In this document: positions 1-64,000 of the stretch, piece after piece
Position numbering within the stretch: the stretch's first letter is position 1
Layout: every line of letters begins with the position of its first letter
Assembly (NCBI GenBank): GCA_035221665.1
Contig: CM069154.1
Coordinates: 31,062,001 to 31,126,000 of the forward strand
Length of the DNA: 64,000 nucleotides
Direction: 5' to 3'
Source: Okamejei kenojei
Taxonomy: Eukaryota
Position numbers and translations under genes: made by a program
The notes under the pieces: model-generated
What the model saw: the letters and a program-made list of their open reading frames with translations, nothing else
The model's database searches: none
What the model was told of the DNA's origin: nothing

Positions 1-888
1 GGTTGAGTTATCTCTCAACACATACCCTCATTCAACATCAATAAGACCAAGGAAATGATTGTTGATTTCAGGAGGGGGAACTCAGGAGAACATGTGCCAG
101 TTTTCATTGTGTAGGAAGGAACTGCAGATGCTGGCTTACATCGAAGGTAAAAACAAAATCCTGGTGTAACTCAGCGGGTCAGGCAGCATCTCTAGAGAAA
201 AGGAATAGTTGACGTTTCAGGTCGAGACCCTTCTTCAGACAGTTCTTCAGCAGTGAAGAGAGTTAGCAGCTTCAAATTCCTGAGTATTTACTCCCTGGAT
301 GTCCTCTCCTGGGCCCAACACGTAAATGCAATCACGAAAGTGGCACTCCAGCGCCTCTATATCTTTTTTACAAGTTTGAAGAACTTTGGCGTGTCACCAA
401 ACACTAATAAACATCTATAGATGCATTGGTTGCATCAAGGCTATTCCACCACATAGGAAATTAAGAGGCTGCAGAGTGTGGTGGATTCAGCCTGGAATAT
501 CATGGGCATGGTCCTCCCCACCATCTCCATGTGGCACTGCCTCAAGGAGGCAGCATCAAGGATCCCCAACATCCTGGCCATGCCCTCTTCTCACTGCTAC
601 CCATGGGCAAGGAGTACAGAAACCACAAATCCCACACAACTAGGATCAGAAACAGCTACTTTCCTACAACCATCAGGTTATTTAACCACTTTGCAAAACT
701 CTTATCCCATATCTGCAACGGAACTTATCGACTGCCTCTTGTACTACCATGGACTTGATTTTCTAATTGTGTTTTATACTGTCTTTTTCCTCACACTTTG
801 TAGAATTTATAAAATGTATGTGTTATCCGAGTCTGTGATGCTGATATTTCACCATACTTGTGCATAGGGCAATAAACTTGACTTGACT
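1..888 (+). mobile_element. Rex1/Babar-type LINE 3' fragment, degenerate, interrupted by a Penelope-derived repeat at ~110-243
   Basis: Peptides NINKTKEMIVDFRR, RVSSFKFL and IKDPQHPGHALFSLLP.G..YR...TTR.RNSYFPTTIRL; tail aataaacttgacttgact. Confidence 0.85.
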
Positions 889-959
889 AAAAATCTTCCT
901 GCTGTTTTCCCTGGTGTCAGGGTGCAGACCGAGACCAGGAGGACTTAAAGTAGAAAAAT

Positions 960-3900
960 ATATTTTAATGGCCACCTTGGTGTCATCATTCACATAAAAA
1001 ATACTCCTGATAATGAAAGATATGTTATTTACAATTTTTAAATGCTTGGTGTACGATCAGCAATAAATGTTTTGCCAGGAAGAAATAATAGCGACAGCTT
1101 ATCCTTCTGGTTTTAGCAAAAAGTATATCAGCAAAACACAATTATGGAAACAAGGTTAACGTCTTTGCACAACGGGGAAGTTTGGTAATGGGTACTATGT
1201 CAGATTCATATAATAGGGTTTGTAACAGATTCTGATACATTTACATTGAACGTGCTCTTCAAATAGGGACAGAGTAAATTTGCAGGTTGCATGATTTATT
1301 TGTATTCAACTTCGCATGATGACGTCATTGAAGATTCTATGAAAGTTTCACTTGTGGAACAACTGGTCTAGGACATGTGGATGAGTACTGTATGAGATCC
1401 AGAATTACCCAAATTATGTTAACAATTTGAGGGCGGGCGGTCTTTAAAAGGGCTAAAAATCAATATTTAGATGTTGAATACATCAAAACCCCCATTTTTG
1501 ACTGTTTTCAATCAGATCTAGACACGATTTACATGAGGCTGGACCATCAAGCTCTATTTCGACTCAAAGCTCTAATGTCATGAAATCCACAAGCATGAAG
1601 GGTGGAAAATACAACTTGAAGCCAGTTAAAAAGAAAATAACGTTGCCTTGTCTTGCATGCAATCCTGGAAAGTAAAATGATCATCAGTAACATCTCGAGA
1701 TGTCCACCACACTGTCAACTTTTAAATGGGTTGCCCAGGCTCTGTGGGACTCCAGATGGGACCTAATTTAGCCATTAAAGAACAAGACTTTTAAAGTGAT
1801 CCACTTAAAATGTGGATCACTTTAAAATACACAATTCCAGTAAATTTTAACGTAAACTATAGTCTGCATAAGTATTAAAACTGATATAAACATTTGCTGA
1901 AACAAAATTGGAACAGGTTAATGCACAATTAATTAACAATGAAGACTAGAAAAAATGATGGTGCCCAAGGATGAATTTTGAAAACTGTCCATTCGCTCCA
2001 GAAAATTAATTCTATCTTAAATCGGGCAACTTAAAAGATCAGTCCCTCAATGCAATTTGTCCCTCAATTTGATTAAAAAAAGGTTTTGAGTTAATTAATT
2101 AAATCAGCCATTTTTCAAACCCTCTCACCATTCGCATCACCCAGTCATGACACTTGTGCACATTAAATATTACTTCTCTTGTAAGCACAAAAGCACTTCT
2201 TTTCTGAAATACATTTTATATTTGGTGCTAGGAATCACAGCAAATATAACTGGAGGTAAAATCCTGATCCATTGGTTGATATAATCAACCCTTTTATTGT
2301 ACTGTATGGTGAACAATGAATTTCAATACCTCACAGCAGACCAGAGTTTATTTTACTTTAGGCAAATATAAATCTAAAAGGTGATTCTAATAAGCACATC
2401 AGAAGAATGACCTTGTATCTGCATAAAACTCGATCTTACGCAAGCTGCACATTATGTATAATACAGTACTTCCAACCTTAGAACCAAAAGCATCACAAGA
2501 ATTTAATACACTTATTGTATTATCAGAGCAGTAAGAGACTCACATTTAATAGAAGCATCTGCAAAGGTGACAATGTGTTTAGTTATTTTCATTTACATAC
2601 AATAGCTGTACAATGTAATTTCAAACCTGAACTCAGTGGTCTATTTAACCATAAAATACAGATGTGTTTACAAGCTTTAAATAATGTGCACATTTTCCCA
2701 CATGTGCATTCCCCAACATGTGACAAAAATGTTCAAATTATAACACTAAATGATATCTAATAATATATTCATAGTTTAAAAGGCCACCAACAGCTGCATA
2801 TTGTAAAATCCCAGCAGGATGAACCCTCCTGTGAAGATCTCTTATGCACATAATCTTAATGCAGTAGAAAGGACTGTTAATAATTTAGTCCTTTTGCATT
2901 CAATTCAGCAGCCATATTACTGCAAGGTCCATTTTACACAGGATTTAAAAAATAAAAACCACCCGATGCATTTTTAGTAACCTGTAGGCTTGATTAAGGT
3001 AAACAAAAACACAAAACTGACGGCCTTTTTGGTACCATTGAGAATGTATATATACACACGCACGCACGCACACACACACAGATTTCAGTACCCTAGTGGC
3101 ATCGTCTAAACTAGACATTTTAGCCATGGAAAAGCACTCTACAAATACTAGATTTGTTTGTGAATTCCATCAGTTTAAGGACTATACCATGGGTTTGGGA
3201 ATGGATCCTTTCCCTGAACTCCATTATTTAAAGAGGTGGTCTTTAGAAAAGTACCATTTTGCTTTACACTTCTGTAGCAGTAGTACATCGGAGATAGTAT
3301 ATTGCTCGGCATGCAATGAAATGATAAAAAAACATTTGAGCCTGTAAAGTTGTAATATTCCGAGTGTATAGGCAAGAGCAAAAATAATTCTCAAAGTCTG
3401 ACCTAAAACTAGCTTTGTGTGACATGAGATGAAGCACAAGAAAGTGTCAAGTGTCAAAAGAAAATTGCAAAACCAGCAAGCACGTTTTAATGCATCTATG
3501 AGGTTGTCCCAGTAAGCAACCGTAATCTGAATCAAATATTTTTTTCATCATCTGATGGAATAAACATTGATCCAAGAGGGGTTAGCTGGGCAAAAATAGG
3601 CAAAGACTGGTAGCCATCCAACATCGCTTCACATATTTTACTTCAGCAAGAGACAAAGACTAACGACCATCTTAAAGATTTGAATACAAAACTAAAAAAG
3701 GGTATTCGCGCTGACAAAAAAGGTAAACAAAATAAAGTGAAAGGAGGCAGCTGAATCGTACACGAGCATCATGTTAAAATAATAAAACAGCATATTGCAC
3801 ATAGGGTTAATACTTTCTGCACCATACAGTCTAGCTGATGGGGTTTTTAAAAAACTTTAAAAGGAACAAGCCTTGTTCTGCAGTGATTTTAATTGCTGTG

Positions 3901-4320
3901 CAAAGTGAATACTGCATAACAGAAATATTTGCCAACACACAGCCGACTAATTGTGGGGCGCTGTTAATGTGATTGACCAGGCTTGATAGTGAAAGGCAAT
4001 GCTCATAATCATTCTGAAACACTACAGGACGTGGCTCAATTGTGATAAGCTGCAAGTGTTCTCTTAACAACTATGGACTTGTGGTGTTTGTTTTCTTTCA
4101 AAAGTTAGCATTTCTCTCCCTAAATGGATCACTAAAGACCTTGTAATTGCAGAGTTGAATCATAACCTGAATGAACCTTCAGACATCAAATGGCTGGAGA
4201 AAGCCTTGAGCAGTTAAGCTCTTCCCATTCTAGAGGAAACTATTGTGATGGCTCTTTTGTAGAACAAGTAGGCTCATTGTTGGTTTTACTTTCCTTGCCT
4301 CTTGCTTAGAAGGACATCCT
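960..4320 (-). other. PPP1R12B: Putative long 3' UTR of PPP1R12B
   Basis: Repeat-poor AU-rich sequence after the stop codon. Minus-strand AATAAA at 2347-2352, 2293-2298 and 1295-1300, and ATTAAA at 964-969. The true end cannot be determined from sequence. Confidence 0.5.
3047..3080. repeat. Alternating purine-pyrimidine microsatellite (TA/CA/CG) in the putative 3' UTR
   Basis: tatatatacacacgcacgcacgcacacacacaca. Confidence 0.9.
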
Positions 4321-4407
4321 TCATTTTGACAATTTACTTATAACACGGATTAGGGCTCCATTCTCATCTTTCAGCCTTTGGTTGTCGGATTTCAAGTCTG
4401 TCAAAAC
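4321..4407 (-). CDS. PPP1R12B: MYPT2 last coding exon (leucine zipper, PKG-I interaction region): [28 protein letters not shown]
   Basis: Acceptor ttctctttgcag| and TGA at 4323-4321. VLTxLKSDNQ is MYPT2-type (MYPT1 has MLPDLKADNQ). Confidence 0.97.
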
Positions 4408-4909
4408 CTGCAAAGAGAAGGCAGAGATTCTTTTAAAAAGAGGCAGAGCGATACACAACCAATTCAGACATAACCTCGACCCAAAATGTTTACTTCTTCT
4501 CTTCGCAGAGATGCAGTCTGACCTGCAGAATATTTCCAGCATTTTGTTTTTAAAGCTCTGGATTCCAGCATCTGCACAATTTGGTGTCGCCATTTTGTCT
4601 TTATTGTGAAAGATAAGCATAGTCTGTAGATACAAGTTCCATTAATAATAAACAAGCATCAACCTTCCACTGATTACCTGTGCATTCTCTTGATATTATA
4701 GTGTTCAATTTAATCCCATTGTAAAGATGAGTAAGATTACAAGGACGCCAACAATAGACCACAAGTTCATATTCACATGCAGTTGTGTTGAAACTAACAG
4801 CCATTAACCCAGACTAAAATAGATGCTGATTATCCAGATGATTAACATCAATGCCTATTGGAAACAAATAGCAAACGCTGGAAGTGGTGGTCAAGCAGAG
4901 CAATCTCAT

Positions 4910-5210
4910 TTAGACTTTAGAGATACAGCGTAGAAACAGGCCCTTCGGCCCACTGAGTCTGTGCCGACCAGTGATTACCCAGTATACTAGCAATATCCTA
5001 CCTACCAGGGACAATTTACAATTTTTCCGAAGGCAATTAACCTACAAACTTGTACGTCTTTGGAGTGTGGGTGGAAACCAGAGCAGCCGGCGAAAACCCA
5101 CGCGGTCACAGGGAAAACGTACAAACTACGTGTGGACAGCACACACGGTCAGGATCGAACCCGGGTCTCTGGTGCTGCAAGGAAGGAGCTCTATCGTTAC
5201 ACCACTGCAG
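4910..5210 (-). mobile_element. V-SINE (HE1-like)
   Basis: Reverse complement of the 43520 family. Confidence 0.9.
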
Positions 5211-6357
5211 TTGAAGAGCAGTTTGTGTTTCAAAAACAATATGTGATTCTCATAACATGTAAACAAAAGTGGGATAAAAATACATCAGAATTGCCGTTTA
5301 CAAAAAAGTTAACAAGATTTCAAATATTGTTTAAAAAAAATTGAAGACAAGCAATATTTTTCAACTCCATTTTAGTCAATTATAGACTCAACAATTTAAA
5401 GTAGTTGTCCTAATAAGACATTTTGGAGCACTGCCATTTTGAGAGAAAACTGGGGGAGGCTCTTTTGGTAGGAGCCTTAAGTTCTTATTAGGAATGGTAT
5501 TTTATCACAATGAGCAAAGGCACAACAACATATCTTCTGCCCGATCAAACCAAATCTTTTCCATTGCCCTTCGAACAAGCAGTAAATTGAAATATGTCAA
5601 GAAATAATTTGGACAATATGCATGAACTATTAAAATGTTACGATTTTTAAAATTTGGTGTATATACAAGCTTTAGGTTGCCATTCAAAATGAAAATCTGC
5701 TGCTTAAGCACTGCAAAATTAACGTAGTTGGCAAAGACTACTCGTTAAACTAAAAGGGCAGGATGATACAGTAGCAGCAGGAGGGCACAACTTTTAACTG
5801 ATGAAGTTACTATTTGAAAGCACTTTGGATTTGAAATGAAAATAACCCCTCCTTTGATATTGAGGAAAAAAAAATCATCCAAGTGTAACATACAACAGAT
5901 ACATTTATGGAGACAAGAGGCTGGGGGCATCAGGATGGTGGAATCAGGAGCAGAAAACAAACAGCTGGAGGAACTTAGAAACTCAAGCAGCATCTGGATG
6001 GGGGAGACATTTTCAATGTTTCGGGTTGGAACTCTACATCAGCGCTGAGAGTGGAGAGGAAAGATAGTTGGTATAAAGAGGGGGAGGGATGAGATAGGGG
6101 CCAATAGGTGTTGTGATGGGTGGACAGAGCTGGTGATAATGTGCAGATGAGGCCGGGTGGGCAAGTGTAAATATGAGACAGAGGTAGGGGGTATTAGATG
6201 GAAAAAGACAAGGAGGAATTAAAAGAGGGATATGGAAGCAGGTGAGGGAGGGAGGGATAAAGGTGGGGACAGTTGCTATCTACAGAGCTGGAATCTGACA
6301 AGCAAAGAAAGTTATAATGGGAACCGAAGTAAGAGCTGAAGGGTGAGCTCAAGGGCA

Positions 6358-7410
6358 GATAGTCATACAGAGTGGAAACAGGCCCTTCGTCCCACTTGCC
6401 CACATAGACCAACATGCCCCATCTACACTAGTCCAATCTGGCAGATTTTGGCCCTTTTCCCTCTAAACCTACCCTATCAATGTACTTGACTAAATGTTTC
6501 TTAAATGTTGCAATAGTACCTGCCTCAACTACCTCTTATGGGAACTTATTCCACAAGACTCACCACCCTTTGTGTAAAAAAAAGTTACTACTCAGGTTTC
6601 TATTAAGTCTTTTCTACCTCACCTTAAACCACTCTGGTTCTCAAATCCCCTACTCTGGGAATTTACCCGGGCTATTCATCTCATGATTTTGTATACCTCT
6701 ATAAGTTCACCCCTCATCCTCCTGAGCTCCAAGGCATAAAGTCCTAGCCTGCTCAACCCTTCCCTATAGCTCAGGCCCTCGAGACCTGGCAACATCCTCG
6801 TCAATCTTCTCTGTATCCTTTCCAGCTTGACAACATATTTCCTATAACATGGTGACCATTTTGGCCACCCTATCTATCTGTGATGCCACTTTCAAGGAAC
6901 TATATACCTGCACTCCAAGATCCCTCTGCTCTGCAATACTCCCCAGAGCCCTACCATTCACCATGTATGTCCTGCCCTTGTTAGACATCCCAAAAGTGCA
7001 ACACCTTACATTTCTCTGTATTAAATTCATCTACCATTCCTCAGCCCATCTGATCAAGATCATGCTGCAATTTCTGACAATCATCTTCACTATCTACAAT
7101 ATCACCCACTTTGGTGCTATCAGCAAACTTGCAATATATATATGCATCCAAATCATTAATATATATGAGAGACAGCAACGGGCCCAGCACCAAACTCCGA
7201 GGCATACCAATCCAAAAAACAACTTCCCACCAATGTAGCCAATTCGATGAAGCCAATTTTCTAGCTATTCAGTTATCTCTCCTTGGATCCCATGTGATCT
7301 AACCTCAGCCTACCATGCTGAACCATGTCGAAAGCCTTGCTGAAATCCATATATACACACAATGTCTATAGCTGAGGCCTCAACCACCTTTTTGGTCACT
7401 TCTTCAAAAA
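6358..7410 (-). mobile_element. CR1-clade LINE fragment, degenerate
   Basis: VLGPLL..IYINDLD...KFADSTKVG and EQRDLGVQV; CR1-type 3' end. Confidence 0.9.
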
Positions 7411-9959
7411 ACGATGCTAAGAAGTTATTTTGCTGACTGGATCATTAGTGTTTGATTTGCAAAATAACAAAAACATCTTGTTCATAATGCAAAGAGGCAT
7501 TATACAAAGTACTATGCTACAGAGTGAAGGATCATTGCTCAAAGTCATGGAATATAACTATCAAACAGCCCTCCCATCTATTACAGTTCTAGAAAATGTT
7601 TGCACTGACATTGACCAAATATTGTAATTTATTTCTGTATGGCATGTATTCTCTCAGCGGCATATGAATGAGACGCATCATACATAAAGATAAATATGTT
7701 TGGATGGAAATATCAACTTAATTTCTCATGTGGTAGCAAACAGCAAGTAAAAACAATGCAATTTACTGTTAGATTATATCAATCCACTTTTGACTGAGTC
7801 AAAATCGGAACATGTGTTTGTACACAGATCATTGCAGAAGGTATAGTTTAAGTTATAGTCAATATTGTGGGAATATCACTGTTTTAATTCAACCTTGTCA
7901 CACCTGATCTGGATATGTAGCTGTTGCCATTCAATATGGTAAAAGTGTTTGCACCACTGGAATTCTTCAGCTGAGGAACAATTTTCTTTTGGAAATAGGG
8001 TTCTTAATCCAAGGGGAAGGGTTTCCAATGATGTTCAGATTTGCAACTTTATTATGACAGAATTTTGCAGTAGATACATTGTGCAGAAGTAAAAGTAAAC
8101 TCATCATACTAAAAGATTCCAAAAAGAACACATGTTTAGCTACATACTTCAAAGCAGTGAAAATGGCCAACCCACACAATGGATACAGATGTTCTCACAA
8201 TCTGCACCATGCTTTTGGATTGAATTCTTATTATCTTGAACACTGATCAGATTCTGGCTTTACTTCCTTTTAAATTTTGAATGATAATAACTGAAGTTAC
8301 CGATGGGCCTCATTGGGTTATTTCTTAGCACCACATATGTAACGAATAAAATGAGAAAGCAATCAGTATATACCGAGATACCCCCAAAAAAAGCACAAAA
8401 TATGGATCATATTTTTTAGGAATTTGTGATCTTGTATCTTGGTTTCTATATACATTAATAGCTTTGTTCTCTGCTCCAAATATCCGAAATCAACGTAGTT
8501 CAAAAGTATACTAAGATAAAAAGGAATGCAAACAAACTGCTAATAAAACAGACTTCTGTTAAAAACAAAATCACGTTGCAAAAGGGATCTGACAGAGGTC
8601 ACGATAAACATTAACGTGTGGGGTTCAGTCACACGGATGTACTAATTAAGGCTTTAGACCTTGTTTAATCATAATTTGCTGTTTTTGTCATCTGACCTCT
8701 GAATTCTGTAGCATTTAAATCTTTAAATGACTGCTGTTAAGTCGGAATAAAATGCCCCAAACAATGTTTTAACGGAAGGTTCAGGCCAACAAGTCATCAA
8801 TCCGCAACACTTTCTCTGGGTGCATCAACACTTCTACAATTAAATACTGAAATGTTCTGTGGATAAAAAATGTTTTCACATAAGCAAAAAAGAAGAGTGG
8901 TGAATTTCTAATTTCTAAAGTAAATGTCGGAGGAATTATTAATTATGAAATAACCTTCTATGTTTAACAATCTAGGAACGTCAAATAGGTTAGCTAAAGT
9001 ACATAGCTCAACAACAAATCAATCTGCATCTCGGTCTATTTGGCTTTGAAGAATGAAGACTATTTCTGAAATTTGATTTTAAAGCAACTTTGTATCATAG
9101 TATTCATTTAATATTTATCTATATCTAGAACTCAGACTTTCAAAATCAGTTTGAGGGAACATTAAAGCAATTCTGGATTCAACAAATAACTTTATTCTGG
9201 TTCAATGATTTGGTAGTTCTTTTCATCACAAATGTTCCTAATGCACGAAGGACAAACTGTTTCATTTAGGAAATTTAACATTGTTGCCACATAGAAAATG
9301 TTGCATGGTTAAATGTTACATTGGAATTCAAAACAAAAACTATTTTTGAAACTGCAAGAACTTTTGGGAATGACAGTACATATGAATTACCCTAGAGAAT
9401 TAGGAGATTTAGATAATGACTAACAGATGTTTATAGAACTGAAATTTCTTTGAATCAAATATCCATGATGTAGAAAATCTATTGGCCATGACCTGTAGTT
9501 GGTAAAATGGCAAAACTGTCAGTGTTCACCATCATTACCCCACAAAACAAACACATCTCACACTTCAGGGAAGGAAATTTGTCATCTTTGCTGCAACTCC
9601 AGATCAACCAAGGTGCTGATTCTTAATTTATCTCTGAAATGACCTAAACAAGCCACACAACGTACAACATTGCTGCAGAAACAATAATATCAGACGGATC
9701 ACCAGGCATTGATCAAAGCAACAAATTTAGGCAGGGTGAAGCATTTTGCAGCCCAGTCAAAAAATGTAAAATCCTTCTCGCAAATACCTGGGGTTCTGGC
9801 ACCTAAATTGGAAGGGGTTCCCACTGTTGTACTGAAGACAGGCATGCTAGAATTGACTGTGCCATTCCGTTACAATTCTGAAATTTATTTGACAATGTTA
9901 GAAATTACACAGGTATGCCTTGCTCACAAAGAAAGAAGTCTAATCATTCGAATTACTAC

Positions 9960-10825
9960 CAAACCAGTCTACTCTCAAGCATCCCATGTGGTCACAGGGG
10001 GAACGCGTAAACTCCACGCAGACAGCACCCAATGTCAGGAATGAACCCGGGTCTCTGGCTCTGTGAGGCAGTGGCTCTACCAGCTGCATCACTGTAAGAA
10101 AATCCAGATATTGTGCATCTTGACAGGATGCCCTGTTGCACCTTCTGTCATGAACTAGAATCACCTGTGTGAGATCTTGTTTTATGGCCAGTATATTTCA
10201 GGGTGGCATGGTAGCACAGTGGCAGTGTAGCTGCCTTACAGAGCGAGAGATCTGGGTCCAATCATAATCATGGGTGCAGTCTGTATAGAGTTTGTACTTT
10301 CTCCCTGTGACTGTGCGGGTTTTCCCCAGGTCTTCTGGTTTCCTCCCACACTGCAAAGACGTACAGATTTGGTTAAATGGCTTTGGTAAAGATTGTAAAT
10401 TGCCCTTAGTGTGTAGAATATTGCTAGGGATCGCTTTTTGTTATAAAAAAAAACATTTTACTCTCTGGTTTGATATCCAAGAGAATCTTCAATGCTCCCA
10501 AATGCTTGATGAAATTACTGTTGCTATAATATTAGTTTAGAGATACAGTGCGGAAACAGGCCCTTCACCCCACGGAGTCCGTACTGACCTGCAATCCCCA
10601 TACATTAACACTATCTTACACACACTCACGACAATTTACATTTCTGCCAAGCCAATTAACCTACAAACCTGTACGTCTTTGGAGTATGGGAGGAAAGATC
10701 TCGGAGAAAACCCACGCAGCCACGGGGTTAAGGTCCAAAGTCCGTACAGATAGCACCCGTAGTCTGGATGGAACCCGGGTCTCTGATGCTGAAAGCGCTG
10801 TAAGGCAGTAACTATACCGCCTCGC
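9960..10825. mobile_element. Cluster of three V-SINE copies (- ~9960-10095, + ~10200-10435, - ~10535-10825)
   Basis: Family motifs present in alternating orientation. Confidence 0.85.
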
Positions 10826-12130
10826 CCTTAATATTAATATACAGTAATAATTGTAATAATATATACTTTCACCATCCCAGAGGTATTCTAACACTAAAGC
10901 ATGATTGTAATTAATGCTGGAAAACTGGAATTAACACCTGAGCGTGCAAGATCCATATGGGCAACTTTCAAGTTCAAAGGTAAGTGCTGTTAATTTGTCA
11001 ACGGTTAGAAAATCCTCGTCATCAATATCAAACATTCAGCACCAGCTTTTAAATAACAACATGCAGCAGATGTATTCCCTCTATTGTCTTCAGACAAACC
11101 AGAGACACCTACAGTCTTCATTACCAAATTTAAAAGATCTTAAGGTCTGGATTCTCATAAATAATTGGTAATAGGAAGAAGTGACTGTAGTTCTTCTGGT
11201 TGGGAATGATTTTATTTTCTTCAATCCAAGTAGGTTAGGAAATGAGGCCGATGAGTTGCAGGCTGAGGAAGGTTAAAGGACAGTTTTATTGCTATCATCG
11301 AAGCACAGTTAAAAGAACAGCCAGTTCTCGGGCAATATTAAGATAGAGATTACAAAAGTGAGTCGCAAATTGATTAAAACAAAAACAATTCATGACTGAA
11401 GGCAGATGTGTTAGAAAGCGGAATAAATTAATTAACTCGTTGAAATGAGGAATTTAAAAGGTCAAACTTCTGAGGTGCATCATAAACCTACCAGAACTTC
11501 GTAGTGAGTTAGAAGAATGCAAATTAGAAGAAATATGTAAGCAAATTACTGAGCTGCAGGAAGGGGGATGGAAAGAGGGCTAAATGGTGGCATAGGTGCA
11601 AGGTAATTGACAGAAATAATATTTTTTCCTTGAGGTGGGGTGGTGGGGGGGTTGAGAAAATATCATATCACAGTAAAAATGCGTGGAGTATGGTACTTAC
11701 TGGGGAGGATGGTAGTGGAGAAGGAAAAAAATTACATTTACAACATGCATGGACGAACTCTTGCTGTGCTGTAGCCTAAATGACTGCAGACGAAGGGTTA
11801 GCAACAGATGAGTTATCTTGGCTGGCACGTATATGGGACCTCATTCTGTTCTTTAAATTTCTTCGATTTAATGACAGGCTAGATCTGAGGTGGTCAGAAA
11901 AAGGGGATGGGAGGTAGAATTTCTTAAACCATGGTTAGAAAAATAGTTCAAAGTGTATGATTTGCAATAGATTGCACTGTAATTTTACTTCTTAACAGAT
12001 GGTTCTTTTCAATGCACATTTATACTAGAATTGCAAACGGCTCTGCAAATTGAAACAGTACAGGGATAGCATTCAAATGGAAACACCTGTTTTTATATAG
12101 AAAGGTTTGGCCCTGGGGGAAGGGGGAATT

Positions 12131-12256
12131 AAAGTCTGCAAGTTCAGTCTCAAGCTCCTCTGAAGACCCAGAGGCATTTTCAATTGGCTGGGTCATGGGC
12201 TTATTTTCAGCTACCAGCAACTAGTTTAATTGCATCAGAGCAAGCAGCAGCTTTAT
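12131..12256 (-). pseudogene. PPP1R12B: Degenerate homologue of the MYPT2 isoform-B alternative terminal exon, with in-frame TAG
   Basis: Translates IKLLLALMQLN*LLVAENKPMTQPIENASGSSEELETEL and aligns without gaps to recalled human [39 protein letters not shown]. It lies in the expected (last) intron. Confidence 0.65.
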
Positions 12257-12504
12257 CTGGAATGTTCCATTAAGAACAGCACATAGGGATGAAAATGGAG
12301 ATATAAAAACAAACAAAATTTGGACAGCAATTTATGAGAGGACTTTGCAAATATTACACTTCGAATTCATATTTCCCTGCATCTTAAAACATAATGCCAG
12401 GGCAAAGTATACTGTTACTGATGAGACCATTAACAATATTGATATACACACAGATCCAAGTCCACTGCTTCTTGAAAGTAATAAGACAAGTGTTTTGCGC
12501 AGAA

Positions 12505-12865
12505 TGTCGGAGTGTGAGGGGACGTGTGATAGAAGTATATACAATTATGAGAGGTCAGATAGACAATGTCTTTCCAAAGGTAGAAACATCAAAGACTTGA
12601 AGTTTAGAGGGGCAAAGTTTAAGGGAGATGTCTGGGACAAGTTTTTTTAAAACCCAGAGAGGGATGAGTGGCTGGAATGCACTGCCAGAGGTGGTGGTGG
12701 TGAATGCAGGTACAATAATGGCATTTCAGATAGTCAGGGAATTGGTGCACAGGGAATAAAGGGATATGGATTGCATGCAGGCAGGCAGGCAGAGCAGGTT
12801 TGTTCAATTTGCCATAGATATTGCAGGCTGAAGAAGGGTTTGCTCCTCTGCTGCATTGTTCTGTG
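12505..12865 (+). mobile_element. CR1 3' fragment
   Basis: RG..IEVY.IMRG and ggaatgcactgccagaggtggtggtgg motif. Confidence 0.75.
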
Positions 12866-13649
12866 CCTACATCTTAATATTAAACCAAAACGTAGATGTC
12901 CCATAAAATGTAGAACTACTTAAAAATTTGAGGAACATTCCACAAACTATTCCAAACTTAATTTTCAAATCAAATAATACATTTGCATTTATAGCATCTG
13001 CAAGTCTGACAGAGCTTGATATGCTGGATGGAGTAATGGCCTTACACCAGATTGACGGGTTCCGTATGAGGGGGTCACAATCTCTAGATACGAGGCAAGA
13101 CATATAGGGCTGGGATGAGGAAGAATTGTTTCACTGACACAGTGGCAACCTTGCAGAATCTTTACCACTGAAGGATGTGGATGACATGTCTCTGAATGTA
13201 CTTCAGAAGGAGATAACTATAAAGGCATCATGCTTTGGCAGGAGACGGTAAGAATATGGCAGTGAAACAAAATATAAACCATAATTATATTAAATTTGAG
13301 CTATGTAAGATCAAAGGGCTGAACTGAACAGCTTTCTGTTTTTCTGTTTTTATATCTCTAAATAAAGAATCTAAAGATCAGGCAGGAGAGTGCAAGTGAG
13401 TTGATATTTTAAGTCAATGATCTGAAGACAAAAGAAAGCAAGTGCACTTTACGCTGCAGTGGTTTTGTGTAATCGTGCGCACCAAATGCATATTCTGAGC
13501 TGAAGAAATGCAAGTGACTTGCTGTTTCATCTGGAACAACAGTTGGGGTCTTTGATCAGATTGAGGAAACAAGACAAATGCTGCAGTCTCTTTTTTTTCT
13601 GATTTCCACCAAATGACGTGTTCTGGCTCCAACAGTTCTTTTATTTCTG

Positions 13650-14320
13650 TTGCAACAGAGATCAGAACAGTGCAGGAACAGGTCCCATGGCCCATTATGT
13701 TTGCACCGACCATGATGGCAATGTAAACTAATTCCATCTTCCTATGTACATGTCCATATCCCTCCATTCCGTGCATCTATGTAACTGCTTTTTATACATT
13801 GCTATCATATCTGCTTCTACTATGACCCTTGGCTGTGGGTTCAAGCATTTACCCTTCTGTTTAAAATCTTGTAAATCTCCTTTAAACGTTCGCCCTCTCA
13901 CCGTAAACCCAAGCCCTCTCGTACTTGACATTTCCACACCAGGGAAAAAGAAAATTTATCCGCTTTACGCCTCTCAAAATGTTATCGACCACATCACTCT
14001 TCAGTTCCAGTGAAAACAATCCATCTTTCATTATAATATTCTCCAATCTGGCAACATCCTGGTGAACTTCTTCTGCATCCTCCCCAAAACATCCATATTC
14101 TTCCTGTAATATGGTGGCCAGAACTGCACACAATACTCTAAAGGTGTGACTGAACCAAAGATTTGAACGGCTGCAACATGACGTGCAAACTTCAATATTT
14201 AATGGCCTGAATGATGTAGGTAAACATGTTACACACCTTCTTTATCACCATATCCATTTATGTTGCGACCTTCAAGTTATGGACCTGCATCCTGAGATCT
14301 CTCTGTACATCAATGGTCCC
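13650..14320 (-). mobile_element. CR1 3' fragment, degenerate
   Basis: gagtattgtgtgcagttctgg (EYCVQFW) motif and typical 3' UTR. Confidence 0.8.
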
Positions 14321-14771
14321 ATGGGGAATACTACATTCTTTTTTAACTGTCCTCATTTATCCAATGACTAGATAGTATTAACATCATTTTGTCAGCTGGT
14401 TAAGCTTGCGCTCCATATTATCGCAGGTATTCCTTTTGACTTTCTACCATTTAGAATCAGAGTTATACAGCATTTGGTCCAATGTGTCCGTACCGACCAA
14501 AATGCCTTACCCCATTTGGTCTATATCCCTCTAAAACCTGTCTAAATTAAAGTGCATTTACTTCCAAAACTTCCTACTTCTGAAGGACAACTAAAATGGT
14601 GGCTCCTGCTCCCTTTCCATCAATGCTGTCTGAATTTCCGCACTGATTTCAGTCCATTTTGTTGCTACTTCCTGATTTTAGAATGCTGTGAATTACACTT
14701 CTCACGTACAGTGAATCTTGTATACTTAGATATTTATTATCCAAGGAAAACAAGTAGATTCTACTACATTA

Positions 14772-15087
14772 ATTTAGTTCAGAGATACAGCATGGAAACA
14801 GGCCGTTTGGCCCACCGAGTCCGCACCGACCAGCGATCCCCACACATTAACACTATCCTGCACACACCAGGGACAATTTTATATTTATACCAAGTCAATT
14901 AGCCTACAAACCTGTACGTCTTTGGAGTGTGGAAGGAAACTGAAGATCTAGGAGAAAACCCATGTGGGTCACGGGGTGAACGTACAAGCTCTGTGCACAC
15001 AGCACCCGTAGTCTGGATTGATCCCGGGTCTCAGGCACTGTAAGATCTTTAAGGTAGCAACCCTACCGCTGCGTCACCGTGCTGCCC
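14772..15087 (-). mobile_element. V-SINE (HE1-like)
   Basis: Full head-to-tail family motifs. Confidence 0.9.
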
Positions 15088-16297
15088 ATCAATTAGCAAA
15101 CCAAGGGGCAAAGTAGTAAAGCTTACAAATTCAAAGTTTACAATGGGAATGAACAAAAATAGTACAAAATCACATTTGATTTAAGTAATATAAACAAGCG
15201 CATTTAACGCAGGTAATAAGTCAAAATAATGGCATGAAATTTGCAAATTTCCCCATTAATTTAAACTGACATACTTAGCTTATTAATATTTTTCACTGCA
15301 ATCCTTGCTATCTTCCATTAAATAAATAAACGAGCTATGCATACAATTGCCAACACTAGAATAATTATGCACCAGAAGCACTTCAGCAAGTTGAGCAAAT
15401 TTAAGGGAAGAGCCCGTTAAGTGTTACACTGATGCAGCAAAGGAAATCAGACTCATGGGAAGGTGTGCACGGTTACAAATCAAAACACTTCTACTTTCGT
15501 AATTGCAAGGATTATTCAAATGGTACAAGGAGGGCAGTCAATTGAGTGGAGTTTCTATAGGATGGAGGTTAATTTTATGCTGAAATGCCTGAAGCTGATA
15601 CAGTAACTTCAGGCAATACCTTGGAAAGAAGCTTAAGTCTTCACACTATATTAGAAGAAGAGTCCATTCCCAGCACAAAGGCTACCTATCCAACTAAATA
15701 AATGAAAGCCGGAGGGCAGCATGAATACAGAGGGTTAAAATAATGATTAGGAACTTTGGCCTTGAGATACGTTCCATTAAGGGATTTGCAACCAAAGCTT
15801 TCATTTTCAAGATTACAAATGAGATAGTTTATAGGGCTTTGTTTTAATGTAGTGGCTCAGTATGATGAGCCTCAAACAAAGTGAAGAAGAAGTAATACCT
15901 CTTTAGCCGATTACTCATTTGGAAGTGTTTTGTTTGTTGTGTTTTGAATTAAGAATATAACTGCATTTAATGAAATAAAGGAGGGAAATACTTGACCTTT
16001 TTTTAAGAAAGAATCTTTGCTACAAGTTTAGTATTTTAAAAAGGAGGTTATCCATAGGCTTCTAGATTATCCCTAGAGATATTGTGAAAAGATATTAAGA
16101 ACCTTGATCAACTTGGAGGGAAAAAAGCATACATTTCTGGAATTTGTTCGATCTCCAGCATGGATGACTGAATAGGAGGGTAAATATGTAATGGCAATTG
16201 GCAAGGTAAAGAATTACCTTGGTCACTTTGGAGATTACATTATCTATGTATTCAGGTATAATCAATCATGCTTGTATACTGAAGAGAAACATCATAC

Positions 16298-16348
16298 CTT
16301 TAGCTCTTCCTCCATTTCAGAAACTTTCCTCTCCAAAGCACGTTTTTC
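16298..16348 (-). CDS. PPP1R12B: MYPT2 exon, 51 nt: EKRALERKVSEMEEELK
   Basis: cattacag| ... |gtatga. Matches ERRALERKMSEMEEEMK. Confidence 0.96.
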
Positions 16349-17175
16349 CTGTAATGGATGCATTGTGCAATATTAGAATAAGGAATGTAGACAAGTATCT
16401 CAAGATACAAATATATCAAAAACATAAAAGGTGTGATTGGTTCTAACTGTCTCCCCTGTTGTGGAGGACCATAGACAGTCTCGAATCATCACACCCCTTA
16501 TTATAGCCAAATAGATTGGGGTAATCAATCCCTCTTGGTTCTTACTTTCTTCAAATCCATAATGTGGATGATATGTACTTTGCTGATCCTGAAGGAAACA
16601 AACTGGGAAGAGTTGCAGGGTAGCCTAGAGTTGTACCCCTGCATCCGTGCTCTGAACTATCACCACTTAAAACATCTGACAACGTTTCTAGGTTATACAA
16701 CACTCCCCTCTCTGTTTCGCTTACAACTGATCGATTGAGAGATATAGAATAGAAACACACCCTTCACCGTCATCAATTCTGGATGATGAGTCAGTACAAT
16801 TACTATAAACTAAAACTTCTGTATTGCTTATTTACTTTTAATAGTAAATTATGCAGTAAATTAGGGATATCTTTTTATTAATATACTCGTGTCAGTCTGT
16901 CCCGCTGAGTTACTCCAGCTTTTTGTGTCTATCTTCTGTTTAAACCAGCATCTGCAGTTCCTTCCTATACAAATCTCAATTTAATGCTCAGAACTCAAAG
17001 AACAACCAGTATTTTCACCTAATTTATGCTTAAAAGGTTTGCCATGGAACAGCTAAGTTGGTTGGCTCTTAATGTAATTATTTGAAGGGTGATGTAACAA
17101 TAGATGAATATATATTTTAATTTCATGTTCCTATTATTTGATAAGACATAAGGTGTACAGATGGACTTAACTTAC

Positions 17176-17226
17176 CCTTCTCTCCATCTCCAGCATCGAA
17201 GACTTATCAGAAATCCGTTCCTGTTT
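17176..17226 (-). CDS. PPP1R12B: MYPT2 exon, 51 nt: [17 protein letters not shown]
   Basis: gtgtttcag| ... |gtaagt. Matches KQEKTSDRSSVLEMEKR. Confidence 0.96.
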
Positions 17227-17324
17227 CTGAAACACACAAGTATGTACATTAGTCTGCACTGAATTGTCAATGCAACCTTCTCGGCCACAACATTTAATTT
17301 TAAGAACTGTGCAAGAAAAACTAC

Positions 17325-17429
17325 CTGAGTCGTTTTCTCCAGCTGGGCTTTCACGTCAGTAAGTTCAAGTTGTGCCACTTGCAGTTTGGCTTTAAGTTTA
17401 TCATTTTCTGTCAAGGCCTCTTCATACAA
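17325..17429 (-). CDS. PPP1R12B: MYPT2 coiled-coil exon, 105 nt: [35 protein letters not shown]
   Basis: Acceptor ttctgttttgaag| and donor |gtagtt. Matches LYESALTENQKLKTKLQEAQLELADIKSKLEK. Confidence 0.96.
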
Positions 17430-17553
17430 CTTCAAAACAGAAATAAGCACATGTGTACTATTTATAATTAAAAAAAAATAATAATCTCAACAATGCAATT
17501 AAATATTTGCAGTTACTAAAAGATAAAAAGTGCTTTCTTCAACTGGTACAAAT

Positions 17554-17760
17554 AACTTCAGGTAGCCCTTGCTCTCTCTCCCCCCCCCCACCTTCCCAGG
17601 CCTCCTACTAGTCCCACTGTCTCCGCCCACTTTCTTTCTTTGCCCTACCCACTCCCCCGACATCAGTCTGAAGAAGGGTCTCAACCCGAAACATCATCAA
17701 TTCCTTCTCTCCATAGATGCTGCCTCACCCGCTGAGTTTCTCCAGCATTTTGTGTCTACC
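17554..17760 (+). mobile_element. Penelope-like pseudo-LTR repeat with hammerhead-like core
   Basis: AAC TTC AGG TAG (NFR*, like a PLE ORF end), pyrimidine tract, CTGAAGA-stem-GAAA at 17668-17691, then the family tail gatgctgcctcacccgctgagtttctccagcattttgtgtct. Confidence 0.65.
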
Positions 17761-19024
17761 TACAATTAAATTCAAACTTGGTTACTTCCAGAAGTGAGAG
17801 AGGCTTCAGGAATGTGATCATGCTTCATCTGGGAACAATTTAGAATGTTCCTTATCATCTTGTATACATTAAAACTATCCCCATATTTTTCCAAACAGAT
17901 ATTCTTTAACAACTTCCCAATATTGCCAGGAATGTAATACATTTGAATTATTGTTACTGGACTGATTAAAAATGACATCCAGCCTGGACAATGTAATTTG
18001 AGCTGAGATCATGTTCAACTTTGGAACATTGACTGTATTCTGTTGAATACACTCTATTCATATTATACAAGGACTGCTCGGCCTTCATGTGGGTGGATGG
18101 GTATGGAGAGATGGAAATAATGGCTTCAAATTCTAAAAGTAAGTGTGCTGCAAAATAATTCAATTCTGGCACAAATTTTATTTGCTGTCCGGAGCAACAG
18201 TTTGAGCAATCGTGTAAGAGATTGAGCAACCGTTTGAGCAATCTTTTAAGAGAGAAAAGCTGACTATTTCATGATTTAATCACAAAGAACCATGTCCATT
18301 CCAAGTTCACTGCCCATGGGGTTCGCAGTAGTTTTTCCACTGATCCTCTTTTTAAACATTCAGCCGCTTGGGATTTATTTATATTAGATTATGGACATTA
18401 GAGCACAGATTTGACTATTTTGTTACTGTAAATGGAGTTGAAGGAACACTTCCATTTTAAACACTAGCAAGCCAAAAAGGCATTGAAGTTATAAATATAC
18501 TCATACAATAAAAAATATTTTCAAAAACTCCTACGTTTCCTCTATTTTTAGAACACTTTATTCTGGTTATTTAATCATGCACACAAAATTAATGAAGGGT
18601 GTTATCAATCACTTATGATTCAAGGCTACCACTTAATTTTTGTAGCAAAATTAATGCTTCAGTTGTAATGTACAGAGAGGATAATATTGTACCCTCCCCT
18701 CCACCCCTTGCTAATCCATAGATGGGTTTCCAAATATTATGAACATTTATGAATGGCAGGTTATTATATTGACCCAATGTTACAGTAATCTTAGACCACA
18801 ATCATATTTAGTTATAGTTAAAAATACAAAATAAATGCTAAATTGTATCACATTTTAATTGCAATTTTGCATTCTTCCAAACCTAAACAGATTTTTACAA
18901 AACTTAAAGAAATATTTGCAAAGAACATTTACAGTCAAGGTGTCTGAAAGCAATTAGGAACTAAAGGAGAAGAGGGATGCAGCAGCATAATAATTAAGGT
19001 TTCTAATATGTAGAAACAGCTTAA

Positions 19025-19152
19025 TGCTCTTGCTTTATTTTAAGCAACCCAAATAACTAATTTCACAGGAGAATGCCTACCTATTATTGCTCTTGCTTTA
19101 TTTTAAGCAACCCAAATAACTAATTTCACAGGAGAATGCCTACCTATTATTG
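19025..19152. repeat. Perfect 63-bp tandem duplication
   Basis: tgctcttgctttatttt...cctacctattat starts at 19025 and again at 19088. Confidence 0.95.
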
Positions 19153-19402
19153 GTACTGGATGAACTTATTGCAAAACAGATTTCCTCAAATAGCACATTT
19201 ATTGTTTTGGATAAAAGTTTGAGCATTGACCCATCCTGATTCGTGGGTTGCAAATAATTTAGCCTTCCTGTGAGCAAACAATTCAATTAGCTCACAGAAA
19301 CATTTACATGCACGAAACATTTACGATTCCAAATCAATTGCCAGTGTTATTAAATAGATTAAAGTATTTTTCAAAATAAATATTTTGCCATGTCTTTAAT
19401 TA

Positions 19403-20638
19403 ATAGACAATAGACAATAGATGCAGGAGTAGGCCATTCGGCCCTTCGAGTCATTCGGCCCTTCGATCATTCGAGCCATTCAATGTGATCATGGCTGATC
19501 CACAATCAGTACCCCGTTCCTGTCTTCTCCCCATATCCCCTGACTCCGCTATCTTTAACAGCCCTGTCTAGCTCTCTCTTGAAAGTATCCAGAGAACTGA
19601 GGCAGAGAATTCCACAGTCTCACAACTCTGTGTGAAATGGCCTACCCCTTATTTTTAAACTGTGGCCCCTGGTTCTGGACGTACCCAACATCGGGAACAT
19701 GTTTCCTGCCTCTAGCGTGTCCAAACCCTTAATAATCTTATATGTTTCAATAAGATACCCTCTCATCCTTCTAAATTCCAGAGTATACAAACCCAGCCGC
19801 TCCATTCTCTCAGCATATGACAGTCCCGCCATCCCGGGAATTAACCTTGTGAACCTATGCTGCACTCCCTCACTAGCAAGAATGTCCTTCCTCAAATTTG
19901 GAGACCAAAACTGCACACAATACTCCAGGTGTGGTCTCACTAGGGGCCTGTACAACTGCAGAAGGGCCTCTTTGCTCCTATACTCAACTCCTCTTGTTAT
20001 GAAGGCCAACATGCCATTTGTTTTCTTCACTGCCTGCTGTACCTGCATGCTTACTTTCATTGACTGATGAACAAGGACTCCCAGGTCCCGTTGCACTTCC
20101 CCTTTTCCCAACTTGACACCATTTAGATAATAATTGGCCTTCCTGTTTTCGCTACCAAAGTGGATAACCTCACATTTATGCACATTAAACTCCATCTGCC
20201 ATGCATCTGCCCACTCAACCAACTTGTCCAAGTCACCTTGCATTCTCATAGCATTCTCCTCACAGTTCACATTGCCACCCAGCTTTGTGAAATCTGCAAA
20301 TTTGCTCATGTTACTTTGAATCCCATCATCTAAATCATTGTTGTATATTGTAAATAGTTGCAGTCCTAGGACCGAGCCTTGCACAAATCACTGCCTGCCA
20401 TTCTGCAAGGGACCCGTTAATCCCTACTCTTTGTTTCCTGTCTGCCAACCAATTTTCTATCCATGTCAGCACCAATACCATGTGCCCTAATTGTGCCCAC
20501 TAATCTCCGGTGTGGGACCTTATCAAATGCTTTCTGAAAGTCCAGGTACACTACATCCACTGGCTCTCCCTTGTGCATTTTTGTAGTTACATCCTCAAAA
20601 AATTCCAGAAGATTAGTCAAGCATGATTTCCCCTTCGT
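19403..20638 (-). mobile_element. CR1-clade LINE, 5'-truncated, with RT C-terminal part largely in frame
   Basis: VDVVYLDFQKAFDKVPH, QGSVLG.QLF.IY.NDL, SKFAD.TKLGG, LVRPHLEYCVQFWSP; (ctattgt)n tail. Confidence 0.95.
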
Positions 20639-20721
20639 AAATAATTAATTTGGTGCAATTTTTCATAAACATCATAATCGTTGGTGATAGCATATCAAAG
20701 TGTGTCATCTCTGCTCGCTAC

Positions 20722-20866
20722 CTTCTTATAATCCTTTACAGCATTGTCTTGCTCTGGTTTAGTTAAGGATGCCAATCGATTCTCCCTGCGCGTATAGGAA
20801 CTTGTTCGACTCAACAAACGATCACTGCAAATGTCCGTCGAGATATTTGATGATCCGGAATCCAAC
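20722..20866 (-). CDS. PPP1R12B: MYPT2 coding exon, 145 nt, phase 2/0: (R)LDSGSSN...RRENRLASLT...KDYKK
   Basis: Acceptor ttttgctttcag| and donor |gtagcg. Matches MYPT2 RLESGGSN...RLATLT...DYKK. Confidence 0.95.
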
Positions 20867-21451
20867 CTGAAAGCAAAAGCAATACACACATGCTACAGTC
20901 CAAAATCCACAATTAAGCTGTATAACTGCCATGTTAAACACATCAAATCAAATCCCTGTTAATGATCTAAAACAATACACCCCTGACTCAGATTGCAAAA
21001 GGACTGTTTTTACTTGGAAACTAATTGTGAATATAGTATATATTGACACTTCATAATTATTCCATTATTTAATGATAAATTAAATACTTAGATCTGTACA
21101 ATTTCATCATAAAATGCAAGCAAATATGGTATTATTAACAGGGTAGTTTTCAGTTAATACAAAAATTATTCACTGTCAAGAAAATTAAGACATTTTGCCA
21201 TGCTTTCTCCTGAACTAAATGTTAACATAACACTTAAAGCAATGAATGAAATTGTTCATGTCCAAATATGACCAAATATTTTTGCTGTTTCTCCCACAAA
21301 ACGGTGCATGAATATATGGCAATGCCAAAGACCAAGGTTAGCTGTTTTTCCTTTAAAGTGTAGCTAATTTTGATAAAAAGTATTGTATACAACACTAAAA
21401 AATGGATGGACAGAATGTTACAGTATTTGCAAGGTATGAAATTGTTCTTAC

Positions 21452-21468
21452 CTGCTGAGACGATCAGG
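21452..21468 (-). CDS. PPP1R12B: MYPT2 17-nt micro-exon, phase 0/2: PDRLS(R)
   Basis: ttaattttgcag|CCTGATCGTCTCAGCAG|gtaaga. Homologous to human HERLSR and supplies the phase change needed by the next exon. Confidence 0.9.
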
Positions 21469-23567
21469 CTGCAAAATTAAAACAACATTGCTTAGTATAT
21501 TGATGAGACAATCTAAAGTTTTGCTGATGAATTAGGATTTTGACATGAAATTAAATCAGCATTACAAAAGAGCTGATTTTCAATCTGAACCCACAAATAG
21601 TGCGAATAAAGAAAGTGAATATGAACCCCTCAAGAACAGCACACATCATCTGATTGTTAGAGACATAGCTCATTTGAAGCCGATCATGCTGGATCTTTAA
21701 ACCCAAAGGAACTGCTAGCAGATGTGCCAGATTATAGATGTTAGAAGTTTGGTTCAGAAATAAATCATGTGTCTGGAAACACTTGGTCAAATCAAGTTCT
21801 ATTTGGGATTAGAGACATATGCAAAACAAAATGTTACACTATCTTTTTTCCTCTGGTTGAGGAAACGTACTATGCTAGCTCATGATTTGCATCCAACCGG
21901 GCTGAGAAACAGCTGAATACACTACAAGTGGTACTTTACAGATCAGGATCGAGGACTCTTTACCACCATGCAATTAATTAACAAATACAGAACTTTACGC
22001 TCCAAATTAGGAGGATGTGCAACTGCAGTTAAGTTCAAGTAAATATATGTGAAAGTAAATTCAAATATATGTGGTACTTTATTAGGGATGAGAATTCTGA
22101 AATATAATACAGATTGCCAGTTCTTCCAAGGCTAATCACTTATTCTTCATGCTGCAATTAATGTTGGTGTACTGGTATTTCCTGTATCTATCTCTGCTGC
22201 ATAACCTTCAAAATACATTCCAATCCAAAATTGGTTAAGTTTTCTTGTAAAATGTTTTACACAACTGTCATAAGCAAAGTCTTCAGTTTCTTGTATTATA
22301 GCATACTAATCATAATGTTCTCCTTAAAATATGTATCCTGTTTTTACCAAAAGCCCATTCACATCAATGAAAGCAAAGTCCAAAAACACAATACCAAAAT
22401 ATGCTTTCAATGAATACATAGTTTTATAAAGAACTTCATGTTTCATTTGCAATTTAAGGTTGTAAAGTGTACTTTTATTAAATGTATCTTATTTTCTGCT
22501 TTCATTATTAGCATTTGAATGGTAAGAGATGACCAAGATACTCATAACAACTGCTATTTGGAATTTAAATATACCCTCCTTCATGAGAATAACGTTAATA
22601 TACTTCTCTAAAATTTACTACTGAGCAAAGCCTCTCCTGAAAAATTGCACCTCGGAAAGAGGAAAATATTTACAGTCGAAGGATAATTTGACACATTATA
22701 AGATTATAGGCACAGTTACCATTTTACTAATTCGTTATTGAAGCCCCTTCTGTTTTAGAAAAATGACATATGGGGACACATGCTGCATATTAACAATAAG
22801 GTTGAGGTGGGATGTTTAGATGGTCAAGCGAAGAGGAAGAAAACACAAAAAGATCACATGCAATTTGTGCCCTTTTGAAAGTTTACCAAAAGGCACCAGT
22901 GAAAAGTGAGAGATCACATTCAACATATCCACAAACTTTAGCATCTTTATTTTTTTTTAATAGTGTTGGAGACCTCCGTATTCATTGTCAGTACTTTTGC
23001 TTATTATTATAATTATTATAGTGCTCTGAATACGACTATTCCTAAAACACTAAAACAAAAATCATACTTGGTTCATGTATTAGAGATCTCTTCCCAACTT
23101 CCCCTTCAATTAGTCAATTTGAACACATGGTCTTTGTAAAAGCAGGAAACTACACCTTGGTTCTTTTAAAAACGCAGGGAAGATAATTTGGGCTGAAAGA
23201 AAGATTGCAAAATTAAAAGTTTAAATCAAAAAAGAATGCAAGCTTCTGAGAAACTACATAAAATGAAGCTGAATCTTTCTCTTTTTTTTTTAAAAAAAAG
23301 GAGATTCACAGGGGATTTTTTTTAACAAAAGGAACACAAATCAGTTGCTAATCTGCTAATTTTGCTGTGTCATCTATTAAATAACTGATTTCACAGTTCT
23401 TATATTTCAACTTTTAATGTGGAAAATAAGACTCTTATCAGGCTGGGTAATCATGGAAAAAAGCCTCTGCCTAAATTCGGCCAGCTGCACTTCTTGTTGA
23501 AGGCTGAACAGCAGCTTCTTTTCTGTCAAAGGCTGTAAAAAGGCTTTTTGACCATTTAGATGTCTTC

Positions 23568-23768
23568 CAGTGGTTCTTAACCTGGGGGTCAGGACCCCCA
23601 TGGGGGGGGGGGGGGGGTCATTTGAGGCTTTACGGGGGACATGAAGGGGTCATAAATAACAGATCCATTTGTTCAGCCCATTTTTAGGAACTTAACAAAG
23701 GTACACACCACATACAGTTTTTTGTTCGCGTATGCGCGTACGTATGCCAAAAAGGTTAAGAACCACTG
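23568..23768. mobile_element. hAT-Charlie-like MITE
   Basis: Perfect 16-bp TIR cagtggttcttaacct / aggttaagaaccactg; no clear 8-bp TSD. Confidence 0.75.
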
Positions 23769-26716
23769 TCTTAGATGGAGATGGATATTATTGGATTTAA
23801 ATAAAAAGTTAAAGATGAATACATTTAAGATTTAGCCAACAAAACACTTCAAATCAAGTATAAATATGTATGGTATTCTACAGGCTCAATGATCTCATGT
23901 AAACAAAGTCATTAATCAGATGCCAGCCCTCTCCGGCATAAATCTATCGGTTGGATGTGAAGTGCATCCAGAACTGCTCTTCATCAGGTCACTCCTCCAC
24001 CACTGGATGCAATGGCGAATTCAGTTGTGGAGTGAACAGTTTGTATCCGACCTTAAGAATGTTTGTAAATCCATATATTATTCAAAGCTTAGACGTTTGG
24101 ATGAAAATTAGATAAAGTTAGCAAATGGAAAATAGAAATCTATGGATAAATACTTGCATAAGTGACGTCAGTGAAAAGATCAAAGCAGAAAAGACAAAAT
24201 TAAATTCTCGGTAATATCTTCTAAAAAGATCAGAATTTCTCACAGTATTTCAAAATGTGCGGTTGTTTAATCAGCTAAATAGACCGGAATTATCCAGGTT
24301 TAATAAGTTAAAACAATAAAAGAGATCAAGTTTTCATTTGGTACTTTTATGAACCAATATGAGCATTTGTATTTATTTTTATGAAGGGCGGAAATTGCCA
24401 ATAGCTGACTGACTCACGCTTAATAATGAAAATAACCATCTTTCCAAATATTCCAATGGTTAAATTCAAGTATTACATCAACACGTAATATATTGCCCAG
24501 TACTTGACTTCACAGCCTTTGAAATCTCAAAAAGTGGAATGAGGAGCCTTCAAAATTGCTTCTGCTACATGAACTTACATGTAACAATTCACAATGCCTG
24601 CTCATTAAAGTGATACTTGGAGTCAGAGTCATACAGCATGGAAACAGGCCCTTTAGACCAACATGCCCCATCTACACTAGTCCCACCTGCCTGCGTTAGA
24701 CCCATATCCTTCTAAACCTATCTTATCCATAACTTGTACAAGCTTTACCTATATTGAAGTTCCTTTGTGTAACGTAATATGTATCTAATTCAAATTGCAG
24801 TATCTAACTTTAACATTCAAAACACAACGCAGGAGGTTAAGTTCAAAACTACAAGGACTCAAAAACAGCAAATGGTTGAATAGAATGTTAGTTACTATTG
24901 TTTCCGTAATTCTTTCCAGCAAGCTGTTTTAAGTTAAGCAATGGATTACAATACCTTTATCTATTCAAAAAATCTTTACAACCGGTAATGTTCTGAATGC
25001 CACTGTTAGTTTAGACTGGCGCAGATGGTTTACTCCAGGATGTGGGCATGTAAGCTCCTGCAATGTTGGAGACCATAAGGAATAGAATTAGGCCATTCGG
25101 CCCATCAAGTCTACTCTGCCATTCAATTATGCCTGTCTACCTCCCCCTCCTAACCCCATTTCCCTGCCCTCTCCCCATAACCTCTGACACCTGAACTAAT
25201 CAAGAATCTATCTATCTCTGCCTTAAAAATATTTACTGACATGGCCTCCACGGCCTTCTGTGGCAAAGAATTCCACAGACAGTCAAAGATCCTGACCGTC
25301 ACATGCAATGTCTAGCTGACCAGCTGGATCAGAAAGATCACATGCTCGTCTTTATAACTGATCCTAATGTATAGTTAAAATGTCGGAGCCCATCCAACAT
25401 TACTTTCTTAACAAATGAACAATCAATGCCACTTGAGGAATTTCAAAATGACTAACTGTATCTTGAAAGTAATGTTTTGGTTCAGTATTAATTTGATAAG
25501 CCCCAAGCATATAGGCGTACAAAGTGCTTCCATTTAGAGGGTAGCATTCAAAGTTGCATATTGTTTAAAAATTCCCTTTTTTTTTATTTAAAAAAAAAAA
25601 AATCCACAAAAAATTTCTTCACTGACATGTTGATAAAGGAAAATGTAAGCATTATTTGTACAGGAAGGAACTACAGATGCTGGTTTAAATCGCAGATAGA
25701 CAAAATGTTGGAGTAACTCAGCAAATTCCAAACCTATTATTTATAATTATATATATTCTGAAGTTAGACACAAAAAGCTGGAGTAACTCAGTGGGACAGG
25801 CAGCATCTCTGGAGAGAAGGAATGGGTGACATTTCGAGTCAAGATCCGTCTTCAGCATTCTTGTTTGTGTCATAAATTTAGTCCAAGATACTTTGAAAAA
25901 CACTGAACTGATTTACATTCTGAACGCAATCTTCCCGTACGACCAGTGGTGAAGTTCCTTTTTTAGTAAAAGTAAACTTTTGGGAGTTTGCAACAAAACA
26001 ATATTCCTTTTCCTCCCCCCATCACAATCTCCTTTTCCTGACTCATTCTCCTTCAACTCACACTATAACAAAATGAATGTTTAGAACAGCCCAGCCAAAT
26101 CACTATAAATATAGAGCTATTTTAAGACAAGCTTGGATTGATGTAGGAAGGCACATTTCCTTCAATTGGACAATCTTCCCTTCTCCCACAGACGATGTAA
26201 CTGAAGACAGATGCATCTTGTCCACCGCAGTAATCTCTGATGCAAGGACCCACAAGAACAATTTGGAATTCTTTATTCTAGCCTGCAAACCAATGCAATA
26301 TTCCTATATTTTCAGAACAAATATACTGTATTGCTAATGGCATCACTTAAAGCATGGTGTAGCTGCTTGACAAAGGGTCTGCTCATTTTGATTGAAATTA
26401 GATTAAGAAGCAAAAGGCATTTTCTCAAGCAAAGAGAAAATTTGGCAGGCACTAGCATACTGGTTCATTAAAACAAGATCCATTTTTGCCAATGTGGATG
26501 TGTTATGCCAAATAATCTCCCTGGGCCATAAATATCTATGATTCAATGGATGTTCAGAATAAATACAGCTATTTAGTCTGTAATTTCAATTGAGCCAAGC
26601 TACATTTCTTTTATATGGACTTATTAATTTATTTAATGGAAAATCAATTGTGTAATTTCACATCTAAATGCAATCAGCTTCGAAACATATTATCTACTAT
26701 CAAGATTCCTGAATTA

Positions 26717-27184
26717 TAGGCCCACCACCGATTTTCCAGCACCCGTGGTTCCATAGCCTTACTGGATTGTCTGTTTTGAGTGAAAAGTGTCCAACGGTAC
26801 CAGAACAGTCCACCTAGGCTTCCAGGGAGCCAAGATATCGGCCTGCAAAGTCGGCCTTGAACGTAGTCTATGGGAACAGACCTGCTGACTCTGGCTGGGC
26901 TGAAGTTCCAGAGCCCTGGCCACAGAGGGCAAAACTTGATGCGCCAATCGGCGCAGAAGACCCGATAAGGTTGACATCGACGTGGAAGACCCAATGAGTT
27001 TGAGATCGACGTGGAAGACCCAATGAGGTTGAGATCGACGTGGAAGACCCAATGAGGTTGAGATCGGCCGTCTCACCCGGCCTAGGGTGGACTTCCGGGA
27101 GGATTTCAAGTGCGCTCTCATAAATTTGTCTGGATGAAAGGAGGTATCGGATTACCGCTTGTCAGAAAATCAGTGATGTACCTG
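26717..27184. mobile_element. pogo/Tigger-like non-autonomous DNA transposon containing a 29-bp minisatellite
   Basis: Imperfect TIRs taggcccaccaccgattttc / gaaaatcagtgatgtacctg flanked by TA on both sides. Confidence 0.55.
26956..27066. repeat. 29-bp minisatellite, ~3.8 copies (gaagacccaatgaggttgagatcgacgtg)
   Basis: Units start at 26956, 26985, 27014 and 27043. Confidence 0.95.
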
Positions 27185-27859
27185 TACTCAAAATAACAAT
27201 CCGTCAAGAGGCAAGAGTGTTTAACTGCATCTGTGCTGAACCAGAACAGTGAAGCTCATCCTGGTAACCTAGTCTAAAATACGACTGGTCAGTATGATAT
27301 CAAAATATTGATTATGATATCAAAATACCAAATATCAAGTGAACCAATGTAAATTACTTCCAAAATCGTATGGCGATTTACCCCCAAAAATGTGAGGGCT
27401 ATTCCAAAGTAATCCAAACTTCGTTTTCTTATATCTTTAACACCTTCAATACTTGCGAAAGACATCGCACTGCCCTGCCTGTCAATTTATCAGTGGCAAA
27501 AGGAACATAATTGTGTAAGAGGGGAGAATGTTTAGGATAAAATCTTTCTATATGCAGAACAGAATATGAAATAGCATAACAATAAAACCTCCGCTTCTAT
27601 AAATAAATACTGTATGCTGATTGTGAATGATAACTTCAGAAAGCATAATTCTACCAAATAGCTTGAAGAAGTTGTGCCACAACAAATTATCTTAGTTCAA
27701 AGAATAATTTTGTCATTGTCATTGCATAATTTAATAATATTTCTAAGTTTAGAGTTTCTCGAAGAAAAAAATCAACAGCCAAGTTCGAGGTTTCAAAAGA
27801 GACAGTGCTCCTTTCTTCCCAGTCTGATACATTACCAGCACATTGATGTGCTGAGTGTC

Positions 27860-28195
27860 CACAGGCCATCTCAAAAGCACTTTGTAGGCAATCAAGTATT
27901 TTGAACTGTAGTTACTAATGCAGTGTTGGAAGCATTGAAAATATTCTGCACTATGGCGATAATGGCCAGAAAGACTGATTTTTTAAAAAAGTTTTCCATT
28001 GAGAGGTAATAGTTTGTTTGGCTAATACGGATGGCTCCCATGCTCTTTGAAATAACTTCATATTCACCCGAAAACTTCAGTCAAGTGCCTGGAAGGTGGC
28101 ATCTCTGACAGTAGAGCACTCCCTCAGTAGTGTGCTGGAGTGTGCCAGCTGCGAATCTTGCATTCGGGTCTCTGCAGTTGAACCTGAACTTGATT
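27860..28195 (-). mobile_element. Deu-SINE (SacSINE1/AmnSINE-like) relic
   Basis: Minus strand reads cacactccagcacactactgagggagtgctctactgtcagagatgcc, resembling the Deu-domain core ACTCCAGTGCAGTACTGAGGGAGTGCTGCACTGTCGGAGGTGCC. Confidence 0.6.
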
Positions 28196-28220
28196 TAGAG
28201 GCAAGAGTACTTCCGACTAT

Positions 28221-29005
28221 TGGGCCTGTCCCACTTAGGTGATTTTTCAGCATACTGCCGGCGACTGTTAAGTTGCCGGCAGTCGCCTGAAAAGTTGGGA
28301 ACTGGAACGGCGACTGTCAGAGTGAAATACACACACACACACACACACATCGCAAAGGCAGGGGCCAGGGCAAGCGGGGTGGGGTGTTGGGAGAGCGCTG
28401 TCTGAAATGCACACGGTGCAAAGCCAAAGTGATATAGACACACACCGTGATGAAGGAATGTTGCCGCTGTTATTAAGACGGCTAGCACAGTGTACGGTAA
28501 GTCCTTTAAAAGAGAGGGGGAGAGCAGAGAAGGGGGGAGAAGGAGTGGAGACAACTTTCAAGAAGCCAGACAACTTTTAATAAGCCAGAGATACACAGCT
28601 GTGATGTTCGGCGGACATTACCGGTCGGTTATCCTTGGTTCTGAAAACTCCTGCTTACGTTTTTTTCCCCCAATGAGAATGACCGGTCAGAAAAGACGAT
28701 TAACTAAAACCACCTACGACTACCTTAACTACCAAAAACTACATGGTGAGCCCACTACAACTGCACCTACGAATACAGGATTATCGATTATCCCCATGGC
28801 GACCATTTTTTGGTCACAGGAAACTTTTCAACATGGTGAAAATTTTGTGGCAACCATAGTGAGGCCGCTACTAGTTTTCTGAATGCGAGAACTCCTCGCA
28901 ACCATGAAGGAGACTCACCAGAGACCACCAGCGAACATGTGGCGACCATGTGGTGAGCGCAGTCTCCTGCACTCGCCTAAAAAGTCACCTCAGTGGGACA
29001 GGCTT
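28221..29005. mobile_element. Non-autonomous DNA transposon (PIF/Harbinger-like MITE)
   Basis: TIRs gcctgtcccacttaggtgattttt ... aaaaagtcacctcagtgggacaggc; CpG-rich interior with a (CA)n tract. Confidence 0.8.
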
Positions 29006-31030
29006 ATAAGTCAACTGTAAACTGAAATAGATTTGCGCAAATTAATTTGAATATTTAAACTACTTTATTTCTGACTGCACATGTTTTATTGTTGCTTAGA
29101 TAGTAGAACCTAATAAATCTGAATTAATATTTAAAATTCTCAAACTCACAGCAGCAGGTTAAGAGGCAATATTAATGTCAGTAACCACAAGAAAATCAAA
29201 CCCCATTGGCCAGTTTTATTTAAGTGTGAACATTTTAAGTCGGAAGGACTATTCACATTGGATTTTGTAAAAAAACACATCCAAACTCAACAAGCACAAT
29301 AATTTTAATCACCCCAATAATTCTATGTTTTGAAAAATAAAATTAAAATTAAAATATTAAAACAAACCACAAAAATTAAAGACAAAATGTGAATTAGGTA
29401 ATGAGTAGGGGAGAGGAGTGAAAGGAAAATGAAAGAGGAAAAGGAAAGCGAAAGGGTAAAAGGAAGTCACAGAAAAAGTTTTTTTTTGTACTGAACCACA
29501 ATTGTACACACCCTCAAACATAAACTGAATGTTTACTACTGACAAGTTAGAAACTGGAAGAGTATCTCTGCATATTGGTGAAGACATCCACGACTGGTAA
29601 CAACAGCCATCATGGCTAGGTAGTCCTTCAGCATCCTTATTCCTGAATGAAATGAGGAACTGTCACCGCAAATGTCATGTCGTAAGGAACAGGGTGACCA
29701 AGATAAAGCCAAGCAAGTGTTAAAGGAAGAAAACAAATTATGAAATGCGAGTGCAAGCTACCCACGGATGAAAGATTGCTTCACAGCAGAATTTTAAAAG
29801 TACGGTTATCATAACAAATGAAAATTTAAAATTTAAAAATGTACCCTCCTAGCTACTTAATTTTCTTCATTTTGTGTGGATGATAGCAAACATTTTAGTT
29901 CAATCTGAAATTCAATTTTTAATTATCTAGGTGCTTTTAAAACAGATGTTATTTTTGTAGATTAAATGTAAGTTTCATTGAACACCAAATATATTCCTGC
30001 CCAAACTGATAAAACATGATATTTAAATCAGCTACGAATAAAGAACAGTTCAAGCACATTTACTGATGTGTTACTGTGTATAGGCATGAAAGGAAATTAA
30101 GAATTGTGATTCTGCAAGAGTCACTGAATTTCACCAAGTATATTTTTTCATGGATCCATTTTAAAAGCAAAAAGCATTCAAGCGCGCAACCAACAAATCC
30201 AATGGTGTCAAAGTGGCCTTTTGATCAAAAATTCGTTAAAATATGCAATTATGTCAAGCCAAGTATCTCCAACAAGTTTTCCCCTCATTTCCAACCTACT
30301 CAAAAAGTTAACCAGCACTGCCTATTGCACTACAGCTGTTTCTAATTATGACATCAGTGTTCCACAAAAACCTCCCAGAAACTGTCCCTGTATATGCTTA
30401 AGGAGGCCACCCAATTAGAACTGACATTAAATAAATCTGTTTGCAATAAACTTCATTATTTTCCTTTGGATTGTTCACCTATTAGCCACCCTGCTGTATT
30501 TAAAATGCCGATTAATAACCATTACCGAGGTGAAACCTTTGGGGATGCATATACGTGTCAGTGCCAATAACTGGAAAGGAAAACATGAGCTCAGACTTGT
30601 CCGAATGAAACAGTAAACAGAACCATATAAAAATCGGACTTACAAACACATGATAGCAGACAAAATCCCTGCATTTGATTGTTATATTATTTAACTCCAT
30701 CCAACAATTCAGTCCGTTTGTCAAAATCAAGTCGTGAGCAGGCTGTAAACAATCATTGTTTAAGATAGTGGGAAAAAAAAAGTTTTTATTTCAACGTGGA
30801 TCTTTACGAGAATATAACCACTGTTTAAAATATCCTGAAACATCCAAATATACTAATAATATGCAACTATTTAATTCTCCATAAACATAAATAGAACATA
30901 GTTTGCTTAAAGACCAAGTGTAGCAGATATTTCAATGTTCTTTTACCAACCAATGGTTTATCAGATGCACATTCACTGTCACTTTCTTACTGTACCAGAG
31001 CACGCCAGTGAAAGACAATGGTTTGCTTAC

Positions 31031-31132
31031 TCGAAATGTCTTGCTGGTGGGTGAAGGTGAGCAAGGTGGTGTCTCTGGCTGTGTTTTTCTGCTTCTCGTC
31101 AGGTCCTTACTCCTAGAATATAGCGCTGACAT
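31031..31132 (-). CDS. PPP1R12B: Alternative first coding exon of the small subunit M20 (sm-M20/M21): [34 protein letters not shown]
   Basis: ATG with A at -3 and donor CGA|gtaagc, phase 0 onto the 17-nt exon. Closely resembles the recalled mammalian sm-M20 N-terminus [34 protein letters not shown]. Predicted product is 185 aa. Confidence 0.9.
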
Positions 31133-31700
31133 AGTTAACCAAATCCAAGATATCCGCTTCTGATCAGTACAGTGATAGTGTTCACTTTGCTGAGCAAGTC
31201 TCCTCTGTGCTCTAACACGCTGCCTTCAGAACTGGTTGGTACTGTATCCAAAACTGAAATGCATAAGTTTTTCTTTACAACATTGCAAGCTGACAGGCAA
31301 AATGAAAATAAGACCGTTAGATGAAAATTGCTGGTCCTCAAGTCAAATTTTGTTCTTCTTCAGTTTCACCAAGAGTTCAGCGCATTAGAAAAAAAAAGAT
31401 GAAAGTGACAAACAAAATCCTAAAGGACTGTCGTTCAAAATATTGCAGCTACAGGAAAATGGTTTCAATTTACCTGAACTGTATCACATGAAGACTAAAT
31501 TGAGATCAATATCAAAGCACAATTTTTCATTTTGAGACTCTGCACACATCAAGGACTGCAGTAACTCTCGATGATGTACGAACACAGCAACTTCTGTTTT
31601 GTACTTATTGCCTTAGCTGGACTGCTTCAAGCACCGCTTTCTTTTGACATTCCAATTTTTTTTTTCTGACTTGAATAGGAATGCTGGAGTTAAGCCAAAG
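31133..31700 (-). promoter_or_regulatory. Putative 5' UTR exons and internal promoter region for the M20 transcript
   Basis: Acceptor catttcag| before 31253 and no ATG between 31253 and 31133. Candidate upstream donor CAG|gtaaat at 31474. Two MCAT/TEAD motifs (CATTCC 31648-31653, GGAATG 31678-31683). Confidence 0.4.
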
Positions 31701-33189
31701 ACACCATTTGGTTTCAGCTGGGATTTAAGTTTTTTTTCCTCCGAGGAAGAAACTCCTTAAAAGTTCCTTACATACATATAGGATCAATAGTTTTGACAAG
31801 GAAGTCACAAGTTCAGAAGGTAGACGTTCTCAGATTTAAAAGAAGATAGAACAATATCAGTTACTTTTGAACAGCTTCATCCATTCAGTGGAATAAGCTG
31901 CCATAGCCAACAATTAACTCTTTGCTGTCATTTGGTGAAATTAGAGTATTTATTGCAGCTGTGTATTTTATGTATAAATTGTATGCATTTTCTCACAATG
32001 ACTAAAATTATCCTTTCATTGTAGTCCATCCCTTTGTCCACTTTAATAGAAGTGATTAGTGGATTAAGGAATAACCATGTTTTTAAAAGTTAGGGTTTTT
32101 TTTAAACACGTGAACGCAATTCAGACCATTTCTTTCACCACACTATCATATTTGCTTTGCAGCGGAGACAAATTACTACTGACCATTAAAATTAATTAGT
32201 ATTTAAACAATTTTCCATGAAACAGAATCTGAATAATTCTAAAATTACTCTGACTAATAACCTGCCCACAAACAGACATGGTTAGCATCTATAAAAATAT
32301 AGCAAAGTGAATATCGTTTCAGAATCAGCAATCCTATAAAAGAATAAGGAAGATAAGCAGTTCCAAATTACTGTTTAGATTTCTAATTCTGGGTTTCACA
32401 ATTTAGGAATGACATCAGCGCTTTATAAAGGCATTGTGCAAGAAATTTTACCAGAATGGTATCAAAGATTTTGAGAATCTCCACATGTAATAAACTGGGA
32501 TTAGCAAAAACGTTGATAGGGAAATATGAATAAAATTGCAAGATGGTGATGGTTTGGAGTGTTACTGGTAGCTGTTATAAATCAAAATTATTTGTGATTT
32601 GTAATGATATAAATCTGCAACAGAAAGTTGGAAGACAATGGAAAACGAGTAGGGATGTTAACAATATTGTTATTTAAAAAACCTGACAAGAACAATGGGT
32701 CAAATATCTTCCTTGAATGTCAAAGGAATATTCCTCGAGTATTCCATTGTGTGCTGGAATGCACAAAAGCAATTAGTTAAATAATAAAATGGTTCTGCAA
32801 TGTGCAGATATGAGATTCATTATAGGGAATGAGGTTTTACAATGTTAGGTTAAAAAAATCTTCTGAATGCGTGTATGTTTCAAAGCACACTTCCTTAGAA
32901 TCTCTTACATGAAGCAGTAAAGCTTAATTTTTGATTAAATTCTAGAGAGAAAATTGGCCATTTTGCTGTCAAATTTTCTACAAAGAATCATCTGCAATTA
33001 TAGCAATCAGTTCAGTAAGTATTATAAGGTTTGTAATACACCCAGGAGATCAAAATTACAGCTTGAACTTTCATGTATGACTTTTTAATTAGAATGATTT
33101 ATTTTGGTAAATTTTAACTCCTTAGGACTACTTCCCTCCTCAATTTTTAACTAGGTTTCGATTATAGTATAAAATATCATCAATACTTT

Positions 33190-34395
33190 ATCTTATTGCT
33201 CTCCATTCCCCCAAAAGTAAGGAACAATAGATGAATACAACAATTAAGTTGAAACTGGCAAAGTCTCTCAAAAAAAAGATGGCTTTTAAATTCTACCAAA
33301 AAGTTCTGAGAGGGCAGGGTAAGCAACTCCTCAACGTCCTCATTGGTACCAATGACAAAGATAGGAAGGGAGTCAAGGTCCTGCAAAGAGATTATAGGGA
33401 GTCAGTCAGTTGGTTAAAAAGCAGGACACCAGAGTTGTAATTTCAGGAATACTATCTGTGCCACATTCTAACAATGCAAGAAATAGAAAGCTATGTAATT
33501 CAATACGTGGCCAAGAAATTGATGCAGGAAGGAGGGCTTCAGGCAACTAGATTTTTGGGCTCTCTTCAAGGGCAGGGAGTACCTGCACGAGGGGTGGGTT
33601 TCCACCTGAAATGCAGAGAAATCAATAATCTTCCAGGGATTAATGGGAATATAGAGGTTATGACAAGTCAGTCTCAAAGGAAAGACAAGCAGGGACAGGT
33701 TATTGAGCAAAGTGAGAATGGTGGGCTGCAGTGCGTTTATTTCAATGGAAGGAGCATTATGATTCAAGCATATGGACTGAGTCTGGATTAGGGCACTGAA
33801 CTATGATGTTGTGGCCATTGCAGAGACTTGGTTTCACGGTGAACATGATTGACAACTCCAAGTTCCAGGTGTTGAATGTTGTACTTTGCATCGGTATTCT
33901 AGAAGAACATGGACATGTGCCAAGGTATTTTCAGATCAAAAACATGGTGGTGTTGTTCTCTTGAAGAGCATTAGGTGGATAAGTCCCCAGGGTTTGATGG
34001 CGTCTATCCTTCATTATTGAGAGGGGCAAAAGTGGAGATTGTTCCATTTTGACGAAGATCTTTGAATTCGCTCCAGCCACAGGCACAGTCCCGGAGGGCT
34101 GGAGATTAGCCAATTTTGTTCCTTTGTTTAAGAGAAAGAGCGAAAATTCAAGAAATTATTGACAGTCAAATCTCATCAGCAGTAGGGAAGCTATTGAAAA
34201 GGATTAAATATAGGATATATTACAATGACACGACAAAGTGGCTGCAGATGTGATAGTGGCTTTCTTAATGCTTTGAGATAGGCAAATGGAAGGAGGGATA
34301 TAGCTGAAAGGATTAGTTTAATTTTACATTATGTTCAGCACAGACATCGTGAGTCACAGGGCATGTTCTTGCGTACTTTTCCATGTATGTTCTAT
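33190..34395 (+). mobile_element. Highly deleted CR1 element (ORF1 end, endonuclease start, RT start, 3' end)
   Basis: VLIGTND, LQCVYFN.RSI, YDVVAIAETWF, G.VPEGWRLA.F.PLFK. Confidence 0.7.
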
Positions 34396-34818
34396 ATACT
34401 CCATGAACAACATGTGAGCTTGTATGACTGGACACTATATTGATTCACTGGAGCATATCCAATTTGGTGGTCATGCACAATTTAAAGATATTCACTTCTG
34501 TTGCAGGTAAAAGCGGCAGCTTTAAGATTGAATGCAGATGTTAAACAAATTGCTGGCAAATTTTGGAAAATTACCTACCCATGCCTGAACATTTATCTTT
34601 TACTGCTGGTGCCGACTGAATATTTGTAATAATCTGAATGTCACACAACTTTTTCCTACTGGTTACTGGTTCTCTTGGACAATCAGGAGTAATTAATTTT
34701 CAACACGATGCAAACGCACAAAAACAATCTTTTGTCGTAATGATTCTTTCTTTACAATTACAAAAACTTGGATTAGAAATACTAGATATAGGATATTTCA
34801 TCCCTAATATTACAATGA

Positions 34819-35339
34819 AGGGCCTGTCCCATTTGGACGACCTAATCCACGTGTTTAGAAGACCCTAGACAAGTTGAAAAAAATGTCAAGGTCGTGTTGA
34901 TTCGCCAAAGTAAAAGACCTCTGATGACTATGTCTACGACCTCCTACTTCTATGTCTACGACCCCCCTCGACCTCAGCCTTCCACACCTAAGACCAACTA
35001 CGACTAGCTACGAGTGGAAATGATCACATGATAAAATGATGTCATGTTTACATTTTTTTTTCTCGGGTCAGCTACTGACCTACGACTACGATCACGACCT
35101 ACTACGACCTACCTACGAGTAAAAATAATCAATTTTTTCCTTGCTGACCTTTTTTTAAAAAAAACTTGTGGACATTTTTTATCAGGCTGGAAATAACGTC
35201 GCGACCTGCTTGAGGCCACGAGTGCGCGGAGACCAGAGTTACGAAGACCTCCTACGACCTCGTGGTGACCATGCTGTATGAGTCAAGGGCAAACTTGGCA
35301 GAGGTCACGAATTAGGTCGTGAAAGTGGGACAGGGGCCT
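34819..35339. mobile_element. Related PIF/Harbinger-like MITE
   Basis: TIRs agggcctgtcccatttggacgacctaat ... attaggtcgtgaaagtgggacagg; many internal ctacgac repeats. Confidence 0.8.
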
Positions 35340-36321
35340 GACAAAGACTGATGTCATTAATGATAAAACTCTAGGTAGACTTGGAGAAGACACTTTCATA
35401 TAATCAAATAGTTTTGTTAATTCAGCGTGATGCCAAGGGGAGTTTAAATAATAAGGCAAACCCATGCAAATCCTTTAAAATCTGTCAGTAACCTTATATA
35501 AATGTTTTAGTAGTTCTAGGCATTGTATTCTCCACGTCTTTAAACATTTGGCAGGGTTGCTAAGAACTGAACTTGTTTCAACCATAGCAGCTTTCGTATC
35601 TATGCAACACACGAATCTCAAATTATACTTGGTACAACTTCTGCAATTAGAAAATGAAATTACCTTGTTTGACAAAATGTAAAGCTTAATGGATAGCGGA
35701 AGCAATTACAACACAGAGCTCCTTTGCGGACTGAATACAAAGTCTACTCACATCATATTAAACACCACAGAAGGTGACACTTTATGATCCAATATGCCCA
35801 GTAGTTCAAACAAATGATAACAAATTGAATAATATAGTCAATTCCACGCTTGCAATACTGTTTTATACCTTTAGAATACTCAAATTGCTCATTGCCAGGG
35901 CTGCACTAAACTGGAGACTGAGGGCGAGAGGCTTATTAATTAGCTGTTTAAAATGCCAGTCAGTGAACAGTTGTACATGGCATCATAGCAGACCAGCAAA
36001 CAAATCAATATATCCAATACACCTAATACAAATTAGTTTTCGTAAATGGGATTTGAACACAAACTAATTACATGTCAATTGACATCACCATAATGTTCAA
36101 GTATATAATGAAAGATATCGATCGTCGTTAAAGAATGGAGAACAAACAAGTATATTGGGGAGAAGTTATGAGTAACAGATAAATTTAAAAAAGGAACAAT
36201 GAAAATGTGACAACATGGAAGGGAGGGGAAACATACTCAATGCACGTGACAATTTGAGGTTAGGGAAACTGGACATGGATGGAAATGGTGGTGATACAGG
36301 CCTCAGCTGGGCTGGAAAAGA

Positions 36322-36418
36322 ACAGTCTGATGAAGGGTTTCGGCCCGAAACATTGCCTATTTCCTTCGCTCCATGGATGCTGCCTCACCCGCTGAGTTTC
36401 TCCAGCATTTTTGTCTAA
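36322..36418 (+). mobile_element. Penelope-derived repeat with hammerhead-like core
   Basis: CTGATGA a gggtttcggccc GAAA at 36327-36350 plus the family tail. Confidence 0.65.
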
Positions 36419-39400
36419 CTCAGATTAATTGCCTTGTTTATGAAGGGTGGCAGCAATAACAGCCAGAAGCAAGCCCCTCAACCCATCATCTACACACCAT
36501 ACATTCATCCTTCCAGTACCCATTCATACCAATCCCACAATAATCCCAATTTACTCTCCACTTTCCCCACAAACTCCACTCAGATTCTAGCAATCACCTC
36601 GCACAGTAGGGGAGAACTTTACATTGCCCAATTAAGCTAGCAACCGCACGTCTTTGGGATGTGGGAGGAACCTGGAGCACCCAGGAAAACCCCACAATGT
36701 GCACACATCCGACAGGCTGCACCAGAGGTCAAGATTGAACCGAAGTCACTGGAGCAGCAATGCAGTGGCTCTATGAGCTATGCCACTGCACCACCAAACG
36801 AAAGATTGGCAATAGAGCATAAGCACGATCAGAAGGAAATGTTAAAGGTGACAGAAAACAACATTAGTGCCAGATCATGTATGAGGAGTGCAAGCTGAAC
36901 TGACACTATGCCTATTACATTTATGCAAGAGTGCGGTGATAGGATGGGTGTAATCAAATAGTGAATCACCTGTGAATTATTACTTTCAAAGGAACATATT
37001 GCTATGATTAGATACTACTCCAGTAAAACATAAATAAACATGTCAAGTTTAACTTGTTATTTACCACTGAAATGTAAATAAACAATTATGCTGAGGATAA
37101 AAAATAATTATTTCTGATATCGACTTTAATTTTACGGTCAACATTAACTACCCATCGTGAATTGCCATTGAGATAGTGAGCCATTTCAAACTACTGCATA
37201 CTACTGAAACTCTGTGTTGTTGGAGAGCAAGTTTCAGGACAATGAAGGACTGATGACATATTTTCAAGTTAGTATGGTGCATGGAGCTTGCAAGGAGCAA
37301 GGAGCTTGCTGAAAATGAAGCTTTGTAGTTGATGGGAAACCTTTTGTATGTCAGCTGATGAGTCACTTGGTACAGGATACCCAGCTATTGAAGCTGGTCC
37401 AAGTAAGTGTCCGGTCAATGGTTATCCCCATTATCCCAGGGTAACATTGGTTGAGATTTCCAACAGCAGCAACGTAAGGAGACAAGAGGTCCTGATAAAC
37501 CCAATATAACACTGATGAACAATTTATTGTGAAATACGTTGCTTGATAGCACCGTCAGAAGACCTTCCGTCACTTTGTTAATGACTGAAAATAGACTTGT
37601 TGGGCAATAATTGGATTGGATTTAGTTCAGTTCAGTTTAGTTTGTCACGTGTACAGAGGTACAGTGAAAAGCTTTTTGTTGGATTTATTCTGCTTGTCAT
37701 GATGCAGGACATACTTACAGCATCTGCAATCCCATGCCATTATTTTGCAGCTAGTTCCAACAATTACTATTTTATTAAATGTTCTTCTGGAAGCTGAAAG
37801 TCATCTCGGCCAAAATGTAATCATGGCGTACGGCAGTTTTTTTTAGGAAAAAATAAATGAACTACAAAATTATGGTTGCCAAAATGTAATAAGTTGTTTA
37901 TCTATCTCAATGCAATATTGCATTGAGTGTAAAAATTGTTTGTTCAATTACAAGTTTCAATCTGTCGACCATGTACATTTAAGTCAAATATTGAGCCGAG
38001 CCATGAAAAATGCTGGTCAAATAATCGGTACCGAATATTCTATGGACCTATACAGCAAATTCAAAAAGATAGCCAAGTTGGCTTTTCTACTAGCAATTGA
38101 TTTCCTCTCTGCACATTTATTTAGATCAACTGTAATGCATCTTACAGAGCATATGCATCACTACTGGAGCTTCAAAAGACTGGTGGGGTTTTAGATTATT
38201 AAAGTCGACTTAATTTCTGGTCAATTTATTGATTTGCAGTTTTAGTCCATGTTACTCAGTTATGAAATGCTATATCCATGGCAAACAAATCAAATTATTA
38301 ACGTGTAATCTTGAAAATATTTCAGACATTTGAAAAATCAGTTAACAAATATAATTAGGGAGGTTCAGGAGCAGTGGGTGGTATAGATGTGATTTTCATT
38401 TGTAGAAATTCTGACTCCATGTGGTCTCACTGTCCTTAACTCTTATAATCTTGAAATTAGATTCCTCTAATTCTAACCTCTTCAACATCCTTAACTTAAC
38501 TGTTCCACAAGCTACTGATTCTTTAAAACTTAAAAATGTTCTCTCAATTTCTCCAGAACACCTTTCGTTAATATATTCCTTAAAACCTAACAGGCAAAGT
38601 TTTTGGTCATCTGCTCTAATGTCACTTCATCAGATCAAATTTTTATCTAACTGTGCTCATATTAAACCCTTGGAACAATTTTGCTCCTTTAAATGCATTA
38701 AATAAATAGGAGTTATGTTTTCATTGCATTTTTTAAAACATGCCTTGAAGCTTTTAACATTTGTTTGTAGAATACATCATTTGTTCAAGAGCTAAATTAT
38801 GGCGACGTTTATTCATGTACGAGAAGACTTTAATTATATCATCAGTTAAATATTCCAATCAGATAAAAGCAGTGCAAATGGTGAATTTTATATTTTACAT
38901 CAAACTGATCTAGATTATATTGCTCAAGAATAACTTGTTTTCCCAGCTCCCTCAAGTCTTTGATGAATTGATAATCAATGGTTTGATAGTGTATTTAATT
39001 TTACTTACTGTTTCACCTATTCCATGACCTACATCCTAGCAGCAAGCTCCAAACTCTGCCCAGGCATACCTTACCATATTTGGAAATCAGCAGGGTAGCC
39101 AGTTTATCCAAGACGGCACTTGTCTATACCTAGAAAGGGCACAACTGAGCAATATTCTAACCCATCACATTTTAACAAAACACTACTTGAAAACTTCAGA
39201 ATATACAATGAGCACGAGACAAAGGTCACACAAGCTTTCCAAATTATTTAGGAAATAGCTGCTACATGTAGCAGATGGAAACAGGTCAAAGCATACATAG
39301 TGTTCGGTACTGCTGATAAACATTTCTAAGAGCATTTTTAGAAACATTAGCTGAAATAAAACCTGTGTTAATGAGGAATGACAGAAGCGTGCCCAACGAG

Positions 39401-40446
39401 GACGAATATTTGTAGAATTAGTGAGGGTAATTTCTGCAATGGTTTTTTATTCATCCACAGATGCTGGTCTTGGCACCATGGCTTAGATCGCTACTAACTG
39501 CCCTGGAGAAGCTAATGGCAAGCTACCGTTTTGAATTATTGCAGTAAACATATGCCCACAGCTATTTTACTTGGGAAAATACAAGGCTTTGACCCAGGGA
39601 GTTTGAAGGAATAGTGATAATTTAACATGCTGATTCTCAGGTAGTGCCATCCCTTTCAGGTTTCAGCTCTTTTCCTTCAGAAGGTAAATGTTGCAGATTT
39701 TAGAAATGCTATTGATGATAGCCTTGTTCAATTGCTGCAGTGCATATGGCGGGCAGGACATACTGCAGCAAATAACATTTTCAACTGGTGGATGAACTAT
39801 TTTTTCATATGGGATGTTCTGTTCAGGATACAGCCACGGATATATTACTGGAACTGTGATCTGGACAAACACAGAAAGGTTAATCACATTTCTTGCACAT
39901 CTGGCAAATGCTAAAAAGGCTTATGGGATTCAGGAGAGGAATCACAGTGCAGAATACTCAGTTTCTAACCTGCTCTGATAGCTTTCAAAATTCATGTGGA
40001 TGTTGAGAACCCAACTTCATTACATTTAAAAAAATATTTTTTTATATTAAATACATTGTAACCATATTCCATGTGGAGAAAAACTTAAGTGCATGAGATA
40101 TGCATATGGTTAATATGAGCGTTTGATAAGAACTTGCAAAATTTATTTTTCTAGGCATTCTAGTGCACCCTAATGGAAGTGCAGGATCAATGCAGCAGCA
40201 AGACACCAACTACCATTTCAGTTGTTGGACCGCTGAGGAAAACGGCACACTTTTGGTCCAAGTACACCCCCATGTTCCAAAAGGACTATTGCACAAGTCA
40301 CAACGTCAGCTTGTTCACCTCCTGATGTGGAGATCAGAACAGTGCCTCATCAAAACAACCTGGAAATGGTTATTACCACTTTTCAATCTGGGATAAGATT
40401 ATTTTCCATTACAAAACATTCATGACAATAGTGCGATTGTGAGCGT

Positions 40447-40504
40447 GGAGGGGGGGGGGGGGGGGGGGGGGAGTGGGGGGGGGGGGGGGGGGGGAGTGGT
40501 TGGG
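40447..40504 (+). repeat. Poly-G tract, interrupted
   Basis: Two long G runs separated by agt. Other homopolymers occur at 23603-23617 (G) and 47773-47795 (C). Confidence 0.9.
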
Positions 40505-40869
40505 AAAGGTTATTATGCACTGAAATCTTGGATGGAAGTGTCCAATTTTCAATATTAAAATCTTACTGGATACACTAAAATTCATACACTACACAGCTCA
40601 AAATTGTTTAATCAATAGTTCATTTTTTGAAGTGGTATGCTAAAACTTACTGAAGGTTAGAGGGACAGTCAAATTTAAATTGCAACAACATTAAGATGTT
40701 TTGAAAATGCATTCTGCATATGACCAGGCCAAATAGTTATTTTAGTTTCTGTACGTGTTTAATGAAGCTACAGAGAAAGAAGGGCCTTTACAATGAAGGG
40801 ATTCAAATGAAAATGTTACATTATTAAGCATAGAGTACAACCCAACGCTTGTAAGGAACATACCTGTGC

Positions 40870-41272
40870 TCTGTAGGTGGACACTATCTAGTTCCTAGAT
40901 AGAGTGAATGTGGAAAGGATGTTTCCAGCAATGAGAGAGTCTAGAACCAGAGGGCACAACCTCAGAATAAAAGGAAGTACCTTAAATAAAAGGAAGTAAT
41001 AAAAAGAAGAATGGAGGTAAGAAGGATTTTATTTTGCCAGAAAGTGGCAAATCTGTGGAACTCATTGCCACGGCTGGCTCTGAAAGCCAAGTCATTGGGT
41101 ATTTTTAAAGCAGACATTGATTGTTCTTGACTTGAGTAAGGGTGTCAAAGGTTATGCGTAGAAGGCAGCAGAATGGGGTTGAGATTGAAAAATAGATAAA
41201 CTCTGATAGAATGTCGTTGTAGACACAATAGGGCTGAATGGCCTGATTCTGCTTATATGTCATGGTCTTACA
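40870..41272 (+). mobile_element. CR1 3' fragment
   Basis: gagtctagaaccagagggcacaacctcagaataaaagg and aatctgtggaactcattgcc motifs. Confidence 0.85.
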
Positions 41273-43511
41273 TATAAGTTTCCACAAGTGTGTTAAAAAA
41301 GATTAGTAGACATATGTAGGTCTCACCTACAGTCAATAACAGGAGCATTTAGCATATAGAACAGCGCAATATATAATCAATTACATTTAAAAAAACACAT
41401 TCTAACATATTCATGGTAGAAGACCCAAATAATTTTCCAGAATTGCTAGGCAACCAAAGTTCAAAGAAAAGCAGGAATTGAGGGAAATTAAGAGAAATGC
41501 AGGTGATATTAATTGGACTGAACCCTCAAATCCCCAGGGCACGAAAACCTGCTATCCAGAGCACTAAAAGAGCTAGCCCCCAAAAGGATGTAGTGCTCAC
41601 TCTCTCTGTGGGTATACCAAGTAGATTTCCAATATATATGATGGCCACAATACACCGGTAAGTTATGAAAACTGATTTGAAGCAGTGCCATCTAACATGA
41701 ACTGATGCTGGCCGTTCATGAAATTGAGCCCCTCATTGTTGCAAGAATGGTTAAAGGTTGAAATCATTGGAATAAACTGCAGTTTGAAAGCCGTGAAGCC
41801 ACAGACAATGGCTTTAAAATGCATGCAATTTAACCCCCATGGCGTTTACAAGCATTGTGAAATTATATTCCATACATTTACTTCAATTTGTTAAGATTTC
41901 ACCGTAAAATTTACCAGCAATGTTGCAATAACTTTACAATGCAGGAGGCTTGCTTTCCCCATCCCAGTGAAACCAGATGCAAAACTGCAAACCCAAAAAT
42001 TTGGCGTTTAGGAAAACAATGCTAATTGTCATGCAATGGTTCATGAAGCAGCAAGTAAATAAGAATTGCATCACTTAGAATATGTTACTGAAATTTGCAT
42101 ACATACGCAATTAATCTAGATATTAAAATTCTGGAAAAATGCACCAACATCAACGCTTAAAATGTGGATTTCAAACATGTCTGAATTGTTACACCTAGAA
42201 GATATGAGATTCTTTGGTCTCCCTTTATCGATTTATTACAAGCATGTGGTGCAACATAATCCTGAAAATAAACTGTTTCAGAACTGGGTGAGGGGTGCCC
42301 AAAGATACAAAGTAGTTATATCCCTTTCATTTTATTTTCCTTTTATTATCTTTTTTGCTTTACTTTCTTGTTAAAAAAAAATCTTTTTTTTATATCTCTC
42401 CTCCTTTCTCTCTTTCTTGTACTTTTCACAAACTATCACCTTCACCACTTTATCTAACTTTCTTTTTGCTTATATTACTTTTTTTATTATTAAATTCAAA
42501 AGCAAGAAGTTGTATATGAAATGTATTATATTATTCTTAATGTACCTTATTGTATATGACTTCTAATAAATATATTATTTTTTTTTTAAAATGTCGTTGT
42601 AGACTCAATGGGCTGAATGGCCCGATCCTGCTTATATGTCTTATGGTCTTACATATAAGTTTCCACAAGTATGTTAAAAAAGATTAGTAGACAAATGTAG
42701 GTCACCTACAGTCAATAACAGGAGCATTTAGCATATAGAACAGCGCAGTATAAGCAATTACACTTAAAAAAAACACATACTAACATATTCATGGCAGAAG
42801 ACCCAAATAATTTTCCAGAACTGCTAGGCAAACAAAGTTCAAAGAAAAGCAGGAATTGAGGGAAATTAAGAGAAATGCAGGTAATATTAATTGGACTGAA
42901 CCCTCAAATCCCCAGGGCACAATAGCCTGCTATCCAGAGCACTAAAAGAGCTAGCCCCGAAAGGATGTAGAACTCACTCTCTCTGGGGATATACCAAGTA
43001 GATTTCCAATATATATGATGGCCACAATACACCAGTAAGTTATGAAAACTGATTTGAAGCAGTGCCATCTAACATGAACTGATGCTGGCCGTTCATGAAA
43101 TTGAGCCCCTCATTGTTGCAAGAATGCAATTAGCGATGGTTAAAGGTTGAAATCATTGGAATAAACTGCAGTTTGAAAGCTGTGAAGCCACAGACAATGG
43201 CTTTAAAATGCATGCAATTTAACCCCCATGGCGTTTACAAGGATTGTGAAATTATATTCCATACATTTACTTCAATTTGTTAAGATTTCACCGTAAAAGT
43301 TACCAGCAATGTTGCAATAACTTTGCAATGCAGGAGGCTTGCTTTCCCCATCCCAGTGAAACCAGATGCAAAACTACAAGCCCAAAAATTTGGCATTCAG
43401 GAAAACAATGCTAATTGTCATGTAATGGTTCATGAAGCAGCAAGTAAATAAGAATTGTATCACTTAGAATATGTTACTGAAATTCGCATACATACGCAAT
43501 TAATCTAGATA
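41210..43511 (+). repeat. ~0.9-kb direct duplication (41210-42122 and 42590-43511) separated by an L1 fragment
   Basis: Colinear near-identity from atgtcgttgtagac to caattaatctagata. Confidence 0.95.
42123..42590 (+). mobile_element. L1-clade LINE 3' end (ORF2 C-terminus, 3' UTR, poly(A) signal)
   Basis: ILKFWKNAPTSTLKMWISNMSELLHLEDMRF then WSPFIDLL...*, resembling the fish L1 ORF2 C-terminus; T-rich 3' UTR with AATAAA at 42565. Confidence 0.7.
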
Positions 43512-43519
43512 CTAACACA

Positions 43520-43833
43520 GCTGCACGGTGGCACAGCAGTAGAGTTGCTGCCTTTCAGCGAATGCAGCGCCAGAGACCTAGGTTCGATCCCGACTATGGG
43601 TGCTGTCTGTGCATAGTTTGTACGTTCTCCCCGTGACCTGCATGGGTTTTCTCCGCGATATTCAGGTTCCTCCCACACTCCAAAGACGTACAGGTATGTA
43701 GGTTAATTGGCTTGGTAAATGTAAAAATTGCCCCTAGTGTGTGTGTAGGATAGTGTCAATATGCGGGGATCGCTGGTCGGCGCGGACCCGGTTATCTAAA
43801 GGGCCTGTTTCCGCGCTGTATCTCTAAACTAAA
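43520..43833 (+). mobile_element. tRNA-derived V-SINE (HE1-like), near full length
   Basis: A box tggcacagcagt, B box ggttcgatcc, V-domain ttcctcccacactccaaagacgt, tail tatctctaaactaaa. Confidence 0.9.
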
Positions 43834-45194
43834 TTTTGGTACGAGAAATCAAGACAATTCTTTAGATGCAATCAAAAAATGGTTAAACAGCAAAGAACAC
43901 AGCTGATCCTTACTTGTCCAGAAATTAAAGTATCTGGAAGCAGTTCATTTCATAATTCCTTAAGCCATTCACAAGCTAGTTACTCTGGGTGAAAACTGCA
44001 CCCTTTCTGAGGTCTCACAATCAGAGGTTCAAATGTGTGGGCCATAAATCACTGTCAAATCAAAGCAATGTGAAATGAAAATCATAATAGAAAGAGACTG
44101 GCCAATATTTCACTGATTTTATCATCACAGATGAACAATGTTTTCTTGAAAGTAGAAAACTGATGCATTTGAGTTTTTCTACCTAATTGATACCTACTTT
44201 ATTTTACAAGCTCCACATTACAATGTTATAAAACAATACACTGTAAACTTTCTCTCACCCATTTATGATTTATGGGCAAATGAAACCTCCAGCTTTATGA
44301 GTTCCAAATAACATTTCAGAAGCAGTACAACTGAAAATCTCTCAAAGAAAATACATCACTCTACTTGAACTTCATGTGTTGTCAAGCATTACACTCTTCA
44401 AATGATAATAAATATACTTTGACCTTTTCATTGTGTGATACAAGTTCATAAGTGCAGCATTCCTAAATAATTCATGAGCTCAATTATTCACCCAGAATAA
44501 TCTTAAGGCTGCAAATTAACTATTTCACAATCAATTCAGTGTGTGAAGATGCACCCAAACATCTGAACAGGTACTGCCAATGTTGTTTGTGGAAACCATA
44601 TGCATCATGTGGGAAGACTGCTACACTAATGTCAGCATCCTTACTGAAATCATTGTCACTACAGATGAAACAATTAATCTCATGCACCACCTCCTTCAGA
44701 TCAGAGACTGCAGCCAGGTTCGCATCTACCTCTCAAAAATTCCTTTAATCTTAGCTCATTCATGGCAGTTGGAAGAAATGCAACAAAGATGTATTCATGT
44801 CGACAGATGGTGGTAGCTGGCTATCAACTGGCTGTAAAGGCTGCCACATCCTCCATCAAGCAGTTAGACAGAAGGCACTGCATGATTTTAGAAAAAATGA
44901 ACGACAAAATACTGGATCAAGGCCACACCTGTGCTGGGAAATGGACAAGCTCTGCATGATGAGATGAGAACAGGAAGGAAAGGGAAAGAATGTACTGCCA
45001 GCAGTATTGATTGATGAGGAAATGCAAGTTTATTGCTCCGATATTGGATTTCTGAAACTGCTCAGGTCTCAAGTAAATCTGTGGCAATTATTGTCTCTGA
45101 AATAAGGGATATATTAAAGCAATTGGGAAATCAAATTCATGCTCCAGCTCCCACAGGAGGTTACAATCACAAAGTATGTCAATCACTTTTCCTC

Positions 45195-45362
45195 AGCAAT
45201 TACTTTGCAAACATTTCTAAACACCTGTTTTCATTTCTTCATTCTGGGGTATTGTGTGTAGATTGATGATAAAAAAAGAATTTAATCCATTTGAAAATAA
45301 GGCTGTAACGTAACAAAATGCAGATAAAGTGAAGGAGTCTGAATACTTTCTGAATGCACTAT
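45195..45362 (+). mobile_element. Tc1-like transposon terminal fragment
   Basis: aataaggctgtaacgtaacaaaatg...gtctgaatactttctgaatgcact matches the typical fish Tc1 TIR end. Confidence 0.7.
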
Positions 45363-45492
45363 ACATAGGCCTCCATCTGAAGATTAATTTACCATCATTT
45401 TCTCTTGAATCATGATAGCTCCATCACTGCATTTGGAAGGTACCCTTGTTCAAAATAATTGGCCATTTTAAAATAAATTAGTGTAAACTAAG

Positions 45493-45780
45493 AGTCATAC
45501 AGTATGGAAACAGGCCCTCAGCCCAACTTGCCCATGCTAAACAAGATGCATCATCTATACCAGTCCCACCTGTCCCCATTTGTCTAAACCTTTCCTATCC
45601 ATATACTTGTCCAAACGTCTTTCAAATCTCATAGTACCTGCCGCAACTACCCCTTCTGGCAGCGCGTTCCTTTTACCAACCACACCGAGTGAAAAAAATG
45701 CCCTTCAGTTTCCTATTAAAACTTTCCCCTCTCACCTTAAACCAATGTCTTCTGGTTGTTGATCCCCCTATGCTGGTAAA
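45493..45780 (-). mobile_element. CR1 3'-end fragment
   Basis: gtcatacagtatggaaacaggccc ... cctctcaccttaaacc, homologous to 6358-6660. Similar short ends occur at ~24620-24735, 25072-25280, 56893-57058 and 59740-59880. Confidence 0.75.
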
Positions 45781-46459
45781 AATGGCCCTATGCATATAGT
45801 GATCATGAAATTGTGTTGTCATCAAAATCCTGAATGTTAGACATGCTTTTTTTTAAAGAAAATGGAACCAATTGTCCTTCGCATCATGATGAAATGTGAC
45901 TCCAATCCCATACAAATGTAATAGCTACTTAAATGTCCTTCTGATGGCTTAACAAACCTAATCCGTCAAGGAAGGAGCAATAAGCACAATCCAATAATCC
46001 ATTCAGTGTCAGAATCAATAATAAAAGGCATCATTTTAATCCTTTGAAAAATTGTAAGAACATGCAATATGTTTAAAAATATCTAGAACGCAACCTCATT
46101 CATACCATTACAATTTCAGCACATCTTGACCGAGAGAATTCAGATTTTCATTATTGGATGTAAACATCATGCCCTACTCAATACATACTGCCTATTCTTA
46201 AGCAATGTAAAGTCGTAGCTTGAGCAAAGTCATAGCTATTTAGCAGGTTGGATCACAAAGGTTTCTTGCACACAACAGTATAGAACAAGTGGATTTTAAC
46301 AACAAACTAAGAGTATTTTTGTTTGCTTTGGGTTTTTTTTTACGTCCAAATATATTTAACTACCTGAACTAAAATTCCTCTATAGTGGGAATATGATTTA
46401 TGCTCAACTCTCCAGATCACCAGCTGGGACCTATGAATTACTAGTCCGATAATAGCTTG

Positions 46460-46748
46460 CAAGGTGGCATCGTGGCTCAGCAGCTAGAGCTGCTGCCTCA
46501 CCGCCAGGAACCTGGGTTTAATCCTGACCTTGGGTACTGTCTGTGTGGAGTTTGCACATGGATTGACTCCAGATGCTCTAGTTTCCTCCCACATTGTGCA
46601 GGTTTGCAGGTTATTTGCCCTCGGTAAATTGCACCGAGCATTTAGGGAGTGGATGAGAATGTGAGATAACAGACTAGTGTGAATGACAGTTGGCATGGTC
46701 TCAGTGGACCAAAGGGCTTGTTTCTATGTTGTATCTCTAAACTCAACT
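46460..46748 (+). mobile_element. V-SINE (HE1-like), older copy
   Basis: Same head and tail motifs. Confidence 0.85.
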
Positions 46749-47413
46749 ATGACTGCAGTCTGGGAGCTCTCACATGTATTATAGAACCTTCGTAATGGTT
46801 TGACTGAAATCTGCAAATCACGCTTTCCTGGAATAAATATTTTTGCAGGGAATATGGGACTTTGAAATTCTATACAGAGACAGCGTCGTATAGCTATCAA
46901 CTAACCTAAGGAAAGCTGGAGGAAAAAAAGCTCAAAACAGTGTAGCAGATTATTTTCCATTACTTACATATTTTACTTGGCTTTGAGCCAGTTCAAGGCC
47001 ATAACCTCTGACTGGAATTGTACAACTTACTGTCACTGTTGGAAGACAGGTCAGATTGATGACACACACTTGTGAATACAGAATTCTCTGCATCGTGGTG
47101 GACACATTTCAAATACACAGTCTATGCGTAAAATCTGATATTTAAGTATGATGAACTGTAACTGAGCTTTATGGTGGATATGTATCAAAATTCTTTACTT
47201 TCTGCCTGACATGCTCATTCCATTCACGTAGGAACTTTTGTGCCTGAACCTCCAGTTTTATAGCTCAGGTACCAATGTATACCTCAGAATTTTCAATATT
47301 CTCTCAAGAAACAAAAGTGCAGTGAATCTCAATTCCCTTCTGTAAATCTTAATACTGGAGCGCTACAGGTAAATTCTAAAATAGTCAAGGTATTCCTCGC
47401 ACTTTTAGGAGGA

Positions 47414-47592
47414 CCAAGCCAATTAACCTACAACTTACACACTATTGGAGTGTTGGAAGGAAACCAAAGATCTCGGAAAAAAACCCATGTGGTCACGGGG
47501 AGTACGTACAAACTACGTACAGGCAGCACCCGTAGTCGAGATCGAACCCGGGTCTCTGGCGCTGTAAGGCAGCAACTCTACTGTTGTGCCAT
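47414..47592 (-). mobile_element. V-SINE 5' half
   Basis: gatcgaacccgggtctctggcgctgtaaggcagcaactcta; another partial copy at ~36600-36795. Confidence 0.85.
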
Positions 47593-47847
47593 CCTGCTAA
47601 ACAAGAATTGTTTTGAAATGGGGGGTACATAAAATGCTGGAGAAATTCAGCGGGCGCAGCAGCATCTATGGCGCGAAGGAGCTAGGCAACATTTCCGGCC
47701 AAAACCCATTGTTTTGAAATCTTGGGGACCAGGTTCACTGGGTGTAGATTTCCACATCTCCTCTAACAGTGCCCCCCCCCCCCCCCCCCCCCCCCGTTCC
47801 CATACTCTCTTTGAGTTAACCTATGACCCACTCACTGGAGTTTTGAC

Positions 47848-48203
47848 AAATGAGGGGGGACTTCATTGAAACTTACCGAACAGTGAAAGGCCTGGATAAA
47901 ATGAATGTGGGGAGGATGTGCCTCAGAATACAAAGAAAGATGAGGAGGAATCTCTTTAGTCAGAGGGTGGTGAATCTGTGGAATTCATTGCCATTGAAGG
48001 CTGTGGAGGCCAAGTCAATGGATATTTTTAAGGTGGAGATTGATAGGTTCTTGATTACTAAGGGTGTAAAGGATTTAATGGAGAAGGCAGGAGAATAGGG
48101 TTGAGGGGAAAGATAGATCAGCCATGATTGAATGGCAGAGTAGACTTGATGGGCCAAATGGCCTAGTTCTTCCCCTACAATTTATGAAGTTCTATAATTT
48201 ATG
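47848..48203 (+). mobile_element. CR1 3' fragment
   Basis: MRGDFIETY..VKGLD and FSQRVVNLWNSLP. Confidence 0.9.
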
Positions 48204-48384
48204 ACCCAGTGCCCACACTCCCTTGAAACAAACCTGGTCTGGCCTTGAGCATTCCCTTGCTGGATCCACTGGGAAATGTATATTAGGGTACTATAAAACA
48301 CCTACATTACAGTGTTGTAACAGTACTATGTAACAGTAGGGTAACATCTATATTACAGCACAGTTTATATTACCGTACTGTGTG

Positions 48385-48700
48385 TGCGGCACAGTGGCAC
48401 AGCTGGTAGAGCTGCTGCCTCAATGCCAGAGACCCAGGTTTGATCCTGTCCTCAGGTGCTGTCTGTGTGTTGTTTGCACCTTCTCCCTGCGACCACATGG
48501 GTTTGCATCAGGGGCTCCAGCTTCCTCCTACATCCCAAAGATGTGTGGGTTTGTTAGATTAACTGCCCTCTGTAAATTTCCCTGTGTATAGGGAGTAGAT
48601 GCAGAAGTGGAATGACATAGATATAGTGTGAACAGGTGATTGGTGTGGACTCAGTGTGCCAAAGGACATGTTTCCATGCTGCATCTCTAAACTCAACTAA
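48385..48700 (+). mobile_element. V-SINE (HE1-like), older copy
   Basis: ggcacagtggcacagctggtagagctgctgcctca head; ctctaaactcaac tail. Confidence 0.85.
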
Positions 48701-50099
48701 TCTGAGAAAAGGTTGGAGTAATTAATTGGAATAACATCCTTCAGTCCAGACAATTTGCCAATCCAGCATAATCAAAATTCTGACTGTACAATCAGAGTTG
48801 TACAGCTTGGAAAAGGATCCTTCAGGCCAACTTATCCATGCTGTTCTTATGACCATTTACGTTACTCCCTTCCTATTCAAGTAACTGTCCATGATGATTT
48901 CTGAATGTTGCAATTGTAGCTGCTTATATCACTTTCTCCGGCTAGCCCTAAATAGCCACTACCCTCACTGTGGAACAACATTGCTCCTCAGATCTACTTA
49001 AAGTCTCTCCCCTCACTTTAAACCTATGCCGTCTAGGATAGTTTTAGACTCTTTCACATGAAGAAAAAGACTAATTACTTTACCAGAAGCAAAATTCAGT
49101 CTCATTCAGAAATGAGAGGACTTTTTCAAAGGGCTAATAAAATAATACTTAGCAAGAACTGTTGCAAATACAATCAGTTGTTCTTATACAGCACATATTT
49201 TGACATCCGTATATAGCTTTGTGAATTCTGCATGGTTTACATTTATTACCAGCACAAAGGTTTATTGATGAGGAAATTACTGATTTCGGCAAGTATCCTT
49301 GAGGAACTTTATTTTGGTCAGAACATAGGAAATAGAATCAGGACTGATCTTTAACCTGAATGGTGCTTTCACATACAAATCCCTTTGTTTCCTTAAAATC
49401 CAAAAAGATATCTGCCTGTCTTAAGTATACAGCATGCATTGATTGAGCTTTCACAGCTCTCTAGGTTAGGAAATTCCAAAGATTCACTATCCTCAGCGTG
49501 AAGAAATTTCCTCTTGACTTCCGATATTTTGAGACACTTAAACCCCAAGATCTAGACACACCTGCTGAGGCACTCTTGCCAATTCCGTGAACAGTATACA
49601 TTTTAATGAGATCACTCCTCATTTGATCAGACTCTAGAGCATAAGGAGCCATTTTTTTAATCCCTGGTCATAAAACATCAAAGCTTATCCCAGGAGTCCC
49701 GCGAATCATCATCACAAGGGGAGGGGATGAGGGGGTGCGGAGAAGAGATTCCTTTCTGAGCACCCCCAATTTAATTTTTATAACGCCTACCTCCCTCTAC
49801 GGCGAACCAGCGGAACTAAAACAGCTTTATCCCACCCCCTCCCACACTTTCCCATCTCCAACAATAATCGTCCTGCCTTCCCAACCATTCCCTAGGGGAT
49901 AAGATGTTCTTCGAATGAGGTGCGGGGGTTGGTGGAGCTGTATGGGAGCAGCCACACCGCGATCCCCTCCCCCCCTCGCACTTCAAAAATGCACTATGCG
50001 ATTACTCCAGCATTATACTTGTGTCTTTTTGTTTCGTAAACCAGCATCTGTAGTTCCTTGGTTTCCACCTCCCACCATAGATCATAGATTTAGGTTGAG

Positions 50100-50415
50100 G
50101 AGGGTGGCATTGAGCTGCAGCGGTAGAGTAACTGTCTTACTGCGCCAGAGACCTGGGTTCGATCTTGGCTATGGGTGCTGTCTGTACAGAGTTTGTACGT
50201 TCTCCTCATGGGCTGCCAGCGATTTCTCCAGGATCTCTGGTTTCCTCCCACACTCCAAAGACATAGAGGTTTCTAGGTTAATTGGCTTTGTATAATTGTA
50301 AAAACTGTCCCCAATGTGTGTAGAATAGTGTAAGTGTGCAGGATCGCTGGTCGGCGCAGACTCAGTGGGCCTAAGGGCCTGTTCCCGAGCTAAACTATCT
50401 CTAAACTAAACTAAA
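50100..50415 (+). mobile_element. V-SINE (HE1-like)
   Basis: Same motifs; tail ctctaaactaaactaaa. Confidence 0.9.
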
Positions 50416-52604
50416 AGTGCATCTAAGGTAGACAAAAATGCTGGAGAAACTCAGCGGGTGAGGCAGCATCTATGGAGTGAAGGAAATAGGCAACGTTTCG
50501 GGTCAAAACCCTTCTTCTATCTTCGTGAAGACAGGTTGGAGAAGTATACAATATTTAGTCTGCAGAAGGGTTCCAACCCAAAATGTCACTATCCATGTTC
50601 TCACCATCAGAGATGATGCCTGACCTGCTGAGTTACTCCAGCAAATTGTGTTTTATTTTTACACCATATTTAAGTTCTCTTCCATTTATTACCTGTATCT
50701 AATTTATCCTGCCTTAACCTGTAAAATAACCTCATTAATTTCTGCTAATCTTGTCCATTGCTCATGGACACAAACCATTTGGTTAAAAAAAGTCCAAGCT
50801 TGCACTTCTTTAATGCTTGCCTCTTTATAGAAAAATAATACTCCCCTCTGGTCATTTCTCTGGACTAACTCTAGTAGAAGAAAGAACTTTCAGATTTAGC
50901 AAAGAATAACCCTCCAAAACAATTATATTATAGTAGTTTATTTTCTCATGGGAAAGATTGTTCTCCCCATGAAAGTGTTCAGTCAAGCCTTTAAATGTGA
51001 TTTTTTGGATGAACAACTGTAAATCATTAAAGTCAAGTTTAGCAGTTTAAGTATTTAAAAAAAATTGTATTCCCACTGTAATTGTCAGCGATATTGTTTT
51101 AACAAAAACAACTTCCCAAATATAACTCTTATAAGACCACTACTGTTAAAATGAAAATTGCTGAGCAAGTCATCTATGGAGAGAGAACCATTGGAGATCA
51201 ATAATCTTCAAACTTTTGCCAGCATGTTCGGATTTTATTTTAGAATTCCAGAATTTCTAGAATTTCCAGAATTTGCACTCTTTTACAACTGTCTTCCTTT
51301 TTTAGGTCCTCTTTTATCTTGTAGGTTCTAAGCCAGCTTTATAAATTTATTGATCAGATAATTTTGGTTATGCCACTATTTCTTCTTTATAGGAGATACA
51401 AATGCATTTTTTGTTGGAACAGGGATGCTTTTGAAATGTCATAATGTTGCACAATCTAGTTGCTAGTCTCCAACATCACCTCTCCTTCTTTAGTTAGTTC
51501 AATCCACTACATTCAAAATTATGATCAAACCTGTACAACAACTCAATCATTTTATCCCTCGATTCAATTTGTATTCAACACGCTATTACACTCAACCCTG
51601 AATATGCTTAACAGACCGCACATTGCTCTGGGGAACAAAGACTTAATGGTAATTAAAAAACTTGAAGAAATTTCTCATCTCAGCCTTGAAACGACCAAAC
51701 AACATTTTGAAAATTTAAGCTTGGTTTTAGATCCTGAACCAAGATGAACAGTTTCTCAACATGCAACCTGTCAGGGACTCAAATGATTTCTAACTTTCAC
51801 AAGCTCGTCTTGCTTCTGAAACAGGAGGATATAGCTCAATTATCAGAAACATTAAAAGTTACTGAAAGTAGACAAAGGAAAATCAAACTCTGGTGTTTTG
51901 TTTATTCGGTTAGAGATAAAATTGGTCTGGAATACATCAGATAAGTGATAATGACCTAAGCATTTGCGCTTTAAACTATTTCTAGAATGTCATTTTTTTA
52001 CCAACATTGTTAAAATATAAACCAGTTCCGCTTACACATTGTCATTATGTATGTGCATTCACTAACACAGGGCAATAATTTCTTCATTCTCATTTACCAA
52101 ATACACCATCATTGTGTAAAAGGATTTTCAGCAAGATCTAAAATTAAGTTTTTACCATTAGTTAATACCTTTTGTTTTTAAATACAGTATTTCATGTTCT
52201 CTGAAAGTCACTCGTATTTAGGAATTTTGTTAACTTGTTTTAATCCAAATCAAGCTGCACAACTGCTCTAGTCTATATTACAATATTTACCTAAATAGTT
52301 TTTTTTCACTCCAGAATATTTACCTCCTTTACAGCAGGCGGAGATCATTTATGGGCGGAATCATTTATGGACTAATTTCTGTGGTGACTGTTCATACCAA
52401 AAAAACATTTACAATTCTATATTTGGTTCTCTTGCATCCATAGTTTCATGTTTTAACTCCCATAAGTGAGCAAAGCAGCAGACAAATAAACAAAGCTCTA
52501 GAATGTTGTGAATAGTTATTATCATTGGCGATCAAAAGAACAGTTTACTAACTGGTCTATTATTAATTAGTTTAGGCTGCAAGTTATTTTCTGTTGTGCC
52601 GCTG

Positions 52605-53033
52605 GTTATGTTCTGTTGTGCCGCTGCCTCAAAAAGGCTGTCAGCAGCATCAAGGGCCCACACCACCCTGGCCACACACTCATTTCTCCGCTACCATCAG
52701 GTAGAAGGTACAGGAGCCTGAAATCTGCAACATTCAGGTTCAGGAACAGCTGCTTCCCCACAGCCATCAGACTATAAAATACAACTTCAAACAAACTNNN
52801 NNNNNNNNNNNNNNNNNNNNNNNNNNNNNNNNNNNNNNNNNNNNNNNNNNNNNNNNNNNNNNNNNNNNNNNNNNNNNNNNNNNNNNNNNNNNNNNNNNNN
52901 NNNNNNNNNNNNNNNNNNNNNNNNNNNNTGATCTGATCTGTATTTATGCCTACAATATTCTGTTGTGCTGCAGCAAGCAAGAATTTCATTGTTCTATCTG
53001 GGATACATGACAATAAACTCTCTTGACTTGACT
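52605..53033 (+). mobile_element. Rex1/Babar-type LINE 3' fragment spanning an assembly gap
   Basis: IKGPHHPGHTLISPLPSGRRYRSLKSATFRFRNSCFPTAIRL; tail caataaactctcttgacttgact. Confidence 0.85.
52798..52928. other. Assembly gap (131 N)
   Basis: Run of n characters. Confidence 1.
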
Positions 53034-53813
53034 CTTATTGTTTAAGTTTTCATTTCAAGTTGTAAAATCTGTTACACTTATATTTAAACAGTATATTTTC
53101 TAAGTGTACGGTTATCTTTTTGCTGCACATCTGAAGATTACATTTAAGCTGACGCAATGCAAGTTTAACACATCAAACAGGCTAAGCATCCAAATGGCTA
53201 CTAGTGAGAAGTTTTTCCAAGCATACCTCTTCTAGTTTTCAGTTAAGTCTATTCTGGTTTCCTTCATATCTAGCTTACACTTAAATATATCTCAACCACT
53301 CTTTGTATTAGTATTCCAAATCTTCACTGCTCTTTGAGTGAGGTCTGCCAATGTCCAAAAAGAAAGTACCATTGACTTTCTTGCCTTTCTGATGTCTGGT
53401 CATTACTTCGCACAAGTGGAAACATTTTGTCAAAAGCAACATTGTTGAACCCTTTCATTACCCTAGATTTCCATTATCTCCTTTCAAATTTAACTTTTCT
53501 TGAGAAAATAACACAAATCTCTGCCCTGGCAATGTCCTTATGCAGCATTTTTGTCACTGCACATGGTCCCCTGAATACACCAACCTCGCATGTTAAATAT
53601 ACCATGCAGGTAATTGATTATTCTGCTCCTGTTTACAGTAAGTCAAATGATCGATAAATCACGAGATGAATGTTAACATGATGCACACAGACAATTTTTT
53701 TTGACAATGGAGGTCCAAACACTTTTGCATACATTGTGAGACAAAAAAGCAAAAAGATGAATTGGTAAGTTTTGATTCATGCCTGCTGGCACTGTCATTT
53801 TAAACAAGCTTAC

Positions 53814-53846
53814 CTGGGTATCTTTCTCCTCTTTTTCACTTTCACC
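53814..53846 (-). CDS. PPP1R12B: MYPT2 coding exon, 33 nt, phase 0/0: GESEKEEKDTQ
   Basis: Strong acceptor gcttttcctttag| and donor CAG|gtaagc. Acidic peptide at the position of EDETDGSEEVKETW (MYPT2) or ...KKETQ (MYPT1). Confidence 0.85.
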
Positions 53847-55616
53847 CTAAAGGAAAAGCATAACATCACAAATTCAAACCATATCAATATAAAGGAACAC
53901 AAATAAGGCGCTACTTAGGAGTCTTTTATGGACAAATATCTCGAATTGTACAGAAAATTGTGCAACGTTTAAAATAAACATGGCTCATTTATATCCTCTT
54001 ATATAAAAATGTGTTCTATTTCCTCAAATAAAGTCAATACAAATACATTACTTAGTTTTAACTATTCCAATGGCTCAGGTTTAACCAATATTTTACATGT
54101 TCTTCACATTAATCAAATGAGGTGCACTGATGAGTTTGCCCATACCCCCCCCCCCCCCCTCGATTCTTTGCTGCAAGTATTATCCCTCTCCAACCACAGG
54201 CCATTTCCTCCAGTGAATGCCTCTGCCACTTGCCATCAAGCTCAGGAGCAGGATAAGAAAAACTCCCAATTCCTCTATTTCCACACCATCAACAAATCAC
54301 AGGCATTTATATTAAATGAATTTGGGGCAAAAGACAGAAGCAAACTCAGCGGGTTATATTAATACGGATTGAATTAGCAGTGTTATTCTTGGAGACATAA
54401 GAGAATTAAAGTGCAGGAATTTGAACCAAGAAACAAGCTGCTGGATGAACTCAGCGGGTCAAGCAACATCTGTGGAAGCAAAGGGGCAGTCAATGTCTCG
54501 GGTCAAGACACCTAATCAGGTGAAGGCTATATTGATTCAGCTATTATATAAATACATGGGTAAATAAATACATGGGCAACTGTACAAGGTAAGTAATAAG
54601 ACCATTCATAAGTGGTTGTAGCTGAAATGTTTCTTCATTATAAGATATTAGGTTGGTTAGGTACAAGGGGATTTGCAATGTAGTAGGTAAAATGTTATCA
54701 GAGCCAGGCGTGGAGTGCAAACATTGGCGTTGGTTGTTGTTTTCATGTTGCAGATCTATTTGTATGCATTTAGAAGTAATCTGCAAAAATCTAATCCATG
54801 TTCAAGAGCAATCTTGGCTACTTGTGTTTCAAATTTCCTCCATTTTAGAACATCCTAATTTGACAGTCAGATATTCATTTCAAGAGCTCCTGTTATTTTC
54901 CTTTTTTGGTGGGGTGGGGGCAACAATATTTCGCTCAGTGAAGAAATGTATCTTTTTATACAATAATGTACTTTCCATTGTCTATCTATTTGTCTTTTTC
55001 AAGTTCCTACATTAATGCAGAAAGACATTCTTGTGCTGCAGTTTTGTGCTCAGAAATTGGATTTCCCAGATCTACTGTATTTAAGAGTATTAGAGCTGAC
55101 AGAATTGATTAGTTACATCTATCCAAAATGGGTAAGATCCCAACAAAAAGCAACAGAGCAACCAAAAGTGCAAACAACGCTCCTTCCTTTCCAACATGTG
55201 TACATCCTTTAAGTTAGTTTTGCCATCCGCCACTTCATCTTAACATTTCAAATTGCCTATCTTGCTCTTCAAACTGATATACCAAGCATAATGAAAATCA
55301 GATTTTTTTCAATTTCCGGTTCTTCACTTAAAAAAATGTAAACTAAATTTATTAAGCAAAATGACATGATTAAATCATAATCATTGAAGTAGTAATATTT
55401 CTTTATGCTTTGAAGTTTCTGAAATGATTTAATGCATCTTCTATATTACTGTTGGTTATTTTTGATGGAAATGTTTAAAGCACAATAATAACAATAAATA
55501 AACCAATCTCACTTTACTGAAAGTCTCTCTGCAACCAAGTGAAGATATTTCTCAGAAGCCAACTGCTCATTTTAACACATTCCTAATAGGAAAAAAAATC
55601 AAGACGAAATACTGAC

Positions 55617-55738
55617 ATCTTGAGTCCAGTACGATACTCCAGTGGATCGCCGTTTCTCCCTGGGTCGTCGTCTTTCCCTTATTGACAGCTGTTTTTCATT
55701 AGAGTCTCTGTCATCTTCATTTACATTTTCAGAACCAC
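55617..55738 (-). CDS. PPP1R12B: MYPT2 coding exon, 122 nt, phase 1/0: (G)GSENVNEDD...LSIRERRRPREKRRSTGVSYWTQD
   Basis: Acceptor ttttttaaag| and donor |gtcagt. Contains the MYPT-family motif SIRERRRPxExRRxTG (second ROCK site). Confidence 0.95.
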
Positions 55739-57512
55739 CTTTAAAAAACAAAAAAATCGAACATGCGTCTATAATTCCTCAAAATACAGAACCTGTCAAA
55801 TATGCCAATTTAAATGATGCTATTTCACATGATTATGTATTGTGACTAAAGCTACCAATGCAATTGCAACTTCTCTTATACAATTAATGTCACAACGATG
55901 ATGACCGTGCAAAGGGAAATGGAGACGGCATTCACGAGCAAAATAAGACCAAAATAAATTGGTGGTGCAAATGTTGTTGGAAAGCAGGATTTGAAAGAAC
56001 CTCCGGAGCTGGGTGAAGTATCCTTGGTGTAAGAAATTAAATATTTCAATGCATCTTGATAATACAGCTTCCACCACTCAATATCCCAATATATATATAA
56101 TATCTGGTGTTCAATGGGTATATAGGTACAAGCTTAAATTAATAAAATTATCTTCAAACTTCAGCTGTCATCAAGAGGGTAAAGGCAGAAACAAAGGCAC
56201 AAAATGCTGGACACATTATAACTGAGGAAGAGAGAAAATCAGTTTTAAGTTGCAGAGAAAGAAGGGGAGCGTTAGACAGCACAAAGGGAATACCTCTGAT
56301 AGGGTGGAACCAAATGGATAAAAGTGGCAGATGGAGGCAGATTTTTTTTTTTTTGTTAGTGTATATTCTGAAATAAAGTGGAAGAGGGAATGACAATTAA
56401 TAACAAAACAGGAATTTAAAAAAAAAGCTTAGAACAGGAATGGCAATGAACTGGAGAAAAGCATTCTGCACTGGAGATTATCTTTTATGGAGGGGGTGAA
56501 ATTATCTATAATTTATCAATATCTTTCTCATTTACAGAGCCTTTGTTTTAAATATGCTTCAATCTCATGGCTTTTTCTGTATTGAAAATTTTGTCTCATT
56601 GCCCGTTTTGTTTTTGTATAAAAATAAATTCTTAGATTATGCATTGCATTCGACTTTACATGTTTTCACATGATTTTGCTTAACTTTTACACCATCAAAT
56701 TTTTATCATTATTTCTATTTATCCAGCTTGTGAGGATATCTTGCATTGTACACTTGTGATGAAGCTACCAACATTTTCTAGTTTCCTCTTGGCCTTTCAT
56801 TTGAATGTTGCTCTGATTCCCTGCACTTTTCCAAAAACGTCCCGTTTTCAGTCTTTCCAAATTTCACGTGCCAAATTTGCTTGCTCGTGTAATAGAAGCA
56901 TAGAAAACAGGTGCAGGAGGAGGCCATTCAGCCCTTCGAGCCAGCACCGCTATTCATTGTGATCATGGCTGATCGTCCCCAATCAATAACCTGTGCCTGC
57001 CTTCTCCTCATATCCCTTAATTCCACCAGCCACTAGAGCTCTATCTAACTCTCTCTTAATAGAAACAAACGTTTTGTTTTGCCTCCTGCAATACCACTTC
57101 CATGCGATGATCGAGATCACTCTGCAATTAAACTCTTAATATTAAACAGTTCTTCACCTCACCATGATTATGTTTTTACATCATTAAAAAACAAAATAAT
57201 TGTTTAAAGATTTAACCCATTTCAGTTGAAATTGAGGCAAAACAGTATGTTAAAGGCAAATCTTCAAAAGCGAGTGAGGGACTGGCTGTAAACTCTTGAT
57301 TTCATTAAGTAAATTAAAAATTTACATTTCAATTTTAAACGACAACTTTTTAGTGGAACATTTCTGTAGAACACTACAACAAAAAAGGCAAAAGTAGTGC
57401 ACTTGTGTTATTACACAATATTAAAACCTTTCCCTCCCACCCAAAAGTTCCTCAAAGCAATGTTAGGAGAAGAAAAATACAATTCCTTGATTGAGAGAAA
57501 TCTAAATATTAC

Positions 57513-57699
57513 CATTGCTCTCCATTTCTTTCGATAAAATCCTCGAGTGCGGAAGGTAAGATGGGGTTTGATCTAACATTCCATTCAGCTGGTTTTGTTG
57601 GATACTTGCATACAGCAAACTGTCTGATGTAGAAGGTGACACAAGAGATACAGTTGGACTATCTGACTGTGACGTACTCCGGGACTGGCGATATCCAGA
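57513..57699 (-). CDS. PPP1R12B: MYPT2 coding exon, 187 nt, phase 0/1: SGYRQSRSTS...SPSTSDSLLY...SKEMESN
   Basis: Polypyrimidine acceptor ttcttttctccttgtaaccag| and donor |gtaata. SPSTS..LY and KEM..N match human MYPT2 as recalled; phase fits both neighbours. Confidence 0.9.
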
Positions 57700-59944
57700 C
57701 TGGTTACAAGGAGAAAAGAAAAGCCTTGAAATTTTAGGATAAAATGTAGCAAATACAAACTGATTCAAAGACAATCTACCTTGCACATCCCCTTTCTAAG
57801 GTAATTGAAATTTCAATCCATTTAATAAATTGTAATTTGATGAAAATACTTCAGCTATATATACAATTGGATAGAATTTCAATTTTTCCTACATCAACGA
57901 TCTACTACATGCTAAACAAAATAATCTATCTTGCACCAATGCATTAGAATGGTATTTTAAAACATAATTTAAAACACAAATGATGTTTGAGAGGGATGAT
58001 TTGGTACAGTTTAATTAATCTAACCAAAAATGTTTCAATGAGTTTATCACAAAATTCAATAAAATCATGTCAATTCACCAACTGAGTATTTCAACTTTAA
58101 AATACTGGAAATGCTGAAGTATTACAAATAACTATTTGCTGATTAGGATGAAGATAGTTTGTGCCTAATGTTTTCAAATGTGTCCTTGCAGCCAAAAGTT
58201 TACTTTTAATTTTCTTCAAAGGTCACAAATCAGCTTACTTTGTGGAAAAGTGAAATAATGATCAATTCATCCAGGTATATATACGGATTTGGCTGCAGGT
58301 CTAAATGTTGGCACAATGCTCGTTTAAATTGGTACAAAGAGCCACAAACTAGCAGAATATGTTCAGGTGCAAAACTCATTAGAATACAGAACAATACAGC
58401 ACAGGAACAGTTTCTTCAAACTATGTTTTAATCTACAAGTAATGCAAGCAGAATATAAACAATTCAATAACAGCTCTATCTTTTTTGCAATATCCATGGC
58501 ATTTGACCTTTTGCACCAATCCTTAGTCTCTTGGAAATTAATTTCAATTCTCGCAATATCTAGTCACCCTGAATTTACAGCTGTACTTGTCAGCTTAGAT
58601 ATTTTAGTCCTCAATGCATTGTCTGCTGTCATGATTGCATCCAAAGTTTGGATCCAGCTAGTTTAGGTTTTTAAACTCATGGTTTATGACTCTTGAAACA
58701 ATTTTCTGCTTGTTACAATAAAATCAGCAGCAGTGAGAACAAATAAAACTAATGTCCACCATTGCCAAGCTATCAGAATAAGCAACCATCCTCTTAAATC
58801 TGGCATAGCAGTGAAATTAGAAAAAAAAGTAGAATAACAGTGCCACACAGTGGATTATGTAGCTATTGCATTGCTAAACCAAATGTAGAAGATTTATTTC
58901 ATCAGAATCCCAGTCTCAGCTAAAACATTTATTAATCTAAAGAAACTGAGAAAAATAACTGGAGCTAGGATTATTCTTCTAACAGTGAAGTATTCAAGAA
59001 ATGATTATAAAAATGTATACAAATTTATGAATGAAAGTAAGGTTTATTCATGGGTCATGATTAGTATTCTTTCCAACAAAAAAAAATCAAACAAATCGTG
59101 TTTGTTATCATGTTACTGTTCAAAGGAACTTTCTATATACTTATATTCGGTGCTACATTTGTTGTTGTGATGGAGAATAAACTTCCAAAGTACTTTGCTG
59201 GCTGTTAAATGTTTTGCCACATTTTAAAACGGCACGCAAAGTGCCATATAAAAATTAAAATTTTACTACTCATGACTGGGTATGTTCACCTTAAGAAAGG
59301 AGAAGATTTTTGGCCATATTTCAAAAAGACTGGCAGATATTGAAAAGAAATGCAAAGTAATTGGGAAAAGAATGAAAAGCACGTTATGATTTGTAATGCA
59401 ATCCCCAAAGGGGCAGCAGAAGCAGATTCAATATCAATTTTTAAAAGATCATTCGTGAATCTTGTTATGGGTTATAACAAGTCTTGTCGGGAAAAAACTA
59501 GGGTGTCGCTCAAAGCTATAGACTTGAGATTTATGAAAGATCTTTTAAAAATTGGTATTCAATCTGCTTCTGCTGCCATTTTGAGCACTGCATTACAGAT
59601 CATCAGCTATAAATAGTACGTACAAAGAACTACTTTTATTCCTTCTGTATTATATAATTTAATAATTCTCTCGAGATATATAGAAAATAAAAGATCACGG
59701 AAATAATGATAGCCCAAGTCTGAGTAGGTGCTGAATTTGTCACACAGCATGGAAACAGGTCCTTCAGCCCAACTTATCCATGCTGACCAAGATACTCCAT
59801 TTATACTAGTACCACCTGCCCACATTTGGTTCTTATCCCTTTAAATCCTTCCTATCCATAGGAACCTTTCCTATCCATTAAAAATTGGATGACTAAATGT
59901 TGCCGAGTCTCAGAGCATCATAAATCATTGACTGTAAAATGGTA

Positions 59945-61245
59945 GTGTAGAGAAAGCAGGGGGTCTACTGAAGGACTTGGACAGGTTGGGCGAGTGGGCA
60001 AAGAAGTGGCCATTGGAATGCAATGTAGCAAAGTGTGCAGACATGTATTTTGGTAGTAGGGAAAAAAGGCCTACTTCTAAATGGGGAGAGCATTCAGAAG
60101 TCGGAGGTACGAAAGGACTTGGGATGATGGTGCAGGATTCCCAAACGGTTAATTTCCAATCAGTAGTAAGGAAGGCAAATGCAATGTTAGCATTTATTTT
60201 GAGAGGACTAGAGTATAAAAACAGGGATGTAATGCTGAGGCTTTATAAGCCATTGATCATAGAAACATAAAAAGTAGGCGCAGGAGTAGGCCATTCAGCC
60301 CTTCGAGCTGGCACCGCCATTCAAAATGATCATGGCAGATCATCCAGAATCAGTACCCGGTTCCTGCTTTTCCCCCCATATCCCTTGACTTCATTAGTTT
60401 TAAGAACTATATCTAACTTGCTCTTGAAAACATCCAGTGAATTGGCCTCCGCTGCTTTGTGTCAGAAAATTCCACAGATTTACAACTCTCTGGATGAAAA
60501 AGCTTTTCCTCATCTCAGTCCTAATGGTCTACCCACTTATTCTTAAAACTGTAACCCCTTGTTCTGGATCCCACCATCTGGAACAATTTTCCTACATCTA
60601 GCCTGTGCAATCCCATAAGAATTTTATATGTTTTAATAAGAACCCCTCTCATCCTTCTAAATTCCAGTGAATATAAGCCCAGTCGCTCCATTCTTTTAAT
60701 ATAAGCCCAGTCAATCCATTTTTTAATACATGCCCAGTTGATCCATTCTTTAGATCACGTTTAGTATTGTCAGCAATTTTGGGCCCCATATCTGAGGAGG
60801 AACGTGCTGGCGTTGGAGAGGGTTCAGAGGAGGTTAACGCATGATGAGTGTTTGTCGGCTATGGGCCTGCATTTTCTGGAGTTCAGAAGGATGAGGGGAG
60901 CCTCATTGAAACTTACCATATAGTGACAGGGCAGGATAGAGTGGATGTTTCCACTACTGGGAGAGTCTAGGACTAGAGGTCACAGCTTCAGAATATAACG
61001 GAGATAAGGAGGAATTTTAGTCAGGGGATCGTGAGTCTGTGGAATTCATTGCCACAGGCAGCTGTGGCCAAGTCATTGGTACTTATAAGACAGAGATTAA
61101 CAGATAAATGATTGGTAAGGGTGTCAAGGGTTATGGGGAGAAGCAGGAGGCGTGTTGAGAGAGAAAGATAGATCAACCATGGTTGAATGGCAGAGTAGAC
61201 TCGATTGGCCGAATGGCCTACCTCTGCTTCCATGACTTATGAACT
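59945..61245 (+). mobile_element. CR1 fragment hosting a nested antisense CR1
   Basis: DRLGEWAKKW and VVRKANAMLAFILRGLEYKNRDVMLRLYK; the element resumes at ~60752 and runs through its 3' end. Confidence 0.85.
60258..60751 (-). mobile_element. Nested CR1 3' fragment inserted antisense in another CR1
   Basis: Same 3' end as the 19403 element (gcaggagtaggccattc.gcccttcgag). Confidence 0.85.
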
Positions 61246-61328
61246 TAGTGCAGACTAATAAAAGTGGTCATTGTGTCACTTCCCTTTTGTTTTCGCCCTA
61301 TTAGAACATTCAGGAATGTTGATGATAC

Positions 61329-61526
61329 CTCTTTCTCTTGAGTTCTACTCCATCTTTGTCTGTAGTCTTCTGCATCTTGTGATATTAATGGCTTTTCTTT
61401 TTCATCCTGCTTTTCTACATCTTGCTTTTCCTTTTCATCCTTCTCTTGTTGTTCCCGAGCTCGTCTTTCAGCACGAGAACGGCTGAATGTCTTCTCGGCT
61501 TCTTGCAGTTCTGTTAGCGTTACACC
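61329..61526 (-). CDS. PPP1R12B: MYPT2 coding exon, 198 nt, phase 0/0: GVTLTELQEAEKTFSRSRAERRAREQ...RWSRTQEKE
   Basis: Acceptor aaatcag| and donor |gtatca. The peptide matches recalled human MYPT2 GVTLTDLQEAERTFSRSRAERQAQEQ, which directly follows the inhibitory RRSTQ site. The upstream exon was not seen in the window. Confidence 0.95.
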
Positions 61527-63096
61527 CTGATTTAACAAACACATCTTCATATCAGCATACAAATAGTAGAAGCACAGTTTTAAAAAGTGAGCAATTGCGT
61601 AAATTAATAATGCATAATGGTTTAAAACACTTTGGGATTCAAATCTGACTAAGTCTAGACTGATGGGAGTGAAATTCCCCTTCAGCTTGGGAAAGGGTCC
61701 AAATGAACTTCTGATGGGAACAAGCTTACAATGCAAAAACTCTCAATTAAATGGCTTATTTCATGTAGAGGGGCTAGCAGCTGTAAATAAGAATTAATAA
61801 GCGTAAGGCACAGCATACAGACATCCCATTAGAATGCAATAGCTTACAGTATTTTATATATATATACGTTTAATTAATTCATGCAACATCTTTTGTATTC
61901 TTTGTATTTGCATTATATTTAAGCCATTTAATTGGGTGGGTTTTAATAAAACTGTTTCAGAGTTCCGAGCTGTACTGCTCTCGAGAGCTTTATCTGATTT
62001 TCCCCACCCAGACAGGTTTAGACAAAACTCAATAAAACAGCAACTGGAGAAACAAGTTTCTCTTCCTACAGATGCAGTGTGAATTCCTGCTCATCTTCAG
62101 CATTTTGTGTTTTTAAGACTAGTAAGACATTTTAAAACAAAGATAAGAATTTTTCACGTGCGATTTAGATTGGTTACGAGCCAGTGCGGAGCTGAAAGCC
62201 GAGGATCAATGGACAAATTGTTAGTGTGGATTACAGTTTATTTCTTGTTACCTTGATGGTCATTGAATAATGTGGATAATTAAGGGTTATTTAAAAAAGT
62301 TACCAGCATAATCCATTCAAAACTGCTAAATTAGTAAACTGATAGAATGTTCAAAGACAGCAACACTTTGCTTGGGAAGTAGTGTAGGAATATTTATTTA
62401 GATCACAATCCATCAGTGTTAAAATGGATGGCCAAAAATCCAAACCTTCATTATTTTAAAATGAAGGCAAACATCTTCAAACCTTAACTATTTGCAAAGA
62501 TTTTTATGTCGCATCTCAGCCCTGGCCATAAAGACGTTTTGTTCACAGCAAGAGACAAAAGATGGGTTTTTTTCCCCCATTGACAAAGTAATGCGGTATG
62601 CATGGTGCAAAGAATAATAAATCCCAGTAACTGTTATTAAAGCAAGATTGCAGAAGAAAACTGGCTATCTGGGATGTCCAGGTACATACTGTTTGGGAGA
62701 TTAGAGCAACATAAAAAAAGATGAAAATATGCACAGTAATGGGCAAATATTATTATAACGCATAACAGAAGAATTAGTAAGCTACTAATCAATAAGGAAA
62801 AATGCCAACGGTAGATCTGGGTTAGAAGAATAAGTGCTATCCGAAGGGAAAAGTCATACCTACAATATGTGATAAATTTAGAGGAGAGGTAAAATGCATG
62901 AGGGTCACCACAGCAGCTAAACTAAGACAGGAGAGAGAAAACCAATAGAATGGTGATGGAGTAGGAAAGAGACAGGAAGCTTATCTGGTGCAAGGACCAA
63001 CCTTGACAGAGTCTGCTTCTCAGCCTTTTGGCTAAGATCAACAGTGAGTTGGACACACATCTGTGAGAGGAGAGGAAGGACGACATGGTCTCTTTG

Positions 63097-63281
63097 GAAG
63101 GTAGACACAAAATGCTGGAGTAACTCAGCCGGTGAGGCAGCATATCTGGAGAGAAGGAATGGGTGACATTTGAAATGTCACCCATTCCTTCTCTCCAGAG
63201 ATGCTGCCTCACCCCCTGAGTTACTCCAGCATTTTGTGTCTACCTTCGATTTAAACCAGCATCTGCAGTTCCTTCCTACAT
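63097..63281. repeat. Inverted pair of Penelope-derived repeats forming a 151-bp palindrome
   Basis: 75-bp arms centred on 63172 with 3 mismatches. Confidence 0.9.
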
Positions 63282-63339
63282 AAGAGACAAATTATTTGTG
63301 GGACCAATCTAACACTCTTTTCAGCTTTTCTACAACCTG

Positions 63340-63660
63340 CTTGTGCTGTGACTTTGAGTGCCTCAGGAGCACAAAGGATTCAGAACAAGCTGAGGAGACA
63401 GTGAAGGACCTCAGCGAGGAGAACCCCTTCACCAGGAACCTCGGCATCAAGAAGGCCCTAGTGGAAAACTGAGGCCAAGAACATCTACTGCCACCACGAC
63501 TACCCGGTAAGGGGTACTTTGACATTACATTCAAGCACCCAGCAAGATTGGAGAAACTGCAACAGGACTTCCGGGAGAAGTGGAGCAAAGCTCCGCTGTT
63601 GCTGCTGAAGATGAAGCCATTCTTCACGCTTCTGACTCAGAAGGAATGTACGATTCCAAT
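63340..63660 (+). mobile_element. Degenerate L1/Tx1 ORF1 (ZCCHC3-like) fragment
   Basis: Frameshifted peptides AKNIYCHHDYP and GYFDITFKH...FREK.SKAPL.LL..KPFFTL, like Tx1-type ORF1 N-termini; locally GC-rich. Confidence 0.55.
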
Positions 63661-64000
63661 GCGATGTCAGGGCTTTCGCTTAACTTTTTTTCCCTGTTGC
63701 CAGCCGGGCAACCTTGACAGCTTTTTAGGTTGCCAAATGACAATTTAGGTGGTCATTTAAGACGGTTTGCATGACGCGTGCGATAATGTGCTCGGACGAA
63801 TTGCGTAGTTACCAGTCAGAATTATGCTCAATGAAACATTCACATATTATGTTCAAGAAGGAACTGCAGATGCTGGAAAATCAAAAGTAGACAAAAGTGC
63901 TGGAGAAACTCAGTGGGTGCAGCAGCATCTATGGAGCGAAGGAAAAAGGCAATGTTTCAGGCCGAAACCCATCAGTCTGAAGAAGGGTTTCGGCCCGAAA

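Follow-up and report, generated by a model that had tools for sequence, protein, structure and literature searches.

A probable relic of a B-type tail exon within the final intron of skate MYPT2, with an intact counterpart in MYPT1

Mammals are known for the MYPT2 form of the B tail, whose exon lies in the last intron of PPP1R12B. The names HS-M21B and MYPT2B presumably belong to this tail, which is represented here by RefSeq and UniRef models. We take the heart-restricted mammalian isoform to be the product of the B-type exon; the human exon is reportedly an insertion of about 180 nt. The accessible portions of the literature describe heart-specific M20/M21 splice variants of MYPT2 and binding of the leucine zipper to cGK-I alpha (PMC5087845, PMC13755552, PMC9367544, PMC10944028, PMC4819859, PMC4552530), and the available text of one of these papers reports a mammalian isoform restricted to heart (PMC13755552). 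The LZ+/LZ- switch at E24 of MYPT1 resembles the B-type exon in that a cassette close to the 3' end takes the zipper away, but E24 is 31 or 13 nt long and one intron more upstream, acts by frameshift, and is non-homologous (PMC9367544, in the portion available). The accessible part of the same paper names human PPP1R12A variants, and the B-type exon is not among them, though primate MYPT1 models carry a B tail. In the literature searched, which covers subscription papers thinly, no paper on a B-type exon in cartilaginous fish was found.

The window analysed here, a stretch of 64,000 nucleotides from skate contig C24, contains the 3' part of a MYPT2 gene, and eight exons of this gene were mapped in it by tblastn; Table 1 gives the coordinates relevant here. 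Inside the last intron, we find a 180-nt segment that we read, with a probability of roughly 0.8, as a broken MYPT B-type tail exon that is likely neither spliced nor translated. The canonical zipper is then likely the sole ending of skate MYPT2, and MYPT1 keeps an intact copy of the B-type exon. The exon at 61526-61329 shares 98% identity with a PPP1R12B-like protein of Leucoraja erinacea. The motif TFSRSRAER, found in a window exon, is present in 4/4 tetrapod 12B proteins and 3/3 orthologues of the window gene and in 0/7 12A proteins. An unrooted tree of 16 proteins, built without 12C and without the paralogues on C18 and C37, sets all 12A proteins, including skate 12A, apart from tetrapod 12B and the orthologues of the window gene at 100/100. 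In the skate genome, C24 and C19 each carry a KDM5 paralogue, and KDM5 linkage in human presumably matches this placement of 12B and 12A. Orthology of the window gene to MYPT2 is well supported by these sequence comparisons, short of proof.

Table 1. Coordinates of the skate MYPT2 locus and of the intact MYPT1 exon (window positions unless a contig is given)
Feature	Position	Strand	Basis or remark
PPP1R12B/MYPT2, 3' part	window, G000:C24:31062001-31126000	minus	
Penultimate coding exon of PPP1R12B/MYPT2	16348-16298	minus	ends in phase 0
Zipper exon (A tail, canonical leucine zipper, last exon)	4407-4321	minus	PF15898, E 1.3e-13
Probable decayed B-type alternative exon, body, 180 nt	12266-12087	minus	length equal to MYPT1 exon, ends aligned, protein homology
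Old acceptor site, TGG in place of YAG	12267-12269	minus	AAC (Asn) start follows directly
Phase-0 CAG, candidate cryptic acceptor	12257-12259	minus	10 nt downstream of old start
Frame homologous to B tail, 39 codons, prolines in helix	12140-12256	minus	
In-frame TAG at invariant Glu, codon 12 from the cag	12221-12223	minus	
Expected zone of the exon's own stop, none in frame now	12129-12136	minus	exact old position inferred
Donor-like site CAG/GTGTTT	12079-12089 (junction 12087/12086)	minus	aligned with CAG/GTGTTG of MYPT1 exon
Stretch across donor matching Heptranchias read-through tail	12051-12104	minus	tblastn, 12/18 residues
Intact B-type exon of skate MYPT1	C19:26359274-26359095 (coding 26359274-26359143)		gar-tail genome search, 75%, E 4e-12

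A sequence-only reading had singled out this segment of the last intron as a B-type exon relic, and re-reading of the window reproduced its letters, its translation from 12256, the TAG, and its location between the penultimate and zipper exons. The relic shares gene, intron, and homologous frame with the MYPT2B/HS-M21B exon of mammals and axolotl, with 12-14/38 identities, and its end is acidic and ET/TQ-E-L-like, as in 12B tails, not of the QAVDL type of 12A. It differs in having no AG acceptor, a start out of frame, the TAG, no final stop, and prolines in the helix.

We collected 14 distinct B-type tails among the fetched proteins and built a profile HMM from 12 bony-vertebrate ones, leaving out one truncated tail and one with a long insert. 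Across the six frames of the window, this HMM picks out two places, 12259-12146 at E 1.4e-3 and, more strongly, the zipper exon at E 1.2e-4. The gapless alignment that had been proposed with the mammalian B tail holds for the MYPT2 tail of the rodent Octodon (14/38 identities): in an ungapped scan over a 38-residue register picked after the HMM match, the relic ranks 1 of 127,768 six-frame window positions, and 0/20,000 shuffles of the query reach its score. It again comes first of 127,768 with the gar (15/38) and axolotl (12/38) tails, and it ties with the zipper exon for first place with the skate MYPT1 tail (11/38). Other searches support it less strongly. The relic is absent from the top 6 tblastn matches of the Octodon tail to the window, has no match in a Pfam search, and stands 43rd of 149 matches (E 1.46) when the gar tail is searched genome-wide; its DNA likeness to the MYPT1 exon falls within background, with 2/500 shuffles and several of 289 unrelated windows scoring at least as high. 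The case for homology is built on the rank within the expected intron and on a shark homologue described below, and by these comparisons of protein sequence the homology to B-type tails is real.

Four separate lesions distinguish the relic from a living exon: a GG acceptor, an out-of-frame start, the TAG at codon 12, and the loss of the final stop. In the intact skate MYPT1 exon and in the models of the sevengill shark Heptranchias perlo, the acceptor is immediately followed by Asn. The loss of the ancestral AG to GG, suggested earlier from the letters, is seen in the window and also in 4/4 other organisms. The frame that opens at the old start (AAC after 'aatgg') is unrelated to the B tail and stops at codon 20. 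Beyond ETEL, there is no stop, and the frame from the cag continues to a TAA at 12022. The relic thus lacks the features of a working exon, namely an AG acceptor before Asn, an open frame of ~44 codons with its own stop, and the helix residues; it retains 4/14 columns invariant among eight intact tails, and Heptranchias 9/14.

The intact MYPT1 counterpart is flanked by the EEELK exon and the MLPDLK zipper exon. It opens after a pyrimidine-rich acceptor and comprises 44 codons and a stop, followed 45 nt on by CAG/GTGTTG, for a total of 180 nt; its match to PF15898 is weak (E 0.006). The relic also measures 180 nt from AAC to CAG/GTGTTT, and the donor-like sites of the two exons align. Because of this equal length and alignment, the relic is likely a 180-nt cassette by sequence, not a terminal exon, and the label of terminal exon given to it earlier is probably wrong, use of the donor being inferred. 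Inclusion of such a cassette, when alive, would replace the zipper tail by a related helix that carries its own stop. A stop less than 50-55 nt before the last junction escapes nonsense-mediated decay, so the MYPT1 stop, 45 nt before the donor-like site, would predict escape. B-type exons of MYPT1 are found in predicted models of skate, other batoids, gar, pike, frog, and some mammals; like the relic, they adjoin the zipper exon on its upstream side and run 180 nt to CAG/GTGTT, but unlike it they are intact and conserved (75% to gar, 84-100% among batoids). A search with the skate MYPT1 tail gave 32 matches: 12 batoid MYPT1 models at 84-100%, with frog, primate, and colugo MYPT1 making up the others; no shark MYPT1 with a B tail is among the 32 matches of this word-limited search. 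The MYPT1 B-type exon is itself worth study.

A homologue of the relic in another chondrichthyan, anticipated by the sequence-only reading, exists in MYPT2 models of Heptranchias. Three predicted RefSeq models of a MYPT2-like protein, X1, X3, and X4 (XP_067863489.1, XP_067863491.1, XP_067863492.1), have an open 86-residue tail after EEELK. This tail matches the window in two collinear pieces, 12238-12146 (18/31 residues) and the stretch across the donor, with E 9e-8. It keeps AENRAL, is three residues shorter at the front, and lacks a stop where intact tails have theirs. The pattern Q-x-I-x-N-x-SGSS is common to the skate relic and Heptranchias, in place of RVV-x-K/R-LS in intact tails. The two exons are therefore alike in being orthologous, in having derived changes in common, and in having lost the stop, but differ in that the Heptranchias acceptor is used in the models and its frame is open. 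Overall, 18/35 residues are identical between the relic and Heptranchias, as against 57/66, 32/49, 30/35, 16/17, 17/17, and 27/28 (65-100%) in six constitutive exons. With the Heptranchias tail as the query, a word-limited search gave six candidates and no other cluster representative at E<=10. Since both share Q-x-I-x-N and lack the stop, the exon of elasmobranch MYPT2 would have been drifting before the split of skates and sevengill sharks, and onset of decay before the two lineages parted is likely on this sequence pattern. The skate line would then have lost the acceptor and frame and gained the TAG.

The exon itself appears far older. It had been proposed that it predates the split of cartilaginous and bony fish; the shark homologue bears this out, but the age was understated, given tails of this type in MYPT1, MYPT2, and arthropod MYPT. 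Among MYPT1 proteins, B-type tails were found in gar, pike, glassfish, frog, bat, spiny mouse, and primates, and among MYPT2 proteins in axolotl, rodents, and bat. Their presence in both paralogues implies that the exon would predate the MYPT1/MYPT2 duplication. A profile search returned 124 proteins at E<=0.001; the 10 that were looked up comprise eight arthropod MYPT isoforms in which a related tail follows EEELK, one piranha MYPT1, and one unnamed protein. The tails of arthropod MYPT/Mbs (Papilio, Bombyx, Folsomia, Oratosquilla, Artemia, Chrysoperla, and others) follow directly on EEELK as the B type does, but are open and coding, unlike the relic, and are known here from proteins alone. 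Descent of the B tail from a bilaterian ancestor is likely from these sequences, the alternative being separate duplications of the zipper exon. The HMM and PF15898 matches show the B tail to be related to the zipper exon, so 'zipper-minus' is a loose label.

We compared the relic with contigs from 4 of 6 other organisms over 12060-12330. The GG, the cag, the spacing, and the donor-like site show no listed difference in 4/4. The TAG is present in organisms D, E, and G (3/4), and organism B has AAG in its place, with the frame from the cag open through 12060 in the part examined. Codon 8 is AGG, encoding Arg as in intact tails, in organisms D and G. Because D and G keep this AGG, the TAG seems to be the older state and organism B to have changed again, as this one site suggests. 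In the 39 codons, the relatives and a second sample of organism A have five variable sites, four residue-changing and one silent; residue-altering changes make up 268/351 (76%) of those possible. The observed changes fit neutrality at the sequence level, in numbers too few for a test. Listed variable sites number 4 in 117 nt of the exon body versus 8 in 154 nt of the flanks, with a few differences near the ends of the compared stretch counted and not itemised, and there is no clear excess of conservation. A contig of the second sample of organism A covers the region; 12/13 of its differing letters are listed, none at the TAG or GG.

We took a census of MYPT2 in cartilaginous fish, comprising at least 77 records, all predicted models that are not independent of one another. 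The penultimate exon is present in 52 records and missing from 25. Those 52 continue to the A tail in 46 cases, to a B-like tail in three (all Heptranchias), and to another insert plus the A tail in two, and one record ends there. Among the at least 77 records, 0 batoid records use the relic. In the X1 models of MYPT2 from the stingrays Hypanus and Hemitrygon, an in-frame insert of 19 residues separates EEELK from the zipper exon. Derivation of this insert from the relic was rejected, as nothing in the window matches it (best E 1.5).

For expression, we inspected contigs of three presumed-RNA runs, X9, X20, and X24, of unrecorded tissue, two of which are flagged as probably DNA. Each has one long contig (4586-5219 nt, depth 35-54) that covers the last exon as far as 4405, beyond which its letters were not aligned to the adjoining intron. 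The depth of bin 17169-17600 is 13.1 in X9 and 15.8 in X24, compared with 13.12 and 15.86 calculated for a contig that includes the exons of 54 and 108 nt; the values for X20 disagree (39.6 versus 20.1). The X9 contig has 371 letters past 4405, too few to include the 170-nt relic as well, which needs 385. This suggests spliced mRNA that skips the relic; we do not count it as evidence, since repeat junctions crowd the junctions listed, with 1445 more beyond them, and contigs drop rare forms. Among the pieces listed for the three runs, none covers 12082-12263. Low-depth pieces at 11553-12081 (depth 3.5-4.6), below the relic, resemble other scattered pieces of the intron.

We favour a dead exon because of the homology, the four lesions, the GG and out-of-frame start in 4/4 relatives, and the TAG in 3/4, and also because of the loss of helix residues, the faster divergence than in constitutive exons, the batoid census, and the intact copy in MYPT1. 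Loss of the B isoform from skate MYPT2, as opposed to gain of a new short isoform, is likely. Several points count against this: the Heptranchias models splice onto the homologous exon, organism B is open at the TAG, skate and shark remain alike at the donor-like site and in its flank, which may mean constraint, and the mammalian isoform is restricted to heart (PMC13755552, in its accessible part). One can imagine, as a doubtful suggestion, that the exon was kept as a splicing switch after its coding function was lost. The acceptor 10 nt on and the old donor would form a poison exon, or else a read-through, zipper-less terminal exon, in heart or muscle, and MYPT1 would have taken over the B tail.

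In the version of this idea that invokes a poison cassette, the cag and the old donor would be used in some tissue, and the TAG would trigger decay and tune the level of MYPT2/M21 mRNA. The aligned donor-like site, unchanged among relatives, and the flank that matches the shark at the protein level agree with such a role, as do the cag conserved in 4/4 relatives and the TAG common to 3/4, which lies 134 nt before the donor-like site and therefore past the 50-55 nt limit if that donor is used. The pyrimidine content at the cag is ordinary by this crude measure of acceptors, with 5/10 pyrimidines at positions -4 to -13 compared with 6-9 at eight real acceptors of the gene in the window, and 222/364 YAG sites of the intron score at least as high. 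Over 20 nt, the cag scores 12, which is above two real acceptors (9 and 11) and equals one, and 106/364 YAG sites score as high. Organism B is without the TAG, and the exon body is not clearly more conserved than its flanks. We regard a poison cassette as unlikely.

The sequence-only reading had raised the prospect of a new zipper-less tail, made by splicing to the cag as a last exon and ending 11 residues past EEELK; such a protein would not bind PKG-I. The phase of the penultimate exon fits, there is one ATTAAA at 11872, the exon is terminal in the Heptranchias models, which continue past the donor, and zipper-less MYPT and M20 forms are described in the available text of two papers (PMC13755552, PMC9367544). 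The acceptor is nonetheless weak, the tail occurs in no batoid MYPT2 model, and codons 8, 9, and 12 hold 3/5 of the differences seen among relatives, which alter a residue or remove the stop. Were the donor used, the TAG would precede the last junction by 134 nt and would predict decay, not a zipper-less protein. The proposal found no positive support, and we judge it very unlikely. That the likeness is due to chance, or the TAG to an assembly error in a working exon, is scarcely credible and largely refuted: the genome-wide E of only 1.46, the lack of a Pfam match, and the background-level DNA likeness to the MYPT1 exon are outweighed by the first rank of 127,768 in the expected intron, the two collinear pieces at E 9e-8 to the Heptranchias tail, the equal length and aligned donor, and the TAG and GG in contigs of other organisms.

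Read as a broken exon, the skate MYPT2 relic completes a series of three stages within one clade, from the intact exon of batoid MYPT1, through the open exon without a stop in sevengill MYPT2 models, to the broken exon of skate MYPT2. An alternative exon would here have been sorted between duplicated genes, which suggests that the job of the B tail can be done from either paralogue. That MYPT1 keeps and MYPT2 loses the exon in skates is a neat, modest evolutionary result with no new mechanism.

The skate genome contains four MYPT-family paralogues, as against three in mammals (12A, 12B, and 12C). The zipper exons of the two further copies lie at C18:33573910-33574002 and C37:785170-785250, and a B-type exon was not seen in their short last introns. 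One of the four paralogues may be a retained fourth duplicate. Skate isoforms of 185 residues with the A tail have the size of the small M20/M21 subunit made from an internal start, and their internal start may lie inside the window. The last intron of the window gene carries copies of a high-copy interspersed repeat at 4912-5193, 10532-10820, and 14774-15069, with very high depth, which are likely SINEs. Just outside the window, past the 3' end of the gene on C24, there are reverse-transcriptase-like frames that, by their motifs, we take to belong to a LINE-type element.
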